Position numbers and translations under genes: made by a program. Source: Candidatus Multivoradales bacterium (lineage in GTDB: Bacteria; Acidobacteriota; Thermoanaerobaculia; Multivoradales; J023). From it: 64,000 bases of DNA. This document shows, piece by piece, positions 1 through 64,000 of this stretch; positions within the stretch are counted from its first letter, which is position 1, and every line of letters begins with the position of its first letter. A model generated the notes under the pieces. That model was not told the origin of the DNA. It saw only the letters and a program-made list of their open reading frames with translations, and made no database searches. Location of the stretch: NCBI GenBank assembly GCA_965248925.1, contig CBDFLE010000004.1, positions 64,001 to 128,000 on the forward strand, given 5' to 3'.

Positions 1-130
1 CGAGCAGCACTGTTTCGAGGTCGAGTTGCGGCGGCCGTTGGGAGAAGTTCGCTTGCGGCTCTTGCCCCATGTGCTCGACTTCACCGGCTTTCACCACCTC
101 GGTGGGCCGTGGTGGGAGGCGCGAATTTAG
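1..130 (+). CDS. 3' end of an unidentified CDS (partial)
   Basis: Frame 2 is open from the window edge to TAG at 128-130 (…LDFTGFHHLGGPWWEARI*), just before the next ATG at 133. Confidence 0.35.
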   Translation, partial: EQHCFEVELRRPLGEVRLRLLPHVLDFTGFHHLGGPWWEARI

Positions 131-132
131 AC

Positions 133-1887
133 ATGTCGGGATTGACCAATAAGGGGCGTTGGGGCAACCTGGCCGGGTTCAAACTCGGACCGGAAATGCC
201 GCTACCGCGGTTGCTGTCGTGGACCGCCTTGATCTCTACCTTGGGGCTGCTGCTGATCGGCGGGTTGTTCTATGGCCGCGACAGTTGGCCGGCGCTGCTG
301 CCCGGCGAAGCGACCTACTTGGCGCAGGCCAGCAGTCTGCTGGAAGACGGCGATCTGCGTTATGAGCGCGGCGACTTCGAGCGTCTGCTGACCGCCTGGG
401 GCGGTGAGCCCACGGATCTGGAGCTGGCCACCGGCTCGGCCGGCCGCTGGATCACTTTTGATCGGTCCTTCCCCTATTCCCTGTGGTTGGCACCCTTCAT
501 GGCCTTGCTACCGCGCAGTGGCTTTGCCTTGGCCAACGCCTTATTACTGGCGCTGGCTGCCTGCGCGGCTGGGCGCGTGTTGCAGCGTCGTCTCGGTGAT
601 CTGGCGCCGCTGTGGGTGACTTTGCTGGTCTTGGCCTCGACAGTCTTCATCGAGGTCTTTCAGGTCGATGGCGATCTTTTCTTGCTGGCCTTGACGGTGC
701 TGGCGTTCTCGCTGATCGACGATCCGCAGAGTGGTGCTCGCAATGGCATGCTCGCCGGCACGCTGCTGGCGGTGGTGTTTATCACCGAGCCGCTGTACTT
801 GGCATTGCTGCTGGCCGCCTGGTGGATCGCCTCTCGGCCGGCCAAAAGGGGGCTCGGCCTGGGGTTCCTGGCAGCGTTGCTGGGGTTGGTGTTGGTCGGC
901 TGGTGGGTTGGCGGTGGGTTGACCTTCGTCGCCGTCGAGCGCTTTCGTTTCACCGCCGAGACCGGTTTTCCGCTGCTCGACTTCACCGCCGGCGAGTGGC
1001 GCCAGCGGGTGCGAGAGCTGGCCGCCTTTCATTGGCGGGGTGCGCCGCAGCTGAGCTGGGGCCTGGATCTCGGTCTGTGGTGGTGGAATGGCATCTACCT
1101 GTGGCTGGGTCGGCATATCGGCCTGTTGCCCTACTTCCCGGCCCTGCTATTGCTGGCCTTGGGTTGGAGCCGGGGGCGGCGCGGGCTGGGATTGGCGTTG
1201 GCACTGATGGCCTGGGTGGTCGGCTTGTTGCTCTTCGAGCCCTTTACCCTTGCCGGGCTGGGAGGCACGTTGGGCAACGGCGCTTTCTTGCCGGTTTTTG
1301 GCGCTCTGTGGTTTGGCCTCAGCGGGCGGTTGAAGACCTGGCTGTGGGGATTGCCGGTTCTCGGGCTGGCGGTTCTCTTCCTGCTGCCGATGTGGCTGGC
1401 ACCTTGGATGTCGCCGCGCGACTCGCTGGGTGACTACCGGCATCTCAGTGCCGCCGCCGCCCGGTTGCCTTTCGAGACCAGTCAGCGCTACGCACCCGTG
1501 GCGGACGAGGGGCGGCTGAACAGTTTCTGGGTGCGTTCGCTGGCCCCTAGCTGTTGGGTCGAATCCGGACGCGAGCGTTTGGTCATGAGTGGCACTGAGC
1601 CGGTGCGTCTGCTGGTGGCTAGCGAACTCGAGCTGGATTTCCTCAGCCTCCGTTTCGGTGCTCAGGCACCGAGTCGACTTGAGGTGCAGCTCGGCAGCTT
1701 GGAAGAGCGAGTGTTGCAGGCCGACGGCGGCATTCTTTTTCGTCTGCGTCCCAGCCTGTTGCAGCGCAGCCACCCCTCGTGGTGGACACCGCAGCGCCTG
1801 TACCTGTACGAGATCACTTTTGAATTGCCGGACATCGGCAGCGACCCCCTTCCCTTCGTGCTCGGTGGTGAAGTGCGGGGCGATTGA
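133..1887 (+). CDS. Multi-pass membrane protein, probable GT-C-type glycosyltransferase-like
   Basis: Many hydrophobic segments; EATY…ASSLLEDGDLRY motif in the first extracytoplasmic loop; start uncertain (109/133/196). Confidence 0.5.
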   Translation: MSGLTNKGRWGNLAGFKLGPEMPLPRLLSWTALISTLGLLLIGGLFYGRDSWPALLPGEATYLAQASSLLEDGDLRYERGDFERLLTAWGGEPTDLELATGSAGRWITFDRSFPYSLWLAPFMALLPRSGFALANALLLALAACAAGRVLQRRLGDLAPLWVTLLVLASTVFIEVFQVDGDLFLLALTVLAFSLIDDPQSGARNGMLAGTLLAVVFITEPLYLALLLAAWWIASRPAKRGLGLGFLAALLGLVLVGWWVGGGLTFVAVERFRFTAETGFPLLDFTAGEWRQRVRELAAFHWRGAPQLSWGLDLGLWWWNGIYLWLGRHIGLLPYFPALLLLALGWSRGRRGLGLALALMAWVVGLLLFEPFTLAGLGGTLGNGAFLPVFGALWFGLSGRLKTWLWGLPVLGLAVLFLLPMWLAPWMSPRDSLGDYRHLSAAAARLPFETSQRYAPVADEGRLNSFWVRSLAPSCWVESGRERLVMSGTEPVRLLVASELELDFLSLRFGAQAPSRLEVQLGSLEERVLQADGGILFRLRPSLLQRSHPSWWTPQRLYLYEITFELPDIGSDPLPFVLGGEVRGD

Positions 1888-1897
1888 GGGAGAGACA

Positions 1898-2494
1898 ATG
1901 AGCGACCCGCAATGGCAGAGTTGGATTATCGAGCTGCGCCGCCGTCTGCAGCTGCCGGTGGCGCGTCGCCTTCCCCCCAGCGATCATCGGCAGGCCGCGG
2001 TGCTGGTGCCGCTCTACGTTGATGCAGGGGAGCTGTGGGTGCTGCTCACCAAGCGCTCAGAGGAGCTACCGCACCACAAAGGCCAGATCGCCTTTCCCGG
2101 CGGCAGTCTGGAACCGGGGGAGGATGCTTGGGACGGTGCCTTGCGTGAGACCCACGAAGAGTTGGGTATCGAGCCGCAGCGCGTGCTGCGCATCGGCGAA
2201 CTCGATGAATCCGAGACGCCGAGCGGCTTTCGCATCGTCCCCTGCGTCGGAGCGGTGCCCTTTCCGGTCGAGACCCAGCCGAATCCGGGCGAGATCGAAG
2301 AAGTTTTCCCGGTTCCCCTCTCGGCCTTCACCAATTCGACGATGATCGAAGACCGGGTGGTCGAGATCGATGGCAAGAAACTCATGTTGCGCCTCTATCA
2401 CGTCGCCGGCCGCACGGTTTGGGGTCTGACCGCCCGCATCGTCCAAATGCTGTTAGTGCGGCTCGGCATGGAGACCGAAGAGCTACCCAATTGA
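1898..2494 (+). CDS. CoA pyrophosphatase (Nudix hydrolase)
   Basis: AAVLVPL, LLTKRS…HKGQIAFPGG, Nudix box ALRETHEELG, VWGLTA; ATG at 1898 after GGGAGAG. Confidence 0.92.
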   Translation: MSDPQWQSWIIELRRRLQLPVARRLPPSDHRQAAVLVPLYVDAGELWVLLTKRSEELPHHKGQIAFPGGSLEPGEDAWDGALRETHEELGIEPQRVLRIGELDESETPSGFRIVPCVGAVPFPVETQPNPGEIEEVFPVPLSAFTNSTMIEDRVVEIDGKKLMLRLYHVAGRTVWGLTARIVQMLLVRLGMETEELPN

Positions 2495-2555
2495 GCCCAT
2501 TGCTGGATTGGCGCGGGAGACTCGTGGTTGTGCGATCTAGTGGCTACCTTGCCCT

Positions 2556-3209
2556 CTACGGCTCCACCCAAGAGCCGTCGTCGCTGAGGGCCGGATAGGG
2601 CTTGGCCTGGCGCCGGAACTGCTCTGCGTGTTTGGGATAGCACCACTCGAAGAGCAGCTGCTCAAACCGCCCGCTGGAGATTCGTGGCTGATCATAGAGT
2701 CCCGCCCTTGCCCTCTGCCGTTGAGCTTCGTAGAGAATCACCGCACCCGCCACTGAGACATTCAACGATTGGCCGGCTCCCATCATCGGAATCACAATGC
2801 AGCCATCGGCCACCGCCAGTGCTGATTCGCCGATCCCCTCGCGTTCGGCGCCGAGCAAGATCGCGGTCGGCTGGGTGTAGTCGGCGTCGCGGTAGTCGAT
2901 GGCGTCGGCGGTGAAATGGGCAGCAAGGATCTGGCAGTCGAGAGTTTGCCGTAGGTGCTCAGCAGCAGTCTCGTGGTCAGGGTGAGTGATCACCTTGACC
3001 CACTTGCGCACCCCGCCGGCACTCTGGTGAGAAGGTTTGAAACTGTCCTTCGGCGAAACCGCGTGGATCTCCATCACCCCCACCGCGTCGGCGGTGCGGA
3101 CCAAGGCGGAGACATTGTGCTCATTCTGAACGTTGTCGACGAAGACCGTTAGATCGGGCTGCTTGTGAGCAAGCACCTGGCGGAGTCGGCGGAAACGACG
3201 AGGAGTCAT
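2556..3209 (-). CDS. trmH: tRNA (guanosine-18 2'-O)-methyltransferase, SpoU family
   Basis: MTPRRFRR…QPDLTV…HNVSALVRTADAVG, GAEREGI, IPMMGAGQSLNVSVA. Confidence 0.9.
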   Translation of the reverse strand: MTPRRFRRLRQVLAHKQPDLTVFVDNVQNEHNVSALVRTADAVGVMEIHAVSPKDSFKPSHQSAGGVRKWVKVITHPDHETAAEHLRQTLDCQILAAHFTADAIDYRDADYTQPTAILLGAEREGIGESALAVADGCIVIPMMGAGQSLNVSVAGAVILYEAQRQRARAGLYDQPRISSGRFEQLLFEWCYPKHAEQFRRQAKPYPALSDDGSWVEP

Positions 3210-3412
3210 TGGCGGATGATATCCGATTTTTAGCGGCAGCTGGTGCCACCGGCGCCTGGAAGGGTGAAGTCTTGGGGGTGTGAACTGCCTCTCAAATCGA
3301 CTGGGCCAGAACCAGGGGAGCACGGCACTCGACCATGGGCACCCGATACGAGCACCCATCGACGAGAAAGTGAACTTTACGAAGCTGAGAATCAGCAGCC
3401 GCTGCGGATGTT

Positions 3413-3437
3413 GCCGAGGCGGTAGGCACGTCGTTGG
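3413..3437. repeat. Post-immunity boundary motif, copy 3
   Basis: GCCGAGGCGGTAGGCACGTCGTTGG; 22/25 identical to 5780-5804. Confidence 0.8.
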
Positions 3438-3447
3438 GGACAGTACC

Positions 3448-3837
3448 CTACCGAGAGCGCCAACTAGCTTCAGGAACAGATCTTGCTACAACATCAATGC
3501 AATCATCATCTGTGAAAATTGCATAGTGAGTCAAGTCGAATTCTTCTAGCACGCCACCACTCTCTCTCTCAAGCCAAGCGACCCACTTAGAGTCTTCCAC
3601 TTCCAGGAGGCCCGGATGCGTCGGTGTTTCAAGCGTCCTCCAAGTCTCAAGCCTGTAACTCTCATCAATGCATCGGTATGCAACAACATCAGTAAATAAT
3701 AAGCGTAGAATATGTTCATTTGCTGTATCAATAAGTAAGAGTTCTAACCCGTCGGCTTCGTCCCTCAAGCTTAAAACGGTGAGTCTATGTGGGATGCCTG
3801 CAAGAGGGAGCCAGTCGCTATATTTCTCAACGTTCAC
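3448..3837 (-). CDS. Immunity protein for the distal orphan Rhs toxin
   Basis: 129 aa, acidic, lower GC, start overlaps the toxin stop by 1 nt. Confidence 0.8.
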   Translation of the reverse strand: MNVEKYSDWLPLAGIPHRLTVLSLRDEADGLELLLIDTANEHILRLLFTDVVAYRCIDESYRLETWRTLETPTHPGLLEVEDSKWVAWLERESGGVLEEFDLTHYAIFTDDDCIDVVARSVPEASWRSR

Positions 3838-5828
3838 TAATCCATCTCCAGAAATCGGATCTTAATCGGATTTGCTCCACCCTGAATCTCAAGCGTAGGC
3901 GAACCGGCTGAACTGCTCGGGCGAACAACAACTGTTCGGCCGTCGGGAAGTGTACCAACTCTGACGCCATTGCCCTTGTCCGTTACACCTTGAAGATGCA
4001 GTGCGTCAAAATCTGCGTTGGCTTGCTGAACTCCACCACTCCTCTCAAATTTCACTGCCCGGCCGTTTCTCATCTGGCCAGGATTTGTCCTCCTAGCGTC
4101 CGCGAGGATGTCATCTAGGCTCCCCCTTGGAACTGCGCGCGATCCCCGTTGAAAGACCTTACCAAGTCGAGCAAAGACAGCAGACAGCTTTGACCCAACA
4201 CTAGGAAGTGCTTTTCGAGTAACAGCGACAACAAGAGTCGTCTCGTCGACTGGCGAGAGAAGGCTGGCAGCAAACAGTGCTCCCATTCCCCGAGCATTGA
4301 TGTTCTCAATGTACTGCTCCTGGGTGATCTCGCCCCGCATCAAGCGCTGTATATCTTGTTCGAGAGCCATCGCCGCACGGCTTTCTCGCCCATTGGGGTC
4401 GATCTCGTTGATCGGGTTGTTTCCCGCATAGGAATAGCGGTTCCAGCTTCCCGGCGCGCTGGGCTTGGCGGACTTCGCCGGATCGACACTCAAGAACCGC
4501 CCCACCACCGGACTGCAATGCCGAGCATGCATGTAGTCCAGCTCGCTCCGGCTGCCTGTGCCCGTCTTGTCTCGCTCATGCCCTGTAAACTTCAGCTGGA
4601 TCTCGTCAGCTCCCGGGTTGGTCGCTTCCTGGCCAAACGGGTAATAGTTGTGCAGCGCCACCTGCTGACCACCCCGAGTGATCTGCCGAGGCGTACCTAA
4701 ATGATCAAGATGGAGATGTGAGGTCATCTCGCCACCGCTACCCTCGGGCTCGATGGTGGCGAGAGGCTGCCCGCCACGATGAACGTAGTCTCGGCTCCAG
4801 CCGAATGCGCCGCCAGCTGGCTGATCGTAGACCCGCAGAACCTCGTTCCCAAGCCCACGCAGGGTCCAGGTGAGGCTGGCGGGCTGGGTGGTGCAGGTGC
4901 TGGTGGCGCCGGGGCCGAAGCAGTCGAAGGTGAGGATCCGCTCGCCCTCTGCGTTGTAGATGTAGACCCGTGCTTGATCGGTGTTCGAGCGCAGGTGCTT
5001 CATCATGTTGGCGCCGTCGAAGGCATAGTCGAAGCTCTCGCTACCGAGGGTGATGTCGGTCAGATTGCCGGCCGCGTCGTATTGAGCGCCCGAGAGGCCG
5101 AGGCGATTGGTGGTGGCGTTGGGGTTGAGGTTGAGAGCCGCGAAACCGGGTGTTGATAGTTGCTGGATGTTGCCGAAATTGTCATAGGTCGCCGTCTGGG
5201 TGAACCGGGTGGCGCCGACGGAGGTCTGGCCGGAGCGTAATCGGCCGAGGCGGTCATAACGATAGTCCAGGTTGCCGATGGCGGAAATATTTCCAGCTCC
5301 GTCGTAGGCGAAGTTACCGCTGCTCCAGCCCGCAGAGGTGGTCAGCTGGTGCGGCCGGGCGAGGCCGTTCAAGCTGCTGACTTCTTGGCTGTCGACCACA
5401 CCATCGCCGTGGGTGAGCTGATGCAGCATGCCACCGCTCTGGTAGGTGAGGTTGTTGGCGAATCCAGGCACGGACCTGAGCATACCCTTTTCGTATTTGA
5501 AACTCACCGTGCGCTGCGGATCGTTGGTGGCACAGCCACCGTCGGCGTGCTGGCAGCTGGGGTAGTCGAGTTGCGACAAATTGCCCTGGGTGTCATACCC
5601 GAATCCCGTGGTGAAGGCGTAGTTGCCGGCGAAGAACTGGTAGCGAGTCTGCTTCTCCGACATCAAGCCCTGGCGACCGCTGTAGCGGAAGCTCTCGGAG
5701 AGCTTGACGTCGAGGGAGCCGGGCTCGGGGGCCAGGGGATTCTGGATGTCAACCCAGTTGTGGCGCACCGTCTGCACCAGCCGAGGCGGGTGGCACGTTG
5801 TTGGCATTGTTGCCGATGTGGGTGGCAT
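3837..5828 (-). CDS. Orphan Rhs module 2: YD repeats, Rhs core and C-terminal toxin
   Basis: HLDHLGTPR, FTGHERD, PVVGRFLSVDP, NNPINEIDPNG; tip ends GTLPDGRTVVVRPSSSAGSPTLEIQ…KIRF; N-terminally truncated copy of the main Rhs. Confidence 0.92.
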   Translation of the reverse strand: MPPTSATMPTTCHPPRLVQTVRHNWVDIQNPLAPEPGSLDVKLSESFRYSGRQGLMSEKQTRYQFFAGNYAFTTGFGYDTQGNLSQLDYPSCQHADGGCATNDPQRTVSFKYEKGMLRSVPGFANNLTYQSGGMLHQLTHGDGVVDSQEVSSLNGLARPHQLTTSAGWSSGNFAYDGAGNISAIGNLDYRYDRLGRLRSGQTSVGATRFTQTATYDNFGNIQQLSTPGFAALNLNPNATTNRLGLSGAQYDAAGNLTDITLGSESFDYAFDGANMMKHLRSNTDQARVYIYNAEGERILTFDCFGPGATSTCTTQPASLTWTLRGLGNEVLRVYDQPAGGAFGWSRDYVHRGGQPLATIEPEGSGGEMTSHLHLDHLGTPRQITRGGQQVALHNYYPFGQEATNPGADEIQLKFTGHERDKTGTGSRSELDYMHARHCSPVVGRFLSVDPAKSAKPSAPGSWNRYSYAGNNPINEIDPNGRESRAAMALEQDIQRLMRGEITQEQYIENINARGMGALFAASLLSPVDETTLVVAVTRKALPSVGSKLSAVFARLGKVFQRGSRAVPRGSLDDILADARRTNPGQMRNGRAVKFERSGGVQQANADFDALHLQGVTDKGNGVRVGTLPDGRTVVVRPSSSAGSPTLEIQGGANPIKIRFLEMD
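4480..5781. repeat. 1302-bp direct repeat of the rhs 3' region (partner 14555-15856)
   Basis: Same offset (10075) at both ends; near-identical protein from LVQTVRHNW to FLSVDP. Confidence 0.95.
5780..5804. repeat. Post-immunity boundary motif, copy 2
   Basis: GCCGAGGCGGGTGGCACGTTGTTGG; begins exactly where homology to the main rhs stops (5781). Confidence 0.8.
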
Positions 5829-5841
5829 GCCTGATGGAACC

Positions 5842-6300
5842 CTAGTCGGGCAGCGCCCTCAGAATATCCATGATGCCGGAGTAGTAGCTGCTCTCCTGTG
5901 GAGAAATCGATTTCATTTTGGAAAAAAAATGTAGGCCTGCCCTCTTGAAAGCTTCGAAAAATTCCATAGAGTACGCCTCAATTTCCTTTGATTCTCCATC
6001 CCACTCTAGCTTCATGACAACTCTCTGTGCCTTCTGAAAGTAGAGCACCGAGATGTCGATAGGCTGATCCGGGAAAGAAGTCGTGGCCTTCCCGTATTTC
6101 TTAGCTCTCGCAAGGCAGTCGACGACAAGTGACCAAAGCACTTCAATCAAGTCGCCATACTCTTCATCCATCAGTGTTCGAGAATCGCTGGAGACAAGAA
6201 GAACTCCGGCCAAGTACTCCGGGTCATGAATAAGCTGATCAAATTCATCCAAGGGAACAAAGTTCCCATTCTGTAGAAGAAGCGTACGAACAGAAACCAT
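5842..6300 (-). CDS. Immunity protein for orphan Rhs toxin 1
   Basis: 152 aa, low GC, TGATG overlap with the toxin stop. Confidence 0.8.
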   Translation of the reverse strand: MVSVRTLLLQNGNFVPLDEFDQLIHDPEYLAGVLLVSSDSRTLMDEEYGDLIEVLWSLVVDCLARAKKYGKATTSFPDQPIDISVLYFQKAQRVVMKLEWDGESKEIEAYSMEFFEAFKRAGLHFFSKMKSISPQESSYYSGIMDILRALPD

Positions 6301-7397
6301 CAGGCAGCACCTTCAGGAAATGCGGTGACGATTCGTCCGCGACGAACCACTACTCGATACACGATTCCATCAACGGTACCTCTCAAGACGACTCTCAAGT
6401 CGCTCCCTAACGCCATCCTGTTTCTGTTCTGCTGCAGCACGGCCCCAATTATCCCGGTGAGATCTTCGATCTTGCTACTGTCCGCAAAGAAACTCTGTAC
6501 TTTTGAGACTGACCCGTCCCAAAATTGGGGGTGATGCCGGCTCAAAATATGAGTCAGACCCTTGCGGTCAAGCTGAACAACGTTCTTTCCAAATCTGAAT
6601 CTTGTTGCTCGTATTCCTCGAGTTGCATTGGCGACTTTCTGTGGGCGAGCTACCCGAAGAAACAGCCTTGATGCCCGGGCAACCTTGACAGAAGCTGATG
6701 CTCCTCCAGGGATCCCAGGTACACTTGTCGCAGCTAAATCTAATGCGAGCGCTACGCTATCAACGATCACGCCACCTACATTTCCTGAGACGATATTCGT
6801 TGCCAAACTGGCAGTGCCGATGCTGACATTCGCTACATCCCAGACGGTTTCTATCGCCCGCCCATCCGGGTCGACAAAATTTATCGGACCGTTGGCACCG
6901 TATGTATATCGATTCCAGCTCTGTGGATGTGGAGTTGTGGCCGACTTCGCCGGATCCACACTCAAAAACCGCCCCACCACCGGGCTGCAATGCCGAGCAT
7001 GCATATAGTCCAGCTCGGAGCGGCTGCCGGTCCCGGTCTTGTCCCGCTCATGACCAGTGAATTTCAGCTGAATCTCATCCGCCCCCGAGTCGGTCGCCTC
7101 CTGGCCAAACGGGAAGTAGCCGTGCAACGCCACCTGCTGTCCGCCTCGGGTGAAGGGGACAGCCCGACGCGGTTTCCAGCTTGAGAGCTGGTAACCCTCT
7201 ATGCCTGTTCTACTTAAGCCTCGCTCGGCCCTACTGCCGGCGGGGTCTTGGTGCTCGAAGGTCCAGAGGCGAGTTTCGGCGTAGCTCGACTCGGAGATCG
7301 GCGCGATCGCTGTTGCCGGCATCGTCACCGCCAGGAGCGCGACGACCAGCCCGAGCGCCATCGTCCAAGTGCTTCTTCCTTTAGCTGCCTGCCTCAT
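6300..7397 (-). CDS. Signal-peptide leader fused in frame to orphan Rhs core and toxin 1 (probable RNase)
   Basis: Hydrophobic N-terminus MALGLVVALLAVTMPATA; Rhs core from TRGGQQVALH to NFVDPDG; tip has HILSRH…IVTAFP. Confidence 0.85.
   Translation of the reverse strand: MRQAAKGRSTWTMALGLVVALLAVTMPATAIAPISESSYAETRLWTFEHQDPAGSRAERGLSRTGIEGYQLSSWKPRRAVPFTRGGQQVALHGYFPFGQEATDSGADEIQLKFTGHERDKTGTGSRSELDYMHARHCSPVVGRFLSVDPAKSATTPHPQSWNRYTYGANGPINFVDPDGRAIETVWDVANVSIGTASLATNIVSGNVGGVIVDSVALALDLAATSVPGIPGGASASVKVARASRLFLRVARPQKVANATRGIRATRFRFGKNVVQLDRKGLTHILSRHHPQFWDGSVSKVQSFFADSSKIEDLTGIIGAVLQQNRNRMALGSDLRVVLRGTVDGIVYRVVVRRGRIVTAFPEGAA
6952..7153. repeat. 202-bp Rhs-core direct repeat (partner 14555-14756); terminal 32 bp identical
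   Basis: Offset 7603 at both ends; about 30 mismatches by manual count; 7122-7153 is identical to 14725-14756. Confidence 0.92.
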
Positions 7398-7478
7398 GCC
7401 GGGCCATTCTACGCCGCGGGTGGCGCTCGAAGACAGCGGCTAAAGGAGGAAGGGTGGTTGGTGCGGAGGCGGGATGCG

Positions 7479-7530
7479 GTTTTCTTAGGCCGCTTTCTTC
7501 GGGCAGTGGGTGTTTTCTTAGGTCGTTTTC
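7479..7530. repeat. Two 19-bp direct repeats, 33-bp period
   Basis: GTTTTCTTAGGCCGCTTTC (7479-7497) and GTTTTCTTAGGTCGTTTTC (7512-7530). Confidence 0.75.
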
Positions 7531-7861
7531 GTTGGGCTGGTCGTCGGAGCGAGCGCGGGTCTTTCCGGCAGTTTGGTGCCGGCGGCACAGAGGGCAGCCG
7601 CCAAACCAATCTGCACGTTGGGGGCGTGGTGGCGGCGGGGCCGGAGCCGAGCACGGCGACCGCAGGGCGCCGCGCGCAGGGTACGGAGGCCACGACGCAG
7701 GGCGGGTCTTGGGAGGAGGATGGGGAGCCCCCTTGAGGGGGCGGACGGGTCCGGGCCGAGCCGTCGCAGTGCAAGTCGGTGGATCTCGGCAAGGAGGCCA
7801 AGAGCGGGGCGTGCTTCCGAAGCCGCTGACCTTCGACGGCCACCAACGTGCTCGCCCCAAG

Positions 7862-7887
7862 TTTCCATAATGCACGCGTTATGGAAA
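7862..7887. other. dif/cer-like candidate tyrosine recombinase site
   Basis: TTTCCATAA-TGCACGCG-TTATGGAAA: perfect 9-bp arms, 8-bp spacer, CATAA/TTATG inner ends as in dif. Confidence 0.7.
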
Positions 7888-7923
7888 GGCCGTAGGCCCG
7901 GAGCCGGGGCGTGTGAGGGCCAG

Positions 7924-7949
7924 GTCGGATAGGGCGCGCACTATCCGAC
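7924..7949. other. Second 9-8-9 palindrome related to the first
   Basis: GTCGGATAG-GGCGCGCA-CTATCCGAC; central 16 bp (reverse complement) match site 1 at 12/16. Confidence 0.6.
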
Positions 7950-8183
7950 AGCGACCCATGCAAGCCGCGTGACATCTGGGAGGTCCGAGGAGGGGCCCAG
8001 GTGGCGCGCGGCTTGCGGAGCGGCTGGCCCGTGCCCGGAGGGAGCGCAGCGACCGGAGGGACACACGCCCCGGCGGAGCTTGGGGCGAGCTTTCGGAGAC
8101 TCTTTTCTTGGACTACCTGAAGCCTCGCTCCGGGCCGGTGATCGGAGGGCTCAGGTGGTGGATCGCAGATGCTCGGGCGGGGG

Positions 8184-16900: not shown

Positions 16901-19002
16901 CCGGTGCAGTCCACCGCCGTCGACTTGCGCAGGCTGCCACTGGCGTAGACGTGGTCGGTGCGGTAGGTCGGGCCGGACAAGCTGAGGCTGCACAAGGAGC
17001 CGGTGCCGAGGTTCTGGGTGTCGCCGCCATAGACCCGCTGGCGGGTGACGAAGCCGTTGCTCGAGGTGAGGAGGCTCACCACGTCGCGGCTCTGGCGATT
17101 GCTACCGGCCAGCTGGCGGCGGCGTTCGAGGAAGCCGGTGGTGCTGCTGAAGCAGAACTCAGCCTTCTCGGTGGTCCCGCCTTCGCTCACCGACTGCTCG
17201 TCCCAGGTCTCCAAGATCCAGCGTGCGTTGTGGCTTGGCAGCACGAAATCGGTTGCCGGATCGATCGAGCTGTCCTCGGGGTTGGCGATGATGTAGGTGC
17301 CGCTGTTGGCGTTGTAGGTGGTGCTGCTGGTGCGCACGTTGGCGGCGCCGAAGCTGCCGCCGGTGGTCATGGTGCGGAAGTGGCCCAGGCCATCGAAGTC
17401 CGAGAAGGTGACTTCGCGGACCTTGCCGCCGTCGTCGTGGAAGGTCTCCTTGCGGTAGCGCAAGCGGTGGGCTTTCTCGTTGTAGTTGCCGGCGTCGCGG
17501 CCATCGCTGTCGAACTCAACGAAGATCGAGCGGAGCTTGGTTCCGCCAGCGTTGAAGAGTTCTTGGGAAAGGAAGGGGCCGGCTTCTGAGAAGCTGCCAC
17601 TGATGGGATCGCAGTAGGTGTAGGGCAGGCCATAGGACCAGCGATTGTTGGCGCCGACGGTGGAGAAATAGCTCACCGTCTCGAAGCCCAGCGGATCAGT
17701 CACTTTCATCGAGTGGAAGCAGGGGTGGCCCAGCGGATCGCCGGGGGCTTGCGGGTTTGCGGTGTCGTAGGTGTAGCTCCAGGTGGCGTAGGGGGTGGTG
17801 TCGCCGTCGTCGAGGAAGAGATGCTTGCTCTTGACTCCCCGCGCCACCGTGCCCCAATCGGGAGCGTGGAAGAGGTCGGCCAGCTGGGTTTGGAAGGGGA
17901 AGAGCTGGTAGTCGTAGCCGTAGGCGCCGCCGGTGGGCAAGCGCAGCTTCGACAAGCCGCCCGAGAGCAGGTTGTCGACAGTCAGGTAGTCCATCTCGTA
18001 GAACGAACCGTCGGGCAACACCACCCGGTCGAGCACCTGGGTGGTGAGGGTGTGCTCGGCTATCGGCACGCAGCCGGGACGGAAGCCGAACTGCCGTTCT
18101 AGAGTTTCGGTGCGGTACTGAAAGAGGAAGGTCGAGTTGCTTTGGCTGCCGAAGGCTTCGAGCCTCACCGTAGCGACTCTGCCACCGACAAAATCCACCG
18201 TGTGAGTGCGCCCTTGGCTGTCGGTCAATGTCCAGTCGCCATCGTTGGCATAGCGCACATTGATCCAATTGCCGAAGCGATCCTCCATCCGCGTCAGGCG
18301 CCAGAGATCGCCGACGGAGGCGTAGTTATGGAACTCATGCAGCTCGCCGCCAGAAAATTCTACCGTGTAGCAGCTCTGATCGACAAAGGTGCCAGACGGC
18401 AGCTCGCACACCCCCGGATTGCGCTTGCGTAGACGGAGGTACGTGCTGTCGTTGGTGAACCAGGTGCTGGGCTGCGGTGTCGCCGGGAAGCCGCCGGGAT
18501 GCAGCTCGGTATAAAACCTGTGCTCGCCGCCACTTGGATCGACGTAAATCTCAGGCGTTGTCGTCGGACTGTTACGTGGCGCGATCAGCTCTCCTAGGCT
18601 GACTCTCCAGCCGAAGCCGGCCTGCGTCTTGAGATCCTGGATCGGCAGGCTGTAGGTACGCAGCGCGAAGGGCGGATTGATGTCTTGACATTGGTGATTC
18701 TCATCGTACTCCCAGCCACCGGAGCTGTACGAGGCGGTCAGGCTGAAGCTGAGCGACGGGCCGACCGGATAGGTGATGCCGATCGGTAGAGATACGGTCA
18801 GGCTGCCGTTGAAGAGATTGATCTGATCCAGGTCGCCAATCTGGTAGGCGGTGTCGGCGGTCACTCCGCGCTGGTGGCTCGGGGGGAGTTGCGCGGTCAG
18901 CGGCAGGGCGATGCAGAGGCCGAGAAGTAAGAAGCTGAGAGGCAGAATCTGCCACGTCTGAAGTAGGAGATATTCGGTACTGAGGAAAAATTTTCGGTGC
19001 AT
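13912..19002 (-). CDS. Full-length Rhs/YD-repeat polymorphic toxin with Sec-type signal peptide
   Basis: YD repeats, HLDHLGTPR…PVVGRFLSVDP…VDPDGR core; N-terminal FLLLGLCIALPLTAQ; tip ends YGG…DWAK…FEVHAY…ELKTK. Confidence 0.95.
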   Translation of the reverse strand: MHRKFFLSTEYLLLQTWQILPLSFLLLGLCIALPLTAQLPPSHQRGVTADTAYQIGDLDQINLFNGSLTVSLPIGITYPVGPSLSFSLTASYSSGGWEYDENHQCQDINPPFALRTYSLPIQDLKTQAGFGWRVSLGELIAPRNSPTTTPEIYVDPSGGEHRFYTELHPGGFPATPQPSTWFTNDSTYLRLRKRNPGVCELPSGTFVDQSCYTVEFSGGELHEFHNYASVGDLWRLTRMEDRFGNWINVRYANDGDWTLTDSQGRTHTVDFVGGRVATVRLEAFGSQSNSTFLFQYRTETLERQFGFRPGCVPIAEHTLTTQVLDRVVLPDGSFYEMDYLTVDNLLSGGLSKLRLPTGGAYGYDYQLFPFQTQLADLFHAPDWGTVARGVKSKHLFLDDGDTTPYATWSYTYDTANPQAPGDPLGHPCFHSMKVTDPLGFETVSYFSTVGANNRWSYGLPYTYCDPISGSFSEAGPFLSQELFNAGGTKLRSIFVEFDSDGRDAGNYNEKAHRLRYRKETFHDDGGKVREVTFSDFDGLGHFRTMTTGGSFGAANVRTSSTTYNANSGTYIIANPEDSSIDPATDFVLPSHNARWILETWDEQSVSEGGTTEKAEFCFSSTTGFLERRRQLAGSNRQSRDVVSLLTSSNGFVTRQRVYGGDTQNLGTGSLCSLSLSGPTYRTDHVYASGSLRKSTAVDCTGTAILTLADYDIDSDTGLVATSRDAAGLGTSFTYDRLGRLTGQRPAELGWTQWTYTLPTTANPGLAPKLTEQQCQPFQTSCSGTDLMSFREHRYDGLGRRLQETVRIPVANAGQTELWHRYTTWNPRHWKTDESVWTTASAAGESRRTTYLAYDRFGRPGRVKPPEQPATFFTYQGDRVQTRRFKVQLTSGQQDTYVTEIMDGQGRLAEVCEGSSAAWSGSCGGGGLLTRYSYDDGGRLTKVCQNLSGSTCGQTRLFDYDGRGFLLSETHPEIGPSGNGRIDYRFDAGGNAISKDLIGSTAFDLSFDFDAAGRLIRVLESSNGVGSTPRLQKQFRYARTNSGSDHRAGKLVQTVRHNWVDIQNPLAPEPGSLDVKLSESFRYTGRQGLMSEKQTRYQFFAGNYAFTTGFVYDTQGNLSQLDYPSCQHADGGCATNDPQRTVNFNYEKGMLRSVPGFANNLTYQSGGMLHQLTHGDGVVDTQEVSSSNGLARPHQLTTSAGWSSGIFAYDGAGNISAIGNLDYRYDRLGRLRSGQTSVGATRFTQTATYDNFGNIQQLSTPGFAALNLNPNATTNRLGLSGAQYDAAGNLTDITLGSESFDYAFDGANMMKHLRSNTDQARVFIYNASDERILTFDCFGPGATSTCTTQPASLTWTLRGLGNEVLRVYDQPAGGAFSWSRDYVHRGGQPLATIEPEGSGGEMTSHLHLDHLGTPRQITRGGQQVALHNYYPFGQEATNLAQDEVVLKFTGHERDKTGTGVRSELDYMHARHCSPVVGRFLSVDPSLGSRSSPQSWNRFSYVSNSPINQVDPDGRLGFLVTAFLGGVVDVGIQIASNALSGEELTTGVAGAFVTGAVAGATGLGLLKVAGRGAKLVGAVRNAKKLKKSAAAADAARAGADGTAGARSAANRLRLQKQLASEQQVGELANGGGRTIAGAGGRVPIRDVDRLARQYGGSRGDWAKIRSSNFKAADGASFEVHAYRNVRTGEIVELKTKFQ

Positions 19003-19198
19003 CTCTTCACCCTTCCGTTGGTTTGGCGGCTTGGTTGCCTCCAGGGCAGCAAGTGCCAGCATTTGCTTACACTATCTATAGGCGCAGGAAGAGCCAAGAA
19101 GTTACAAGCTTTCATTATTTGGTGGTTTCTACTGTAGTTTTTCCAGATTTGCGTCACCGAGAGAGCTGCAATCGGTGCCTTGGGGCCTAGCCCCCCGC

Positions 19199-20392
19199 CT
19201 AGCCCCCCGCCTTGCTATCCCCCGGCAGGATGCAGCCGTTGGCCTCGCAGTTGTGGGCGATGGTGTCGGCGAAACCATCTTCGATCAGTCGTGCCAAGCG
19301 CTGACGATTGATGTTGAGGAAACCCAAGGCGCCGTCGAGGCCATCGGGGGGAAAGTAGCGGTGGATGGTGATCTGTTTGTATTTCCGCTCGGTGTTGTGG
19401 CACTTGGCCATCGGACCGGCGGCTTCTAGGAAAGCCGCCAGGTCTTTGTCGTCTGGCTGAACGTCCTTGGCCTGTTGCTCCATCAGTTCGATGCCGCGAT
19501 TGAAGGCGGCGGCACGCTTGATATCGCGGTTTACCGCCGCCGCCCAGGCGATGACCTGGGAGCGATAGAGGGTCTCTAAGGTGCTGTCGAGAGCGTTGAG
19601 GGGCATTTTCTGAATATCGGTGTTCATGTAGATCACATGCAGCACGGTGGCGCCGAGCTTGATCGCCGGCTTCAGTGGCGTGTTCATCAGCACCGCGCCG
19701 TCAACGTAGGTCTGGGCTCCGACTTTGGCCGGCGGATAGAAGCCGGGCACGGCGCTCGAAGCGCGGATTGCCATCGGTCCCAGCTTGTCGCTCATGTCGT
19801 GGTTGCCGAACATCCGCACTTCGCCGAGCACCCAATTGGTGGCGGCAATCGACAGCTTCTTTGGACTCTGGCGGATCTTTTTATAGTCGATAACTTCGCG
19901 CAGGGTCTGCTCCCAGGGCTCGACCGACACCAGGCTCGATAGGTTGAAGGTGTCGAGCAGGCGCTCTAGGAAGGGTTCTTTGCCGGTGGCCAAGCGAACC
20001 GCCCGCTGGGTGCCTTCCCAGCCAAGAAAGGCAGTGTCGCCAGCCAGTTGGCGGAGGGGCTCGAGGGGATCTTCGAGATAGCGCCGGGGATCGAGCAGCA
20101 TGGTTGGGTCGAGGCGGATTCTAAAACCGCCATTGTGGCCATTGATCTCGGCGATGCGCTCTAACCACACCGTTTCTAAATGGCCTATTGCTGCCGGGCC
20201 ATAATCGTCCCAATGGGAGACCAGATAGGAGGCGTTGAACGAGCCGATCGAGGTTCCAGTGAGTACCTTGGGATCGAGCGGGCGCTGCTGGGTGGCTGGA
20301 GATTTACCGTTGAACAGCGCTTTGGCCACCCCGACCTCGTAAGCGCCATCGGCGCCGCCGCCTGAGAAAACTACCGCGTGCCTGCGAGCCAT
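19199..20392 (-). CDS. Patatin-like phospholipase
   Basis: SGGGADGAYEVG, GTSIG nucleophile, YVDGA. Confidence 0.92.
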   Translation of the reverse strand: MARRHAVVFSGGGADGAYEVGVAKALFNGKSPATQQRPLDPKVLTGTSIGSFNASYLVSHWDDYGPAAIGHLETVWLERIAEINGHNGGFRIRLDPTMLLDPRRYLEDPLEPLRQLAGDTAFLGWEGTQRAVRLATGKEPFLERLLDTFNLSSLVSVEPWEQTLREVIDYKKIRQSPKKLSIAATNWVLGEVRMFGNHDMSDKLGPMAIRASSAVPGFYPPAKVGAQTYVDGAVLMNTPLKPAIKLGATVLHVIYMNTDIQKMPLNALDSTLETLYRSQVIAWAAAVNRDIKRAAAFNRGIELMEQQAKDVQPDDKDLAAFLEAAGPMAKCHNTERKYKQITIHRYFPPDGLDGALGFLNINRQRLARLIEDGFADTIAHNCEANGCILPGDSKAGG

Positions 20393-20565
20393 GAGCTACC
20401 CCCGAAGTGGAACAGAGAAGATACTTTGAAAGAAGTCCGGTGACGTTGGTGTGCGATCTGGCCAGTTGCCGCTGTCGCGCAGGGCAGTATAGCGGCAGCG
20501 TAAGATGAGCCAATGGTGCTAGAGATAGACGGCGTTGTTCGAAATATCGAGAACCGAGGAAGTCG

Positions 20566-21501
20566 GTGCGGCGAGTAGCGATCAGCGGCGCCAGTGGCTT
20601 GGTGGGTCGGGCGCTGTCGGCGTATTTGGCGCGGCGAGGTTGGAGCGTGGTGCCCCTGGTGCGCTGTTCCGACCAGCCTGGGGTGCGCTGGGATCCGCTT
20701 GTCGGAATCCTCGACAGCGCTGCTTTGGAAGGCTTCGATGCGGTGGTCCATCTGGCCGGCGAGAGTCTGGCCGAGGGACGTTGGACGGCGGCCAAGATGG
20801 CGCGGATCCGCAGCAGCCGGGTGAGTGGCACCAGGCTCTTGAGCAGCACTCTGGCCGATCTCAAGAGGCCGCCGAGTTGCCTGGTCGCAGCTTCGGCAAT
20901 TGGCTACTACGGTGATCGAGGAGATCAGTTGCTCGATGAGAACAGCTCTGCCGGTCGGGGTTTTCTGGCCGAGGTCTGCCAAGCTTGGGAAGCGGCCACC
21001 CATCCGGCAGTCGATGCCGGTATTCGCACTGTCAACCTTCGCCTCGGCGTGGTCTTGGCGGCCCACGGCGGCGCCCTGGCCAAAATGCTGACTCCCTTTC
21101 GCCTCGGTCTTGGGGGAGTGGTGGGCGATGGTCGGCAGTGGGTGAGCTGGATCGAACTGGGGGATCTGCTGCGCGTGATCGAGCACGCGATCGAGACGCC
21201 GCGGTTGGCCGGCGCGTTGAATGCGGTCGCGGCCGAGCCGGTAACCCAGCGTCAGCTGACCCGCGCGTTGGGACGGGCGTTGGCTCGCCCCACCTTCCTT
21301 CCGCTGCCGGCATTCGCGGCGCGCTGGGCCTTTGGCAGCATGGCCGACGAACTGCTACTGGCTAGCACCCGAGTCGACGGTAGCCGGCTAGTCGACAGCG
21401 GCGCGATGCTGTGCCATCGGCGCATCGAGGAGGCCCTGGCAAGGTTGCTCAGGCGGCCTTCCAAGGTGAATCGCCTTGACCACCCCGAGGCACCTTCTTA
21501 G
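20566..21501 (+). CDS. TIGR01777/YfcH-family NAD-dependent epimerase-like oxidoreductase
   Basis: GASGLVG, HLAGE, SAIGYYG, GLGGVVGDGRQWVSWI. Confidence 0.9.
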   Translation: MRRVAISGASGLVGRALSAYLARRGWSVVPLVRCSDQPGVRWDPLVGILDSAALEGFDAVVHLAGESLAEGRWTAAKMARIRSSRVSGTRLLSSTLADLKRPPSCLVAASAIGYYGDRGDQLLDENSSAGRGFLAEVCQAWEAATHPAVDAGIRTVNLRLGVVLAAHGGALAKMLTPFRLGLGGVVGDGRQWVSWIELGDLLRVIEHAIETPRLAGALNAVAAEPVTQRQLTRALGRALARPTFLPLPAFAARWAFGSMADELLLASTRVDGSRLVDSGAMLCHRRIEEALARLLRRPSKVNRLDHPEAPS

Positions 21502-21591
21502 AATGGACCCGGCGGAGTCTCTATTTTGGATCGCTCTGCCGGCCAAAATCTGTTTGTTGGCCAAGATTGGCTCCGGGACCAGACCTCGACG

Positions 21592-22275
21592 ATGATCACC
21601 GGCTACAACACCGATGTGCGCTACGGCGATCTAGTGCTCCATGTCCAGACCGAGGACAAAGGGCAGACTAACCCGTGCATTGAAAGCCTGATCTACTGCG
21701 GCGGCCAGGTGGTGGTGGCGAAGCGGGCGAGCTATGCCGATCTGATCAAGCTTGGCAAGGGCAAAACCGAGGTCACCGCCTTGATGGATCATCAGCATCG
21801 GACGATGATCAAGGCGATCCAGACCGGCAAATTCGACGGCAAGATTCGCGAGTATATGCCCGACGCGAAACTCTCCAAGCCGAGCCAGGAGGGTACCTCG
21901 CCGGGTTTTCCGGCGATTGTCGAAGGGGGCCAAAGCCTAGACCAGGTCATTCTCGAGTACCTAACCAGCGAAGCAGAGCAAGAGCAGCTGGTCTTGGTGC
22001 TTGAGCAACAAGCCGAGTTGCGCGCCGGCGGGCGGCTGTCGCTGGCGTTGCGGACCCGCTCGAGCAAGAGTGGTCAGCCGGTGGCCGGGGTGGTGGTCAA
22101 CGTGAAGATGATCTCTACCCTCGGTGGCCCTAATAATCTGGCCGATGGTCGCACCGACCACGATGGGCTGGTGCAGCTGCCGATCGACATTCCGGCGGTC
22201 GACCACGGCACCGCGGCGTTGATCATCACTGCCAACAGCAGCCTGGGCCAGGCTGAACTCAAACATCTGTTGTGA
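21592..22275 (+). CDS. Conserved hypothetical protein
   Basis: MITGYNTDV…HVQTEDKG N-terminal domain plus a beta-rich C-terminal domain. Confidence 0.7.
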   Translation: MITGYNTDVRYGDLVLHVQTEDKGQTNPCIESLIYCGGQVVVAKRASYADLIKLGKGKTEVTALMDHQHRTMIKAIQTGKFDGKIREYMPDAKLSKPSQEGTSPGFPAIVEGGQSLDQVILEYLTSEAEQEQLVLVLEQQAELRAGGRLSLALRTRSSKSGQPVAGVVVNVKMISTLGGPNNLADGRTDHDGLVQLPIDIPAVDHGTAALIITANSSLGQAELKHLL

Positions 22276-22511
22276 GTGGGCGAATCTCCGGGCCTGGCCC
22301 TGTCGAGACCATCCGCGTGCTGCTTAACGGCGATTCCACCGAGCTTCCGGCGGAGCTTACCTTGAGTGATTTCGTCGCCCGGCTGGGGCTCGATCCGCGG
22401 GCTGTAGCCATCGAGCGCAACGGGCTAATTGCCCCCCGTGCCACCTACTCTTCGACCGTCGTCGAGGATGGAGATCGGCTGGAGGTCGTACACTTCGTGC
22501 AAGGCGGGTGA
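22272..22511 (+). CDS. thiS: Sulfur carrier protein ThiS
   Basis: LNG…VAIERNG…GDRLEVVHFVQGG, C-terminal GG. Confidence 0.9.
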   Translation: MSGRISGPGPVETIRVLLNGDSTELPAELTLSDFVARLGLDPRAVAIERNGLIAPRATYSSTVVEDGDRLEVVHFVQGG

Positions 22512-22574
22512 GACTGGCCTAGATATTGTCTTGTCTTGCTGGTTGGATCCGGTTTAGACTCTGGGCGCCCGAGG

Positions 22575-22650
22575 GGGCCGCTAGCTCAATTGGCAGAGCA
22601 ACAGACTCTTAATCTGTGGGTTCTAGGTTCGATTCCTAGGCGGCTCACCA
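22575..22650 (+). tRNA. tRNA-Lys(CTT)
   Basis: GGGCCGC/GCGGCTC acceptor stem, anticodon loop CTCTTAA, GTTCGATT, CCA end. Confidence 0.97.
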
Positions 22651-22870
22651 ATCGACCCACCTCACTTTCAATCGCGCCCGGTAGCAGCAGCAAACTGAAT
22701 CCAGAGGCCATACGGATAGGGCCTCGACCGGCGCGCTGAGCGAATTCACAGGCGGGTTTTTAGCGTTCCTCAACCCGCTGGTCTGGTCGAGGCTAGCGAG
22801 GATTCGGCGCCGAGGAGCGTCCAGAGAGGTGGCGCCCATTAGAAAACCGGGAGCCGATCCAGATTTCGGA

Positions 22871-22957
22871 GCGAAAGTGGCGGAATTGGTATACGCGCTA
22901 GACTTAGGATCTAGTCCCTTCATTGGGATGGGGGTTCGAGTCCCCCCTTTCGCACCA
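22871..22957 (+). tRNA. tRNA-Leu(TAG)
   Basis: GCGAAAG/CTTTCGC acceptor stem, loop CTTAGGA, long variable arm, CCA end. Confidence 0.97.
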
Positions 22958-23017
22958 GTATTCAAGGACCGCTCCGGCGCCTAGGCGCGGAGCTAGAAAG
23001 AAGGTCTCAATCCGGCC

Positions 23018-24343
23018 ATGAGTGTCGTCATTGCAATCGAAGAAGCGGGTCCCTGCCGCATGCAGCTCACCATCGAGGTGCCGGCGCCGGCTGTCGAGGC
23101 CGAACTGGGACGAGTGGTGAACGAGTTTCGCAAAGAAATGAACTTGCCAGGCTTCCGCCGCGGCAAGGTGCCCACCCAGCTGATTCGCCAGCGTTTCAGG
23201 GAGGATATCGAGAAAGAGGTCGCCGATCGGCTGGTTCCTCGATATTGGAATCAGGCGCAGGCAGAGAAAGCTCTCGACCCTCTGCTTCCTCCTCGGGTCG
23301 AGGAACTCAAGATCAGCGCCGGTGAGCCGATGACCTTCGTCGCCACGGTGGAGACTCGGCCGCGCATCGAGGTGGGCAGCTTGACGGATTTCGACCTGCC
23401 GCAAGACGATCCTCAGCCTACCAAGGTCGAAATCGAAGAAGCTATCGACGAGCTGCGGCGGCGGCACAGCATGTGGGTGCCGGTCGAGCGTTCGGCTGCC
23501 CGGGGTGATCTGGCTGTCGGCAGCTTGCTGCTCGATGCCGGCGATGATGCGGAGGATGACGCTGACGACGCGACGGCGGCCTCGCCCTTTGAAGTCGAGC
23601 TGGGTGACGAGCGGGTATGGGAAGAACTCAGCCTAGCTTTGACAGGCCTGGCCGCCGGCCAGAAGGCGACCTTTGATCGCCGAACCGGCGAAGGGGAGGA
23701 GGCCGAGACCACCTGTTATCGGCTTGAGGTCACGGCGGTGAAGGAGCGTGAGCTGCCGGACATCGACGAAGACCTGATCAGCAAATTCGGTGAGTTCGAC
23801 AACGCCGAAGAGTGGCGCCAGGAGGTTGCCGAGCGGCTGGGTGAGCAAAAGACCCGGGAGCTGCGCAATCGCCGCGAAAGTGCTTTGTCCGAGCAGCTCT
23901 GCCAGCGCCATCCCTTGGAGCTGCCGGTCGGGGTGGTCGATCAAGAGGTCGAGAATCAAATGCGTGACTACGCCGAGAATCTCAGCCGTCAGGGTGTTGA
24001 TTTAGAGAACGTGCAGCTCGATTGGGAGCGCATGTCTGAGGAGTTTCGGCCGGCTAGCGAACGTCGAGTACACGTTCGCCTGGTGCTCGATGCGGTGGCT
24101 GAAGATCAGGCGGTAAGCATCGACGAGGCGGAGTTCGAGAAGTTGCTGGGTGGCTTGGCCGCCAGTCAAGGTCAGAGTTCCTTCGCCCTACGGCAGCAGC
24201 TCAGCGAAAACGGTCGTATGGAGTCGTTGCGCGCTCAAGTGCGCCGCGACCAGACAGTGCGCCAGTTGCTCGGCGAGGTTCCTGCAGAGGAGCCCGCGAC
24301 TGCCGACACCACGGATTCCGCCAGTCCAGAAAAGGAGGCTTGA
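23018..24343 (+). CDS. tig: Trigger factor
   Basis: PGFRRGKVP ribosome-binding motif; synteny with clpPX. Confidence 0.95.
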
Positions 24344-24348
24344 GGCTG

Positions 24349-24954
24349 ATGTGGGTGCCGTATGTCATCGAACAGACCAACCGCGGCGAGCGCTCGTACG
24401 ATATCTACTCGCGGCTGCTGAAAGACAACATCATCTTCCTCAGCCGGCCGATCGACGACGATGTCGCCAGTCTGCTGATGGCCCAGCTGCTGTTTCTCGA
24501 GGCTGAGAACCCCGAGCGGGATATCGCCATCTACATCAACTCGCCGGGTGGTTCGACCACCGCTGGCTTGGCTATTTACGACACCATGCAGCACATCAGG
24601 CCGGATGTCTCGACCTACTGTGTTGGCCAAGCGGCATCGATGGCGGCGTTGTTGTTGGCAGCCGGTACCAAGGGCAAGCGGTTCATTCTGCCCAACAGCA
24701 GGGTGCTGATTCACCAACCCTCGATGCGCGGGTTGGACGGGCAGCAGACCGATATTCAGATCCATGCTCTGGATCTGCTGGATCTGCGCGGGCGGCTCGA
24801 CAAGATCCTCGCCAAGCACACTGGGCAGACGACCGAGCGGGTGCACGAAGATACCGAGCGCGACAACATCCTGAGTGCCGCCGAGGCCATCGAGTACGGA
24901 CTTGTCGACGAGATCATGCGACGCCGGGAGCCGACCGACACGGACGGTTCTTGA
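24349..24954 (+). CDS. clpP: Clp protease proteolytic subunit
   Basis: [25 protein letters not shown]. Confidence 0.97.
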
Positions 24955-25059
24955 GCCTTCGTTCGAGGGCCGGAATAGAGAGGTGACGGCGACTGTTCTA
25001 AGGAAGAAGACCTTCCCCCATGGAAAGCGGTCGCCAGTCCGCGGAGTTAAGGAGAATAG

Positions 25060-26295
25060 ATGTCGAAGAAGGACTCTAGCGAAGAGGCACTGCGGTGCTC
25101 CTTCTGCAACAAGAGCCAGCGTGAGGTCAAGAAGCTGATCGCCGGGCCGACGGTGTTCATCTGCGACGAGTGCGTCGACATCTGCCTCGATATCATCGCG
25201 GAAGATCGCCTGAACGAGCAGCAGCAGGACACCAATCTGCCGAAGCCTCAAGAGATCAAGGATCTACTCGATCAGTACGTGATAGGCCAGGAGATTGCCA
25301 AACGCAAGCTGGCGGTGGCGGTCTACAACCACTACAAGCGCATTGAGCATGCTGACCGCAGCCGCACGGATGTCGAGCTGCAGAAATCCAATATTCTCCT
25401 GATCGGCCCCACCGGCACCGGCAAGACGCTGCTCGCTCAGACCCTGGCGCGGATTCTCTCGGTTCCCTTCACCATCGCCGACGCCACCACCCTGACCGAG
25501 GCTGGCTATGTCGGCGAGGATGTCGAGAACATCATTCTCAAGCTGTACCAGGCGTCGGGCAACGACAAAGAGAAGACCCAACGCGGTATCGTCTACATCG
25601 ACGAAGTCGACAAGGTGTCGCGTAAGTCGGACAACCCCTCGATCACCCGCGATGTTTCGGGCGAGGGGGTGCAGCAGGCGTTGCTGAAGATTCTCGAAGG
25701 GACCCAATGCAATGTGCCGCCGCAGGGTGGCCGCAAGCATCCCCACCAAGAGTTCTTGCAGATCGACACCACCAACATCTTGTTTCTCTGTGGCGGCGCC
25801 TTCGTCGGTCTTGAGGATCTGATCGGCTCGCGATTGAACCAGAAGTCGATGGGCTTCGGATCGAAGATCAAGGGCCCTGACGAGCGCAATACCGTGTTTC
25901 TGGAGAGCGTGCTGCCCGAGGATCTGATCAAGTACGGTCTGATCCCGGAGTTTGTCGGCCGTCTACCGGTGGTGGCAACCCTGGAAGAACTCGACGAGCA
26001 TGCTCTGGTGCGCATTCTCACCGAGCCCAAGAACTGCTTGTCGCGGCAGTACCAGACCATGTTCGAGTTTGAAGATGTCAAGCTCAAGTTCACCGATGGG
26101 GCGATCGTCGCCATTTCCCGCGAGGCGATCAAGCGCGGCGTGGGCGCGCGGGGCCTGCGGATCATCATGGAAGAGCTGATGCTCGATCTGATGTACAAGA
26201 TCCCATCGCAGTCCAACATTAAGGAGTGCGTCATCACCGAAGAGGTGGTGTACAACAAGATCCAACCGCTGATGCTGTACAAGCAGGCTGGTTGA
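25060..26295 (+). CDS. clpX: Clp protease ATP-binding subunit
   Basis: CSFC…CDEC zinc finger, [22 protein letters not shown]. Confidence 0.98.
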
Positions 26296-26362
26296 GCCGC
26301 TGGAACCATCCCGAAAATGGATCTTCTTTTGAAATCACGTTAGATAATTCGAGAGCCAATTC

Positions 26363-28810
26363 ATGAAGTCTAGCTTCGTCAAGGCCGAGCACCTCGAGCT
26401 GCCGGTAGTCCCGCTGCGGGACATGGTGGTATTTCCCCACATGATGGCGCCGTTTATCGTCGGTCGCGAGAGTTCCGTGCGCGCATTGGAACGCGCCTTG
26501 GCCACTGCCGACAAACGCCTCTTCCTGGTCACCCAGCAGGATCCCAAGATCGACGATCCGCAGCGCGAAGACTTGCAGGATATTGGTGTCGTGGCACGGG
26601 TGATCCAGAACCTAAAGCTGCCTAATGGCAACGTCAAGGTGATGGTCGAAGGCGAGCGGCGAGCGCGGCTGGTCGGATTCATCGATGGTGAGGAAGGGTT
26701 GATGGCCGAGGTCGAGGCCTTCGAACTGACCTACCCGATGAGCGAGAAGCTCGAGACCTACATGGGTAAGGTCTTGGCCAGTTTCGAGCAGTACGCCAAG
26801 TCCTCGCACCATCTGGCCTTCGAAGGTCTGATGCCTAATCTCAAGCTCGACGACCCGGATCGTTTTGCTGACACGCTGGCTTCCCATCTGGTGATCCCAA
26901 CACCTGAGAAGCAGAGCCTGCTTGAGTTGGTCAATCCTTACGAGCGCCTGCAACGTCTGCACGACCTGATCGAAGTCGAAGTCGAGAAGGTCAACATCGA
27001 CAAGCGCATCAACGTGCAAGTCAAGAAGCAGATGGAAAAGGCGCAGAAGGAGTACTACCTCAACGAGAAGGTCAAGGCGATCCACCAAGAGCTGGGCCGC
27101 AAGGACGATCGCACCGACGAGCTGAACGAACTCAAAGAGCGAATCGCTGATTGTGGCATGCACAAGGAGGCGCGGGAGAAGGCCGATCAAGAGCTCAAGC
27201 GTCTCGAGGCGATGCCGCCGGTGTCGGCCGAAGCCACCGTCTCACGCAACTACATCGAGTGGTTGGTCAGCGTGCCGTGGAAGAAGAAGAGCCGCGAGCT
27301 GCGCGACCTCAAACGCGCTGAGCGCATCCTCGATGAAGACCACTTCGGTCTCGACAAGATCAAAGAGCGCATCTTGGAGTTCCTGGCGGTGCGTCAGCTG
27401 ACTCGCAAGACGCCGATGTCGATCATCTGCTTCGCCGGGCCTCCAGGAGTGGGCAAGTCTTCGTTGGCCAAGTCGATCGCCCGCGCCACGGGCCGAAAAT
27501 TTGTTCGTCTATCCCTCGGCGGGGTGCGCGATGAAGCCGAGATCCGTGGCCACCGCCGGACCTACATCGGTGCTTTCCCCGGTCAGATCCTGCAGATGAT
27601 GAAAAAGGCCAAGACGGTTAATCCGGTCTTCTTGCTCGATGAGATCGACAAGATGGCGATGGACTTCCGCGGCGATCCGGCGGCGGCATTGCTCGAAGTG
27701 CTCGATCCGGAGCAGAACGATACCTTCGTCGACCACTACATGGATGTCGAGTACGACCTCTCCTCGGTGATGTTCATCGCCACCGCCAACGTGCTGCATA
27801 CCATTCCGCCACCCCTGCGCGACCGCATGGAAGTGATCGAACTCTCCGGCTACACGCCGAACGAGAAGCTCTCCATCGGTCAGCAATTCTTGGTCGGCCG
27901 GCAGCTTGAAGCCCATGGTCTGAAGAACAGCAAGGTGACGATCGACGCGGCGGCGATCCGCGCGTTGATAGATGGCTATACCCGTGAGGCTGGGGTGCGC
28001 AACCTGGAGCGCGAGATCGCTTCGGTGTGCCGCAAGCTGGCACGCAAGGTGGTGGCTGAGGCCAAAGACAAGAAGCCCAAGAAGGCGATCAAGACAGTTG
28101 ATTTGTCGGTCGAGGGCGCTGAAGCGATTAGCGACTTACTCGGCAAACCTAAGTTCCGTCGTCGGCGCAAGCGCGAGAAATCGATGGTCGGAGTGGCTAC
28201 CGGCCTGGCTTGGACCGAAGCCGGTGGTGAGTTGCTCGAGACCCAGATCGGACTGATGACCGGCAAAGGCAAGCTCACCCTGACGGGTCAGTTGGGTGAT
28301 GTCATGCAAGAGTCGGCTCGCGCCGCGGTGAGCTATGTCCGTAGCCGAGTCGATATTCTGGGTATCGATCCAGAGTTCAACAGCAAGCTCGATGTTCACC
28401 TTCATGTTCCGGAAGGGGCGATTCCGAAAGACGGGCCGTCAGCCGGTATCACCATGGCGACTTCCTTAGTCTCTGCTCTAACCGGGATTGCGGTCCGCAA
28501 AGATGTGGCGATGACCGGCGAAATCACTCTGCGGGGGACGGTGTTGCCTGTTGGCGGAATCAAAGATAAGATACTGGCGGCCTTCCGCGCCGATATCACT
28601 GAGATCATCCTGCCAAGGGACAACGAGAAGGATCTGGAAGATATCCCAAGCGAGATCCGCGATGTGCTGACCGTGCATCCGGTCGAATCGATGGATGAAG
28701 TGCTCCGCGTAGCACTTGACGGCGAGATCACTCCTTTAGCCGAGGTCCAGGATAAGTTCGATAAGCCCGCGGCCGATGGCGCCGCGGACCCCGGTTCGCT
28801 GGCCCACTGA
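26363..28810 (+). CDS. lon: Lon protease
   Basis: [22 protein letters not shown]. Confidence 0.98.
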
Positions 28811-29135
28811 GGGCTGAGTCGCCAGGCCGCGGATCGCCCTAGCGAGGCGGCGGTGCCGCCCAGCGAGGGTGGGCCGAGGGTAGCGATTCCCAGACGCATT
28901 GCAATTTGAGAGTCCAGGGACGATAACCGCCCCATTCGCGCTTCGAGTATCGAGATTTTGAGCCCGACGGAGAAAGGCACTTCGGGCCTGACAGGCTCGC
29001 CAGGTGCCGGGACCAAGAGTCGTCTGGACTACGAGATATCTGGGCTGCGTGCCGCCGCGCACTTCTGACGCTTCATCATTGACAGCCATTGGCCTTGACG
29101 ATCTAGGAGAAACCACCAGGTTTCACGAGGCAAGC

Positions 29136-29746
29136 TTGAGAATTGATTCAGCAGAGTTGGCCTGTTCGGCGTATCTCGAGTCGCAGCTGCTCAGTGATGG
29201 CAGGCCGGCGGCAGCTTTCGTTGGGCGCTCCAATGTTGGCAAGTCAACGATGATGAACCGGTTGTTGGGGCGGCGCAAGTTGGCACGAACCAGTTCCAAG
29301 CCTGGTCGTACCCGGTCGGTGAACTACTTTCTGATCAATGATCGTTGGTATTTCGTTGATCTGCCCGGTTATGGCTACGCCAAGGCCTCGAAGGCTGATC
29401 GCCAAGACTGGGCGCGGCTGATCGACGCCTACTTACGCTCCTGGACGCCAGGCTCGGTGTTGATCCAGTTGGTCGATGGCAAGGTGGGTGCCACAGTGTT
29501 GGACCTGCAGGCTCACGAATACCTCTGTGACTTGGGAATCCGGCCGTTGGTGGTCGCGACCAAGATCGACAAGGTGCCGCGCGGCAAGCGGCCCAAGGCG
29601 CTGGCGGAGATCCGCCGCCGCTTGGACATCGAGGCGGACGAGATTCTGGCCTTCTCGGCTCCGTCGAACGAAGGCATTAAAGACGTTTGGAAGGCAATTC
29701 TGGCCGGTATCGAATCGACGGCACGGCCTCTAACAACGGGAACATC

Positions 29747-29750
<4 letters not shown>
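29136..29750 (+). CDS. yihA: Ribosome biogenesis GTPase YihA/EngB
   Basis: [22 protein letters not shown]; TTG start inferred. Confidence 0.92.
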
Positions 29751-31225
<1,475 letters not shown>

Positions 31226-31391
31226 GGTCCCGTTACCGTGTCTTCCACCCCCGGAGCGGTCCCCCGTGCCGCCCCGGGGGGGCCAGCATCTCGGCCCGCC
31301 GCTTGCTCTAGCTGGCCTTCCGTCGACCGGGCACCGGTCGTATACTCCGAGCTTGGATCCTTCTCACCATTCGACGCCTTTGCCGACCGAG

Positions 31392-32738
31392 ATGAGTCGG
31401 GACGCGACCGCGCTACGGTCCGGAGAGGTTCTCTGTGGCTGGGGGCGCTTGCCGGTCGCTGGTCGAGAGCTGCGGTCGGAGAACCTCGAGCGAGTTAGTC
31501 GAGGCTTGCCCTTGACCCGTGGATTGGGCCGTTCGTATGGCGATGCCTCGTTACCACCGCCCGGACGGCCACTGGTGGCTGGATCACGGGTGGCTGATCG
31601 TCTGCTTGGTTTCGACCCGGCAACTGGGCTGCTACACGCCGAGGCGGGCTTGTCCTTGGGCGAGATGGAGCGTGTGTTCTGGCCGCGGGGCTTCTCGCCA
31701 CCGGTGCTGACCGGCACTCGCCATGTGACCCTCGGCGGGATGGTGGCGGCCGACGTTCACGGCAAGAATCACCACGTCGCCGGCACCATCGGCCGGCATG
31801 TCGAGCGTCTGCGTTTGCTAGTTGCCGACGACTCGGTGCTGTGGTGTTCACGGCAGCAGCATGGTGAACTCTTTCGCGCCACTCTCGGTGGCATGGGACT
31901 GACCGGCCATATTCTCGAGGTCGAGTTGCGGCTCGAGGCCATCCCCAGCGCTTGGATCTACTGCGAGAGCGAGCGGGTCGCCAACCTCGATCGGTTTCTT
32001 GAGCAGCTTGAGACGGCGGCGGATCACTGGCCGCTGACCGTGGGCTGGATTGACACCTTGAAACAGGGTCGGGCAATGGGTCGCGGCATCTTGATTCGTG
32101 GCCGCTGGGCGGCTGCCGAGGAAGCTCCTTCAGAGCCGCCGACAGCCCGTCGAGGAACCCTGCCGGTGCCGTTTGTGCTGCCCGGTTGGTTGCTCAATCG
32201 GGTCAGTGTGGGCCTGTTTAATTTTGCCTATTACCACAAGCATTGGCGCCGTCAGCAGAGGGGGATCGCCCATCCACAATCCTTTTTTCATCCCCTCGAC
32301 GGGATTGCCGAATGGAACAAAATCTACGGTCGGCGGGGATTCACTCAATACCAATGCTTGATTCCGCGCGCCGCCGGGGCGGCGGGTGTGCGGCGGATCT
32401 TGCAGCTCTTGGCCAGTGCTGGCGGCACCTCCTTCCTGTCGGTGATCAAAGACTGCGGTGAGCGGGGCGAGGGCCTGCTCTCATTTCCCGGCCCGGGGAT
32501 CACCCTGGCGGTCGATTTGCCGGTCACCGGCCGCACCCAAGATCTGATCGACCAGCTCGACAGGGCGCTGATCGCCGAAGGAGGCCGGATTTACTTGGCC
32601 AAGGATGCCTTTACCCGGGCTGAGCACTACCGCGCCATGGAGCCACGGTTGGAGCGTTTTCAGGTGCTACGGCGACAGTGGGATCCTCATCAGCGATTGG
32701 CCAGCGCCTTATCGGTACGATTGTTGGGAGACCGCTAA
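31392..32738 (+). CDS. FAD-binding oxidoreductase, DprE1-like
   Basis: [33 protein letters not shown]. Confidence 0.9.
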
Positions 32739-33478
32739 TGAAAGTCGTTTTTCTGGGGGCCACCCGTGGCATCGGCCGAGCCATGGCGCGGCAGATGGCC
32801 GAGCGTGGCGACTCCTTGGTTTTGCTCGGCCGCGACCTGGAAGAGCTGCGGCGTAGCGCCGCCGACCTTGAGGTTCGCGGACCAGCAAAGGCTGTAGTAA
32901 CGGTGGTCAGTTGCGACCTCGAGCAGCCCGAAACCCTCGGTCCAGCCCTGGCGCGGGCCGCGGAGCTGCTCGCAGGGTTCGATACGGTGGTTTGCACCGC
33001 CGGCATCTTCGCTACCCAAGAAAAACTCGAAACCGATCCGGCGGCCAGCGGCCGCCTGCTGCGGGTTAATCTCGCCCACAGCGTCCAATTTGCTGAAGAA
33101 GCGCGATTGCGCCTACTGGCGGCGGGGGGCGGCACATTGTGCATGTTCGCCTCGGTGGCGGGTGATCGAGGCCGCAAGCCAGTGGTGATCTACGGCGCTT
33201 CTAAAGCTGGCCTGGCGGCCTATCTCGAAGGGCTCGATCACCGTTACCACGCCCAGGGGCTGCGGGTAGTTTGCATCAAACCAGGTTTCGTTCACACCTC
33301 GATGACCGCTGGCTTGGTGGCACCGCCCTTCGCCGGTCAGCCCGAGAAAGTCGCCGCCGATGCTCTGCGGGCGATCGACCGCGGCCGACCGGTGCTCTAC
33401 ACCCCCTGGCCTTGGCGCTGGGTGATGGCGGTTATCCGCCGCTTGCCGCGGGTGGTGATGCGGCGGGTGGGATTCTGA
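32738..33478 (+). CDS. SDR oxidoreductase, DprE2-like
   Basis: GATRGIG, SVAGDRGR, YGASK; TAATG coupling to the upstream gene. Confidence 0.88.
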   Translation: MKVVFLGATRGIGRAMARQMAERGDSLVLLGRDLEELRRSAADLEVRGPAKAVVTVVSCDLEQPETLGPALARAAELLAGFDTVVCTAGIFATQEKLETDPAASGRLLRVNLAHSVQFAEEARLRLLAAGGGTLCMFASVAGDRGRKPVVIYGASKAGLAAYLEGLDHRYHAQGLRVVCIKPGFVHTSMTAGLVAPPFAGQPEKVAADALRAIDRGRPVLYTPWPWRWVMAVIRRLPRVVMRRVGF

Positions 33479-33545
33479 AGTCTAGCGACTCCTGGATGCC
33501 CGCCAACTGGGTCGGCTGATCGGCCTGCCGAGGAATCTCGTTGGG

Positions 33546-35231
33546 TCAGCCGGATGGGCCTGGGTAGGTGAACAGCGGGTGGCTGTCGGAGGGCGGCAAC
33601 TCTCGGCAGTGATCGGTCAGCGCCGCGGTACCTACGAGGTGCCAGCGGCGGCGGTGTCGGAGTCCAACCAGGAGGCTATGAGTCGGGTCGAAGCAGGGCT
33701 CGAGGTAACGCCGCGGCACCAGCACCCGGCGATCGGTCGCCGAGCCGAGCCAAGCTGCTGCCTGCCGGGTCTGCTGCTCTGCTTCGGTGTGGAAGCCGAA
33801 GTGGGTCACCGGACGATCGGCGAATAGTGCCAGCTGCTCAGGCCAGGTGACTAGGGCAAGTTCAGTGGTCGAGGTGAGGATTTCACCGACCCTTGCCATG
33901 AAGGGTGCCGCGGAGCGGGTGGGGTTGATCAGTGGGTAGCCAACCCAGCCATAGAGGAGCCAGCTGCTGCACAGAAAACCGACCACCCCGAGCACTCGGC
34001 AGTGGACGGTGAGCAACCAGGTGGCGCCGCAGAGCAGCAGCAGCAGGGCTAACCACCAGCTGCTGGCGCCGAGCTGCTGCTCTACTTCGGTCCAGGAAGC
34101 GGGAAGGGCCCAGCGCGCCGCCACCACCAAAGCAAGAAATACTGTCAGGGAAACAAGGAAGATCTTGGCAAGTTGCTGAACCCTAGCTAGCGAGCGCATC
34201 TCGGCCAACCAGGGTGCCGTTACCAATGCCAGGGCAGGCACCGCCGGCAGCAGATAAACCCCACGTTTGCCAGCGCTGAAGCTGAAGAAAACCACCAGCA
34301 GGGCGATCCAACCGAGCAATAACAGTGTGGTCGGGTTCTGCTGGCGAAGACTCTTCGCCCAGCGCCTAATCAGCCATGGCAACAGCAGAATGGTCGGTAG
34401 CCAGAGCAAGGGAATGCGGGTCAGATAGAACCACGGGGGGTGGATGTGTCCCCAGGACTGGGCATAGCGTTCGGCGGTCTGGTGCCACAAGATATTGGCG
34501 CGGTAGGCGTCATAGGCGGGACTCTGCTGCGTCTCTACGACCCACCACATCGGAACTAGCCAGAGGGCGATGGCTACGAAGGTGAATGCTGGCGCCAGCA
34601 ACCAGCGCCAGTGGCCGTCTTCGATCTCTGCCAGGCCCGGCCAGCGTAGGAGGCGCGCCAGTAGGTAGGGCAGCAGTAGCAAGTAAGGCAGAAAGCCAAC
34701 CCCTTTAGTGATCACTCCGAGGCCCATGGCGAAGCCGGCCAGGGAGTATGCAGCCCAAGAAGGTCCGGCGAGCAAATGGCGAAGTAGTCCCCACAGAGCC
34801 AAAGTGGTCCAAAAGCAGAGTAAGGCGTCGATTTGGCCGGTGCGGGCTTGGACGGTGAATTGTGCGGTCAGCAACAAGATCCAGCCGGCAATCCAGCCGC
34901 TCTTGGCATTCCACAGCCTGGCGCCGAGATCCTTGATCAACAGCAGGGTTGCCATGGCGGCGAGCAGCGAGGGCAGCAAGTGCGCCCAGCGTAGTGAGCC
35001 GCTCAGGGCATAACCCACCGCCACGCTCCAGATGAAGATTGGCGGCTTGTCCGGGTAGGGTTCGCTTGCCCGGTGAGGGATCCACCACTGGCCGGTCTCC
35101 ACCATCTCTTTAGCGATCAGAGCGAAGCGCGGCTCGTCAGCCGGCCACGGATCCTTGAGGCCCAGACCAGCGCTGAGCACCAGCAGAGCGACCGGTAGCA
35201 GCAGGCGATAGGGGGCGACGGCCAGGGTCAT
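33546..35231 (-). CDS. ArnT-family membrane glycosyltransferase
   Basis: PADEPRFA, YPDKPP, ITKG, KRGVYLLP. Confidence 0.88.
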   Translation of the reverse strand: MTLAVAPYRLLLPVALLVLSAGLGLKDPWPADEPRFALIAKEMVETGQWWIPHRASEPYPDKPPIFIWSVAVGYALSGSLRWAHLLPSLLAAMATLLLIKDLGARLWNAKSGWIAGWILLLTAQFTVQARTGQIDALLCFWTTLALWGLLRHLLAGPSWAAYSLAGFAMGLGVITKGVGFLPYLLLLPYLLARLLRWPGLAEIEDGHWRWLLAPAFTFVAIALWLVPMWWVVETQQSPAYDAYRANILWHQTAERYAQSWGHIHPPWFYLTRIPLLWLPTILLLPWLIRRWAKSLRQQNPTTLLLLGWIALLVVFFSFSAGKRGVYLLPAVPALALVTAPWLAEMRSLARVQQLAKIFLVSLTVFLALVVAARWALPASWTEVEQQLGASSWWLALLLLLCGATWLLTVHCRVLGVVGFLCSSWLLYGWVGYPLINPTRSAAPFMARVGEILTSTTELALVTWPEQLALFADRPVTHFGFHTEAEQQTRQAAAWLGSATDRRVLVPRRYLEPCFDPTHSLLVGLRHRRRWHLVGTAALTDHCRELPPSDSHPLFTYPGPSG

Positions 35232-35241
35232 GGGCCGTGGC

Positions 35242-36051
35242 TCAGGCGACAGCGTTTGGCGCCGACTCTGCTCGGTCTTGCAAGCGTGGTGGGGTCGCCC
35301 CTACTTCCAGGGCAGCGTAAGACTCGAGGGCCACATGTCGGGCCGCTAGCCAGCGAACGCCGAAGAGATCGGCCAGGCCACGCCAGAGCCGATTGCCGAC
35401 GCCGTACTTGCTGACGCCATGTATCCGCGGCCGGTGATTCACCGAAATCTCGAGTAGGCGGGCGCCGCGTAATTCCAGGATGCAGGGTAGAAAGCGGTGC
35501 AGACCATTGAAGCGTGGCAGATCTCGCAGCCAACTGGCGCGATAGGCCTTGAGCGAACAACCGACATCGTGAATCGAGTCGCCAGTAACCCATCGGCGGG
35601 CTCGATTGGCGATTCGCGAGGAGACTCGGCGGACCACGGAATCTTGGCGCCGAGCCCGCACTCCGGAGACCACGTCGTAGTCAGCCAGGGCATCTAGAAG
35701 CCGGGGAATGTCGGCCGGATCGTTCTGCAGGTCGGCATCCAGGCTGATGATTGATGCACCCCGAGAGGCTTGGAAGCCGGCCAGTAATGCCGCCGATTGG
35801 CCCAAGTTTTTTGGCGAGGCTAGCAGCCGAAGAGAGGGAAACTCGGCAGCCAAGCTGCGGAGTTCCCCGAGGCTGCCGTCGCTACTGCCGTCGTCGATCA
35901 AGACAATCTCGTAGGACCCAGCTTGGCTGCTGAGAGCAATCTCGATCTCGGTACACAGGGGACGCAAGTTGTCGAGTTCCTCGAATACCGGGACGACGAT
36001 CGACAGCCGCGGCAAGTTCGCAGGCTGGTCGTTGATGGGGGGTTGGAACAT
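35242..36051 (-). CDS. GT2 polyprenol-phosphate glycosyltransferase (ArnC/Dpm1-like)
   Basis: SIVVPVFEE, DDGSSD, LDADLQNDP, HRFLP; start may be 36072. Confidence 0.9.
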   Translation of the reverse strand: MFQPPINDQPANLPRLSIVVPVFEELDNLRPLCTEIEIALSSQAGSYEIVLIDDGSSDGSLGELRSLAAEFPSLRLLASPKNLGQSAALLAGFQASRGASIISLDADLQNDPADIPRLLDALADYDVVSGVRARRQDSVVRRVSSRIANRARRWVTGDSIHDVGCSLKAYRASWLRDLPRFNGLHRFLPCILELRGARLLEISVNHRPRIHGVSKYGVGNRLWRGLADLFGVRWLAARHVALESYAALEVGATPPRLQDRAESAPNAVA

Positions 36052-36068
36052 CAATGTCTCCAGACGGA

Positions 36069-37106
36069 TCACTGTCCTACAGCCTGATGTAGAGGAAGCA
36101 CGGTAGCCAGGGATGAGCCACGCTCTACCACCGGCGGTGGGTTGCGAAGCAGAGGCTGTTGATCGTGGTACCAGTGACAAAACCGCTGCAGGCCCTCGCC
36201 CAGACCTACTTCGGGCCGGTAGCCCAGCAGTCGCCGTGCCTTGAGGATGTCGGCGTGCGTCAGAGGAACATCCCCCGGCTGGTCGGTGCGCCGGTCGATG
36301 CGTGGAACGACCCCCAGAGCGTCTGCCAGCAAGCGCACCAATTCGGCCAGTGAGGTGGTCTCGGCACCCCCGAGATTGATGATCTCAAAGGGCGGAGCGA
36401 GTGCTAGCGCGGCGACGATGCCGCTGAGGATATCATCAATAAAAGTGTAGTCGCGGCGGCTGGAGCCATCGCCGAAGAGAGGTAGGGGTTCGCCTCGGGC
36501 CAGCAGCTTGGCGAAACTGTGGATCGCCATCTCGGGCCGTTGACGTGGCCCATAGACGGTGAAAAAGCGTAGGCAAGTGACCCGCATCCCATAGAGGTGG
36601 TGGTAGTTGAAGGCCAGCAGCTCGGCGGCGCGCTTGGAGGTGGCGTAGGGGCTGATCGGGTACTCGATCGGGTCCGTCTCGGTGAAGGGTGCCTTGGTCT
36701 GCAAGCCATAGACTGAAGACGACGAGCCAAGAATGAAGACTTTGGGGCCGTAGCGGCGGGCGGCTTCGAGTAGCCGCAGAGTGCCGCCACAGTTGACCTC
36801 CTGGTACAGCATTGGCTGCCTCAGGCTGGGCCGAACTCCGGCGCGGGCCGCCAAGTGGACGACGGCATCGAACTCACCGTGCGCAAACAGCTGGTCGACC
36901 CGCTGGGCGTCGCGAATATCGCCTTCGACCAGACGGAAATTACGCAGGTCGCTGACCGCTGCCAGGTTGCGTCTTTTGATCGCAGGATCGTAGAAATCAT
37001 CGAGGTTATCGAGCACGGTCACTCGATCGCCACTATCGAGCAGCCGTTCGACGAGGTGCGAGCCGATGAATCCGGCGCCGCCAGTGATCAGCACATGGCG
37101 ACTCAC
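36069..37106 (-). CDS. NAD-dependent epimerase (UDP-glucuronate 4-epimerase-like)
   Basis: GGAGFIG, HLAARAGVR, SSSSVYG, YATSK. Confidence 0.9.
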   Translation of the reverse strand: MSRHVLITGGAGFIGSHLVERLLDSGDRVTVLDNLDDFYDPAIKRRNLAAVSDLRNFRLVEGDIRDAQRVDQLFAHGEFDAVVHLAARAGVRPSLRQPMLYQEVNCGGTLRLLEAARRYGPKVFILGSSSSVYGLQTKAPFTETDPIEYPISPYATSKRAAELLAFNYHHLYGMRVTCLRFFTVYGPRQRPEMAIHSFAKLLARGEPLPLFGDGSSRRDYTFIDDILSGIVAALALAPPFEIINLGGAETTSLAELVRLLADALGVVPRIDRRTDQPGDVPLTHADILKARRLLGYRPEVGLGEGLQRFCHWYHDQQPLLRNPPPVVERGSSLATVLPLHQAVGQ

Positions 37107-37407
37107 TCGGGCAACCTCAGGTGGTACCGCCGAAGGTTGCTCGTCAGATAGACCTGCGTCTTCCAGCTGAGCGCGGTGGGATCTCGGGGCGGTGACTCAG
37201 GTACCGGCGATCTTGCTGCGACGGCTCTGCTCATACCGAAAGAGAGTCAGCAGGACGGCTTTCCCTTCGCTTTTCGCTTTGAAAATTGCAAATTTTGCCG
37301 GCGGCTGAAGGCAAGTGAGGCGCAGTCCGCTGAGCGACAGACTTGTTTCGGGGACTAGCGAGAGCCTGAAGGTCTACTGCCTCAGTCGGGCCTAAGCGGG
37401 CCGGCTC

Positions 37408-38481
37408 TCAGCTACCGAGTCGGCTGAGAACCTGATCGGTAAATGCCTCGGTAGAGAGGCTTGCTTGGCCCTCGGGGGTCAGATCGGCGGTCAGGTGGCC
37501 GGCGGTGAGGGTTGATTCGACCGCGGTCTCGATGCGGCGAGCAGGCTCTTCCAAGTCGAGGCTGTAGCGCAGTAGGAGGGCGGCGCTGAGGATGGCACCG
37601 GTGGGGTTGGCGATTCCCTGGCCGGCGATATCCGGCGCTGATCCATGGATCGGCTCGTAGAGTCCTCGCCGGTCGGCGCTCAAGCTGGCCGAGGGCAGGA
37701 CTCCCAGCGATCCCGCCAGCACCGCCGCGGCATCGCTCAAGATGTCGCCGAATAAATTGCCGGCGAGGATGACATCGAAGTCCGCCGGCCGGGTGAGCAG
37801 CTGCATGGCGCAGGAGTCGACCAAGCGATGTTCAAGCGTCACTTCGGGATATCGCTCAGCGACTTGATCGACGGTCCGCCGCCACAGGCGCATCGAAGCC
37901 AGCACATTGGCTTTGTCGACCGACACTAGATGGCGCCGTCGGCGTTGAGCGGCGGCGAAAGCGACGTGAGCCACCCTCTCGACTTCGGCCACCGAATACA
38001 CCATCGTGTCGTAAGCCTCGTCGCCGCCGCCTTGCTCTTGGCGAGGGCCAAAGTACAAGCCGCCGGTCAGTTCGCGGACAAAGAGGATGTCGACTCCTTC
38101 GAGCAGTTCAGCACGCAGCGGCGCTAGCGGCCGCAAGGCTTTGAGCACCGGCACTGGACGCAGGTTGGCGAACAGGCCGAAGTGCCGTCGTAAACGCAGC
38201 AACCCCTGCTCCGGGCGCACCGTTGCCGTTGGGTTGCTCCAGCACGGTCCGCCGACTGCGCCGAGCAGCATGGCGGCGGCGCGTTGGGCCAAGTCGATGG
38301 TGGCGGGGGGCAGGGGATCGCCTTCGAGGTCGATGGCGGTACCGCCGATCAGACCCTCTTCGAAGCGCAATTCACGACTTCCGCCGTGGGTGGCGGCGAT
38401 CAGCACTCTGCGGGCGGCGGCGGTGACCTCGGGGCCGACGCCGTCGCCGGGCAGGAGAGCGACCAGAGCGCGGTCTTTCAT
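37408..38481 (-). CDS. leuB: 3-isopropylmalate dehydrogenase
   Basis: PGDGVGPE, RELTGGLYFG, NLFGDILSD, EPIHGSAPDI. Confidence 0.96.
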   Translation of the reverse strand: MKDRALVALLPGDGVGPEVTAAARRVLIAATHGGSRELRFEEGLIGGTAIDLEGDPLPPATIDLAQRAAAMLLGAVGGPCWSNPTATVRPEQGLLRLRRHFGLFANLRPVPVLKALRPLAPLRAELLEGVDILFVRELTGGLYFGPRQEQGGGDEAYDTMVYSVAEVERVAHVAFAAAQRRRRHLVSVDKANVLASMRLWRRTVDQVAERYPEVTLEHRLVDSCAMQLLTRPADFDVILAGNLFGDILSDAAAVLAGSLGVLPSASLSADRRGLYEPIHGSAPDIAGQGIANPTGAILSAALLLRYSLDLEEPARRIETAVESTLTAGHLTADLTPEGQASLSTEAFTDQVLSRLGS

Positions 38482-39095
38482 CATCCTGCACTGCCGATCT
38501 GCCGACTGTCGAAGGTCGGTGGATGGCTGGCCTCATAGGCTTCGAGAGCCTTCTGCTGGCGTAGCAAGTAGCCCAACTGATCGACCCCATCAAGCAGACA
38601 GCGGCGAGCGAAGGGATCGACCTCGAAGGCCACCGGCTCGCCGCCGGGCAGATGCCACAGGCAACTCTCGAGATCGATGCTCACTTCGATCGCCGGCTTG
38701 GCCGCTACTGCGGCTTGCAATCTCTGCCAGGTGGTCTTGTCGGTCTCGATCGGCAGCAGCCCGTTCTTCAACGAGTTGCTGCGAAAAATATCGGCAAAGC
38801 GGGGACTGATGACGGCGCGAAAGCCGTGGTCTAGGAGCGCCCAGGGGGCATGTTCGCGTGAGCTGCCACAGCCGAAGTTCTCCCCTGCCAGCAGCACTTG
38901 CGAGCCCTGGTGTTGGTGCTGGTTGAGAACGAATTCCGGATCCTGCCGCCAGTGGGCGAAGAGGCCGGCAGCGAGTCCCTCGCGGGTGGTCGTCTTGAGG
39001 AAGCTTGCGGGGATGATTTGGTCAGTGTCGACATCGTTGGACGGCAGCGGTACCAGGCGGCTCTGGAGCTGGCTAAAACGGGGTGGTTGGCTCAT
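38481..39095 (-). CDS. leuD: 3-isopropylmalate dehydratase small subunit
   Basis: DTDQIIP, NFGCGSSREHAPW. Confidence 0.96.
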   Translation of the reverse strand: MSQPPRFSQLQSRLVPLPSNDVDTDQIIPASFLKTTTREGLAAGLFAHWRQDPEFVLNQHQHQGSQVLLAGENFGCGSSREHAPWALLDHGFRAVISPRFADIFRSNSLKNGLLPIETDKTTWQRLQAAVAAKPAIEVSIDLESCLWHLPGGEPVAFEVDPFARRCLLDGVDQLGYLLRQQKALEAYEASHPPTFDSRQIGSAG

Positions 39096-40522
39096 CACAT
39101 AAGCTCCCGAGGATCGGCGATATGGCCAGCGATGGCGCTGGCGGCTGCGGTCAGCGGACTTGCTAGAATAGTACGCCCGCCGGCTCCTTGGCGACCTTCG
39201 AAGTTGCGGTTAGTGGTGCTGACGGCGAGCTGGCCAGCGGCCAGAGTATCGCCATTCATCGCCAGGCACATCGAGCAGCCGGCGGCCCGCCAATCGGCGC
39301 CGGCGGAGCGAAAGACCTGGTCCAGACCTTGCTCCTCGGCTTGACGTTTGACTTTGTCGGAGCCAGGTACCACCAGCATCTCCACTCCGGCGGCAACCTC
39401 GCGACCGTCGAGCAGCCGGGCGGCGGCTTGCAGATCGGAGAGGCGCGAGTTGGTGCAGCTGCCGAGGAACACCACGTCGACGGGACGGCCGAGTAGCGGT
39501 TCGCCGGGAACGACTCGCATGTAGCGCTGAGCCCGTTCGACCGCCTCGCGCTCGCCACCGCTGTATTCCTCGGGCCGTGGGACCCGAGCCGACACGCCAA
39601 TAGCGGTGCCCGGATGGGTGCCCCAAGTGACCATCGGTTCAATGTCGGCGGCGTCTAGGGTGACTCTTTGGTCATAGCTTGCTCCGGGATCGCTGACCAA
39701 GGCACGCCAGCGGGCGACGGCGGCCTCCCAAGCCGCGCCTTCAGGGACTAGCGGCCGACCTTGCAGATAGGCGAAGGTGGTTTCATCGGGGGCGATCATG
39801 CCGCTGCGCGCACCGCCTTCAATAGACATGTTGCAGACCGTCATGCGGCCGTCCATGTCGAGTTCACGGATCGCCTGGCCGGTGTATTCGATCGCCTGGC
39901 CGGTGCCGCCGTCGACGCCGATGTGAGCAATGATGGCGAGGATCAGATCCTTGGCGGTCACCCCTAGGCCGCGCTGGCCATCGAGGCGAATTTCCAGCGT
40001 TTTCGGCTGCCTTTGGAGCAGGCTTTGGGTAGCCAGCACATGGCCGACTTCGCTGGTGCCAATGCCGAAGGCCAACGCGCCGAAGGCACCGTGGGTGGAG
40101 GTGTGGCTGTCGCCGCAAACGATGGTCGCGCCGGGATGGGTCGCCCCCAGCTCAGGGCCGATGACGTGGACGATGCCCTGGCGGCGATCACCGAGGGCAA
40201 GCAGGGGGATGCCGTGGCGAGCACAGTTTTGCTCCAGCCGGTCGAGTTGAGCGTCGGCCGCCGGGTCGAGAACCCGCAAGCGCTGGCGATCGATTTCCGG
40301 CCGGGTCGGCGTCGAATGGTCCATAGTCGCCAAGGTGCAGTCGGGTCGGCGTACTTTCAGCCCACGTCGATCAAGTTCCGCAAAGGCTTGGGGCGAGGTC
40401 ACTTCATGCACCAAATGCAGATCGACCCACAGAGTTGCCGGCATGCCCGGTGCTGCCGCCTCAGCGACTAGATGACTGTGCCATATCTTGTCGAACAGCG
40501 TCCTTTTTGCCCTGGTGCTCAA
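39095..40522 (-). CDS. leuC: 3-isopropylmalate dehydratase large subunit
   Basis: [24 protein letters not shown]. Confidence 0.97.
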
Positions 40523-40542
40523 AGGTCTTCCTCGTTTGCGCC

Positions 40543-42240
40543 TTAGATACCGGCGGTGTATTGAGGGTTGAAGGGCTCTTCTTCGAGGGTCGGATCGAGG
40601 CCCTTGGAGAGCCTAGCAGGCTGGCGCCCGCGGCCGTTGGCTGGTGCCTCTTGGGCCTCTCGTCCGCTTGTCGCCGCCAGGGCCGACGCCGCGACGGCGG
40701 CCTGCTGGGCCGCCGGATCTGCCGCCAACAAGCGGTTGGTTGCCGCCAAATAGGCTTTGGCGCTGGCGATTACCACGTCGGTGTGGGTGGCGTAGCCGTG
40801 GTAGGTGCGTTCAGCCGTGGCCTGGGCGGCGATCCGTACCGAGACCTGGCCGAGAGCGTCTTTGCCCTGGGTCACGTTGCGAATGCTGAAGTCGAGCAAC
40901 AAGTCTTGGCGGCCGAGGATCTTCTGTATCGCGCCGAACACCGCGTCCACCGAGCCCAACCCGGTGGCGGAGCCGACCCGTTCATCGCCGCCCGGTCCTT
41001 GCAAGCGCACGGTAGCGCTGGCGGCATGGCGACCACAGGCCAGGCGCAGGTCGAGTAGCTGGAACAGTTCCGGGGGCGCCGCGGCTTCTTCCAGCACCAG
41101 GGCGCGGAGATCAGCTTCGGTGACCACTTTCTTGCGTTCGGCCAGCGCCTTGAAGCGGCGAAAGGCCTCGGCCAGGGGCTCGTTTTCGAGCGCGATACCC
41201 ATGTCGCTCAAGCGCACTCGGAAAGCGTGCCGGCCACTGTGTTTGCCCAGCACCAACTCGCTACTCTCGCGGCCGACACTCTCGGGAGTCATGATCTCGT
41301 AGGTTCTTTGGTCTTTGAGCATGCCGTCTTGGTGGATACCAGCCTCATGGGCAAAGGCGTTGCGGCCGACGATCGCTTTGTTCGGCGGCACCGGCATGCC
41401 GGTGTACTGGCTCACCACCCGGCTAACCCGGGTGAGTTTGCGGGTATCGATACCGGTTTCCAGACCGAGCAGCGGGCGGCGGGTGGCCAGGGTCATAACG
41501 ATCTCTTCCAGGCTGGTGTTGCCGGCCCGTTCGCCGATGCCGTTGACCGTTACCTCGACCTGGCGCGCGCCGGCGCGGATCGCCGCCAAGCTGTTGGCGG
41601 TGGCCAAGCCGAGATCGTCGTGACAATGAGCCGAGAAGATCACCGACTCGGCGCCGGGGGTGTGGTGGATCAGATAGGCGAAGAGGGCGCCGTATTCGTC
41701 GGGCAAGGTGTAGCCGACGGTGTCGGGGATGTTCAGGGTGGTGGCGCCGGCCTGGATCGCCACGGTCAGCACCTGGACCAGGAATTCGCGGTCCGAGCGC
41801 CCGGCGTCCTCTGGGCTGAACTCTACATCGTCGCAGAAGCCCTTGGCGTAGCTCACCATCTCACTGACCCGGTCGACGACCTGAGCGCGACTGAGGCCGA
41901 GCTTCTTTTCCATATGCAGGTCGGAAGTGGCGAGAAAGGTGTGAATCCGTGGCCGCTCAGCGCCGCGCAGGGCCTCCCAGGCGCGTTCGATATCTCTTTT
42001 GACGGCCCGTGCCAGGCCGGCGATGATCGGGCCGTTGGCGTGGCCCAGGCGCCGCGCGATGCGCCGTACTGCCTCTTGATCGTCAGGGCTGGCGGCGGGA
42101 AAGCCGGCCTCGATTACATCGACTCCGAGATCGGCGATCTGGCTCGCCAGCAGCTGCTTTTCGTCGCTGGTCAAGCTGGCGCCCGGGCTTTGCTCGCCAT
42201 CGCGAAGGGTGGTGTCGAAAATCAGTACTCTATTGGCCAT
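40543..42240 (-). CDS. leuA: 2-isopropylmalate synthase
   Basis: [24 protein letters not shown]; start may be a few codons earlier. Confidence 0.96.
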
Positions 42241-42317
42241 TGTTGACATAACGGTCGGTCGGTTGGTCACTGGGGTAAACATCGGCCGTTCCTCTGCGAG
42301 CTGTCGTCGGCGTGCGG

Positions 42318-43250
42318 TTAGGTGAGTTCCGGCACCGCTTGTAACCAACCGTGAGGGTCGGCGGCGCGGCCGGATACGAGATCGAAGAAGGCGGCTTGTA
42401 GACGCTGGGTGATCGGCCCCGGACGGCCGCTGCCGATGGACTGGCGGTCCACCGAGCGGACCGGGGTGATCTCAGAAGCGGTACCGGTGAGGAAAATCTC
42501 GTCGGCTAGGTAGAGTTGTTCCCGCGGTAGACTCGCCTGGCGGAGCGGGAGGTCGAGATCGGCGGCTAGCTGAAGCACCGTGTCGCGGGTGATGCCTTCG
42601 AGAATCGAGTCCACCGTCGGTGGGGTGATCAGCTCACCACGTTGCACCAGAAACAGATTCTGTCCCGCCCCTTCGGCTACCCGACCGTGATCGTCGAGCA
42701 TGATCGCTTCGGTAAAGCCGTTCGCTTTGGCCTCCACCGAAGCGAGCTGATTGTTGATGTATTGGCCGCCGATCTTGCCCAGAGGCATCAGCGAGTTGGC
42801 CGAGATCCGGCGCCACGAGCTGACCCCGACATCGACCCCTTTGGCCAGCGCCTCGGCGCCGAGATAGCTGCCCCAGGGGAAGCAGAAGATCGACAACTCG
42901 GCCGGCGATTGCGAAGGGTTGAGGCCGATGGCACCGCTGCCGCGGTAGGCCAGCGGTCGGATATAGCACTCTTTTTGCCGATTGCGGGCCACTAGCTCGA
43001 GGCAGAGTTTGGCGATCTGCTCGGCTTGGATTCCCAGGTCCATCCCCAGCAGCTTGGCCGAGCGCAGCAAGCGCTCGACGTGGGGGCGGAGGCGGAAGAT
43101 CGCCGGTCCCGAGCGGGTGTCGTAGCAGCGTATCCCCTCGAAGACACTGGAGCCGTAGTGCAGCGCGTGGGTGGTGATGTGGACGCTGGCGTCCTGCCAA
43201 CGGCACCACTCGCCGTGGTGCCAAATCCAGTCTGTTGCTTCGATGGCCAT
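42318..43250 (-). CDS. ilvE: Branched-chain amino acid aminotransferase
   Basis: HALHYGSSVFEGIR, ILEGITR, TGTASEITP. Confidence 0.95.
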   Translation of the reverse strand: MAIEATDWIWHHGEWCRWQDASVHITTHALHYGSSVFEGIRCYDTRSGPAIFRLRPHVERLLRSAKLLGMDLGIQAEQIAKLCLELVARNRQKECYIRPLAYRGSGAIGLNPSQSPAELSIFCFPWGSYLGAEALAKGVDVGVSSWRRISANSLMPLGKIGGQYINNQLASVEAKANGFTEAIMLDDHGRVAEGAGQNLFLVQRGELITPPTVDSILEGITRDTVLQLAADLDLPLRQASLPREQLYLADEIFLTGTASEITPVRSVDRQSIGSGRPGPITQRLQAAFFDLVSGRAADPHGWLQAVPELT

Positions 43251-43293
43251 CGCCTGGTCTTCTTACGCTATGCCGCTTTCAAGATAGTCACGT

Positions 43294-43329
43294 AAAAACC
43301 CCCCGGTGTCGGTGTCGGTGCCGGGGGTT
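43294..43329 (-). terminator. Attenuator terminator upstream of ilvE-leu
   Basis: Minus strand AACCCCCGG…CCGGGGGG-TTTTT. Confidence 0.8.
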
Positions 43330-43357
43330 GGGTGAGTTCGCTGTTCTACGAACCTAC

Positions 43358-43450
43358 CTAGACCCCGCTGTCGCCAAGGGTGAGGAGCAGCAAGCACGGC
43401 AACAGACCGCCAGAGGTCGACCGACCTTGGGTAGCGGGCAGGTTTTGCAT
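43358..43450 (-). CDS. Leucine-rich attenuator leader peptide
   Basis: MQNLPATQGRSTSGGLLPCLLLLTLGDSGV*; 7 Leu in 10 codons; alternative ATG at 43483. Confidence 0.75.
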   Translation of the reverse strand: MQNLPATQGRSTSGGLLPCLLLLTLGDSGV

Positions 43451-43600
43451 CAAGCTGTGGGACTGGGGGTTCGAGTAACTCATCGCGTACTGGCCTACTG
43501 CTGGCTCGGCTAGGCGCTTCGCCGAGGCCTGCCGCGGCAATATACGCGCCGCTTTGGCTGGGGTCAAGAACGAAGCTGCCAGCAACCGGCGGTTTGGACG

Positions 43601-44482
43601 CTATTTCCCGCGCCGCACCCTCCGCCCCGGAGCTGGCTTTCTGGTGTCTCTTATCGTGGTGGTTTTCATCTTAGTGACTTTTCTTGGCGTAGTTTTTCTT
43701 GCCGCAGTCTTCTTTGTTGGCGCTTTCTTGTGCGGTTTCTTCCCAACCTTTGCCGGCGCCGTGCCCATCTCGAGGTCGATACCGAAGACCGACGATAGCT
43801 GGTCGTCGGCGAGCACTCGCGCTGAGCGGGACTTGCGTGGGATGGGCGATGAAGCAGCGGCGGCCTCGACCAATTCAAGAGGATCGAGGCCGCGCAGGGT
43901 GAACAACAGCTCCGGTTGCTGGTCGAGTCGGGCACCGATGCCGTAGAGGGTCGCCGCGACGTGCTTGCATAGGGTGGCCCAATCGGGACAGGTACAGTTT
44001 AGAGAGATCTCCCGTGGGGCTGGAAAGAGTCCGGACTTCGGGTTGGTGGCGATTGCCATGACGCTCTTGGAGAGGGCGCCTTGCAGGAGCTCGACCAACG
44101 AGCCGATCTGGCCCGCGCAGCAGCGCTTGACCGTCGTCCAGCGCCGCTTGGCCAGTGGCTTGATGGCGATGCTCACCTGGTAGATCTCCGAGCCGCTGAC
44201 CAAGGCCCGCACCTGCCCGGCCTCGATCTGCAAGTCGATCACCGATCCATTGCGGACGTAAGTGCGACCGCGGGGCAGGCGATTGGTGTAGTCACTGTAG
44301 CTTTCGAGGTTCTTGCACCAGGCGCTGCCCCAGAAAGTGGTGGCGATTTTCCGGCCAGCTACTTCGACCGGTTCGACCTGCTGCCCGGACTTCCTCATCT
44401 TGGCGACTTTTTTGGCCGCTCGGCGGCGGCGTTCGGCCACCGGTATGTAGCGTGGCCATCTGCTGTCGGAATACCTGGCCAT
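43601..44482 (-). CDS. SWIM zinc finger protein with basic tail
   Basis: NRLPRGRTYVRNG, CTCPD…CKH. Confidence 0.9.
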   Translation of the reverse strand: MARYSDSRWPRYIPVAERRRRAAKKVAKMRKSGQQVEPVEVAGRKIATTFWGSAWCKNLESYSDYTNRLPRGRTYVRNGSVIDLQIEAGQVRALVSGSEIYQVSIAIKPLAKRRWTTVKRCCAGQIGSLVELLQGALSKSVMAIATNPKSGLFPAPREISLNCTCPDWATLCKHVAATLYGIGARLDQQPELLFTLRGLDPLELVEAAAASSPIPRKSRSARVLADDQLSSVFGIDLEMGTAPAKVGKKPHKKAPTKKTAARKTTPRKVTKMKTTTIRDTRKPAPGRRVRRGK

Positions 44483-44512
44483 TGATCTGCTCCTCAGTCT
44501 CTTATCCTTGTT

Positions 44513-47338
44513 CTAGGTCTCTAGCGAGCGGCTAAGGTCGAGAGAGACTAGCGCCAGCAACTCGTCATTGCTCATCTCGGTCAGCGTCGAGGTGGCTTCA
44601 CTGGAGAGGATCTCATCAGAAATTCGCTGCTTGCTGGTGATCAGCCGGTCGATGCGTTCTTCGATAGTGCCGCGGCAGACGAATTTGTGCACCAATACGT
44701 TGTTCTTCTGGCCGATGCGGAAGGCGCGGTCGGTGGCCTGGTTCTCCACCGCCGGATTCCACCACCGATCGAAGTGGATCACATGCGAGGCGGCAGTCAA
44801 ATTGAGTCCAGTGCCCCCGGCCTTTAGCGATAGCACCATGAAGGGTATGCGCTCGTCGGTCTGAAAGCTCTGCACCAGTCGCTGCCGCTTTTTGACTGCC
44901 GTACCGCCGTGCAGGAGCAGGCCCCTGTGGCCGAAGATGTCGCTCAGATGGCTTACCAACGGCTCGGTCATTTGGCGAAATTGGGTGAATACCAACACCT
45001 TGTCCTGGCGGGCGGCAAGCGGTTCGCAAATCTCCCGCAAGCGCAGCATCTTGCCACTGTCGGTGGGCTCGTATCTGTCGTCGCCGAGCCACTGCGACGG
45101 GTGATTGCAGATCTGCTTGAGACGCATCAAGAAAGCCAGAACGACTCCCCGCCGTTCGATCCCATCGAGTTCCTCAAGGGCTCTGGCCAACTCACCGACG
45201 CTCTGTTGGTAGAGCGCCGCCTGGTGCTTGCTCAGCAGGCAGTAGGCATTGACCTCGGTCTTCTCGGGCAGATCGGAGATGACGCTCTTGTCGGTCTTCA
45301 GCCGGCGCAGAATGTAGGGCCCTAGCAGCCGGCGCAGGGGCGCATAGCCGAACTCGCTCGAGGCCATCGATTTGCTCAGCTGGCGGAATGCTTTCGCGGA
45401 GCCTAGTAACCCCGGGTTCAAGAAGTCGAAAATAGACCACAGGTCGCCAAGTCGGTTCTCAACCGGGGTGCCGGTCAGTGCCAGACGCCAGCTGGCACTC
45501 AGCTGCTTGATCGCCCGGGTCTGCTTGGCGGCGGGGTTCTTGATCGCTTGCGCCTCGTCGAGGATCACGTCGCGCCAGTGGTGGGACTTCATCCACTCGC
45601 TGCGCAGGACGGTGCCGTAGGTGGTGATCACCGCATCGTAGGGTTCGACTTTCTTCGCTGACAGCTTTTTCAGCTCTTGCGGGCTGAGTTGTGAGGGGTG
45701 GGCCAGCAGTATCTTCAGCTGGGGGGCAAAACGCTCAATCTCCAAACGCCAGTTGTCGAGCAGAGAAGCGGGCACCACCAGCAGGTCGGTGCCGGTCTCC
45801 TTTTTGCGCTGGCTGATCGACAGCACGGCCAGCACCTGGACGGTTTTTCCCAGACCCATGTCGTCCGCCAGGCAACCGCCGAGTTGTAGGCTGCGCAGGG
45901 TGGCGAGCCATTGCGCACCGAGTTTCTGGTAGGGCCGCAGCTCGGCTCGCAAGCCGGCGTTGGCTTCGATCTCGGCGTGCAGCTCGGGTGAGCGCAGCTG
46001 GTCGAGTCGGGAAGAGAGCCACTTGCCGGCGATCACCTCGGACCATTGCGGCCGGTCGTCTTCGAGATCTTCCACGCTACCACGGTCGAGTTCGGCGCCA
46101 GCCAGTAAGCGCATGGTCTCGGCGAAGCTGACCTCACCCGCTGCTGCCTGCCGCTGTACTTTGAGCCAATGGTCGAGAACCTCCGTGAGTTTTTCCTGAT
46201 CGACCTCGACCCACTGCCCTTTGATCAGTACCAGGCCGGCACTGGCCGCCAGCAGCTGCTCAATCTCCCGCGGCGACAGCTGCTGCCCATCGAGGGTCAG
46301 CTGAACATCGAAATCCAGCAGCGCCGCCATTCCCAAGGCGGATGGTACCTCGCTACCGACGGTGACCGAGACCGCGGGGCGCGGACGCTTTCTCTTCTTC
46401 CACCAATCGGGCAGCCGTACCACCAGTCCGGCCTGCTCGTAGTCCGCTACCTGGCAGAGGAAGCGGTAGGCCTCGTCCGGGCTCCAGGACAGGGGGTGAT
46501 AGATGTCGCCGGAGTCCACTAGCCGGCGCAGCAGCTCGCTGTGCTCGGCCGCCCGTGAGAGGGGCGAGAGCAGGGCCAACAAGCGCTGGCGATTCCTTGT
46601 TCCAGCGTATTCCTTCAGTGCTCGGCCGAGGGGTATGTGTTGAGGTTTGGCCTGCTGTGAAACGCGGTGAACGTAGGTGGCGATGAAAGCGAAGGGGAAG
46701 GATGGGTCGCGCCGATTTTCCGCCAGATGCAGGCACACGCGACCGACCACGTTCCACACCGAATTCTGTTCTCTGAGGTAGTCCTGGACCCCCTTCGGGT
46801 GCTTGGCGACCTCACAGATCAGAGCCTTGCCAATGTCGGTCCACAACTCACCCAACAGGGTGGCGGTGATGAGTTCGGCGCCGGGCATGGGAGGAGCTGA
46901 TCGAGCAAGAGTCTCAAACTCGTCGAGGGGAGGATCGGGGAGGATCAAGGCTTGCGGCTCGGTTGGGTCGAGGCCGCCGCAGAGTCGCGCCACAAAGGAC
47001 TGTCCGAGGTCACGCCAGTAGGCGACTGTCGGGTGCAGCGTAGTGCCCGCCTCGCGCGTTCCAAGATGCAGCACACCGAGCCCACGGTCAATTTCGAAGG
47101 CGGCGAGGATGGGTCGCGTTGCTGACACCGACAAGGGCGACCCGTCGACTGACGAACTCAGCTGGAGATCGATGCGACCGGTCGGCGTCAAGCGCCCCAC
47201 CAGCACAGGGCTGTGTTCTGCGGTCAATGGTCGTCGGGCAGATTTCGAGGCACTCTGAGTGGAGGTTTGGGGCACGGGCAATAGAGTAGCCGATGGACCC
47301 TCCTCAGCCCCAACAGAAACAACTGGTGACCGGTGCAT
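44513..47338 (-). CDS. SNF2-family helicase
   Basis: LADDMGLGKT, DEAQ, LTGTP, QATDRAFRIGQ; true start uncertain. Confidence 0.94.
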   Translation of the reverse strand: MHRSPVVSVGAEEGPSATLLPVPQTSTQSASKSARRPLTAEHSPVLVGRLTPTGRIDLQLSSSVDGSPLSVSATRPILAAFEIDRGLGVLHLGTREAGTTLHPTVAYWRDLGQSFVARLCGGLDPTEPQALILPDPPLDEFETLARSAPPMPGAELITATLLGELWTDIGKALICEVAKHPKGVQDYLREQNSVWNVVGRVCLHLAENRRDPSFPFAFIATYVHRVSQQAKPQHIPLGRALKEYAGTRNRQRLLALLSPLSRAAEHSELLRRLVDSGDIYHPLSWSPDEAYRFLCQVADYEQAGLVVRLPDWWKKRKRPRPAVSVTVGSEVPSALGMAALLDFDVQLTLDGQQLSPREIEQLLAASAGLVLIKGQWVEVDQEKLTEVLDHWLKVQRQAAAGEVSFAETMRLLAGAELDRGSVEDLEDDRPQWSEVIAGKWLSSRLDQLRSPELHAEIEANAGLRAELRPYQKLGAQWLATLRSLQLGGCLADDMGLGKTVQVLAVLSISQRKKETGTDLLVVPASLLDNWRLEIERFAPQLKILLAHPSQLSPQELKKLSAKKVEPYDAVITTYGTVLRSEWMKSHHWRDVILDEAQAIKNPAAKQTRAIKQLSASWRLALTGTPVENRLGDLWSIFDFLNPGLLGSAKAFRQLSKSMASSEFGYAPLRRLLGPYILRRLKTDKSVISDLPEKTEVNAYCLLSKHQAALYQQSVGELARALEELDGIERRGVVLAFLMRLKQICNHPSQWLGDDRYEPTDSGKMLRLREICEPLAARQDKVLVFTQFRQMTEPLVSHLSDIFGHRGLLLHGGTAVKKRQRLVQSFQTDERIPFMVLSLKAGGTGLNLTAASHVIHFDRWWNPAVENQATDRAFRIGQKNNVLVHKFVCRGTIEERIDRLITSKQRISDEILSSEATSTLTEMSNDELLALVSLDLSRSLET

Positions 47339-47561
47339 AGTCGGTTTCGCTGGCTGGCAACTATTTGTAAGTAGCGTACTTCAATGATCTGCCAGCGGGC
47401 AGGTCAACCAGCTTCTTGACCCCTGTGGGTTGCCCTACACCCTGGTCGGATCCTACAGCTTCAGGAGCTGAGCGGAACCGGAACGCCACACCGCAAACCA
47501 ACCAAATGCCTATCGCTGGCGTCTCACTGGCAAGACTTCGAAACCTGGGTCAGGAGACATC

Positions 47562-50021
47562 ATGGGCCCTAGCGAAATCAAGCACCTTCTGCGGCGTTTA
47601 GTGCGGCGTCCAGGCTTCACCGCCGCCGCCGTCTTGACCTCGGCCTTGGGCATCGGCGCTACGGTAGCGATATTCAGTGTGGTCTACGGTGTGCTGATCC
47701 GCCCGCTGCCTTACCCCGAGGCCGATCGCCTGGTCGGCCTGTGGCACGACGCGCCAGGGATGGGCATCTACAAGTTCAATCAAGGCTACGGTAGCTACAC
47801 CCTTTATCGGGAGCGCGCGCAAACCCTCGAGGACGTCGCCCTGTACGACGTTCAGTCCTTTAGCCTCGCAGGAGCCGGGGAGCCTGAGCGGTTGGTTGGC
47901 TCGCGGGTGACCGCCTCTTTCTTCTCGGTACTTGACAGCGCGCCGATCCTCGGCCGCACCTTTAGTGCTGAGGAGGATCGGCCGGGGGGACCGGACGTGC
48001 TGCTGTTGAGCCATGGCTTCTGGCAACGCCGTTTCGATAGCTCGGCGACGGCTATCGGCGCGGTGGTGCAGATCGACGGCAAGCCTTGGGAAGTGATCGG
48101 GGTGATGCCCGAAGGCTTCGCTTTCCCCGACGAGGAGATCGAGCTTTGGGTACCCCATCCGATTGCTGCTGAAGAACTCAGCGAAGTCAACTTCAGCTTT
48201 AACGCCGTGGCCCGCTTGCGGCCGGGCGCGACCGCCGAGCAAGCCACTGCCGAACTCAGTGCGCTGCTGCTCGAGCTGCCGACGGCTTATCCAGGGGTGC
48301 TGAACATAGAGATGCTTGAGCAGAGCGGCATGACGGCTTTCGCCAACCGGTTGCGCGACGACCAAGTGGGCGATGTGCGTCGGCTGCTTTGGGTGTTGCT
48401 CGGCGGGGTCGGCTTCCTGCTACTGATCGCTTGTACCAATGTCGCCAATCTGTTGCTGGTGCGTAGCGAGGGGCGCCAGCGGGAGTTGGCGGTACGCGCT
48501 GCATTGGGTGCCAGCCGAGCTCGTCTAGCCGGCGACCTGGTTGCCGAGAGTGTGGTGCTAGCGGCTCTGGGAGGCACCCTGGGCATCGGCTTGGCGCGAC
48601 TCGGTCTCGCTGCTCTGGCTGGGCTCGATCCGGGCAACTTGCCGCGAATTGCAGCGATTCGAATCGATGCTCCTGTGCTGCTCTTCGCCGCCGCCATTTC
48701 GCTGCTTGCCGGGCTGGTCTTTGGCATTCTGCCGTCGTGGAGACTGCGCCACCGGGTGTTCGGTATGGCCTTGGCGGAGAGCGGCCGTGGGGGCAGCACC
48801 GGGCGCAGTAGCCAACGGATGCGCAGCCTGCTGGTGATCGCACAGATGGCTCTCGCTCTGGTTTTGCTCTTTGGCTCGGCGCTGATGTTGCGCACTTTTC
48901 AGGCCCTGCGCGAGGTCGATCCAGGTTTTGATCGGCAGACCATCCTGACCCTTCGCCTCACCCTGCACGGCGAGCGCTACGCTGACGCTGAACAGCGGGC
49001 TCGTTTCTGGACTCACCTCGCCGACCAGGCGCGGGACTTGCCCGGCGTCGAGGCGGTGGCCGCGGTGTACAACTTGCCGCTCACTGATGGCGACACCAAT
49101 CCTGGCTACATCATCGAAGACTTTCCGCCGCAAGCCGAGGATCCGCCGCTGGTGGCGCTGCAGAATTTCGTCACTGGCGACTACTTCCAGACCCTCGGTA
49201 TTCCGCTCCTAATCGGCCGCGGTATCGAGCGTCATGACATCGAAGAGCGGACGCCGTCGGTGGTGGTGAGCGCGGCCTTTGCACGCCGGATCTGGGGTGA
49301 TACCAGCGTCATTGGCAAGCGTCTCAAGCGCGGACTGCCGAGCGATCAGCGGGCACCGTGGTACGAGGTCGTCGGGGTTGCTGGCGACGTGCGCGACGAC
49401 TCTCTCACCAGCGATCCGGCAGAGATGGTCTACTTTCCGCTGCTCGCCCAACCGGAGGACGAGAGTGGTTGGACACCGTCGGTGATGAGCCTGGCGGTGG
49501 CGAGCAGCAGTGGCGATCCACTGAGCCTGGCGCCGGCCCTGCGTCAATTGGTGCGGCGTCTCGATGCCGAACTGCCGATTGTCCGCATGCGCACCACCGC
49601 CGAGATCGCCAGGCAATCGATGGTTCGCACCACTTTCACCATGACCCTGTTGCTCATCGCCTCGCTGGTGGCGATTATTCTTGGCAGTATCGGCATCTAC
49701 GGCGTGCTCGCGCAGAGCGTTGCCCAACGCACTCTCGAGATCGGTATTCGCCTGGCCCTAGGTGCCGATGGCGGCAAGGTGCGGAGCATGCTGGTCGGCC
49801 AGGGCTTACGCTTGGCCGCTATCGGTATCGGAGTGGGTTGGTTGGGTGCGGTGGTGGTCGGCCGACTGTTGGGGGCGCTGTTGTTCGGAGTTTCAACCAG
49901 CGATCCTTCGAGTTTTGTCGCTGTCGCTCTGCTGTTGGGGTTGGTGGCTGCCATCGCTTCGCTGGTGCCGGCGCAGCGCGCCGCCCGCCTGGCCCCCAGC
50001 GAAGCACTACGCCATCAGTAG
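47562..50021 (+). CDS. ADOP-family duplicated ABC permease (MacB/FtsX domains)
   Basis: Two MacB periplasmic + FtsX units (LIACTNVANLLL; EIGIRLALGA); no adjacent ATPase gene. Confidence 0.9.
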   Translation: MGPSEIKHLLRRLVRRPGFTAAAVLTSALGIGATVAIFSVVYGVLIRPLPYPEADRLVGLWHDAPGMGIYKFNQGYGSYTLYRERAQTLEDVALYDVQSFSLAGAGEPERLVGSRVTASFFSVLDSAPILGRTFSAEEDRPGGPDVLLLSHGFWQRRFDSSATAIGAVVQIDGKPWEVIGVMPEGFAFPDEEIELWVPHPIAAEELSEVNFSFNAVARLRPGATAEQATAELSALLLELPTAYPGVLNIEMLEQSGMTAFANRLRDDQVGDVRRLLWVLLGGVGFLLLIACTNVANLLLVRSEGRQRELAVRAALGASRARLAGDLVAESVVLAALGGTLGIGLARLGLAALAGLDPGNLPRIAAIRIDAPVLLFAAAISLLAGLVFGILPSWRLRHRVFGMALAESGRGGSTGRSSQRMRSLLVIAQMALALVLLFGSALMLRTFQALREVDPGFDRQTILTLRLTLHGERYADAEQRARFWTHLADQARDLPGVEAVAAVYNLPLTDGDTNPGYIIEDFPPQAEDPPLVALQNFVTGDYFQTLGIPLLIGRGIERHDIEERTPSVVVSAAFARRIWGDTSVIGKRLKRGLPSDQRAPWYEVVGVAGDVRDDSLTSDPAEMVYFPLLAQPEDESGWTPSVMSLAVASSSGDPLSLAPALRQLVRRLDAELPIVRMRTTAEIARQSMVRTTFTMTLLLIASLVAIILGSIGIYGVLAQSVAQRTLEIGIRLALGADGGKVRSMLVGQGLRLAAIGIGVGWLGAVVVGRLLGALLFGVSTSDPSSFVAVALLLGLVAAIASLVPAQRAARLAPSEALRHQ

Positions 50022-50040
50022 AGAGAGCGAGGCCAGCGAG

Positions 50041-50562
50041 CTAATTCGACTTGGAGCCCGACCAGCCGCCCAAATCGCCGTTTTCAAAACCGTCGGCGAA
50101 GAGGATGTCGCCGAGAATGGCCAGGTCGTTGTCGCTGACATCCAGGTAGTCCATGCCCGAGTTGTCCTGGCGAACGCGGAGCCGGATCAGGGCGGAGGGA
50201 TCGGCCGGCACCGTCCACTCGAAGGTGTGCTGGCTGCCAGAGGTCGGATCTCCCGGTGGCAGGTCGGTGGCGATCGGAATCCACGGCCCGTTGGCACCGC
50301 TGGTGGAATACCACACGTCCCAGTTCTGCAGATCGTGCTGCACCTGGATCTCCCAGTTGACGCTGACCTCCTCGCCGGCCATCAGCACCTCGCCGCCATT
50401 GGGGCCGACCAGATTGATGTGCGCCGCCAGGGGTGTGGCGGCGGCGAGACAGCAGGCAAGAATCCACCCCCAGGGATGGTGGGCGCGGCGGCTGGGTGAC
50501 TTGTCGCTAGCGATCGGGGGGGTGTCGCGAACAGCGTGGCAAGTTTCGAGGCTAGGGCGCAT
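50041..50562 (-). CDS. Small secreted beta-sandwich protein with FADGFE tail
   Basis: Signal-like ILACCLAAATPLAA, PNGGE, C-terminal DILFADGFENGD…W; start uncertain. Confidence 0.7.
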   Translation of the reverse strand: MRPSLETCHAVRDTPPIASDKSPSRRAHHPWGWILACCLAAATPLAAHINLVGPNGGEVLMAGEEVSVNWEIQVQHDLQNWDVWYSTSGANGPWIPIATDLPPGDPTSGSQHTFEWTVPADPSALIRLRVRQDNSGMDYLDVSDNDLAILGDILFADGFENGDLGGWSGSKSN

Positions 50563-50782
50563 GGGAACTCCTGAATGGCAATGTTGGAATATTGCTATTG
50601 ATCAACTTATATTCTCTCAACCTACGCTTGCAAATCAAGACATCGGACTTGGCCAATTCGAATTCGCGGCTGCGATCTGTTGCAGTGGAAGGGCTTATTA
50701 GACCTTCTGAGGTTGGGATAAGGGCTCGGCACAAGCTTGAAGTCCGCTACCGAGGCTGACTCACCTTGTCCGGGTCGCCCCA

Positions 50783-51080
50783 ATCGGGAAGTCGGGGGCC
50801 CACGCCCCCCCCCCCTCCCTACTTCCCACACCACCGTGCGTACGGTTCCGTGCACGGCGGTTCAAGTTCGACAGTTCAGCCTTCGATGTTCTTGAATGAG
50901 GCTGACGAGTCCGAGCTGTGGGAGCCATCGCGTGGGCACGGCGCGATGCATGTGGGGAGTCCTGGCATTCCACCAGGGGCCCCGACAGTTGTAGGACGTG
51001 ATGCGGGCCTGGTCACGGGGCAGGCCCCGCTTCCTCAGCTCCTTGGCTCGGATCCGTGGCTTCTCCCACTGGCGCCGCCG
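50783..51080 (-). mobile_element. Truncated class C group II intron (maturase C-terminus, domains V and VI)
   Basis: Domain V GAACCGCCGTGCACGGAACCGTACGCACGGTGGTGT, 3' end CCCGAT; upstream frame RQWEKPR…RGPWWNA…LGLVSL. Confidence 0.9.
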
Positions 51081-51385
51081 AATTGGGGGGCTTCAGCGCT
51101 CGGGCATGTGCCTCACATCTGGAGCGCGGCTTCCCCAGGGTCACGGCCATTGAGAGCGTAGACTTGGTTGATCGTGCAAGACAATCCAGGTGCAGGATCG
51201 AGAGCACCGAGCAAGATCAGGACAATGGACCACTGGGCTGAATGCGACATGGCAGGGTCTCCTGGAGTGAGTTACTGTTGGGGGCGACTTCATGCTATTA
51301 AAGCATTTCTGATTGGCGATGCGGTCTTCTATATCGGCTTTCTGAGTGTCGCTCAACCCGGATCGCCAGCTGATAGGATCGCCGC

Positions 51386-51928
51386 ATGACGAACAGCTCT
51401 CTCAGCTCGACCCTGGCGCCGCTGGTCCTGCCCGAAGCCGATGGCGAAGCGACTCGTCTCGGTGATCTGTGGCAGGATTCGCCCGTGGTGCTGGTTTTTC
51501 TGCGCCACTACGGCTGAATATTCTGCCGTGAGCATGTCGCGCAGTTGCGTGACTTCGAGCCGCAGATCCGCCAGGCTGGTGCCAGCGTTGCCGCCGTTGG
51601 CCTGGGTAATTCGCACTATGCCCGCACTTTTCGCGAAGAAAGCGGCATTACCTTTCCCTTGCTGGTCGACAAGCAGCGCCAGGCCTACCGCGCGGCCAGT
51701 TTGCAGGCCGCCAGCTTGAGTCATTTGCTGCGTGGCGACAACTTTGCTGCCCGCCGCCGGGCCAAGGCCGCGGGCCATCGTCAGCACCGGTTGGGCAAGG
51801 ATCCGCTACAGTTGGGGGGAAGCTTCGTCTTTGCCCCCGGCGATATCGACCTTTTCGTCCACCTGAGTGAGACCTTCGGCGACAACGCCGAGCTGGCAGA
51901 CGTGGTCGCTGCCTTGCCGGCCAGCTGA
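51386..51928 (+). CDS. Peroxiredoxin-like (AhpC/TSA) selenoprotein, UxxC
   Basis: FLRHYG-TGA-IFCREH; TGA at 51515-51517 in frame; QLGGSFV; downstream hairpin. Confidence 0.85.
51536..51553 (+). promoter_or_regulatory. Candidate bacterial SECIS hairpin
   Basis: GTCGCGC-AGTT-GCGTGAC beginning 18 nt after the TGA. Confidence 0.65.
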
Positions 51929-52014
51929 GGCTGGTCCGGGATTTCTACCCCACTCGTCAAATACATTCGGCAAACACCGTCGCGGCAAACACTGTCGCAA
52001 TGAGGAGAGAAGTC

Positions 52015-54059
52015 ATGTTCCGAGCATTCCTGGTAGGGCTGCTGCTGCTGCCCATGGCGGCCCTGGCGCAAGCGCCGCTAGCGCACCATTTCGTCGAGCT
52101 GCAAGTCGATTCCGGCGACATTCGCAACCGCGGTGGTGAGCGTACAGTCACTTTTTCGCAGACCTTGAGGGTGGAAGGCGCGACTTGGTTGCGGCTCTAC
52201 TTCACCGAGGCCAGCTTGGGTCTTGTCGCAGGGCGTCCGCGGGCGTCGGTGCTCCGACTCACTTCACTACTGGATGGGGCGGTGCAAGAGCACGATTGGC
52301 AGAGCTTGCGGCAGTGGCGCCAGTCTTCGGCCTTCTTCAACGGTGACGCGGTGCGGGTGGAGTTGGTCGCTGATCCCGACGCGCCTGCCAGTCGTCTGCG
52401 GATCCACGAGGTGATGGTTGGCGAACCGGCTCTCTTTGGCAGCAAGACAATCTGCGGTGCTCTTGACGATCGTCTGCTGAGCAATGACCAACGGGTGGCG
52501 CGCATTGTGCCGGTGGGCTGCACGGCTTGGTTGATCGACGATGCCGAAGGCTGCTTTCTGACCGCTGGCCACTGCGTGGGTGATAACTTTGATGTTATTG
52601 AGTTCAACGTCCCTCTGTCCGCTGCCGACGGTTCGGTCAACCATCCGCAACCCAGCGATCAATATGCGATCGATCAGAGTTCGTTGCAGTGGGATCAGAC
52701 GGTCATTGGCAATGACTGGGCATATTTTGGAGGTTTCCCCAATTCGGAGACTGAACTCACCCCGCGGGAAGTGCAGGGAGTTACCTACACCCTCGGTACG
52801 CCGCCGGCAGTGGTCGGAAGCGAGAGCATTCAAATCACCGGCTATGGATCTACCACCGGCACTCAGGGTACTCCCCTGACCTGGGACCAGGTGCTGACCA
52901 CTCACAGCGGGCCGCTGAGCAGTGTCAGTGGCACGGTGCTGCGGTATCGCACCGATACCACCGGGGGTGATTCGGTTCGGCGGTGCTTAATTTGAGCAAC
53001 GGCCTGGCGATCGGCATTCACACCAACGCCGGGTGCACCGCTGGCGGCGGCTCCAACAGCTCCACCTCGCTGGCCAACGCGGGGGTCAGCAGCGCGCTGG
53101 TCGTGCCCATAGGAATCTTTGCCGCGGGGGCGCCGCCGCTGCGGCTGAGCCTGACCTCGGAGTTGCCGGCGCCGGCGCCGCCCGAGGGCTTTACTGTCGA
53201 CGTGGCGGTGGTCGATCGCTTGGGGGATCCCGCCGCGGCGACTTCGGCGACCTTGGTGTATGACGTTGGCGGTGGTGATCAAATGCTTGCCATGAATGAC
53301 CTTGGCGGCGGCCTCTGGCGGGCCATTTTGCCGCCGCAGACCTGTGGTGACGAGGTCTTGCTCCGAGTCAATGTCGAGGCCGCTGGCGGTGCTCTGATCC
53401 GCCACCCGTTTGCCGCCGAGGGTTCTGCCGACCGGCGCTATCGGCGGCGGCTGGTGAGTGGTTTCCTGGCCGTTTTTCGTGACGACTTCGAGACCGATCA
53501 GGGGTGGGCGGTGGAGAATGACGGCTCTTTGACTGCCGGTGCCTGGGAGCGCGGAGCCCCAGCGGGCTACGGTCTGCGCCAAGACCCGCCGTGGGATGCT
53601 GACAGCTCCGGCCAGTGCTTTCTGACGTCAGCGCCGGGAGGCAACACCGATGTCGATGGCGGTGCCACCCGCTTACTCTCACCTTTGATGGATGGCACCC
53701 AGGGGGCCGATCCCCACCTCACCTACTGGCGCTGGTGGTCCGACGCCGGGGCCAGCGATGATGCCTTTGTCGTCGAGCTGTCGAATGATGATGGAGCGAG
53801 CTGGGTCACCCTCGAGACCTTGACCTCCGGCGCTGCAAGCGGCTGGGTGCGGCGGATTTTTCGGGTCGCTGACTTCGTCACTCCCAGCGATCAGCTGCGC
53901 CTACGGTTTACCGCCGAGGATACCGGCGGCGGCGATGTGATCGAGGCTGGGGTTGACGGCGTGGCGCTGAGGGACGGCGCCGAAGGCTGGTCTTGCATGG
54001 GCGATATCTTCGCCGATGGCTTCGAGGCCGGCGATACGACCAGCTGGACGTTCAGCTAG
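52015..54059 (+). pseudogene. Secreted trypsin-like serine protease with FADGFE tail, frameshifted (or a sequence error)
   Basis: Signal peptide, TAGHC, NDW; GGDS|GSAV split by one missing base near 52973. Confidence 0.85.
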
Positions 54060-54096
54060 GGCTGATTCAGGTCGACTTCAAGTCAAGCCACCAATG

Positions 54097-54129
54097 AAAA
54101 ACGGCGCGATCTCGTTAGAGACCGCGCCG
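54097..54129 (-). terminator. Intrinsic terminator of the RRM gene
   Basis: CGGCGCG(A)TCTC/GAGA(C)CGCGCCG stem with T5 on the minus strand. Confidence 0.75.
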
Positions 54130-54153
54130 CTGGATTTTCAGGCTGCTACTGGC

Positions 54154-54477
<324 letters not shown>

Positions 54478-54810
54478 CTGCTTCTCCTGTCCGTCCCTCA
54501 GGGACGGAAAGTCTTAGGTTGCCGGCATTAGCCGACGCGTACTCATATCGGGCACAAATCCAAGGATGGTCACTTGCTCGGTCTCGGGAAGGACGGTATC
54601 TTGAAGAGTCTCTTCGGGAGGTGGGAGGTTGCTTGCAGTCCGTTGGCTGAACCCAACTTGCGTAAACCTTAGCAGGCTCTTCTTGGCCTGGCAATACATT
54701 ATTTGTATTTCTTGCCAGGGGTCCCCTTCTCGGCGCGGTTAGGCGTGCTGCCCATGGCAGCTTGGAGGACCTAGCTTGCGGCCTCTGACAGGGCTGGGTA
54801 AGCTGCTGCA

Positions 54811-56859
54811 ATGGGTTGGAAGACTAGTGCGTGCTTGCTTTCGGTGATGCTCTTTGGCGTCCAGCTCCTGGCCTGTCGAGAGCCGGTGGAGGAGAGGTCG
54901 GGGCCGCTTGCGGAGGCCTTGGAACAGCCACCAACGCTGGTTCTGGTGACTCTCGATACTACTCGTGCCGATGCCGTTGGCTATGCTAACAAGGATCTCG
55001 AGACGCCTGCGTTGGATGCCCTGGCCAAAAGGGGGGTGGTTTTCAACCAGGCTTATACGACAGCGCCGATGACCCTACCGGCCCACGCTTCGATGTTCAC
55101 CGGCCAGCTGCCGTCCAGCCACGGTGTGCACGAGAACGCACGTTATTTGCGGACCGAGGAGAAGCTGCTCGCCGAACGCCTACGACAGCTGGGTTACCGC
55201 ACCGCGGCCTTTGTTTCTGGGTTTCCGCTACGCCGTCAGTTCGGCCTGGCACGGGGCTTCGAACTCTACGACGACGACTTCGGCGGTGCTGCCGAACGCG
55301 ATGCCAGGGCAACCACCGACCGCGCCCTTGCCTTCTTGCAGCGCCACGGCCAAGAGCCGCTCTTTCTTTGGCTGCACTACTTCGATGCCCACGATCCCTA
55401 CAGGCCGCCCGAGCCTTTTCGTTCGCGCTATGCCGCGCAACCCTATCTCGGCGAGATAGCCTACCTCGACAGCCAGCTGGGCCGGTTGATAGAGGCCCTC
55501 GAGCTGAAATTTGGCCAGCGGTTGCGGCTGCTAGTGGTGGGCGATCACGGCGAGGGACTGGGTGATCACGGCGAGGCATTGCACGGCCATTTGCTCTACC
55601 AGGGGGTGATGCGAGTGCCGTTGGTGGTTGTCGGAGGAGTCCAGGCGGCGCAGATCGAACGGCCGGTGAGCACGCGGCGGGTATTTGACACCCTTCTAGG
55701 CTGGGCCACCGGAGAGGGGATGGGTGGTTTGCTCGATGGCGTTGGGGAAGTGGTGCTCGGGGAGGCGATGAAGCCTTATTTGCAGTATGGCTGGCAGCCA
55801 CAGGTGATGGCAGTCGATGGTTCCACCAAAGCGATTCGCTCCGACCGGATCGAGATTTTTGATGTCGCGCGCGATCCGCTGGAGAATCGAGATCTGGCGC
55901 CTTCGACTGAGCTTTCCGGCCGGCTTCGCCGGGCCTTGACCAGCTACCCTCTACCGACCAGCCCAGGTCCAGCGGGCGAGATCAGCGCCGAGGATCGGGA
56001 GCAGCTCGCTAGCCTGGGCTACGTCGGTGGTGGGCAAGCACCCGGTCTCCCGCGGGCCGAGGCGCCGGCGGCTCGCGATATGACCCGTCTATTCGCCGAC
56101 CTCGACTTGGGTGCAGGGCTGTTCATCGCCCGGCGCTACGCCGAGGCGGTGCCGGTTTTCGAGCGCCTGGCGGCGGCCGACGGCAGCAATCCGACTACTT
56201 TTCTGCGTCTGGCCGTGGCCCATTCGGCGCTGGGAGAGGATCATCGCGCGCAAGGCGACTTCGAGCGTGCGCGGCGGATTGATCCCAGCTCTCTCGATCT
56301 GCGTCACTATCAGGCCCTGCATCATTTGCGCATGGGTCGCTGGAGCGCGGCCGAGCCGTTGTTGGTCAGCGTCGTCGCCGAAGCCCCTAAGCGCTTGCCG
56401 GCGCTTGCGGGCCTGGCGGCGGTGCGCGAGCGCCAGGGTCGTCAGTCAGAGGCGGCCGAGCTGCTGCAGCGGGTGACCGAACTGGACCCGAGGGCGGCCG
56501 ATGCCTGGCTCAAGCTCGGCCAGTTGCGCATGGGGGAGGGCAGCACACCCTTGGCCGTGGACGCTCTCGAACGCGCCAGCGAGCTAGATCCAGAGAACTT
56601 TCCGGCCGATCTCGAACTCGCCGTGCTCTACATGGCCAGCGGTCGGCTGCAAGAGGCCAGTGAGCGTCTCGACCGGGTCCGGTCCGACAGCCAGGGCTGG
56701 CCCATGGCGTTGTTCAAGCGCGCTCAGATCAGCGTCTTGCTGGGCGACAGTGACAGCGCGGAGCGGATTGGCGCCGCCCGTCGCCATGCCGATGCGGTGA
56801 CCGGCCCGCTGATCGAGCGCGAAGCGTTGTTCCGCGCTCCTGCATCGGCCGTCAACTAG
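54811..56859 (+). CDS. Sulfatase-like hydrolase with TPR repeats, probable lipoprotein
   Basis: LLAC lipobox, TLDTTRAD, TLPAHASMFTG, GDHGE; C-terminal TPRs. Confidence 0.88.
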   Translation: MGWKTSACLLSVMLFGVQLLACREPVEERSGPLAEALEQPPTLVLVTLDTTRADAVGYANKDLETPALDALAKRGVVFNQAYTTAPMTLPAHASMFTGQLPSSHGVHENARYLRTEEKLLAERLRQLGYRTAAFVSGFPLRRQFGLARGFELYDDDFGGAAERDARATTDRALAFLQRHGQEPLFLWLHYFDAHDPYRPPEPFRSRYAAQPYLGEIAYLDSQLGRLIEALELKFGQRLRLLVVGDHGEGLGDHGEALHGHLLYQGVMRVPLVVVGGVQAAQIERPVSTRRVFDTLLGWATGEGMGGLLDGVGEVVLGEAMKPYLQYGWQPQVMAVDGSTKAIRSDRIEIFDVARDPLENRDLAPSTELSGRLRRALTSYPLPTSPGPAGEISAEDREQLASLGYVGGGQAPGLPRAEAPAARDMTRLFADLDLGAGLFIARRYAEAVPVFERLAAADGSNPTTFLRLAVAHSALGEDHRAQGDFERARRIDPSSLDLRHYQALHHLRMGRWSAAEPLLVSVVAEAPKRLPALAGLAAVRERQGRQSEAAELLQRVTELDPRAADAWLKLGQLRMGEGSTPLAVDALERASELDPENFPADLELAVLYMASGRLQEASERLDRVRSDSQGWPMALFKRAQISVLLGDSDSAERIGAARRHADAVTGPLIEREALFRAPASAVN

Positions 56860-57868
56860 AAAGACCTCCAGGTGGGGCCGGGCCGAGTGCTTCGCTGAGC
56901 GCGACATGGCGTTTCTCGGGTCCAACCTCGGAGGCGCTGGCGAGAGCTGGTGGAACGACCAGCAGGCTCGCTGTGGAGCGGCGAATAACATCGCTGGCGA
57001 CGCTGCCGAGGAGCAGTCGTTGAAAGCCGCTGCGGCCGTGGGTGCCAAGTAGGATCAGTTCGGCCGAGATCTGCTCAGCGGTTTCGAGAATCTCCTGTCG
57101 TGGGTACCCCTGCCGCACTTCGGGTCGCAGGTCGTTGGCAGTTTGGCTGGCGAAGCGACTCAAGAACTCCCGCAAATGCTCTTCGCCCAGGCGACCTATC
57201 TCGTCCGCGGTGATCGCGGCACCCTGGCTGGAGGCTTCGGGACTGTAGAAGTCCGGCAACTCGACCACCAGCAACACATCGACTTGGGCCGCGGTGTCGA
57301 CCTGCCAACTAGCCAAGGTCGCCAACCCCCGGCGAAGAGAGTCCTCGCTCAAATCGGAGAGATCCACCGGCGCTAACATTCGCTTGGGGGCACTGGTGAA
57401 GCCGTCTTTGACCACCAACACTGGGCAGGTGGCTCGACGCAGCACTCGATCGGCGGTCGAGCCCAGGGTGAGTAAGCTGCGCTGTTCGTGCGCTCCTACA
57501 ACGATCAGATCGCAGCCGAGTTCTTCGGCTCTGGTGATCAGCGTGCGATGGGCTGCCCCGGTCTCAATGGTGATCTCCGGCCATTCACCTTCGTCGAGGC
57601 CGATGCGCCGCAGCTGTTCTTCGGCGCGGGTACGGCGAAAGCTGCTTTCGCTCTTCAGGGTTTGGATATCGCCCATGCCCATGCCGACTCCCAGCGGTGG
57701 GCCATAGTAGGCGGCTGGCAGTGGGAAAGCGTGAAACACATGTAGCTCGGCGCCGCTGGCTTGAGCAATCTGCAGGGCCGCGGCGATCACCTGGTCGCTG
57801 ACTTCACTGAGCGAGGTCGCTACCAGTATCTTCGTGGTCGGCGTGGACGGTTTGGAGCTGGTTCCCAT
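56852..57868 (-). CDS. Universal stress protein, tandem domains
   Basis: LIVVGAH…LGSTADRVL; LGTHGRSG…LGSVASDV. Confidence 0.92.
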   Translation of the reverse strand: MGTSSKPSTPTTKILVATSLSEVSDQVIAAALQIAQASGAELHVFHAFPLPAAYYGPPLGVGMGMGDIQTLKSESSFRRTRAEEQLRRIGLDEGEWPEITIETGAAHRTLITRAEELGCDLIVVGAHEQRSLLTLGSTADRVLRRATCPVLVVKDGFTSAPKRMLAPVDLSDLSEDSLRRGLATLASWQVDTAAQVDVLLVVELPDFYSPEASSQGAAITADEIGRLGEEHLREFLSRFASQTANDLRPEVRQGYPRQEILETAEQISAELILLGTHGRSGFQRLLLGSVASDVIRRSTASLLVVPPALASASEVGPEKRHVALSEALGPAPPGGLSS

Positions 57869-58013
57869 GGCCTGACCTCCTGATTCGAGTTGCGTGACTG
57901 TGTGCCACGAGTTGAGACTAGGGGGGTGGGTCGGGTGCTACCAGACGCATCGGAGTAGCCAGCCGATCATCGGTGGGCGGGTTGAGCCTGCCTGTCGAGG
58001 TAGGGCCTGACGA

Positions 58014-58040
58014 GAAACGGCGCCCCGTGGGGCGCCGTTG
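58014..58040 (-). terminator. Terminator of the TonB receptor gene
   Basis: AACGGCGCCCC-GT-GGGGCGCCGTT. Confidence 0.7.
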
Positions 58041-58063
58041 AAGGGGAGCGAACTAGCTCTCGA

Positions 58064-60970
58064 TCAGAACTCGAACTTCAGTGCTACCTGGAAACGGCGC
58101 GGGTCGAAGAAGGACCGCGCGGTGCCAAAGTTGGCGCTGTTGCGCTTGTTCTGGATGTTGTAGCCGGTCTGCTTGTCGAATAGGTTGAAGACATCGCCTC
58201 GTAGTTCGAGGTCGTAGCGGCCGGCGAACTTGAAGTGGTGGGTGTAGTTCAGATCGACCTGGTAGTGATCGCTGGTGGTGTTCGAACCGGCGGGCTCGGC
58301 GAAGCGACTAGTGTCGCTCGAGCTACCTGTCAGATGGCGGTAGACTTCCACGTCCCAGGCTTCCCACGGTTGCCCCGACTGGGCGATGGCGAAGATGCCG
58401 ACGCTGCCGTCCCACTTGAAGTTGTAATAGCCGAACATCTTCAACTGGTGGCGGCGGTCACCGCGCAGGTTGCCTTCACGGAAGTTCCACAGCTGACGTC
58501 CGGCTCCATCGGCGATAAACGACGAACCGACGAAGGTGTTGGCATCGTTGGAGGTAGTGGAGTTGTCCTGGTCGAAGTTGCCGTAGTAGTGACTCCAGAC
58601 GTAGGAACCTTTGAAGTAGGCATTGGTGCCTCGCCACTCGGCGTCGAAGCTGGCTTCGTAGTACTTGGTGAAGGCGCCATCGAGCTGGGCGATGACGTAG
58701 GACGAGCCGCCGACTTCGTCGCGGAAGTCTTGCAGATTCGGAATGTAGTCCTCGGTCGGAATATCCGACGGCGGCTCGAAGCGGCTGCGAGCATTGTTGT
58801 TGGTGTCTTCCCAGAAGTTGTCGCCGTAGCGGTAACGGACGTGGGCCTTGGCGGTCCAGTTTGAGCCCAGCTGTCGCGAATGGCCAATGATGTACTCGTC
58901 GATCGAGCGCGGATCGATGCCTTCTTCGAAGAACTTACCGGAGGAGGAGCGCACCGGATCGGTGCCGATCAGGTTGCCCGAGGCGTCGAAGAAGGCGCGA
59001 ATCGAGCGCCGGTTGTTGCGCGCCCAAGATGCCGCTCGCGGTAGCGAGCTGGCCGCCGGGTAGTACTTCGACCAGCTAGCGTAGACGGTGTCGCGGCCGT
59101 TGTAGCTCCAGGTGGCACCGAAGCGGGGCGAGAGCAGATCTTCGAAATCATCCTCGTGCATCAGGTAGCGGTTGGTCGGCGCCACCTCGAAGCCCGAGAC
59201 GTTGGACGAGTTCTCGCGCAGCCCCTGGCCGTAAAGCTTGTCGTTGGACATCAAGACGCCGAAGTTGAAGGTCCAATTGTTGAGCTTGAGCACATCATTG
59301 ATCTCGATCGACTGCGATTCGAACTGCGAATTGATGGCCGGAATCAGCTCACCATTGCTGCCGAGCAGGCTCTGCTGTTCGAAGCGGGCCTCGAAGAACA
59401 CCTGCTCACCATTGAATTCCGTACGCCCGCCAGGCACGGTGATCGAGCCCCAGCCGTTGGAAGTCCGCGAGAGATCCTCTTCGTCCCGCGACCATTGGTA
59501 GCCGATGTGCAGCTCATGCTTGCCGAGCAAGTAATCGTAGGAAACATCGAAATTCTCTCGCGCGAAGTCCTGATCACTGATCGTACTAGCGCCGCCCACC
59601 ACGCCGCCGCCGGTTCGCACGCCGTTGTCGAGAAAGCCGTATTGGTCGATCAGAGGTGCGATGAAGCTGTTGAACGCATCCTCACCATCCAGGGGCTGCG
59701 GCACCGCGAGGCGGCCTTGGGTGTCGAGAGAGCCGATGTTGAGCCCGGTACTGCCGTCGATGAAGATGGGGAAGTTGAACTGCGTGTCAGGACGTGAGGA
59801 GTTCTCACTCAGGAAGTCGGTATATTTGAAGTTGACGTAGCTGTTACCGTTGACCACCCAGCTACCTTCCACAATGGCGATCTCCAAGGCCGAGTCGGCA
59901 CCGGTGGAGGCGGTGCCAGCGGTCGACTGGCCGGCGACGCCAAAACCCGTGTCTTGACGATCCGAGTCGCGATAGCTGCCATTAACCAGCAGCGATGCAT
60001 TGGGGCTCCAGGTCAGCTTGCCGAAGACCTCATTGCGGTCGCTTTCAGAATCCGGCACCGGGCCGTAGTTGTTGGAGCGGTTGTCGCGGGTGGTGGTCGG
60101 TTTGTAGTACGAAGCGTAGAAGAACAGCTTGTCGGCGACGAGCGGGCCGCCCAGGTTGGCCACCAGCCAGTCGCGATCGCGCTCAAATTCGGCGTCGCTG
60201 CCGGTATCGCGGTCACCGGTCATGCCGTCGGTCTGCACCTGGTAGCTCAGCAAGCCGTGGTAGGCGTTGGTGCCCGAACGGCTGATGGTGTTGACAGTGA
60301 AGCCGCCGGAGCGGTTGAAGCCGGTGGCGTCGGCGCCACCCTTGAGGATCGAGACCTGGGCGATATCGTGCGACGAGGGCTCGGCCGACAGGGTGCCGAA
60401 GAGGGGCAGGCCGACATTGACGCCGTCGAATTGATAGGTGTTGTCCTGGCCGCTACCCCCGGCGCTGGGGCCGCGGACGCTGTCCTCGCTGTACTGCACA
60501 CCAGGGATCAGTTTGATCAGATCGCGGTATTCCTGGCCTATCGGTAGTTGGTCGATGACATCTTGGTCGATCGAGGTCTTGAGTTCGGTCGAGCCCAGGT
60601 CGATCAGCGAGGCGGCGGCGATGACCTCGACCTCGTCTTCGATGGTGCCCAGATTCAAGGTGATGTCGACCACCGAGGTCTGCTGCAGCAGCACTCGGAC
60701 TTGCCGCTTGGCGGTCTCGAAGCCGCTGAGTTCGAAGGTCACCACGTAGGTGCCCGGCGGCAGCACCGGAAAGCGGTACGAACCATTGGCGCTGGTCACC
60801 GCGACCCGCGGGGTGGGCAGGACGTCGCCGTCGGCGACTACCGTTACCCCGGGCAAGCCACTGCCTGCGGAGTCTAGTACCTGGCCAGTGACGGAGCCAG
60901 ACTGCTGTGCAGCGGCGGGAATGGCGCCGAGCACCAGGAGAGCGACAAGCAAAGGCAACAATCTCTTCAT
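58064..60970 (-). CDS. Oar-like TonB-dependent receptor with carboxypeptidase-regulatory-like N-domain
   Basis: Signal peptide MKRLLP…AAAQ, LPGVTV, NTYQFDGVN plug, terminal LKFEF. Confidence 0.9.
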   Translation of the reverse strand: MKRLLPLLVALLVLGAIPAAAQQSGSVTGQVLDSAGSGLPGVTVVADGDVLPTPRVAVTSANGSYRFPVLPPGTYVVTFELSGFETAKRQVRVLLQQTSVVDITLNLGTIEDEVEVIAAASLIDLGSTELKTSIDQDVIDQLPIGQEYRDLIKLIPGVQYSEDSVRGPSAGGSGQDNTYQFDGVNVGLPLFGTLSAEPSSHDIAQVSILKGGADATGFNRSGGFTVNTISRSGTNAYHGLLSYQVQTDGMTGDRDTGSDAEFERDRDWLVANLGGPLVADKLFFYASYYKPTTTRDNRSNNYGPVPDSESDRNEVFGKLTWSPNASLLVNGSYRDSDRQDTGFGVAGQSTAGTASTGADSALEIAIVEGSWVVNGNSYVNFKYTDFLSENSSRPDTQFNFPIFIDGSTGLNIGSLDTQGRLAVPQPLDGEDAFNSFIAPLIDQYGFLDNGVRTGGGVVGGASTISDQDFARENFDVSYDYLLGKHELHIGYQWSRDEEDLSRTSNGWGSITVPGGRTEFNGEQVFFEARFEQQSLLGSNGELIPAINSQFESQSIEINDVLKLNNWTFNFGVLMSNDKLYGQGLRENSSNVSGFEVAPTNRYLMHEDDFEDLLSPRFGATWSYNGRDTVYASWSKYYPAASSLPRAASWARNNRRSIRAFFDASGNLIGTDPVRSSSGKFFEEGIDPRSIDEYIIGHSRQLGSNWTAKAHVRYRYGDNFWEDTNNNARSRFEPPSDIPTEDYIPNLQDFRDEVGGSSYVIAQLDGAFTKYYEASFDAEWRGTNAYFKGSYVWSHYYGNFDQDNSTTSNDANTFVGSSFIADGAGRQLWNFREGNLRGDRRHQLKMFGYYNFKWDGSVGIFAIAQSGQPWEAWDVEVYRHLTGSSSDTSRFAEPAGSNTTSDHYQVDLNYTHHFKFAGRYDLELRGDVFNLFDKQTGYNIQNKRNSANFGTARSFFDPRRFQVALKFEF

Positions 60971-61275
60971 TCGCGACCTAATCCTTTCGAAACGTCCCTG
61001 CGGCTGCTGATCCGGTTTCCCTTGCAGCGGCTTGGGTCCATGCAGATCAGCCGCCGGCAGAGGCCGTAAGTGATCCGAGCGATGACTTCTGATCCGCGGC
61101 AGGTTAGCACGTCGATTGAATGGCGGGCAACCATGCCGGCCGTTCGGAATGGCCTTCCAACTGGCCCTTTTGTGCGGTCGCCAGGGTACCTTCCGTTGGC
61201 TGCTAGGATGCCGCCTCCGATGCTCTACGAACCCTTCCCATTCCCTGCTGGCCGCTGCCATGGCGGAGCTACTTG

Positions 61276-62187
61276 ATGCGCTACGTGGTCGGCATCGATG
61301 CCGGTGGCAGCAAAGCCATGGCGCAGCTCGCTGATGCTGAGGGCAAGATCCTGCGGCAGGCTCGGGTGCCGGGGGTCAACTTGCATTTGGCTGGCGCCGA
61401 GCGGGTAGAGCAGATGCTCAGTCAAGTGTTGGCGGAGCTGGCGCCGCCAACACTTGCTGCCCTCTGCCTGGGAAGTGCTGGGATCGGTCGGCCTCGAGAT
61501 CGGCGGCAGCTGGAGGAAATTCTTCGCCGACTGCCGTTAGTGAGCTGCCCGATCCGGGTCGAGAGTGATGCTCTGGCGGCCTTGTGGGCTGGCGCCGCCG
61601 ATGGCATTGGCATCGTCGTCGTCGCCGGCACCGGCTCGATCGCCTACGGTGTCGATGGCGGCAGTCAGACGGCGCGCGCCGGCGGTTGGGGTTACCTGCT
61701 CGGTGACGAAGGCTCGGCCTATTGGCTGGGCCACGCGGCGTTGCGGCGGGGGATTCGGGCAGCGGATGGTCGGGGTCCTGCTTCCAGCTTTGGCGAGCGG
61801 GTTGCGCGGCGTCTGGGCCTGGAGGTTCCTTCCGGCCTGGTGTCTTGGTTTTATGACCAGGAGCAGCCCCGTCAGCGCGTCGCCGAGTTGGCGCCGCTGG
61901 TGGAAGAGGCGGCGATCGAGGGCGACGAGTCGGCGGTCGAGCTGCTCGACGAGGCGGCCTTGCATCTGGCGCGGGCGGCGCGTTCGGTAGCCGGCCAACT
62001 GGCTTTCAGCGCCCCATTCCCGCTGATCCTGGCAGGCGGCGCCTTCCGCGCTTGCCCCAGCTTGCACTCGAGGCTGCGCCAGGTGGTGGACCTACCGCTC
62101 GCCCGAGTCGAGCTATTGTCGGACGAGCCCGCCCTTGGCGCCGTGCGCCTGGCGCTTACTTTGTTGCCAATGGACCCGGTTACCTAG
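61276..62187 (+). CDS. BadF/BadG-family N-acetylhexosamine kinase
   Basis: GIDAGGSK, AGTGS, GGWGYLLGDEGS. Confidence 0.9.
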   Translation: MRYVVGIDAGGSKAMAQLADAEGKILRQARVPGVNLHLAGAERVEQMLSQVLAELAPPTLAALCLGSAGIGRPRDRRQLEEILRRLPLVSCPIRVESDALAALWAGAADGIGIVVVAGTGSIAYGVDGGSQTARAGGWGYLLGDEGSAYWLGHAALRRGIRAADGRGPASSFGERVARRLGLEVPSGLVSWFYDQEQPRQRVAELAPLVEEAAIEGDESAVELLDEAALHLARAARSVAGQLAFSAPFPLILAGGAFRACPSLHSRLRQVVDLPLARVELLSDEPALGAVRLALTLLPMDPVT

Positions 62188-62202
62188 CGGAGATGCCGAA
62201 TC

Positions 62203-62979
62203 ATGAGCGAGCAAGCCGCGGCCGACAAGCTGCTGATCGTCAACGCCGATGACTTGGGCCGCACCGAGGGCATCAACGAAGGCATCTTCGCCGCCCACGA
62301 GCGTGGCATTGTGTCGAGCGCGACGGTGATGGTGGCCTATCCGGCGGCAACTACCGCCCTGGCCCGCTGGGCGGACTATCCGCGGCTCGGCCTCGGCCTG
62401 CATGTGGCGCTCAGCGGCGGTCCGCCCCTGCTACCGCCGGAGCGCTTGCCGAGCTTGGTGGATAGTGCTGGCTTGCTGCCGCGGCGGCCCGAGTTGATCG
62501 GCGATGCAGATCCGTCCGAGGTGCGGGCCGAGGTCGCAGCGCAATACCAACGTTTCTGTGCTCTTGCCGGCCGCCGGCCGACTCACCTCGACGGCCACCA
62601 CCACTGCCACCGCCTGCCGCTGGTCGCCGCGCCGGTGATCGACATCGCCTGTCGCGAGGGCCTGCCGGTGCGCAATGCCGGCGGCTCCCTGGGCAGTCTC
62701 TTGCGCCAGGCGGCGGTGCCGTCGAGCGATGTCTTTGATGACAGCTACTATGGTGAGCAGGTAGAACTCAGTGATTTGCTGGCGATTCTAGATCGTCTAG
62801 AATCTGGGGTCACCGAGCTGATGTGTCATCCGGCCCAGGTCGACGAAGAACTGCGTCGGGGTAGTACTTATGTCGAGGAGCGAGAGGTCGAACTCGCCAC
62901 GTTGACCCATCCCGAAGCGCGGCGCGCTTTGCAGCGGGTGGGTGCCCGGTTGATCAACTTCACGGAGTTGGCTAGATGA
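62203..62979 (+). CDS. ChbG/YdjC-family carbohydrate deacetylase
   Basis: IVNADDLG, GLH, HLDGHHH, ELMCHP. Confidence 0.92.
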   Translation: MSEQAAADKLLIVNADDLGRTEGINEGIFAAHERGIVSSATVMVAYPAATTALARWADYPRLGLGLHVALSGGPPLLPPERLPSLVDSAGLLPRRPELIGDADPSEVRAEVAAQYQRFCALAGRRPTHLDGHHHCHRLPLVAAPVIDIACREGLPVRNAGGSLGSLLRQAAVPSSDVFDDSYYGEQVELSDLLAILDRLESGVTELMCHPAQVDEELRRGSTYVEEREVELATLTHPEARRALQRVGARLINFTELAR

Positions 62980-64000
62980 ATCTCGGCAGCCTCGATCTAG
63001 TAGTGCTAGTGGTCTATGTCTTGGCGATTGTCGGCTTGGGCTCGTGGCTCGGGCGCAAGGTGAGCAGCGCGTCAGACTACATGCTCGGCGGGCGCAATTT
63101 CCCCTGGTGGTTGATCCTCTTCTCGATTGTCGCCACCGAGACCAGCACCATCACTTTCCTCAGCATTCCGGGCTTCGCTTTTGAGCACAACTTGACCTGG
63201 TTGCAGATTCCAATCGGCTTTGCGATCGGCCGGCTGGCGGTTTCCTGGCTGCTTCTGCCACGTTTTTTCGAGGGTCGCATCTTCACCGTCTACCAGCTTC
63301 TCGAACGACGCTTCGGTGGCGCTGCCGAGCAGACCGCTTCGGCGATTTTCATTCTCACTCGCAGTCTGGCGGATGGCTTGCGCTTGTTTCTCACCGCTAT
63401 CGTGCTGCAAGAAATGACTGGCGTGGCCATGCATTGGGCGGTGGCGGCGATCGGCTTGGCAACCATCGTCTACACCTTCCTCGGCGGCATGCGGGCGGTG
63501 CTGTGGACCGATCTGGTGCAGTTCGTGCTTTACACCTTGGGTGGTGTCGTGGCGCTGGGCTTGATTATCCGGCGGCTGCCCGGAGGCTGGGGAGAGGTGA
63601 TCGATGTCGGTGCCGCCGCTGGCAAGTTGCGTTGGCTCGATCTGACGTTCGACCTGTCAGAGCCCTATGCTCTGTGGGCCGGGCTGTTCGGCGGCATCTT
63701 CATCAGCCTGGGATCGCACGGCGTCGACCAGCTGATGGTGCAGCGTTGCTTGGCGGCGCGTAATCTCAGCGATGCTCGGCGGGCGGTTTCGGTGAGCGGT
63801 TTGGTGGCGTTTGCCCAGTTTGCTCTTTTCTTGATGCTCGGCGTGGCGCTTTTTGCCTTCTATCAGTCTTTCCCGCCGGAGGTCGCTTTCGAGCGCGCCG
63901 ACCGGGTGTTCGCCCGCTTTATTATCGACGAAATGCCGGTCGGCCTGTTGGGCTTGCTGCTCGGCGCGGTGTTGGCGGCGGCGATGTCGACCCTATCCAG
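62976..64000 (+). CDS. Sodium:solute symporter (partial, runs off the window)
   Basis: ATGA overlap with the upstream gene; DYMLGGRNFPWW…SIVATETSTITFLSIPG, HGVDQLMVQR. Confidence 0.9.
   Translation, partial: MNLGSLDLVVLVVYVLAIVGLGSWLGRKVSSASDYMLGGRNFPWWLILFSIVATETSTITFLSIPGFAFEHNLTWLQIPIGFAIGRLAVSWLLLPRFFEGRIFTVYQLLERRFGGAAEQTASAIFILTRSLADGLRLFLTAIVLQEMTGVAMHWAVAAIGLATIVYTFLGGMRAVLWTDLVQFVLYTLGGVVALGLIIRRLPGGWGEVIDVGAAAGKLRWLDLTFDLSEPYALWAGLFGGIFISLGSHGVDQLMVQRCLAARNLSDARRAVSVSGLVAFAQFALFLMLGVALFAFYQSFPPEVAFERADRVFARFIIDEMPVGLLGLLLGAVLAAAMSTLS

Follow-up and report, generated by a model that had tools for sequence, protein, structure and literature searches.

Displacement of Rhs C-terminal tips and orphan modules were reportedly described by Koskiniemi and colleagues in 2014. 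As set out in the accessible passages of Jackson 2009 (PMC2935791), the expressed tip is replaced by a new one that comes with its own immunity gene, old tips accumulate downstream as orphans with core fragments, and homologous recombination is the only process invoked. According to the available parts of two further papers, XerC/D genes adjoin polyimmunity loci (Zhang 2012, PMC3482391), and Bacteroidales carry recombinase-associated orphan-immunity arrays (PMC12247911). The acquisition of new tips by Rhs and other polymorphic toxins has so far been put down to homologous recombination with DNA that arrives by some unspecified vehicle.

Phage 21/e14 integrates at the end of icd and brings a replacement end. 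CTX-phi/RS1-type arrays have an RstR-like repressor divergent from the replication genes, use Xer-type recombination, form tandem arrays and target dif. As far as the accessible portions of the sources tell, SGI1-type islands at trmE also target a gene end and carry its replacement (PMC8409611), and tycheposons are integrative elements targeting a gene end (10.1101/2020.12.28.424599).

Here we describe what is likely an integrative element, probably also a replicative one, which uses site-specific recombination to exchange Rhs tips in frame; one copy occupies positions 7154-14756 of the window, that is, of the whole 64,000-nt stretch of DNA analysed. It is a concrete candidate vehicle, the genes and joint of which are defined, and since it is present from Acidobacteriota to E. 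coli, the question can be tested in a model organism. Two long-noticed peculiarities, the short core fragments of orphan modules and the presence of SymE, XerC or primase genes beside Rhs, could then be reinterpreted as parts or scars of one element.

Set against the accessible parts of the papers cited, the locus resembles classical Rhs displacement in having orphans of the classical kind (orphan C in the window and an array of seven at C6:2440-2457k), but the incoming tip of the element comes on the same DNA as a recombinase/primase backbone, the position of the joint is fixed and has inverted-repeat arms, and the displaced tip gains a leader ORF. With recombinase-associated immunity arrays, as far as PMC3482391 and PMC12247911 are accessible, it shares Xer-type genes beside toxin/immunity cassettes, suggested drivers of their accumulation; unlike those arrays, the element appears autonomous, with a primase-NTPase, a repressor and a leader, and fuses a toxin tip in frame to Rhs, although overlap with Martinkus 2026 is possible. 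The gene-end integrators (SGI1-type islands, tycheposons, 21/e14), as described in the portions available, resemble it in their tyrosine recombinase, in having an att site within a gene and bringing a copy of that gene's end, in tandem arrays at one site and, often, in a replication module. Their replacement restores the same function, whereas here it would be the payload, a different toxin domain with its immunity gene. Integrons also capture promoterless cassettes site-specifically beside an expressed position and store silent ones; in contrast, we found no attC-type hairpins, and each cassette carries its own recombinase and replication genes. The divergent RstR-like repressor, Xer-type recombination and tandem arrays recall CTX-phi/RS1, but the element has no phage morphogenesis genes, encodes its own recombinase and targets an Rhs gene instead of dif. 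No description of the element was found in the searchable literature, though loci of this kind may be tabulated in Additional File 1 of Zhang 2012, or in the available passages of PMC10210955, PMC7764402, PMC3942780, 10.64898/2026.07.13.738213 and 10.1101/2025.05.08.652813.

Organization of the locus

The 7603-bp block is bounded by an exact 32-nt direct repeat, TCACCCGAGGCGGACAGCAGGTGGCGTTGCAC (minus strand, 7122-7153 and 14725-14756, spacing 7603), which lies within the last ~95 codons of the Rhs core; both copies were located as the initial annotation had claimed. The repeat reflects the relatedness of Rhs paralogs and is not a chance match. From exactly this point on, orphan B is homologous to the Rhs core, and the sequence 5' of this point is an unrelated leader with an ATG at 7397. 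The block contains the core end with tip A and immunity A, an HTH gene, two SymE/AbrB-like genes, a primase-NTPase, a recombinase of XerC-like type, a pair of palindromes, and a leader ORF joined to the displaced tip B (Table 1). The ORFs bear out the gene order given initially, except that the HTH gene is on the plus strand, divergent, and not on the minus strand. The palindromic sites proposed there are real: P1 and P2, each with an N8 spacer, are AT-rich and have a 9-8-9, Xer-like geometry, and their dyad symmetry is kept with different sequence in two relatives, G016 and G009. Homology between element copies begins 9 nt past the stop of immunity A, and a promoter-like TTGACG-17-TAGAAT is found at 12885-12913. 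Orphan C and immunity C (3448..5828), with no element attached, are read as an older displacement. Neighbouring genes in the window encode a patatin-like lipase and a SpoU methylase.

Table 1. Features of the Rhs locus, in window positions
Feature	Position	Strand	Remarks
Main Rhs gene, read as expressed copy	13912..19062	-	1716 aa; signal-peptide-like N-terminal segment (by eye)
Core end + tip A (last ~280 codons of main Rhs), read as element cargo	13912-14756	-	Tip comparison
attL (proposed), left copy of 32-nt repeat	14725..14756	-	Central region TCACCCG 14750-14756; right arm AGGCGGACAGC 14739-14749
Immunity A	13566..13889	-	107 aa; no family; single copy in genome
Conserved backbone, left end	13498..13557	-	Motif GGTGCCAACCGTTTCGCAG and hairpin AAAGCCCGGC..GCCGGGCTTT
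HTH gene, Xre/RstR-like repressor candidate	12837..13331	+	Divergent from SymE-primase-recombinase operon
SymE/AbrB-fold protein 1	12494..12790	-	Pfam SymE_toxin 31.7 bits
SymE/AbrB-fold protein 2	12277..12540	-	Pfam SymE_toxin 46.4 bits
Primase-NTPase	9257..12421	-	DnaG-type primase (CHC2 zinc finger, DNAG_N, Toprim) and P-loop NTPase half
XerC-like tyrosine recombinase	8184..9257	-	357 aa; Phage_integrase
Intergenic region with P1 and P2	7398..8183	-	Candidate origin, operator or resolution sites
Palindrome P1	7924-7949	-	GTCGGATAG-N8-CTATCCGAC
Palindrome P2	7862-7887	-	TTTCCATAA-N8-TTATGGAAA
Leader	7154..7397	-	ATG, signal-peptide-like start, conserved DNA block with end GCGTCGGGCTGTCCCCT
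attR (proposed)	7122..7163	-	Includes right copy of 32-nt repeat (7122-7153); arms GCTGTCCCCT (left, 7154-7163) and AGGCGGACAGC (right, 7136-7146) around TCACCCG (7147-7153)
Orphan B ORF (leader + core end + tip B)	6300-7397	-	Reads from leader start codon
Displaced core end + tip B	6300..7153	-	Weak Ntox10/EndoU matches
Immunity B	5842..6300	-	ORF list
Orphan C, classical long type	3837-5828	-	663 aa
Immunity C	3448-3837	-	ORF list

The cargo would be the 3' end of the Rhs gene, namely the last ~95 core codons, the toxin tip and the immunity gene. A circular form would read leader, att, core end-tip-immunity-HTH-SymE x2-primase/NTPase-XerC-like recombinase-palindromes-leader. We infer that the recombinase exchanges strands in TCACCCG, between the arm at the leader end and the arm in the Rhs frame (codons TRGGQ), and also excises the element, while the primase-NTPase would replicate it. 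A single crossover with a chromosomal Rhs gene would place the cargo tip in frame on the resident Rhs shell. The old tip would end up downstream of the element, joined to the leader ORF, and this ORF would provide a start codon and might keep displaced immunity genes expressed. The HTH protein and the SymE-like pair may act in regulation. Orphan arrays would arise by repeated integration and tandem duplication, with later decay (IS matches, backbone deletions). If the recombinase and the site work in this way, the element would be an in-frame gene-end replacement system.

Gene products

The main Rhs protein matches RHS_repeat and TIGR03696 (Rhs_assc_core, 54.3 bits, cut-off 32.5), and the locus has RHS/YD repeats, an Rhs-associated core, a variable tip and a downstream immunity gene, as in Rhs polymorphic toxins. 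In the 26 junction-bearing tips of the genome, the last ~100 residues are variable and the downstream ORFs differ.

The recombinase is a Phage_integrase protein (PF00589, 2e-36) and falls into the XerC-like subfamily by NF002331 'XerC' of NCBIfam (429.4 bits, cut-off 371). Its catalytic R, K, HxxR, H and Y were identified by eye in the translation, with no alignment to a solved enzyme, in GMRRAEL, GKGRK, HLFRH and LGHAKLETTQIYTQV. It is neither a chromosomal XerC (TIGR02224, 219 bits vs 335; 14 element-borne copies instead of a single one) nor an integron integrase (TIGR02249, 100.6 bits, cut-off 265). Despite its domains, the primase half is also not the bacterial DnaG equivalog (TIGR01391, 157 bits, cut-off 283.6); its homology to relatives starts near residue 45, and the host's own DnaG-like gene is a separate match with 27% identity. 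The C-terminal half is a conserved P-loop NTPase with no assigned family, for which sequence and profile searches of PDB yielded nothing and no helicase family was recognisable.

Both SymE-like proteins exceed the Pfam SymE_toxin cut-off of 29 and score below the NCBIfam SymE equivalog (26.7 and 28.9 bits vs 132); we treat them as putative AbrB-fold DNA or RNA binders. The HTH gene matches HTH_3 (1e-14) and scores 75.6 bits with the RstR family, under the cut-off of 80; its type differs between element copies (27-100% identity). Of the traits of phage satellites (PICI/P4-like), which also include genes for hijacking a helper phage, the integrase, repressor and primase-replicase are present; 7.6 kb leave no room for packaging genes. 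PHROGs matches are only generic ones (primase, integrase, repressor), phage records match only the N-terminal primase part at <30% identity, and IMG/VR holds one contig with a good relative.

Copies and arrays in the genome

The genome contains 14 copies of the element, 12 of them at the identical Rhs position. The 14 recombinase genes (81-100% identity) are each paired with one of 14 primase genes. Sites with at most six mismatches to the 32-mer number 26; the leader precedes 12 of these and the Rhs core 14, and the 45 nt upstream are identical in 12/12 leader-preceded sites. For the leader itself (7200-7399 of the window), 12-13 other copies could be aligned, and in 11 of them the identity is 100%.

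Units occur in arrays of 7, 3, 1 and 1. The C5 array is organized as (t1 bb-alpha)x2, (t3), (t4)x2, (t5)x2; its units 6 and 7 are 100% identical over 7854 bp, while u1/u2 and u4/u5 differ by an IS21 insertion. Unit 1 of the C6 array equals unit 2 of C5 (100% over 7542 bp), and the adjoining Rhs genes are 96.8% identical over 4186 bp before the joint. Identical backbones have the same upstream tip and different downstream tips. The reading phase proposed initially, core end-tip-immunity-backbone-leader, is the phase of the duplicated or shared units in this genome, in G016, where the array is (t1 A)x2, (t2 B)x2, and in E. coli. The tip, its immunity gene and the backbone behind them travel together. 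The core-end motifs differ as noted initially, orphans B and C having ADEIQLK/GSRSE/DPAKSA and the main gene QDEVVLK/GVRSE/DPSLGS, but the contrast alone discriminates nothing and was rejected as a sign of origin, as at other places in the genome each type is found in either context.

The contigs of four runs of one sample contained neither the circle nor the empty-site joint, which is uninformative, as contigs drop rare forms; the sole joint among them (skipping 7852-8066) matches another genomic copy. Relative to unique cargo, the backbone was ~8-10 times as deep in three runs; in the fourth (X3) the factor was ~3.5. Since this is no more than the assembled copy number, there is no sign of a high-copy plasmid.

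More tentatively, the arrays may be a working cassette library and not only a graveyard, which would make the element a self-replicating, integron-like system for switching and delivery of polymorphic toxins; we consider this possible, though somewhat doubtful. Because all joints are direct repeats of one site, the recombinase could cut out one or more consecutive units in circular form and return them to the expressed Rhs gene. The primase-NTPase would keep the circle alive, and dimers that integrated may account for the exact tandem pairs. In this way a lineage could cycle which stored toxin is fired, with the leader keeping the immunity genes of displaced cassettes translated. If so, many classical Rhs orphans and adjoining SymE genes might be explained as footprints of a switching and delivery system common to at least six phyla, including E. 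coli.

Junctions

The leader/toxin joint in the window reads GCTGTCCCCTT-CACCCG-AGGCGGACAGC, an inverted-repeat match of 9/11 in 11-6-11 geometry. In G016, whose recombinase is 82% identical, the joint is a perfect 11-6-11 site, GCTGTTCCCCT-GTCCCA-AGGGGAACAGC, and in G009 the match is again 9/11; only 0.7% of random positions score at least 9/11. In all three, target homology starts at the central region. Judged by its sequence, the joint is a putative Xer-type site, and the crossover is best placed inside it, in the central 6-7 nt, where the 32-bp repeat has its 5' edge. The recombinase and the flanking direct repeats at a conserved target are as expected of a site-specific integrative element. 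All main Rhs ORFs and all leader ORFs are open across the joint. The proposed attB has only one good arm, and attL and attR of the copy at C6:1342651 differ at 5/32 positions, one of them within the proposed central region.

The least unlikely alternative, to which we give a small but real chance, is that a (former) small replicon entered Rhs by RecA-dependent crossover in ~230-290 bp of core-end homology and spread by unequal crossing-over or gene conversion. Tips would still be swapped, and the XerC-like enzyme would only resolve multimers, for example at P2; the geometry of the intergenic palindromes and their dyad symmetry in G016 and G009 suit this role. The exact tandem pairs also fit, as does the backbone, a mosaic of 100% and 90-96% blocks. 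Moreover, the 100% identity of the shared C5/C6 unit is not bounded at the joint on the left. It continues ~650 nt further into the Rhs core, the first upstream differences being at -650, -884 and -890, and as the identity passes the joint, at least this unit spread with homologous recombination or gene conversion. Outside the close clade, none of 19 junctions is spanned by a palindrome that exceeds the control, the mean best match over all 23 junctions was 6.2/11 vs 5.8 at random positions, and a general junction palindrome was rejected for distant relatives. Against such an origin, G016 tips t1 and t2 have only GTCCCAAGGGG (11 nt) in common at the joint, which precedes the toxin domain, outside the core, and at the joint of R. 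solanacearum Po82 the common stretch is ~50 nt at ~65% identity. With so little shared sequence, RecA recombination is ruled out for these two joints. In addition, the G016 joint is spanned by its perfect site, and every joint has the leader end on one side, whereas the place at which the toxin gene is joined varies; joints elsewhere in Rhs with the same leader end are found at C4:260107 (2435-bp repeat, 95.6%) and C6:3629597 (3091-bp repeat, 98.4%).

We prefer site-specific integration, with two refinements: related elements join at other places in the toxin gene, and homologous recombination also moves and homogenises copies. A circle inserting tip A and displacing tip B had been proposed at the outset; the flanks, the linkage phase and a Lonsdalea plasmid (see below) support it, now with an Xer-type site as the probable point of entry.

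Rfam searches of 7000-8300 gave nothing above chance, and RNAalifold found no consensus structure or hairpin in 18 aligned leader ends. A structured RNA or site in the leader was rejected; the hairpins seen by eye differ across lineages. That GTGCCAnCC..TCG, behind the immunity genes, might serve as another recombination site is an idea only.

Relatives in other bacteria

Of the candidate stretches, 574 in all, 544 encode a relative. We kept 77 loci; at least six phyla are represented, and E. coli and Ralstonia are among the hosts. Primase identity across phyla is 58-74%, and a recombinase match of >150 aa follows the primase gene in 84/88 cases. Core-end matches lie upstream of 26/35 elements and downstream of 27/40. 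Where both flanks were available (n=25), a same-strand match was present on at least one side in 22 and on both in 15, so the test proposed initially, whether homologous primase/recombinase loci are always flanked by Rhs-core repeats, comes out positive for most of them.

The circular 11,289-bp plasmid NZ_CP072857.1 of Lonsdalea populi carries xerC, primase, HTH and SymE genes, two leader-joined core-end/tip/immunity modules and DinJ/RelE; it has neither a further replication gene nor Rhs core upstream. This is exactly the content predicted for the circle, although the record could be an assembler closure of a tandem array. A circular Shigella record of 8,758 bp was rejected as an excised unit, since it closes at ISEc1 and has Rhs core upstream of the joint. 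In Ralstonia Po82, the main and the displaced tip are both confined to the same 6 near-identical megaplasmids, so the empty-site comparison has no comparator there.

It is very unlikely that the elements are no longer mobile, i.e. that they are decaying remnants in old arrays, kept only for useful tips or immunity genes. Decay is present: IS3- and IS21-family insertions interrupt several copies, the palindrome region is deleted in two array-terminal copies, and a 390-bp left-end remnant lies at C6:4017.2k. Yet none of the 14 recombinase ORFs is shortened, 13 of the primase ORFs are intact (the other is split by an IS21-family insertion), units are 100% identical over 7.5-7.9 kb, and the primase is conserved across phyla.

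In E. coli S10, Rhs is joined, 1 nt short of in-frame, to an ART tip-immunity-SymE/HTH-primase-xerC block. At the same chromosomal locus of E. coli KW21, Rhs carries another tip with Imm8, and the same ART block is displaced behind a ~40-nt leader-end remnant. The opposite phase, in which the leader-fused downstream tip (tip B) is the cargo and inserts behind a resident tip A-immunity pair, leaving the expressed gene unswapped, is least credible: the leader ORF does give the downstream tip a start codon and a signal-peptide-like N-terminus, and the circle form alone cannot separate the phases because the leader precedes a tip in any circle, but identical backbones share the upstream and not the downstream tip, the ART tip-immunity-backbone block is contiguous in S10 and KW21 while the upstream sequence changes, the insertion points needed behind unrelated immunity genes have no conserved sequence, and the inverted-repeat site at the joint would be left without a role. 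The E. coli relatives adjoin vgrG.

Structure of the locus

In the initial annotation, this locus was read as a mobile element that swaps the toxin tip of an Rhs gene by integrating into its core. Our comparisons support this interpretation and sharpen it to site-specific, in-frame replacement: the 7603-bp block is predicted from sequence to be a tip-replacing integrative element of a widespread family. Gene order, the exact 32-nt repeat and the homology between Rhs and orphan B (the leader-fused, displaced tip), which starts at the first base of the repeat, were all confirmed. The minus-strand assignment held for the other listed genes and failed for the HTH gene, which is on the plus strand (Table). 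This divergent gene and the promoter-like site have the layout of a repressor switch. Sequence and profile searches of PDB found no family for the NTPase half of the primase protein. The neighbors of the locus are housekeeping genes (patatin-like lipase, SpoU methylase, trigger factor).

Table. Features of the element and its surroundings (window positions unless a host contig, C5 or C6, is named)
Feature	Position	Strand	Remark
Rhs gene	13912-19062	-	carries tip A
32-nt repeat	7122-7153 and 14725-14756		exact copies
Immunity A	13566-13889	-	
HTH gene	12837-13331	+	RstR/Xre type, divergent from operon
Promoter-like site	12885-12913		in divergent HTH region
SymE/AbrB-like genes	12494-12790 and 12277-12540	-	two genes
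Primase-NTPase	9257-12421	-	1054 aa; DnaG-type zinc finger/Toprim half, P-loop half
XerC-like tyrosine recombinase	8184-9257	-	
Intergenic DNA	between recombinase and leader ORF		786 nt
Palindromes P1, P2	7924-7949, 7862-7887		intergenic
Leader ORF	7397 (start) to 6300	-	runs into short Rhs core end and tip B
Immunity B, orphan C, immunity C	after tip B, in minus-strand order	-	orphan C classical, 663 aa
Seven-unit array	C5, 921.9-984.7 kb		
Three-unit array	C6, 3495.9-3518.8 kb		
Single unit	C6:1342.7-1350.3 kb		
Single unit	window		
Motif behind immunity genes	13524-13556, 5780-5840, 3400-3447; C6:1745307, 1750126, 4017219, 893416, 3520.0k		

Parts of this gene set have been seen near Rhs loci. 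XerC/D genes adjoin polyimmunity loci (PMC3482391), and SymE genes lie next to an Rhs-type toxin, where they were interpreted as a toxin-antitoxin pair (PMC7764402); a 2026 paper on Rhs poly-immunity arrays (Martinkus et al., Curr Biol 36:176) is cited for "Xer-dependent recombination systems". A preprint from 2025 that deals with the Rhs toxins of four genera of plant pathogens, including Ralstonia, never mentions recombinase, primase, XerC, integrase, mobile or SymE. We found no description of such an element in the searched literature, and there may be overlap with the 2026 work.

Copies in the host genome

The window covers C4:64001-128000 of the host genome, which comprises 7.98 Mb in six contigs and contains 14 recombinase genes with 81-100% identity; every recombinase gene has a partner among the 14 primase genes. 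There are 26 sites at most six mismatches away from the 32-mer; the leader precedes 12 of them, its last 45 nt being the same in every case, and the Rhs core precedes the remaining 14. The element copies are arrayed behind Rhs paralogs, while some paralogs have no element. Two diverged copies have the same leader end but are joined to Rhs at another place: the copy at C4:260107 has a mid-gene join and a 2435-bp repeat at 95.6%, and the one at C6:3629597, a 3091-bp repeat at 98.4% spanning the tip, immunity and HTH genes. In all main and leader ORFs of the genome, the reading frame is open through the joint, that is, the boundary between the leader end and the Rhs/toxin gene. The tips are modular, with variation confined to the last ~100 residues.

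A coverage comparison over the element, suggested in the initial annotation, revealed no excess: in sequencing runs of the host sample, the depth of the backbone (the part from HTH to recombinase) matches the assembled copy number. Neither a circle nor an empty-site joint was found in the assembled contigs of four runs from one sample, and contigs drop rare forms.

Several copies carry IS3-family (1.7 kb) and IS21-family (2.9 kb) insertions (C5:938265-939969, 947589-949293, 949539-952438, 977238-980138; loci L117 and L118); the IS3 copies directly adjoin P2, and one IS21 splits one of the 14 primase genes. The Rhs gene at C6:2440027-2458157 has seven classical orphans behind it, whose core fragments vary in length, and no element genes. 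A 390-bp remnant of the element left end (HTH C-terminus and terminator) at C6:4017229-4017613 immediately follows the tip and immunity genes of an Rhs locus that otherwise has no element, and looks like a scar after backbone loss.

The joint as a probable recombination site

The joint looks like an Xer-type site. In the host, it runs from the end of the leader across the first bases of the repeat into the following Rhs codons, GCTGTCCCCTT-CACCCG-AGGCGGACAGC, with two 11-nt arms that match as inverted repeats at 9 of 11 positions and are separated by 6 nt. The arms also match at 9 of 11 positions in G009, a relative from the host's family, and the joint in another such relative, G016, is a perfect 11-6-11, GCTGTTCCCCT-GTCCCA-AGGGGAACAGC; only 0.7% of random positions scanned identically reached a match of at least 9. 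The homology between the leader side and the Rhs side begins at the central region, and the chromosomal partner site has the right arm only. Outside the close clade (19 junctions), we found no junction-spanning palindrome above the control, and the mean best arm match over all 23 junctions was 6.2 of 11 vs 5.8 at random positions. The feature shared across phyla is a conserved DNA block of 75-100 nt ahead of the joint, consisting of TAAGT, a TAGGGAAA-like box, TACGACGG, and GCGTCGGG. As the reading frame of GCGTCGGG differs between lineages, the block acts as DNA; neither a consensus fold nor an Rfam family was found for it.

RecA-dependent recombination cannot have produced the joints in G016 and in Ralstonia solanacearum Po82, because so little sequence is shared at them. 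The G016 joint is outside the Rhs core, at the VPRG motif just ahead of the toxin domain, and the sole common stretch of the successive tips t1 and t2 is GTCCCAAGGGG; the Po82 joint lies right where the core ends, and ~50 nt at ~65% identity follow it.

The palindromes P1 and P2 retain their place and dyad symmetry in G016 and G009, with different sequences; two array-terminal host copies lack both. The motif family GTGCCAnCCnnnTCG(G/C)(C/A)A is found repeatedly a short way past immunity genes, in elements and at Rhs array ends (Table), and could represent a second site, for recombination or regulation, that delimits the cassette; GTGCCACCCACCTCGGCAACATCCACTACGGCCGCTG.. is a longer common flank at the ends of several Rhs loci. 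GT(T/A)CCAAGGGGG, coding for VPRG, occurs at the linker/toxin boundary of two host tips (orphan C, ~4110-4150, and C5:921384) and is nearly the same as GTCCCAAGGGG, the G016 att core, so that there may be a second swapping point within tips.

Unit phase and homologous recombination

Exact repeats in the host and G016 bear out the unit phase proposed in the initial annotation, with the tip ahead of the backbone traveling with it. When the C5 array is cut at the joints, units 6 and 7 are 100% identical over 7854 bp, and units 1/2 and 4/5 each differ solely by an IS21 insertion. Unit 1 of the three-unit C6 array is 100% identical to C5 unit 2 over 7542 bp, the Rhs genes upstream of this pair being 96.8% identical over 4186 bp and unrelated further out. 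In each repeated unit, the backbone keeps its upstream tip, and the downstream tip is not linked. The order in G016, main-t1-A-t1-A-t2-B-t2-B-truncated (A and B being backbone types), has the same phase pattern.

Homologous recombination is a second spreading force. The identity of the C5 and C6 copies stops within 10 nt past the right joint, but at the left joint it extends upstream for another ~650 nt, reaching into the Rhs core, and the backbone is a mosaic of 100% and 90-96% blocks; paralogs clearly also exchange sequence by homologous recombination and gene conversion. Exact or near-exact tandem unit pairs are frequent (C5:921918-937625, other arrays, G016 C50, and loci L057, L058, L074, L083, L087, L090), and may come from dimeric-circle integration or unequal crossing-over.

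Distribution across bacteria

Full-length relatives were found in five of 40 related genomes: G009, G011, G013 and G016 from the host's family and G033 from another family. A collection of species representatives yielded 574 matching stretches, 544 of them coding for a relative. We retained 77 loci with 58-74% identity over ~1000 residues, from Acidobacteriota (including Thermoanaerobaculia, the class of G016), Gamma-, Beta- and Deltaproteobacteria/Myxococcota, Nitrospirales, Gemmatimonadales, Chloroflexi, and Bacteroidia. Many are on 4-9-kb contigs, as is the case for repeated elements, and tandem arrays are common. The primase gene is followed by a recombinase match longer than 150 aa in 84 of 88 cases, the other four being at contig ends.

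The initial annotation had asked whether such loci are always flanked by Rhs-core repeats; mostly they have Rhs core ends at their flanks. Counting same-strand matches to a core-end profile built in three rounds, we found one upstream of 26 of the 35 elements whose upstream flank was 3.5 kb or longer, and within 3 kb past the recombinase in 27 of the 40 with at least 2 kb downstream. Where both flanks were available (n = 25), matches were on both sides in 15 elements and on at least one side in 22; those without a match include G016-type joints outside the core. Joint positions are spread over the last ~100 core residues.

Plasmids and Escherichia coli

In PLSDB, 208 records match the protein. 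The circular 11,289-bp "plasmid unnamed1" of Lonsdalea populi N-5-1 carries xerC, primase, HTH and SymE genes, DinJ/RelE, a DNA/RNA endonuclease tip paired with an NTF2-fold immunity gene, and a second unit in which the primase is truncated and the tip is of the HNH type. Ahead of each tip lie leader-like DNA and a short core end (profile positions 48-76), without an upstream Rhs core. This matches the circle content predicted in the initial annotation, with the caveat that an assembler can circularize a tandem array. A Shigella 8.7-kb circle counts against, as it closes at ISEc1 and not at the joint. The Po82 megaplasmid has the order Rhs-tip-HTH-primase-xerC-short core end-tip. In the Salmonella Rubislaw plasmid CP074295.1 (92.7-105.4 kb; L116), cdiB/cdiA are closely preceded by the same HTH-primase-xerC set, with ParD/RelE; toxins of contact-dependent inhibition may be served by this family as well.

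The xerC and primase DNA is present in 56 of 5426 complete E. coli genomes, at a median of four places, all chromosomal. We compared strains S10 and KW21 at one locus, ansP...vgrG-DcrB-Rhs...ISEc1. In S10, Rhs is joined to a HYD1 ADP-ribosyltransferase (ART) tip, followed by immunity, SymE/HTH, primase and xerC genes; in KW21, Rhs bears another tip with Imm8, and the ART-immunity-backbone block is displaced behind a ~40-nt leader-end remnant. Against the tip-swapping reading, the S10 Rhs/ART joint (L123 17810-17836) has one G fewer than KW21, leaving it 1 nt short of in-frame, and the fusion is annotated as frameshifted; the missing G may reflect an error in sequencing, or the gene may really be inactivated. 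The ART tip occurs in 45 genomes; 113 contain the DNA that lies downstream of the element, and in 63 of these only part of it matches. In strain 104 (L122, rhsC locus), one of the genomes with the downstream DNA, a lone SymE gene comes after each Rhs tip or orphan, and ISAs1/H-rpt copies lie between the Rhs/SymE pieces. From this pattern, the SymE genes next to Rhs loci in E. coli seem to be scars left by the element.

Follow-up and report, generated by a model that had tools for sequence, protein, structure and literature searches.

The window analysed here is a stretch of 64,000 nt from a Candidatus Multivoradales genome, in which a full-length Rhs gene is followed, in gene direction, by a recombinase/primase module and by an open reading frame that joins a leader of non-Rhs origin to an Rhs core fragment and a toxin tip. 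The features of the locus are collected in Table 1.

Table 1. Features of the window locus, listed in the direction of the Rhs gene.
Feature	Position	Strand	Remarks
Full-length Rhs gene, 1716 aa	13912..19062	-	Carries core A and tip A
Candidate attL	14740..14765	-	Spacer and right arm identical to attR; left arm is Rhs sequence
Candidate immunity gene A, 107 aa	13566..13889	-	Function from position
HTH_3 (XRE-type) regulator, 164 aa	12837..13331	+	Pfam
DnaG-type primase (zinc ribbon, Toprim) with C-terminal P-loop region, 1054 aa	9257..12421	-	
XerC-like tyrosine recombinase, 357 aa	8184..9257	-	Pfam PF00589, NCBIfam NF002331
Non-coding arm, recombinase gene to leader	7398..8183	-	
Leader	7154..7397	-	ATG start, Sec-like signal peptide, about 50 more non-Rhs codons
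Candidate attR core site, 26 nt	7137..7162	-	10-nt arm, 6-nt spacer, 10-nt inverted arm
Rhs-associated core fragment and toxin tip B	6300..7153	-	Displaced tip, read from leader start
Candidate immunity gene B, 152 aa	5842..6300	-	Function from position
Orphan C, 663-aa Rhs fragment with tip C	3837..5828	-	Leader-less
Candidate immunity gene C	3448..3837		Behind orphan C

The ORF at 6300..7397 (minus strand) encodes 365 residues and starts with the ATG at 7397, which is the first ATG, GTG or TTG downstream of an in-frame stop located 15 codons earlier. DNA self-comparison of the region placed the boundary of Rhs similarity exactly at 7153, both against the full-length Rhs gene and against orphan C, and the last 9 nt of the remaining stretch of 244 nt (81 codons plus one base) form the greater part of the left arm in the recombination site described below. 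The encoded N-terminus contains K6 and R8, a hydrophobic run from M13 to M26, the residues P-A-T-A-I-A-P and then the run SYAETRLWTFE. Sec signals were recognised by a basic n-region, a hydrophobic h-region of 10-16 residues and small residues at -3 and -1, and all these signal peptidase I features could be read directly in the leader, the small residues being provided by A-T-A or A-I-A. Since P33 lies directly behind A-I-A, cleavage after A-T-A is probably favoured. From this reading and from the alignment of the leader family, the leader looks like a Sec signal peptide with predicted export. The sequence-only reading had described a non-Rhs leader with a Sec-like signal that is open into the Rhs core and toxin B, and this description was borne out; the 244 nt contain no stop, and the ORF overlaps the adjoining immunity ORF.

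The Rhs-associated core (NCBIfam TIGR03696) was located at residues 94-179 of the ORF with a score of 58.7 bits against a cutoff of 32.5, and core B matched the main Rhs gene at 78% identity over 292 nt and orphan C at 85% over 216 nt. Tip B corresponds to the last 180 residues or so, is unlike tips A and C and returned only sub-threshold Pfam similarities (Ntox10 1.1e-5, EndoU 3e-4). The ATG of candidate immunity gene B overlaps the tip B stop by one base and its product had no family match in Pfam or NCBIfam, while candidate immunity gene A starts 22 nt after the tip A stop. Orphan rhs-CT modules are usually described as being without an N-terminal delivery or secretion part of their own. 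Tip B shares with them a core fragment and a variable C-terminal domain downstream of an rhs gene of full length, and departs from them by its own ATG, its Sec-like signal and its 81 foreign codons. Orphan C, which is 92% identical to the main Rhs gene over 1302 nt, represents an older displacement of the ordinary kind, lying beside the capped tip B.

The recombinase was assigned by family models, with an E-value of 2e-36 for PF00589 and 429 bits for the XerC subfamily model NF002331 (cutoff 371), and it fell short of both IntI-type integrase models used as a further test (TIGR02249, 100.6 bits against a cutoff of 265; NF011946, 69 against 435). The non-coding arm that separates its gene from the leader contains a -10-like hexamer 8 nt before the ATG and two 26-nt direct repeats (7479-7537).

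In the genome from which the window derives (G000), the leader was found in 12 copies that are identical over 244/244 nt and in all 82 residues. Each copy is preceded by the same backbone, composed of an HTH gene in some units, the 1054-aa primase, the XerC-like recombinase and a spacer of about 0.8 kb, with 92-99% identity between copies. Every leader is open into an Rhs core and a tip (12/12, with ORFs of 351-367 aa), and the 12 copies carry at least 9 different tips, two pairs being identical and one pair nearly so. A small ORF adjoins the tip in all 12, its start lying between -1 and +13 nt from the first base of the tip stop codon in ten copies and at +25 in two. The copies are located 3' of full-length Rhs genes at four loci, with single insertions in this window and at C6:1.34 Mb, an array of three at C6:3.50 Mb and an array of seven at C5:0.92-0.98 Mb. 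Since adjacent array units are identical or nearly so, the arrays may stem from duplication and not from repeated integration. Two older elements, 80-89% identical, lie inside other Rhs genes, at other positions within these genes and at similar sequence; their recombinase and primase frames are open and their leaders are broken by a stop or by frameshifts.

Leader matches were obtained in 4 of 41 related genomes (41 including G000), namely G000 itself, G016, G009 and, weakly, G026. Both G016 and G009 are Thermoanaerobaculia of another genus in the same family, and the leader occurs in 3 of 24 genomes of this family. Two leader peptide patterns run against 185,579 species gave 2 other genomes, and among 401 genomes of the phylum only G000 and one weak match (G380) were returned; the G026 and G380 matches cover the signal-peptide part only and were judged spurious. 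A scan of IMG/VR with the family alignment gave none. G016 carries four units with the same gene order behind a 3747-aa Rhs gene, and a 7.9-kb contig of the G009 species shows HTH, primase, recombinase and leader, again in this order. The metagenome scan gave one locus; on L042, a metagenome contig of 1.4 kb, the upstream arm and the leader are followed by some 120 aa of a toxin-like domain, next to which lies a small ORF. The backbone lies upstream of the leader wherever this context is available (G000, G016 and contig L038, with the upstream arm in L042), and in the genomes with a known upstream context (G000 and G016) the elements are placed 3' of large Rhs genes, the view of G009 being confined to a downstream flank in common with G016. 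In both the G016 and the G009 array, no toxin stands behind the final leader, which is followed by the same chromosomal flank. The leaders of these relatives join a V-P-R-G boundary ahead of the toxin domain and not an Rhs core, and the main Rhs of G016 has the identical V-P-R-G ahead of the same tip.

At the protein level, a word-indexed search with residues 1-82 recovered proteins of the own genome only, in 9 clusters, all called from M13. A profile built from five leaders was then used against 1.84 billion representative proteins (E <= 1e-3) and returned 52 matches, 28 of them at E <= 1e-10 and 5 being own-genome proteins. Five matches aligning in several stretches were rejected as repeat proteins, three after their sequences were read (P0037, P0041 and P0049) and two from the multi-stretch pattern (P0050 and P0056). 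After exclusion of these, of the five own-genome clusters and of P0011 and P0032, 40 proteins were aligned together with the window protein. All 40 are small proteins with the leader at the N-terminus, and the alignment preserves a K/R n-region, a hydrophobic core, P-A-x-A-S-A and then ..YAETRVWGF... The leader ends in ..RG in 29 of the 40, and in 30 it is followed by at least 90 further, mutually unrelated residues. Toxin families of Pfam were recognised after the leader in four members other than the window protein, one family each (Ntox10 at 1e-28, CdiA_C, Tox-SHH and Ribonuclease), and DUF2380 in a fifth. Ten clusters were looked up and are metagenome singletons, unnamed or called "hypothetical". 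As the matches are predicted proteins, the family is biased toward open frames. No long protein occurs among the non-spurious profile matches, so that the leader does not form the beginning of a large toxin. The family shows the polymorphic-toxin layout, with a conserved N-terminal part, a boundary motif, unrelated C-termini and an adjacent small ORF (12/12 in G000, and L042), toxicity and immunity being predicted.

Two points raised by the sequence-only reading can be answered from these data. It had suggested searching with the leader alone to learn whether the hits are fused to varied toxins next to xer and primase genes, which is the arrangement of all 12 own copies with their at least nine tips, and the leaders of the relatives are likewise joined to varied toxins. 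Lack of conservation of the leader, which it had named as evidence against its proposal, is countered by homologous leaders in two Thermoanaerobaculia genomes, one metagenome contig and 40 small proteins. The 12 identical copies, the constant context and the homologues elsewhere indicate that the leader is more than a chance open frame.

The junction between leader and Rhs core coincides with a 26-nt dif-like sequence. XerC-type recombinases act on short sites with inverted arms, and the junction looks like such a Xer-type site. The left arm of the site is the end of the leader and the right arm is toxin coding sequence, corresponding in attR to the R-G-G-Q codons of the Rhs core; the two attR arms are complementary at 8 of 10 positions. 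The attL and attR sequences are identical over 32 nt from 14756 and 7153 downward. The junction pattern CTGTCCCCTTCACCCGAGG.GG.CAG has 12 matches in the 8-Mb genome, all of them at leader junctions. The equivalent site of unit L1 in G016, CTGTTCCCCTGTCCCAAGGGGAACAG, has perfect arms (10/10), and G009, L042 and the old copy on C4 show the same layout with 6-8 of 10 arm positions paired. G016 units with different tips have just 11 nt in common at their junctions, and the junctions to flanking chromosomal DNA share no more than about 19 nt with the neighbouring unit, stretches too short for homologous recombination. One of the four attL sites, at C6:1342651, keeps Rhs-type bases through core position 20, so that either the crossover at this locus was not in the proposed spacer or a later homologous exchange overwrote it.

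As in other tyrosine-recombinase elements, the unit encodes its recombinase, is bounded by direct repeats with an inverted-arm core and varies in presence and copy number among related genomes. A different delimitation, in which the element would consist of backbone, leader, tip and immunity gene and have entered behind an immunity gene, was rejected because its right end falls within non-conserved cargo and the only conserved inverted-repeat site is the leader/core junction. We infer that core A and tip A, from about 14755 downward, are cargo of the element. Neither an excised or empty site nor a circle joint was detected in DNA contigs from four runs of one sample, contigs that break at repeats and drop rare forms, and the sole joint found in them (7852 to 8066) corresponds to a length variant that other copies show.

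The reading frame was then considered across the junction. The distances from the leader start to 7153 (7397-7153 = 244) and from the Rhs start to 14756 (19062-14756 = 4306) are each 1 mod 3, both positions being second codon positions. Given this common phase and the 32 identical nt, the leader would continue in frame into core A and tip A in the predicted circle, in agreement with what the sequence-only reading had proposed for the circle. The codon phase in which the right arm of the site is read is the third position in this genome and the first in G016 and L042, and the leader measured from its start to the end of the spacer is 251 nt here and 216 and 252 nt in G016 and L042, respectively. 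The leader thus stays in frame across two junction phases, its length differing by 1 mod 3, and the prospect that homologous junctions would often be out of frame, which the earlier reading had set against itself, was not realised at these junctions. The fusion to the displaced tip follows automatically once the leader is in frame with the tip of the element and this tip is in frame with Rhs, and hence gives no independent indication that expression of the displaced tip is intended. The two-phase comparison supports selection on the frame between leader and element tip, that is, on a leader-headed pair of tip and immunity gene in a putative circle or array, and a benefit of the cap for the displaced resident tip and its immunity gene is plausible.

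Substitution rates give a different view of the leader. Its omega was 0.68-0.96 between lineages and 0.29-0.64 within one genus, compared with 0.08-0.14 for the recombinase in comparable pairs, and its dS of 0.5-0.67 was under half that of the recombinase gene (1.2-1.7). These values are explained at least as well by constraint or homogenisation of the DNA as by selection at the protein level, and codon-level constraint on the leader is weak. A block of 328 nt (7144-7471) is invariant in 12/12 copies while the recombinase gene varies, and unitigs from the DNA runs cover 7144-7749 as one piece, so that DNA-level constraint or homogenisation acts on this stretch. The signal-peptide layout is kept while its residues change, and in L042 the other two frames hold stops within the leader stretch. 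A start codon (ATG or GTG) is conserved in G000, G016, G009 and L042; the GTG of G009 is enforced as the start by a TAA in the same frame, two codons before it. All four also have a TAGAAT/TACAAT hexamer 6-8 nt before the start, a spacing that suggests a leaderless mRNA. A sigma-70 promoter scan of 5700-8300 gave no consensus before the leader. A 17-nt inverted repeat at the start codon (7372-7388 / 7436-7452) was discarded as a candidate structure because it folds no better than shuffled sequences (z = -0.84).

Taken together, the copies, the site and the frame favour a reading, to which we assign a probability of roughly 0.7, in which the leader forms the constant 5' part of an integrative toxin-cassette element, about 7.6 kb long, whose recombinase swaps tips in frame. 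The element would comprise everything between the two sites, from about 14755 down to 7153 in the window, and would consist, in gene direction, of the att core, the Rhs core with its tip, the immunity gene, the HTH gene, the primase-helicase, the XerC-like recombinase, the non-coding arm and the leader. The recombinase would exchange strands at the 26-nt site, with the last codons of the leader as left arm and toxin coding sequence as right arm, the latter being the T-R-G-G-Q codons of the Rhs core here and the V-P-R-G boundary in the relatives. As the att site lies within toxin coding sequence, integration would amount to an in-frame domain swap, by which the Rhs shell receives the tip and immunity gene of the element and the resident tip and immunity gene end up behind the leader, which, in the circle and in tandem arrays, would head the element's own tip. 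By supplying a start codon, a Sec signal and probably a promoter, the leader would allow a tip deprived of its shell to be still translated, together with an immunity ORF that overlaps or abuts its stop, and the toxin to be sent out of the cytoplasm. The primase-helicase may point to a replicating circle, and arrays could arise via repeated integration or duplication.

A more ambitious version of this proposal, which we advance tentatively and at somewhat less than even odds, is a "domain-swap shuttle", i.e. a possibly replicative Xer-type element that uses boundary-motif codons (TRGG/VPRG) as att, so that each integration would exchange a protein domain in frame on a delivery scaffold, and whose universal leader (promoter, start and Sec signal) would keep unattached toxin-immunity pairs expressed and harmless to the cytoplasm, so that a cell could change its weapon without losing immunity to kin still using the former one.

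Other explanations have to be weighed against the tip-swapping element. The leader-toxin ORF might primarily be a separate weapon, namely a small polymorphic toxin exported by Sec, for which the fusion to displaced tips and the expression of old immunity genes are side effects. Such a role would suit the classic succession of conserved N-terminus, boundary motif and variable C-terminus and the fact that outside G000 most family members have no Rhs core and consist of the leader plus one domain of some 100 aa. However, a Sec signal by itself would bring the protein no further than the periplasm of a diderm cell, no delivery or entry domain is evident in the approximately 50 mature residues of the leader, and the elements of known upstream context are found 3' of large Rhs genes, including the 3747-aa Rhs of G016; we consider this explanation unlikely. 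The frame of the leader might instead be incidental, the 244 nt being conserved as DNA (a recombinase arm, accessory sites or another promoter) or homogenised by gene conversion and no protein being made. The retention of a signal-peptide design with differing residues, the conserved start codon, the frame kept across two junction phases, the stops in the other frames of L042 and the real toxin domains lying in frame past the junction in several members all argue against it, although the invariant 328-nt block beside a variable recombinase gene, a leader dS below that of the recombinase with omega near 1, the inclusion of the leader end in the core site and the broken leaders of the two old copies speak in its favour. 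We regard it as quite improbable.

It might also be supposed that no site-specific element exists, and that homologous recombination and tandem duplication among Rhs cores produced the arrays, with xer and primase as passengers of a defunct island once entered by an Rhs fragment. About 200 nt of core homology flank every unit of G000, several neighbouring units are duplicates and one attL keeps Rhs-type bases, and yet the G016 units share just the 11-nt core at their junction, the position of the junction is conserved between genera despite differing targets, the inverted-repeat architecture matches a Xer-type site, and the old copies lie elsewhere in Rhs genes at a sequence that is nevertheless similar. 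Homologous shuffling of this kind is, in our judgement, very unlikely.

Several known systems share parts of this organisation. Some phages and integrative elements enter a gene in its 3' part and supply it with a new 3' end; examples are phage 21 and e14 in icd and many integrants of tRNA genes. The present elements have in common with them a tyrosine recombinase, an att site within a gene, a gene that stays whole and an old end left as a downstream remnant, whereas here the replacement end is a different one, with a new toxin and immunity gene, and the remnant is capped with a start and an export signal. Boundary motifs are known from polymorphic toxins, among them VENN in CdiA and the core motif of Rhs; the boundary motif here is ..VPRG, ..AARG or TRGG, and its codons appear to be the recombinase site, which would make the exchange site-specific and not driven by homology. 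The general design of a conserved N-terminal part, a boundary motif, unrelated C-terminal toxins and adjacent immunity genes has been described for these toxins (PMC3482391).

Orphan rhs-CT/rhsI modules of Enterobacteria, consisting of a core fragment, a tip and an immunity gene, are reported downstream of full-length rhs, older tips being kept as an array (PMC3150448, PMC3967940, PMC7043789). The layout downstream of full-length rhs is the same here, and orphan C is exactly of this type, but displacement in our case is coupled to a recombinase/primase element that has a defined short site, and an ATG and a signal peptide are added to the displaced tip. The statement of the sequence-only reading that orphan tips usually lack a start has to be limited, since Salmonella orphan tips are described as expressed from promoters and starts inside the rhs sequence and not from an added leader (PMC7043789). 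Integrons and the Xer-site (pdif) modules of Acinetobacter plasmids are reported to bracket exchangeable cassettes with short sites (PMC7399989, 10.1101/2024.04.09.588662). Xer-related recombinases, arrays and cassettes between short sites are common to both cases; in contrast, each unit here has its own recombinase and primase, the site lies within an ORF and the cassettes are protein domains joined in frame. The rAID clusters of Bacteroidales, as described, combine a Xer-like recombinase with arrays of immunity genes and toxin remnants (10.1101/471110). Those clusters collect immunity genes for defence, whereas here whole tips join a delivery scaffold and the leader heads others. A full-text literature search of the main articles in non-subscription journals found no published recombinase/primase element that exchanges Rhs or polymorphic-toxin tips in frame or places a signal-peptide leader on displaced ones. 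The element is, to judge by its copies and sites, real and a variation on the known themes of tip displacement and integrative elements, the function of its leader being a prediction.

The exchange of polymorphic toxin tips is usually credited to homologous recombination with orphan cassettes. If the proposed reading is true, dedicated site-specific swapping, in frame and repeated in arrays of up to seven units, would represent a new route by which toxin-immunity pairs spread, and a rare natural case of protein-domain swapping mediated by a recombinase. The leader bears on how displaced tips, and above all their immunity genes, may stay expressed after a swap, and the rationale for this is that a cell losing its old immunity should be killed by its unswapped kin (PMC4927057). 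In this soil-type Acidobacterium, a small mobile element thus looks like a natural cassette system for the exchange of toxin domains.

A 328-nt block (window positions 7144-7471), which takes in the leader together with 74 nt 5' of its ATG and 10 nt of Rhs core, was identical in all 12 copies of the element in the genome under study (G000), with near-identity reaching about position 7800. The recombinase gene, unlike this block, varied among the copies and, in comparisons between genera, the dS of the leader was lower than that of the recombinase. The invariance of the block and the low dS of the leader point to one of two processes: a constraint acting at the DNA level, or gene conversion close to the att site, the candidate dif-like site at the leader/core junction.

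The public gene calls of every own-genome copy start the leader at the second ATG, M13 (window position 7361), thus losing the basic n-region. Since homologues retain R-A-A-K-G-R upstream of the M13 position, the first ATG is favoured as the start codon.

The arm separating the recombinase gene from the leader contains both copies of a 26-nt direct repeat, to which the HTH protein, the recombinase or the element's replication protein might bind. A 22-nt stretch with partial complementarity to the right arm of the att site was located 835 nt from that arm, in inverted orientation; this match may be due to chance. The coordinates of these and the other features are collected in the table.

Features associated with the leader and related elements
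Feature	Location	Strand	Description
26-nt direct repeats (2)	window 7479-7504 and 7512-7537		85% identical, spacing 33
22-nt stretch	window 7985-8006	+	about 77% complementary to att right arm and flank (7128-7149)
Last leaders of arrays in two species	G016:C50:189850-190068 (L015); G009:C36 end (L044)
Older elements (2)	G000 C4:254183-260106 and C6:3624298-3629538		80-89% identical; outside the window
Isolated 378-nt remnant	G000 C6:4017229-4017606		99.5% identical to window 13169-13546 (HTH end of backbone)
Orphan C, 663-aa Rhs fragment	window 3837-5828	-	92% identical to main Rhs over 1302 nt
Small ORF overlapping orphan C	window 3448-3837	-

In the two other Thermoanaerobaculia genomes, G016 and G009, the last leader of the array is followed by no toxin, the frame reaching a stop after 6 codons (L015) and 34 codons (L044), and the chromosomal flank behind it is common to both. 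The original target at these array ends may have been a Rhs gene terminating just past the V-P-R-G site.

Elsewhere in G000, both older elements sit at an att-like sequence within the repeats of other Rhs genes rather than within the core; their recombinase and primase frames are open and the leader is broken. The isolated remnant lies about 1.2 kb downstream of a Rhs core, the remaining element being absent.

Orphan C, which directly adjoins the leader-capped tip, carries its own tip and no leader, and therefore represents an earlier tip displacement of the usual type, driven by homology.

Several G000 tips show an internal V-P-R-G boundary behind a common linker, as in the tip of the C5:922161 copy and around residue 560 of orphan C. 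Moreover, in one G000 tip the domain following V-P-R-G is the same as that found directly behind the leader in P0016, a metagenomic protein matching the leader family. Taken together, these sequence features suggest that G000 may possess two nested exchange points.

Follow-up and report, generated by a model that had tools for sequence, protein, structure and literature searches.

The window considered here, the whole 64,000-nucleotide stretch of DNA that was analysed, comes from a Candidatus Multivoradales bacterium and contains a genetic unit of about 7.6 kb with a cargo tip, an immunity gene, small ORFs, a primase gene, a recombinase gene, a segment designated S and a leader. The recombinase gene (8184-9257, minus strand) specifies a Xer-like tyrosine recombinase of 357 aa, recognised by NCBIfam, Pfam and structure matches. 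It scores 429.4 bits against NCBIfam NF002331 'XerC' (cut-off 371), matches Pfam Phage_integrase at 2e-36 and has XerD (1a0p, 5e-39) as its best solved relative, which supports the Xer-type reading that an earlier note on this DNA gave of the sites described below. The protein falls below the equivalog cut-offs of XerC proper (219 vs 335) and XerD proper (214 vs 330). The adjoining gene (9257-12421, minus strand) encodes a DnaG-type primase (zinc finger and Toprim) fused to a P-loop C-terminal half, 1054 aa in all, and this primase-helicase is likely to be the replicase of the element. A full Rhs gene is found at 13912-19062 on the minus strand.

The cargo ORF (6300-7397, minus strand, 365 aa) specifies a signal-peptide leader followed by the last part of an Rhs core and by a toxin tip, the latter with weak Ntox10 and EndoU matches. 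Its start at 7397 and its signal-peptide leader fall in region U (7154-7849), which is otherwise conserved and non-coding, and which carries iteron-like motifs of the type TTTAGC(C/T)GC (7372-7388, 7436-7452, 7479-7504 and 7512-7537) and a GC hairpin near 7723-7750. Only one variable site was seen in 7154-7749 among eight copies. The leader is joined sharply, at 7153/7154, to the last ~290 bp of the Rhs core in all nine aligned orphan copies, and in one divergent copy the element leader is joined to a far longer Rhs fragment.

The two palindromes that drew attention to this locus lie within S. Site 1, or hairpin 1 (7862-7887, plus strand), reads TTTCCATAA-TGCACGCG-TTATGGAAA, and site 2, or hairpin 2 (7924-7949, plus strand), reads GTCGGATAG-GGCGCGCA-CTATCCGAC. 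Both are perfect 9-8-9 palindromes with centres 62 nt apart, just as the earlier note had described them. The window holds four perfect 9-8-9 palindromes, compared to a mean of 0.46 in 1000 mononucleotide shuffles, and none of the 1000 shuffles contained at least four, or two within 100 nt. Two further points in the original description apply to the window copy but not beyond it. The spacers had been called nearly inverse, and by direct reading of the sequence the site 2 spacer in reverse complement, TGCGCGCC, does agree with that of site 1 at six of eight positions, but elsewhere both the length and the sequence of the spacers differ between genomes. Symmetry is perfect for both palindromes in the window, but that of site 2 is peculiar to this copy, being found in 1 of 12 genomic copies; in the other aligned copies the right arm is CTATCGGAC, which gives a G.G mismatch when folded. 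Across the genome the 20-nt core of site 1 was found at 12 places, each of them within a copy of S, and the hairpin 1 stem common to homologues comprises 7 bp (7864-7870 / 7879-7885).

The conserved fold of S

The palindromes are two helices of a larger, nested fold, S, which occupies ~240 nt of the plus strand (7850-8090) and was delimited by folding and covariation. It consists of P1, hairpin 1, a small hairpin, P2, P3, hairpin 2 and P4, and inverted repeats enclose or adjoin the palindromes at 7850-7861/8079-8090, 7903-7915/8062-8074 and 7960-7980/7996-8016. All of the following positions refer to the plus strand. The 5' strand of the outer helix P1 (7850-7863) pairs with 8077-8090 over 14 pairs, that of P2 (7903-7915) with 8062-8074 over 13 bp, and that of P3 (7917-7923) with about 8024-8030. 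The small hairpin, GGCC-GTA-GGCC (7888-7898), has a triloop of the C(GNA)G type in most lineages and displays CG to GC covariation, while the long hairpin P4 (7960-8016, arms 7960-7980 / 7996-8016) includes a conserved GCAAG...GTGAC motif. Hairpins 1 and 2 are separate stems, 36 nt apart, so that arms and central region are not part of one continuous stem. A loop pseudoknot or RNA-guided targeting was considered, as the loop of hairpin 1 complements 7968-7973 in the window, and was dropped when the complementarity was not reproduced, by eye, in other lineages.

Folded with RNA parameters, the plus strand of S reaches -174.6 kcal/mol (z -5.6) and the minus strand -156.6 kcal/mol (z -4.75); with DNA parameters the z-scores are -6.9 and -6.8, respectively. 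No shuffle folded as well as the plus strand. In 13 of 13 homologues the plus strand folds more stably than the minus strand, with a margin of 3.5-29.5 kcal/mol, and in an 8-sequence alignment it shows frequent G-U/G-T pairs, with no A.C pair types among those listed. A strand-specific, conserved intramolecular fold of this kind is a hallmark of folded single-strand recombination sites.

Compensatory changes retain pairing in P1, P2, P3 and both hairpins, and the long-range helices covary across phyla. RNAalifold predicted 49 pairs from eight sequences, with compensatory changes in 13, and a 13-sequence alignment gave such changes in 13 of 31 pairs. Across these 13 sequences, 8 of the 14 pairs of P1 have changed on both sides, and a T.G (U.G) wobble is invariant (13/13). 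A model-based alignment of 22 distinct sequences, which was fitted to the covariance model and is for that reason biased towards pairing, has 91% of cells paired and 8 of 16 hairpin pairs changed on both sides, and its hairpin pairing score was reached by none of 500 shuffles. The G.G mismatch of hairpin 2 is present in 19 of the 22, the window copy being among the three that pair there. A covariance model, R1, covering 115 positions of the 5' half of S and made from 11 sequences with the window genome left out, recovered the window at 73.2 bits (E 1.7e-17). These covarying long-range stems, G-T wobbles and compensatory changes tell against the notion of plain palindromic sites. Even if it should turn out to be an RNA or a priming signal, S is a well-supported conserved structured motif, with clear covariation and no Rfam 15 match.

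Much of this would be expected of a structured non-coding RNA transcribed from the plus strand, convergent with the recombinase gene, and serving, for example, as a regulator of replication or of recombinase expression. The palindromes would then be ordinary RNA hairpins, and their likeness to dif, described below, either fortuitous or an RNA decoy. Compensatory long-range helices, the invariant U.G, further G.U pairs and the four-way junction all suit an RNA, as does the orientation of S relative to the neighbouring gene, which is fixed in every context seen. Plasmid replication modules commonly carry regulatory RNAs. In two Myxococcota copies a TATAAT/TAAAAT box stands ~20 nt ahead of P1, but in the window no sigma-70-like promoter or terminator was found around S. 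Nor did any Rfam 15 family match S in the window or in 13 loci, whether judged by gathering threshold or by E<=1; the sole match at E<=10 within 7300-8300 was to mir-326 (7425-7504), a microRNA family that is implausible here and scored 21.3 bits where 66 are required. The stems keep their sequence across phyla and agree with dif arms, neither of which a purely structural helix needs, triloops predominate, and the centre of hairpin 2 is self-complementary beyond what a hairpin loop can pair. Taken together, an RNA appears rather unlikely. The C(GNA)G triloops, dominant in the small hairpin, favour a folded DNA; such a loop in a DNA hairpin is called 'extraordinarily stable' in the available text of a preprint on a filamentous-phage origin (10.1101/2023.12.30.573655).

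Arms resembling dif and their spacers

A pattern search with left and right motifs and a 6-bp centre gave one unique dif-like 28-mer in the genome (C5:819851), the candidate host dif, and the cumulative GC skew of contig C5 peaks near it, at ~790 kb, as expected for a terminus. The same kind of search detected dif-like sites in four of five relatives (G013, G016, G052 and G060) and none in the fifth, G009. The relatives' sites share a left-arm core, GTC(C/T)GATAA, and a right arm, TTATGT(A/C)AA(C/G)T, which we take, by analogy with E. coli, to be the XerC and XerD arms, respectively.

Both stems of S resemble these arms. The 3' arm of hairpin 2, reverse-complemented, agrees with the left-arm core GTCCGATAA at 8 or more of 9 positions in 20 of 22 distinct homologues, and at all nine in 7 of the 22, and its 5' arm departs from that core at the very position that creates the G.G mismatch. 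At hairpin 1 the reverse complement of AGTTTCCATAA (7860-7870) shares 10 of 11 positions with the right arm of the relatives, the 3' arm and its flank share 7-9 of 11 (20/20 sequences), and the 5' side including the AAGTT of P1 up to 11 of 11 (locus L058). This inner AAGTT is invariant, and together with the 5' arm of hairpin 1 it reads as a right arm in complement; to judge from the structure, stacking of P1 on hairpin 1 would rebuild the full right-arm duplex, with the invariant T.G inside. Folding recreates duplex dif-like arms, the stem of hairpin 2 corresponding to the left-arm core and hairpin 1 together with P1 to the right arm with one T.G wobble.

The suggestion that the sites have dif/cer-type Xer arms is upheld by these matches, but the idea of canonical crossover sites is not. 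Site 1 is an inverted pair of right-arm (XerD-type) arms and site 2 an inverted pair of left-arm (XerC-type) arms, so that each palindrome has two arms of the same type; arms of ~11 bp related to the host dif are present, one left and one right arm around a single centre are not. The arms are conserved as sequence in hosts ranging from 30% to 68% G+C, and since Xer-family proteins bind DNA, this conservation favours a function for S as DNA.

The spacers tell against a fixed geometry. According to the available text of PMC5357621, dif has 11-bp half-sites and a 6-bp centre, with 6-8 bp usual for dif-type regions. In hairpin 1 the distance from the ATAA to the TTAT box varies between 4 and 10 nt in 20 sequences (5 nt in L149, a metagenome copy with arms identical to those of the window), and gammaproteobacterial copies have spacers of 65 nt (two Pseudomonas-group loci) and 50 nt (a Lonsdalea plasmid). 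Given the 6-8 bp norm, hairpin 1 cannot be a canonical duplex crossover site. Varying loop length supports a folded form, being tolerated in a hairpin but not in a duplex core. Only site 2 has a spacer acceptable for a dif-type centre, of 6-8 nt in all 22 sequences and of 9 nt in L149. Its spacer is self-complementary nearly to the centre in most lineages, and the central positions covary in such a way as to stay complementary.

Copies in the genome and contexts elsewhere

The genome (7.98 Mb, six contigs) carries 14 copies of the recombinase gene (at least 81% identity) and 12 of S, all of them beside the recombinase, many of the copies being arrayed in tandem beside Rhs genes, one every 7.5-10 kb. 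Each of the 12 copies of S is whole and lies inside the element, and S cannot therefore be the junction of these integrated copies. This accords with the view that the sites are internal to the element, within a ~7.6-kb unit for which tandem arrays and a circular plasmid relative exist. Two of the 14 recombinase copies lack S and have open frames. They have suffered different deletions near the stem bases, one of them between CGCCCC direct repeats, which is in keeping with S as folded DNA. Flanking repeats resembling CGAAGCC had raised the question of whether S is an independent insertion with target duplications, and this was rejected, the S-less copies being internal deletions and not precise excisions. 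Two copies have a 1.64-kb insertion at 7861-7863, an IS3-family element (HTH_Tnp_1 and rve) whose position is taken as incidental. DNA data, from four contig-only runs of one sample, showed multi-copy depth and a 7852->8066 deletion joint that corresponds to the copy at C6:1349554; no circle junction or recombination product was found in these four runs.

The tandem arrays and the plasmid form would also suit the original proposal for this locus, in which the palindromes are ordinary duplex core sites of a homomeric recombinase and resolve multimers or tandem arrays by crossover in the spacer. The steady spacer of hairpin 2 agrees with the dif-type norm, its G.G 'mismatch' is easily understood as a position at which two duplex arms consistently differ, and the recombinase gene adjoins the site as xerS does difSL (PMC5357621, available text). 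One copy (C6:3509111) is a recombinant with its breakpoint between 7854 and 7975. However, the haplotype blocks of eight copies indicate general mosaicism, with exchange throughout the unit and no hotspot at the sites. Moreover, the spacer range of hairpin 1 and the complementary covariation at the centre of hairpin 2 are out of place in duplex cores, which give no reason for the covariation of P1-P3 or for the strand bias. An ordinary duplex site is, on balance, distinctly improbable.

Homologous recombinases (E<=1e-60) were detected in 10 of 60 related genomes, and in seven of the ten S lies downstream, on the opposite strand (G009, G016, G052, G045, G013, G060 and G047, the copy in G045 being 5'-truncated). 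It was not found in the retrieved flanks of G011, G033 and G044, that of G044 extending for 300 nt only. In G045 the homology ends in the hairpin 1 loop beside host glycosyltransferase genes, and hairpin 1 was for this reason considered as an integration junction; the case is a single one, with the other end of the element beyond the contig, and it was set aside, as the host side is unlike a dif arm.

A wider, protein-based scan of contigs gave 75 recombinase loci from many phyla (Acidobacteriota, Myxococcota, Planctomycetota, Verrucomicrobiota, Actinomycetota and Pseudomonadota), often as tandem units, and with a primase match just upstream of the recombinase in 72. At E<=1e-4, R1 detected S in 10 of the 75. 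Counting these loci and the seven related genomes, S is conserved beside homologous recombinases, a result that could have gone against the first description of the sites. In the 65 loci where S was not detected, the orthologous recombinases must use another site. Motifs like hairpin 1 are somewhat commoner than S in the 75 loci, and the TTTAGC(C/T)GC motif is far more widely distributed, occurring within 1.5 kb downstream of the recombinase in roughly 40 of the 75 (hand count), frequently as two inverted copies that bracket the cargo gene start. A circular 11.3-kb plasmid of Lonsdalea populi carries xerC, a primase gene, HTH, SymE and toxin/immunity modules, from which it follows that the element family is plasmid-like; a motif like hairpin 1 was spotted in it by eye, and R1 gave nothing above 7.3 bits. 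No blastn match to S was obtained among the plasmids of PLSDB. A Ralstonia megaplasmid has the primase-recombinase pair flanked on one side by a 1715-aa ORF and on the other by a fragment in which inspection of the first 60 residues by eye suggested Rhs-type YD repeats.

S is also found apart from this recombinase. In an even sample of the phylum it occurred in 2 of 150 other genomes, and in one of these (G197) the island around it contains a tyrosine recombinase other than this one, a RES-Xre pair and an IS200-like transposase gene. When metagenome contigs were scanned by pattern, with no use of the recombinase as query, 33 loci with S emerged: 14 have a recombinase homologue directly beside it, in the window's arrangement, six have <120 nt on the recombinase side, and in 13 there are >=500 nt on that side and no recombinase homologue was detected. 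ORFs of eight of these 13 loci were compared with Pfam, and in five of the eight a Rep_3 plasmid replication initiator occupies the position of the recombinase. The Rep_3 contigs have about 30% G+C, and their S architecture is whole, with P1 and P2 fully covaried. The supposition that S is a Xer site has a Xer-like neighbour, dif-like arms and conservation in its favour, but S lacks canonical cores, its spacers vary, and no homologue of this recombinase was detected in the Rep_3 contexts. A position beside Rep_3 genes where no recombinase is detected would fit the use of host Xer proteins, and equally a role in replication.

A replication signal, whether a site of single-strand initiation or priming or a structure accessory to an origin, with hairpins that are recognised by the primase-helicase or by host priming proteins, would account for the presence of two unrelated kinds of replication gene next to S, primase-helicase and Rep_3. 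It would also agree with the iteron-like repeats and near-invariant non-coding region adjoining S, with the circular plasmid relative, and with the strand-specific fold. Single-strand initiation signals are clusters of hairpins of about 150-250 nt that are active in one strand and lie beside replication genes, as S does, but to our knowledge they do not copy dif arms, and the dif-arm copies in the stems would be left unexplained. S is, furthermore, absent from most members of the family and from the two genomic copies with open recombinase frames, and the G197 island has S and no replication gene among the nine ORFs scanned. A role of this kind is accordingly considered quite unlikely. GNA triloops are a further feature shared with initiation signals of single-stranded DNA phages and plasmids and with complementary-strand origins, as in the filamentous-phage origin (10.1101/2023.12.30.573655, available text).

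S as a proposed folded Xer site and its relation to known systems

The explanation we prefer, tentatively and at somewhat less than an even chance, is that S is a 'split dif', a site in folded DNA whose hairpins display the Xer arms. The fold, the strand bias and the dif-arm likeness of both stems are solid; from these we infer that the acting molecule is DNA, that Xer proteins bind it, and what the reaction may be. The palindromes would serve as the arm-hairpins of a folded, portable element some 190-250 nt long, each an inverted duplication of one dif-type arm, the right arm in hairpin 1 with P1 and the left arm in hairpin 2. The plus strand would fold as single-stranded DNA or as an extruded cruciform, and so present the arms to the element's Xer-like recombinase, to host XerC/XerD, or to both, with the loops occupying the position of a normal site's central region. 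Two copies of S could recombine with each other, or S could recombine with a dif-like duplex. The outcome might be the resolution or excision of tandem-array units and plasmid multimers, or a single-strand integration that replication completes, in the manner of CTXphi attP(+) and integron attC. Folded single strands have precedents as substrates of Xer and integron recombinases (PMC3442271, PMC4792948, in the text available). Several points weigh against a split dif. S is whole in every integrated copy, no circle or junction turned up in the four DNA runs, and most loci with an orthologous recombinase lack a detectable S. Its two arms are in separate stems, the inner ends of which point apart in the secondary structure, unlike those of CTXphi attP(+), and the invariant wobble of G.U type, the G.U pairs and the multi-helix junction are also expected of a structured RNA.

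If S is a split dif, it is best classed, as a variant, with the folded-strand sites of the Xer and integron types. In CTXphi attP(+), a strand-specific fold makes dif-like arms a Xer substrate and tandem arrays are formed (PMC3442271, PMC5357621, as far as their available text goes); for S the likeness lies in the strand-specific fold, the dif-like arms and the arrays, the role of substrate being a proposal. CTXphi has two inverted, full dif-like sites, arranged as arm, centre and arm in one stem, whereas in S each type of arm pairs with its own inverted copy to give two hairpins in a multi-helix scaffold. The S element, moreover, is not a filamentous phage and carries its own Xer-like recombinase and primase-helicase. 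Integron attC sites, according to the available parts of PMC5027507 and PMC4792948, are likewise folded strands defined by structure and variable in sequence, which lie next to a tyrosine recombinase and have conserved mismatches and cassette-like tandem arrays. An attC, however, is a single imperfect hairpin with both binding boxes, the recombinase described here is far below the cut-off for integron integrases (100.6 bits vs 265), and the 'cassettes' are whole units of 7-10 kb, each with its own recombinase, unlike those of an integron.

Similar comparisons can be made with the duplex systems. Like dif/cer/psi and the xerS-difSL and xerH-difH modules, S has arms that match the host dif, and a recombinase gene adjoins the putative site as in xerS-difSL (PMC5357621, available text). 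It differs from dif/cer/psi and from the single-recombinase modules in having no left/centre/right core, in its variable spacers, and in the covarying fold that surrounds the sites. A further likeness is to rAID and polyimmunity loci, where tyrosine or Xer-type recombinases, XerC/D-type in the case of polyimmunity, lie next to arrays of polymorphic toxin/immunity genes with conserved intergenic motifs (10.1101/2025.05.03.651265; PMC3482391); the available text of both sources describes the recombinases beside the arrays and names no site for them. Those loci have one recombinase per array of short genes, whereas each unit of the S element has a recombinase, a primase-helicase and a copy of S along with its leader-toxin-immunity cargo, and the element also has a plasmid form. 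Supplementary locus lists aside, no account of the fold of S, or of dif arms split between hairpins, was found in the literature on Rhs/Xer/tyrosine recombinase-primase elements and on folded Xer/IMEX sites.

It is possible, though doubtful, that S, as a portable 'split dif' with its Xer arms on separate hairpins of a folded single DNA strand, represents a novel type of recombination site, through which plasmid-like replicons recombine with one another or with duplex Xer sites. If a split dif is correct, its users would include the primase-helicase and Xer elements with signal-peptide/Rhs toxin tips, and Rep_3 plasmids. Folded-strand Xer recombination would then extend past the filamentous phages and integrons to a plasmid-like family that spans multiple phyla. 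For the bacteria that carry these elements, S would be part of the machinery that builds toxin/immunity tandem arrays beside rhs genes, which would be a mechanism of Rhs C-terminal displacement, and it would provide a concrete cis-site for the growth of orphan Rhs toxin/immunity arrays.

Non-coding motifs flanking the conserved element S

The conserved folded element S (7850-8090), which comprises hairpin 1, hairpin 2 and the long hairpin P4, lies among several other non-coding motifs. A conserved hairpin, GGGGAGCCCCC...GGGGGCGGACGGG, flanks it at 7723-7750, and a G-tract motif resembling GGGCGGGCGGGGG flanks it at 8165-8183, directly past the stop codon of the Xer-like recombinase gene; both are also present in homologous loci. 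An iteron-like motif of the type TTTAGC(C/T)GC occurs at 7372-7388, 7436-7452, 7479-7504 and 7512-7537, and loci from different phyla also have it downstream of their recombinase genes, about 40 of 75 loci by a hand count from the per-locus listing. Frequently two copies lie as an inverted pair on either side of the start codon of the cargo gene, the first codons (Ala-Ala-Lys) lying within the motif. When eight copies were compared, only one site was variable in 7154-7749, fewer than in the recombinase gene.

The window's remaining two perfect 9-8-9 palindromes are at 13499-13524 and 61427-61452. The former, which might act as a terminator, is immediately downstream of a 107-aa ORF that comes after the Rhs gene. 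Elsewhere in the genome, a unique dif-like site of 28 nt is found on the minus strand of contig C5 (C5:819851), at the cumulative GC-skew maximum of that contig, and the skew of contig C6 has its minimum near 2.71 Mb, a point that likely marks the origin of replication.

S-like sequences in other genetic settings

In two low-GC metagenome contigs with Rep_3 (L161 and L144), the copies of S are near-identical except that the P4 loop is reverse-complemented (GGTGAAAGT vs ACTTTCACC), a flip-flop of the kind that DNA-level events make at inverted repeats. Beside hisD in another genome (L142, G197:C221, 4325-8583), S is carried by an island that also holds a RES-Xre toxin-antitoxin pair, a 293-aa homologue of IS200-like Y1 transposases and a different tyrosine recombinase, with 34% identity in the catalytic part. 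At another locus (L118, G045:C170, ~5900), similarity to S starts within the loop of hairpin 1, and the sequence upstream encodes a host glycosyltransferase (PMT_2) and TPR proteins; S has either been truncated here or been joined to other DNA by recombination at hairpin 1.

The 11.3 kb circular plasmid of Lonsdalea populi (L126, NZ_CP072857.1) consists of xerC, primase, HTH, SymE and toxin/immunity modules, together with a second, partial unit, and its non-coding region 10255-11289 includes a motif like hairpin 1 into which 50 nt are inserted. The SymR antitoxin RNA model gave matches close to threshold (50-54 bits, below the gathering score of 61) on this plasmid at 5223-5295 and 9243-9315, and at two further loci (L084, 219-291; L085, 3121-3193). 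Both plasmid matches are directly upstream of symE-like genes that precede primase genes, a neighbourhood read from the annotated plasmid only, the neighbours at L084 and L085 being without annotation.

The recombinase-primase unit and Rhs tips

The unit with recombinase and primase is about 7.6 kb long and present in many copies (window 6952-14756; C5:921000-989000; C6:3491000-3519500), with a full Rhs gene on one side and 'orphan' Rhs C-terminal genes on the other; tandem arrays reach eight units. The joint between the element-encoded leader of the cargo ORF and the Rhs core end is sharp and identical in all nine aligned orphan copies, with ...GTCCCCT joined directly to TCACCCGAGG... (7153/7154 vs 14756). 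On either side of it are GCTGTCC and GGACAGC, readable as an imperfect 10-8-10 inverted repeat, and from the copies in this genome the joint is a candidate duplex core site. The toxin tip differs from unit to unit, and each unit has a putative immunity gene. This layout suggests that the recombinase-primase element brings in new Rhs tips, displacing those already there.
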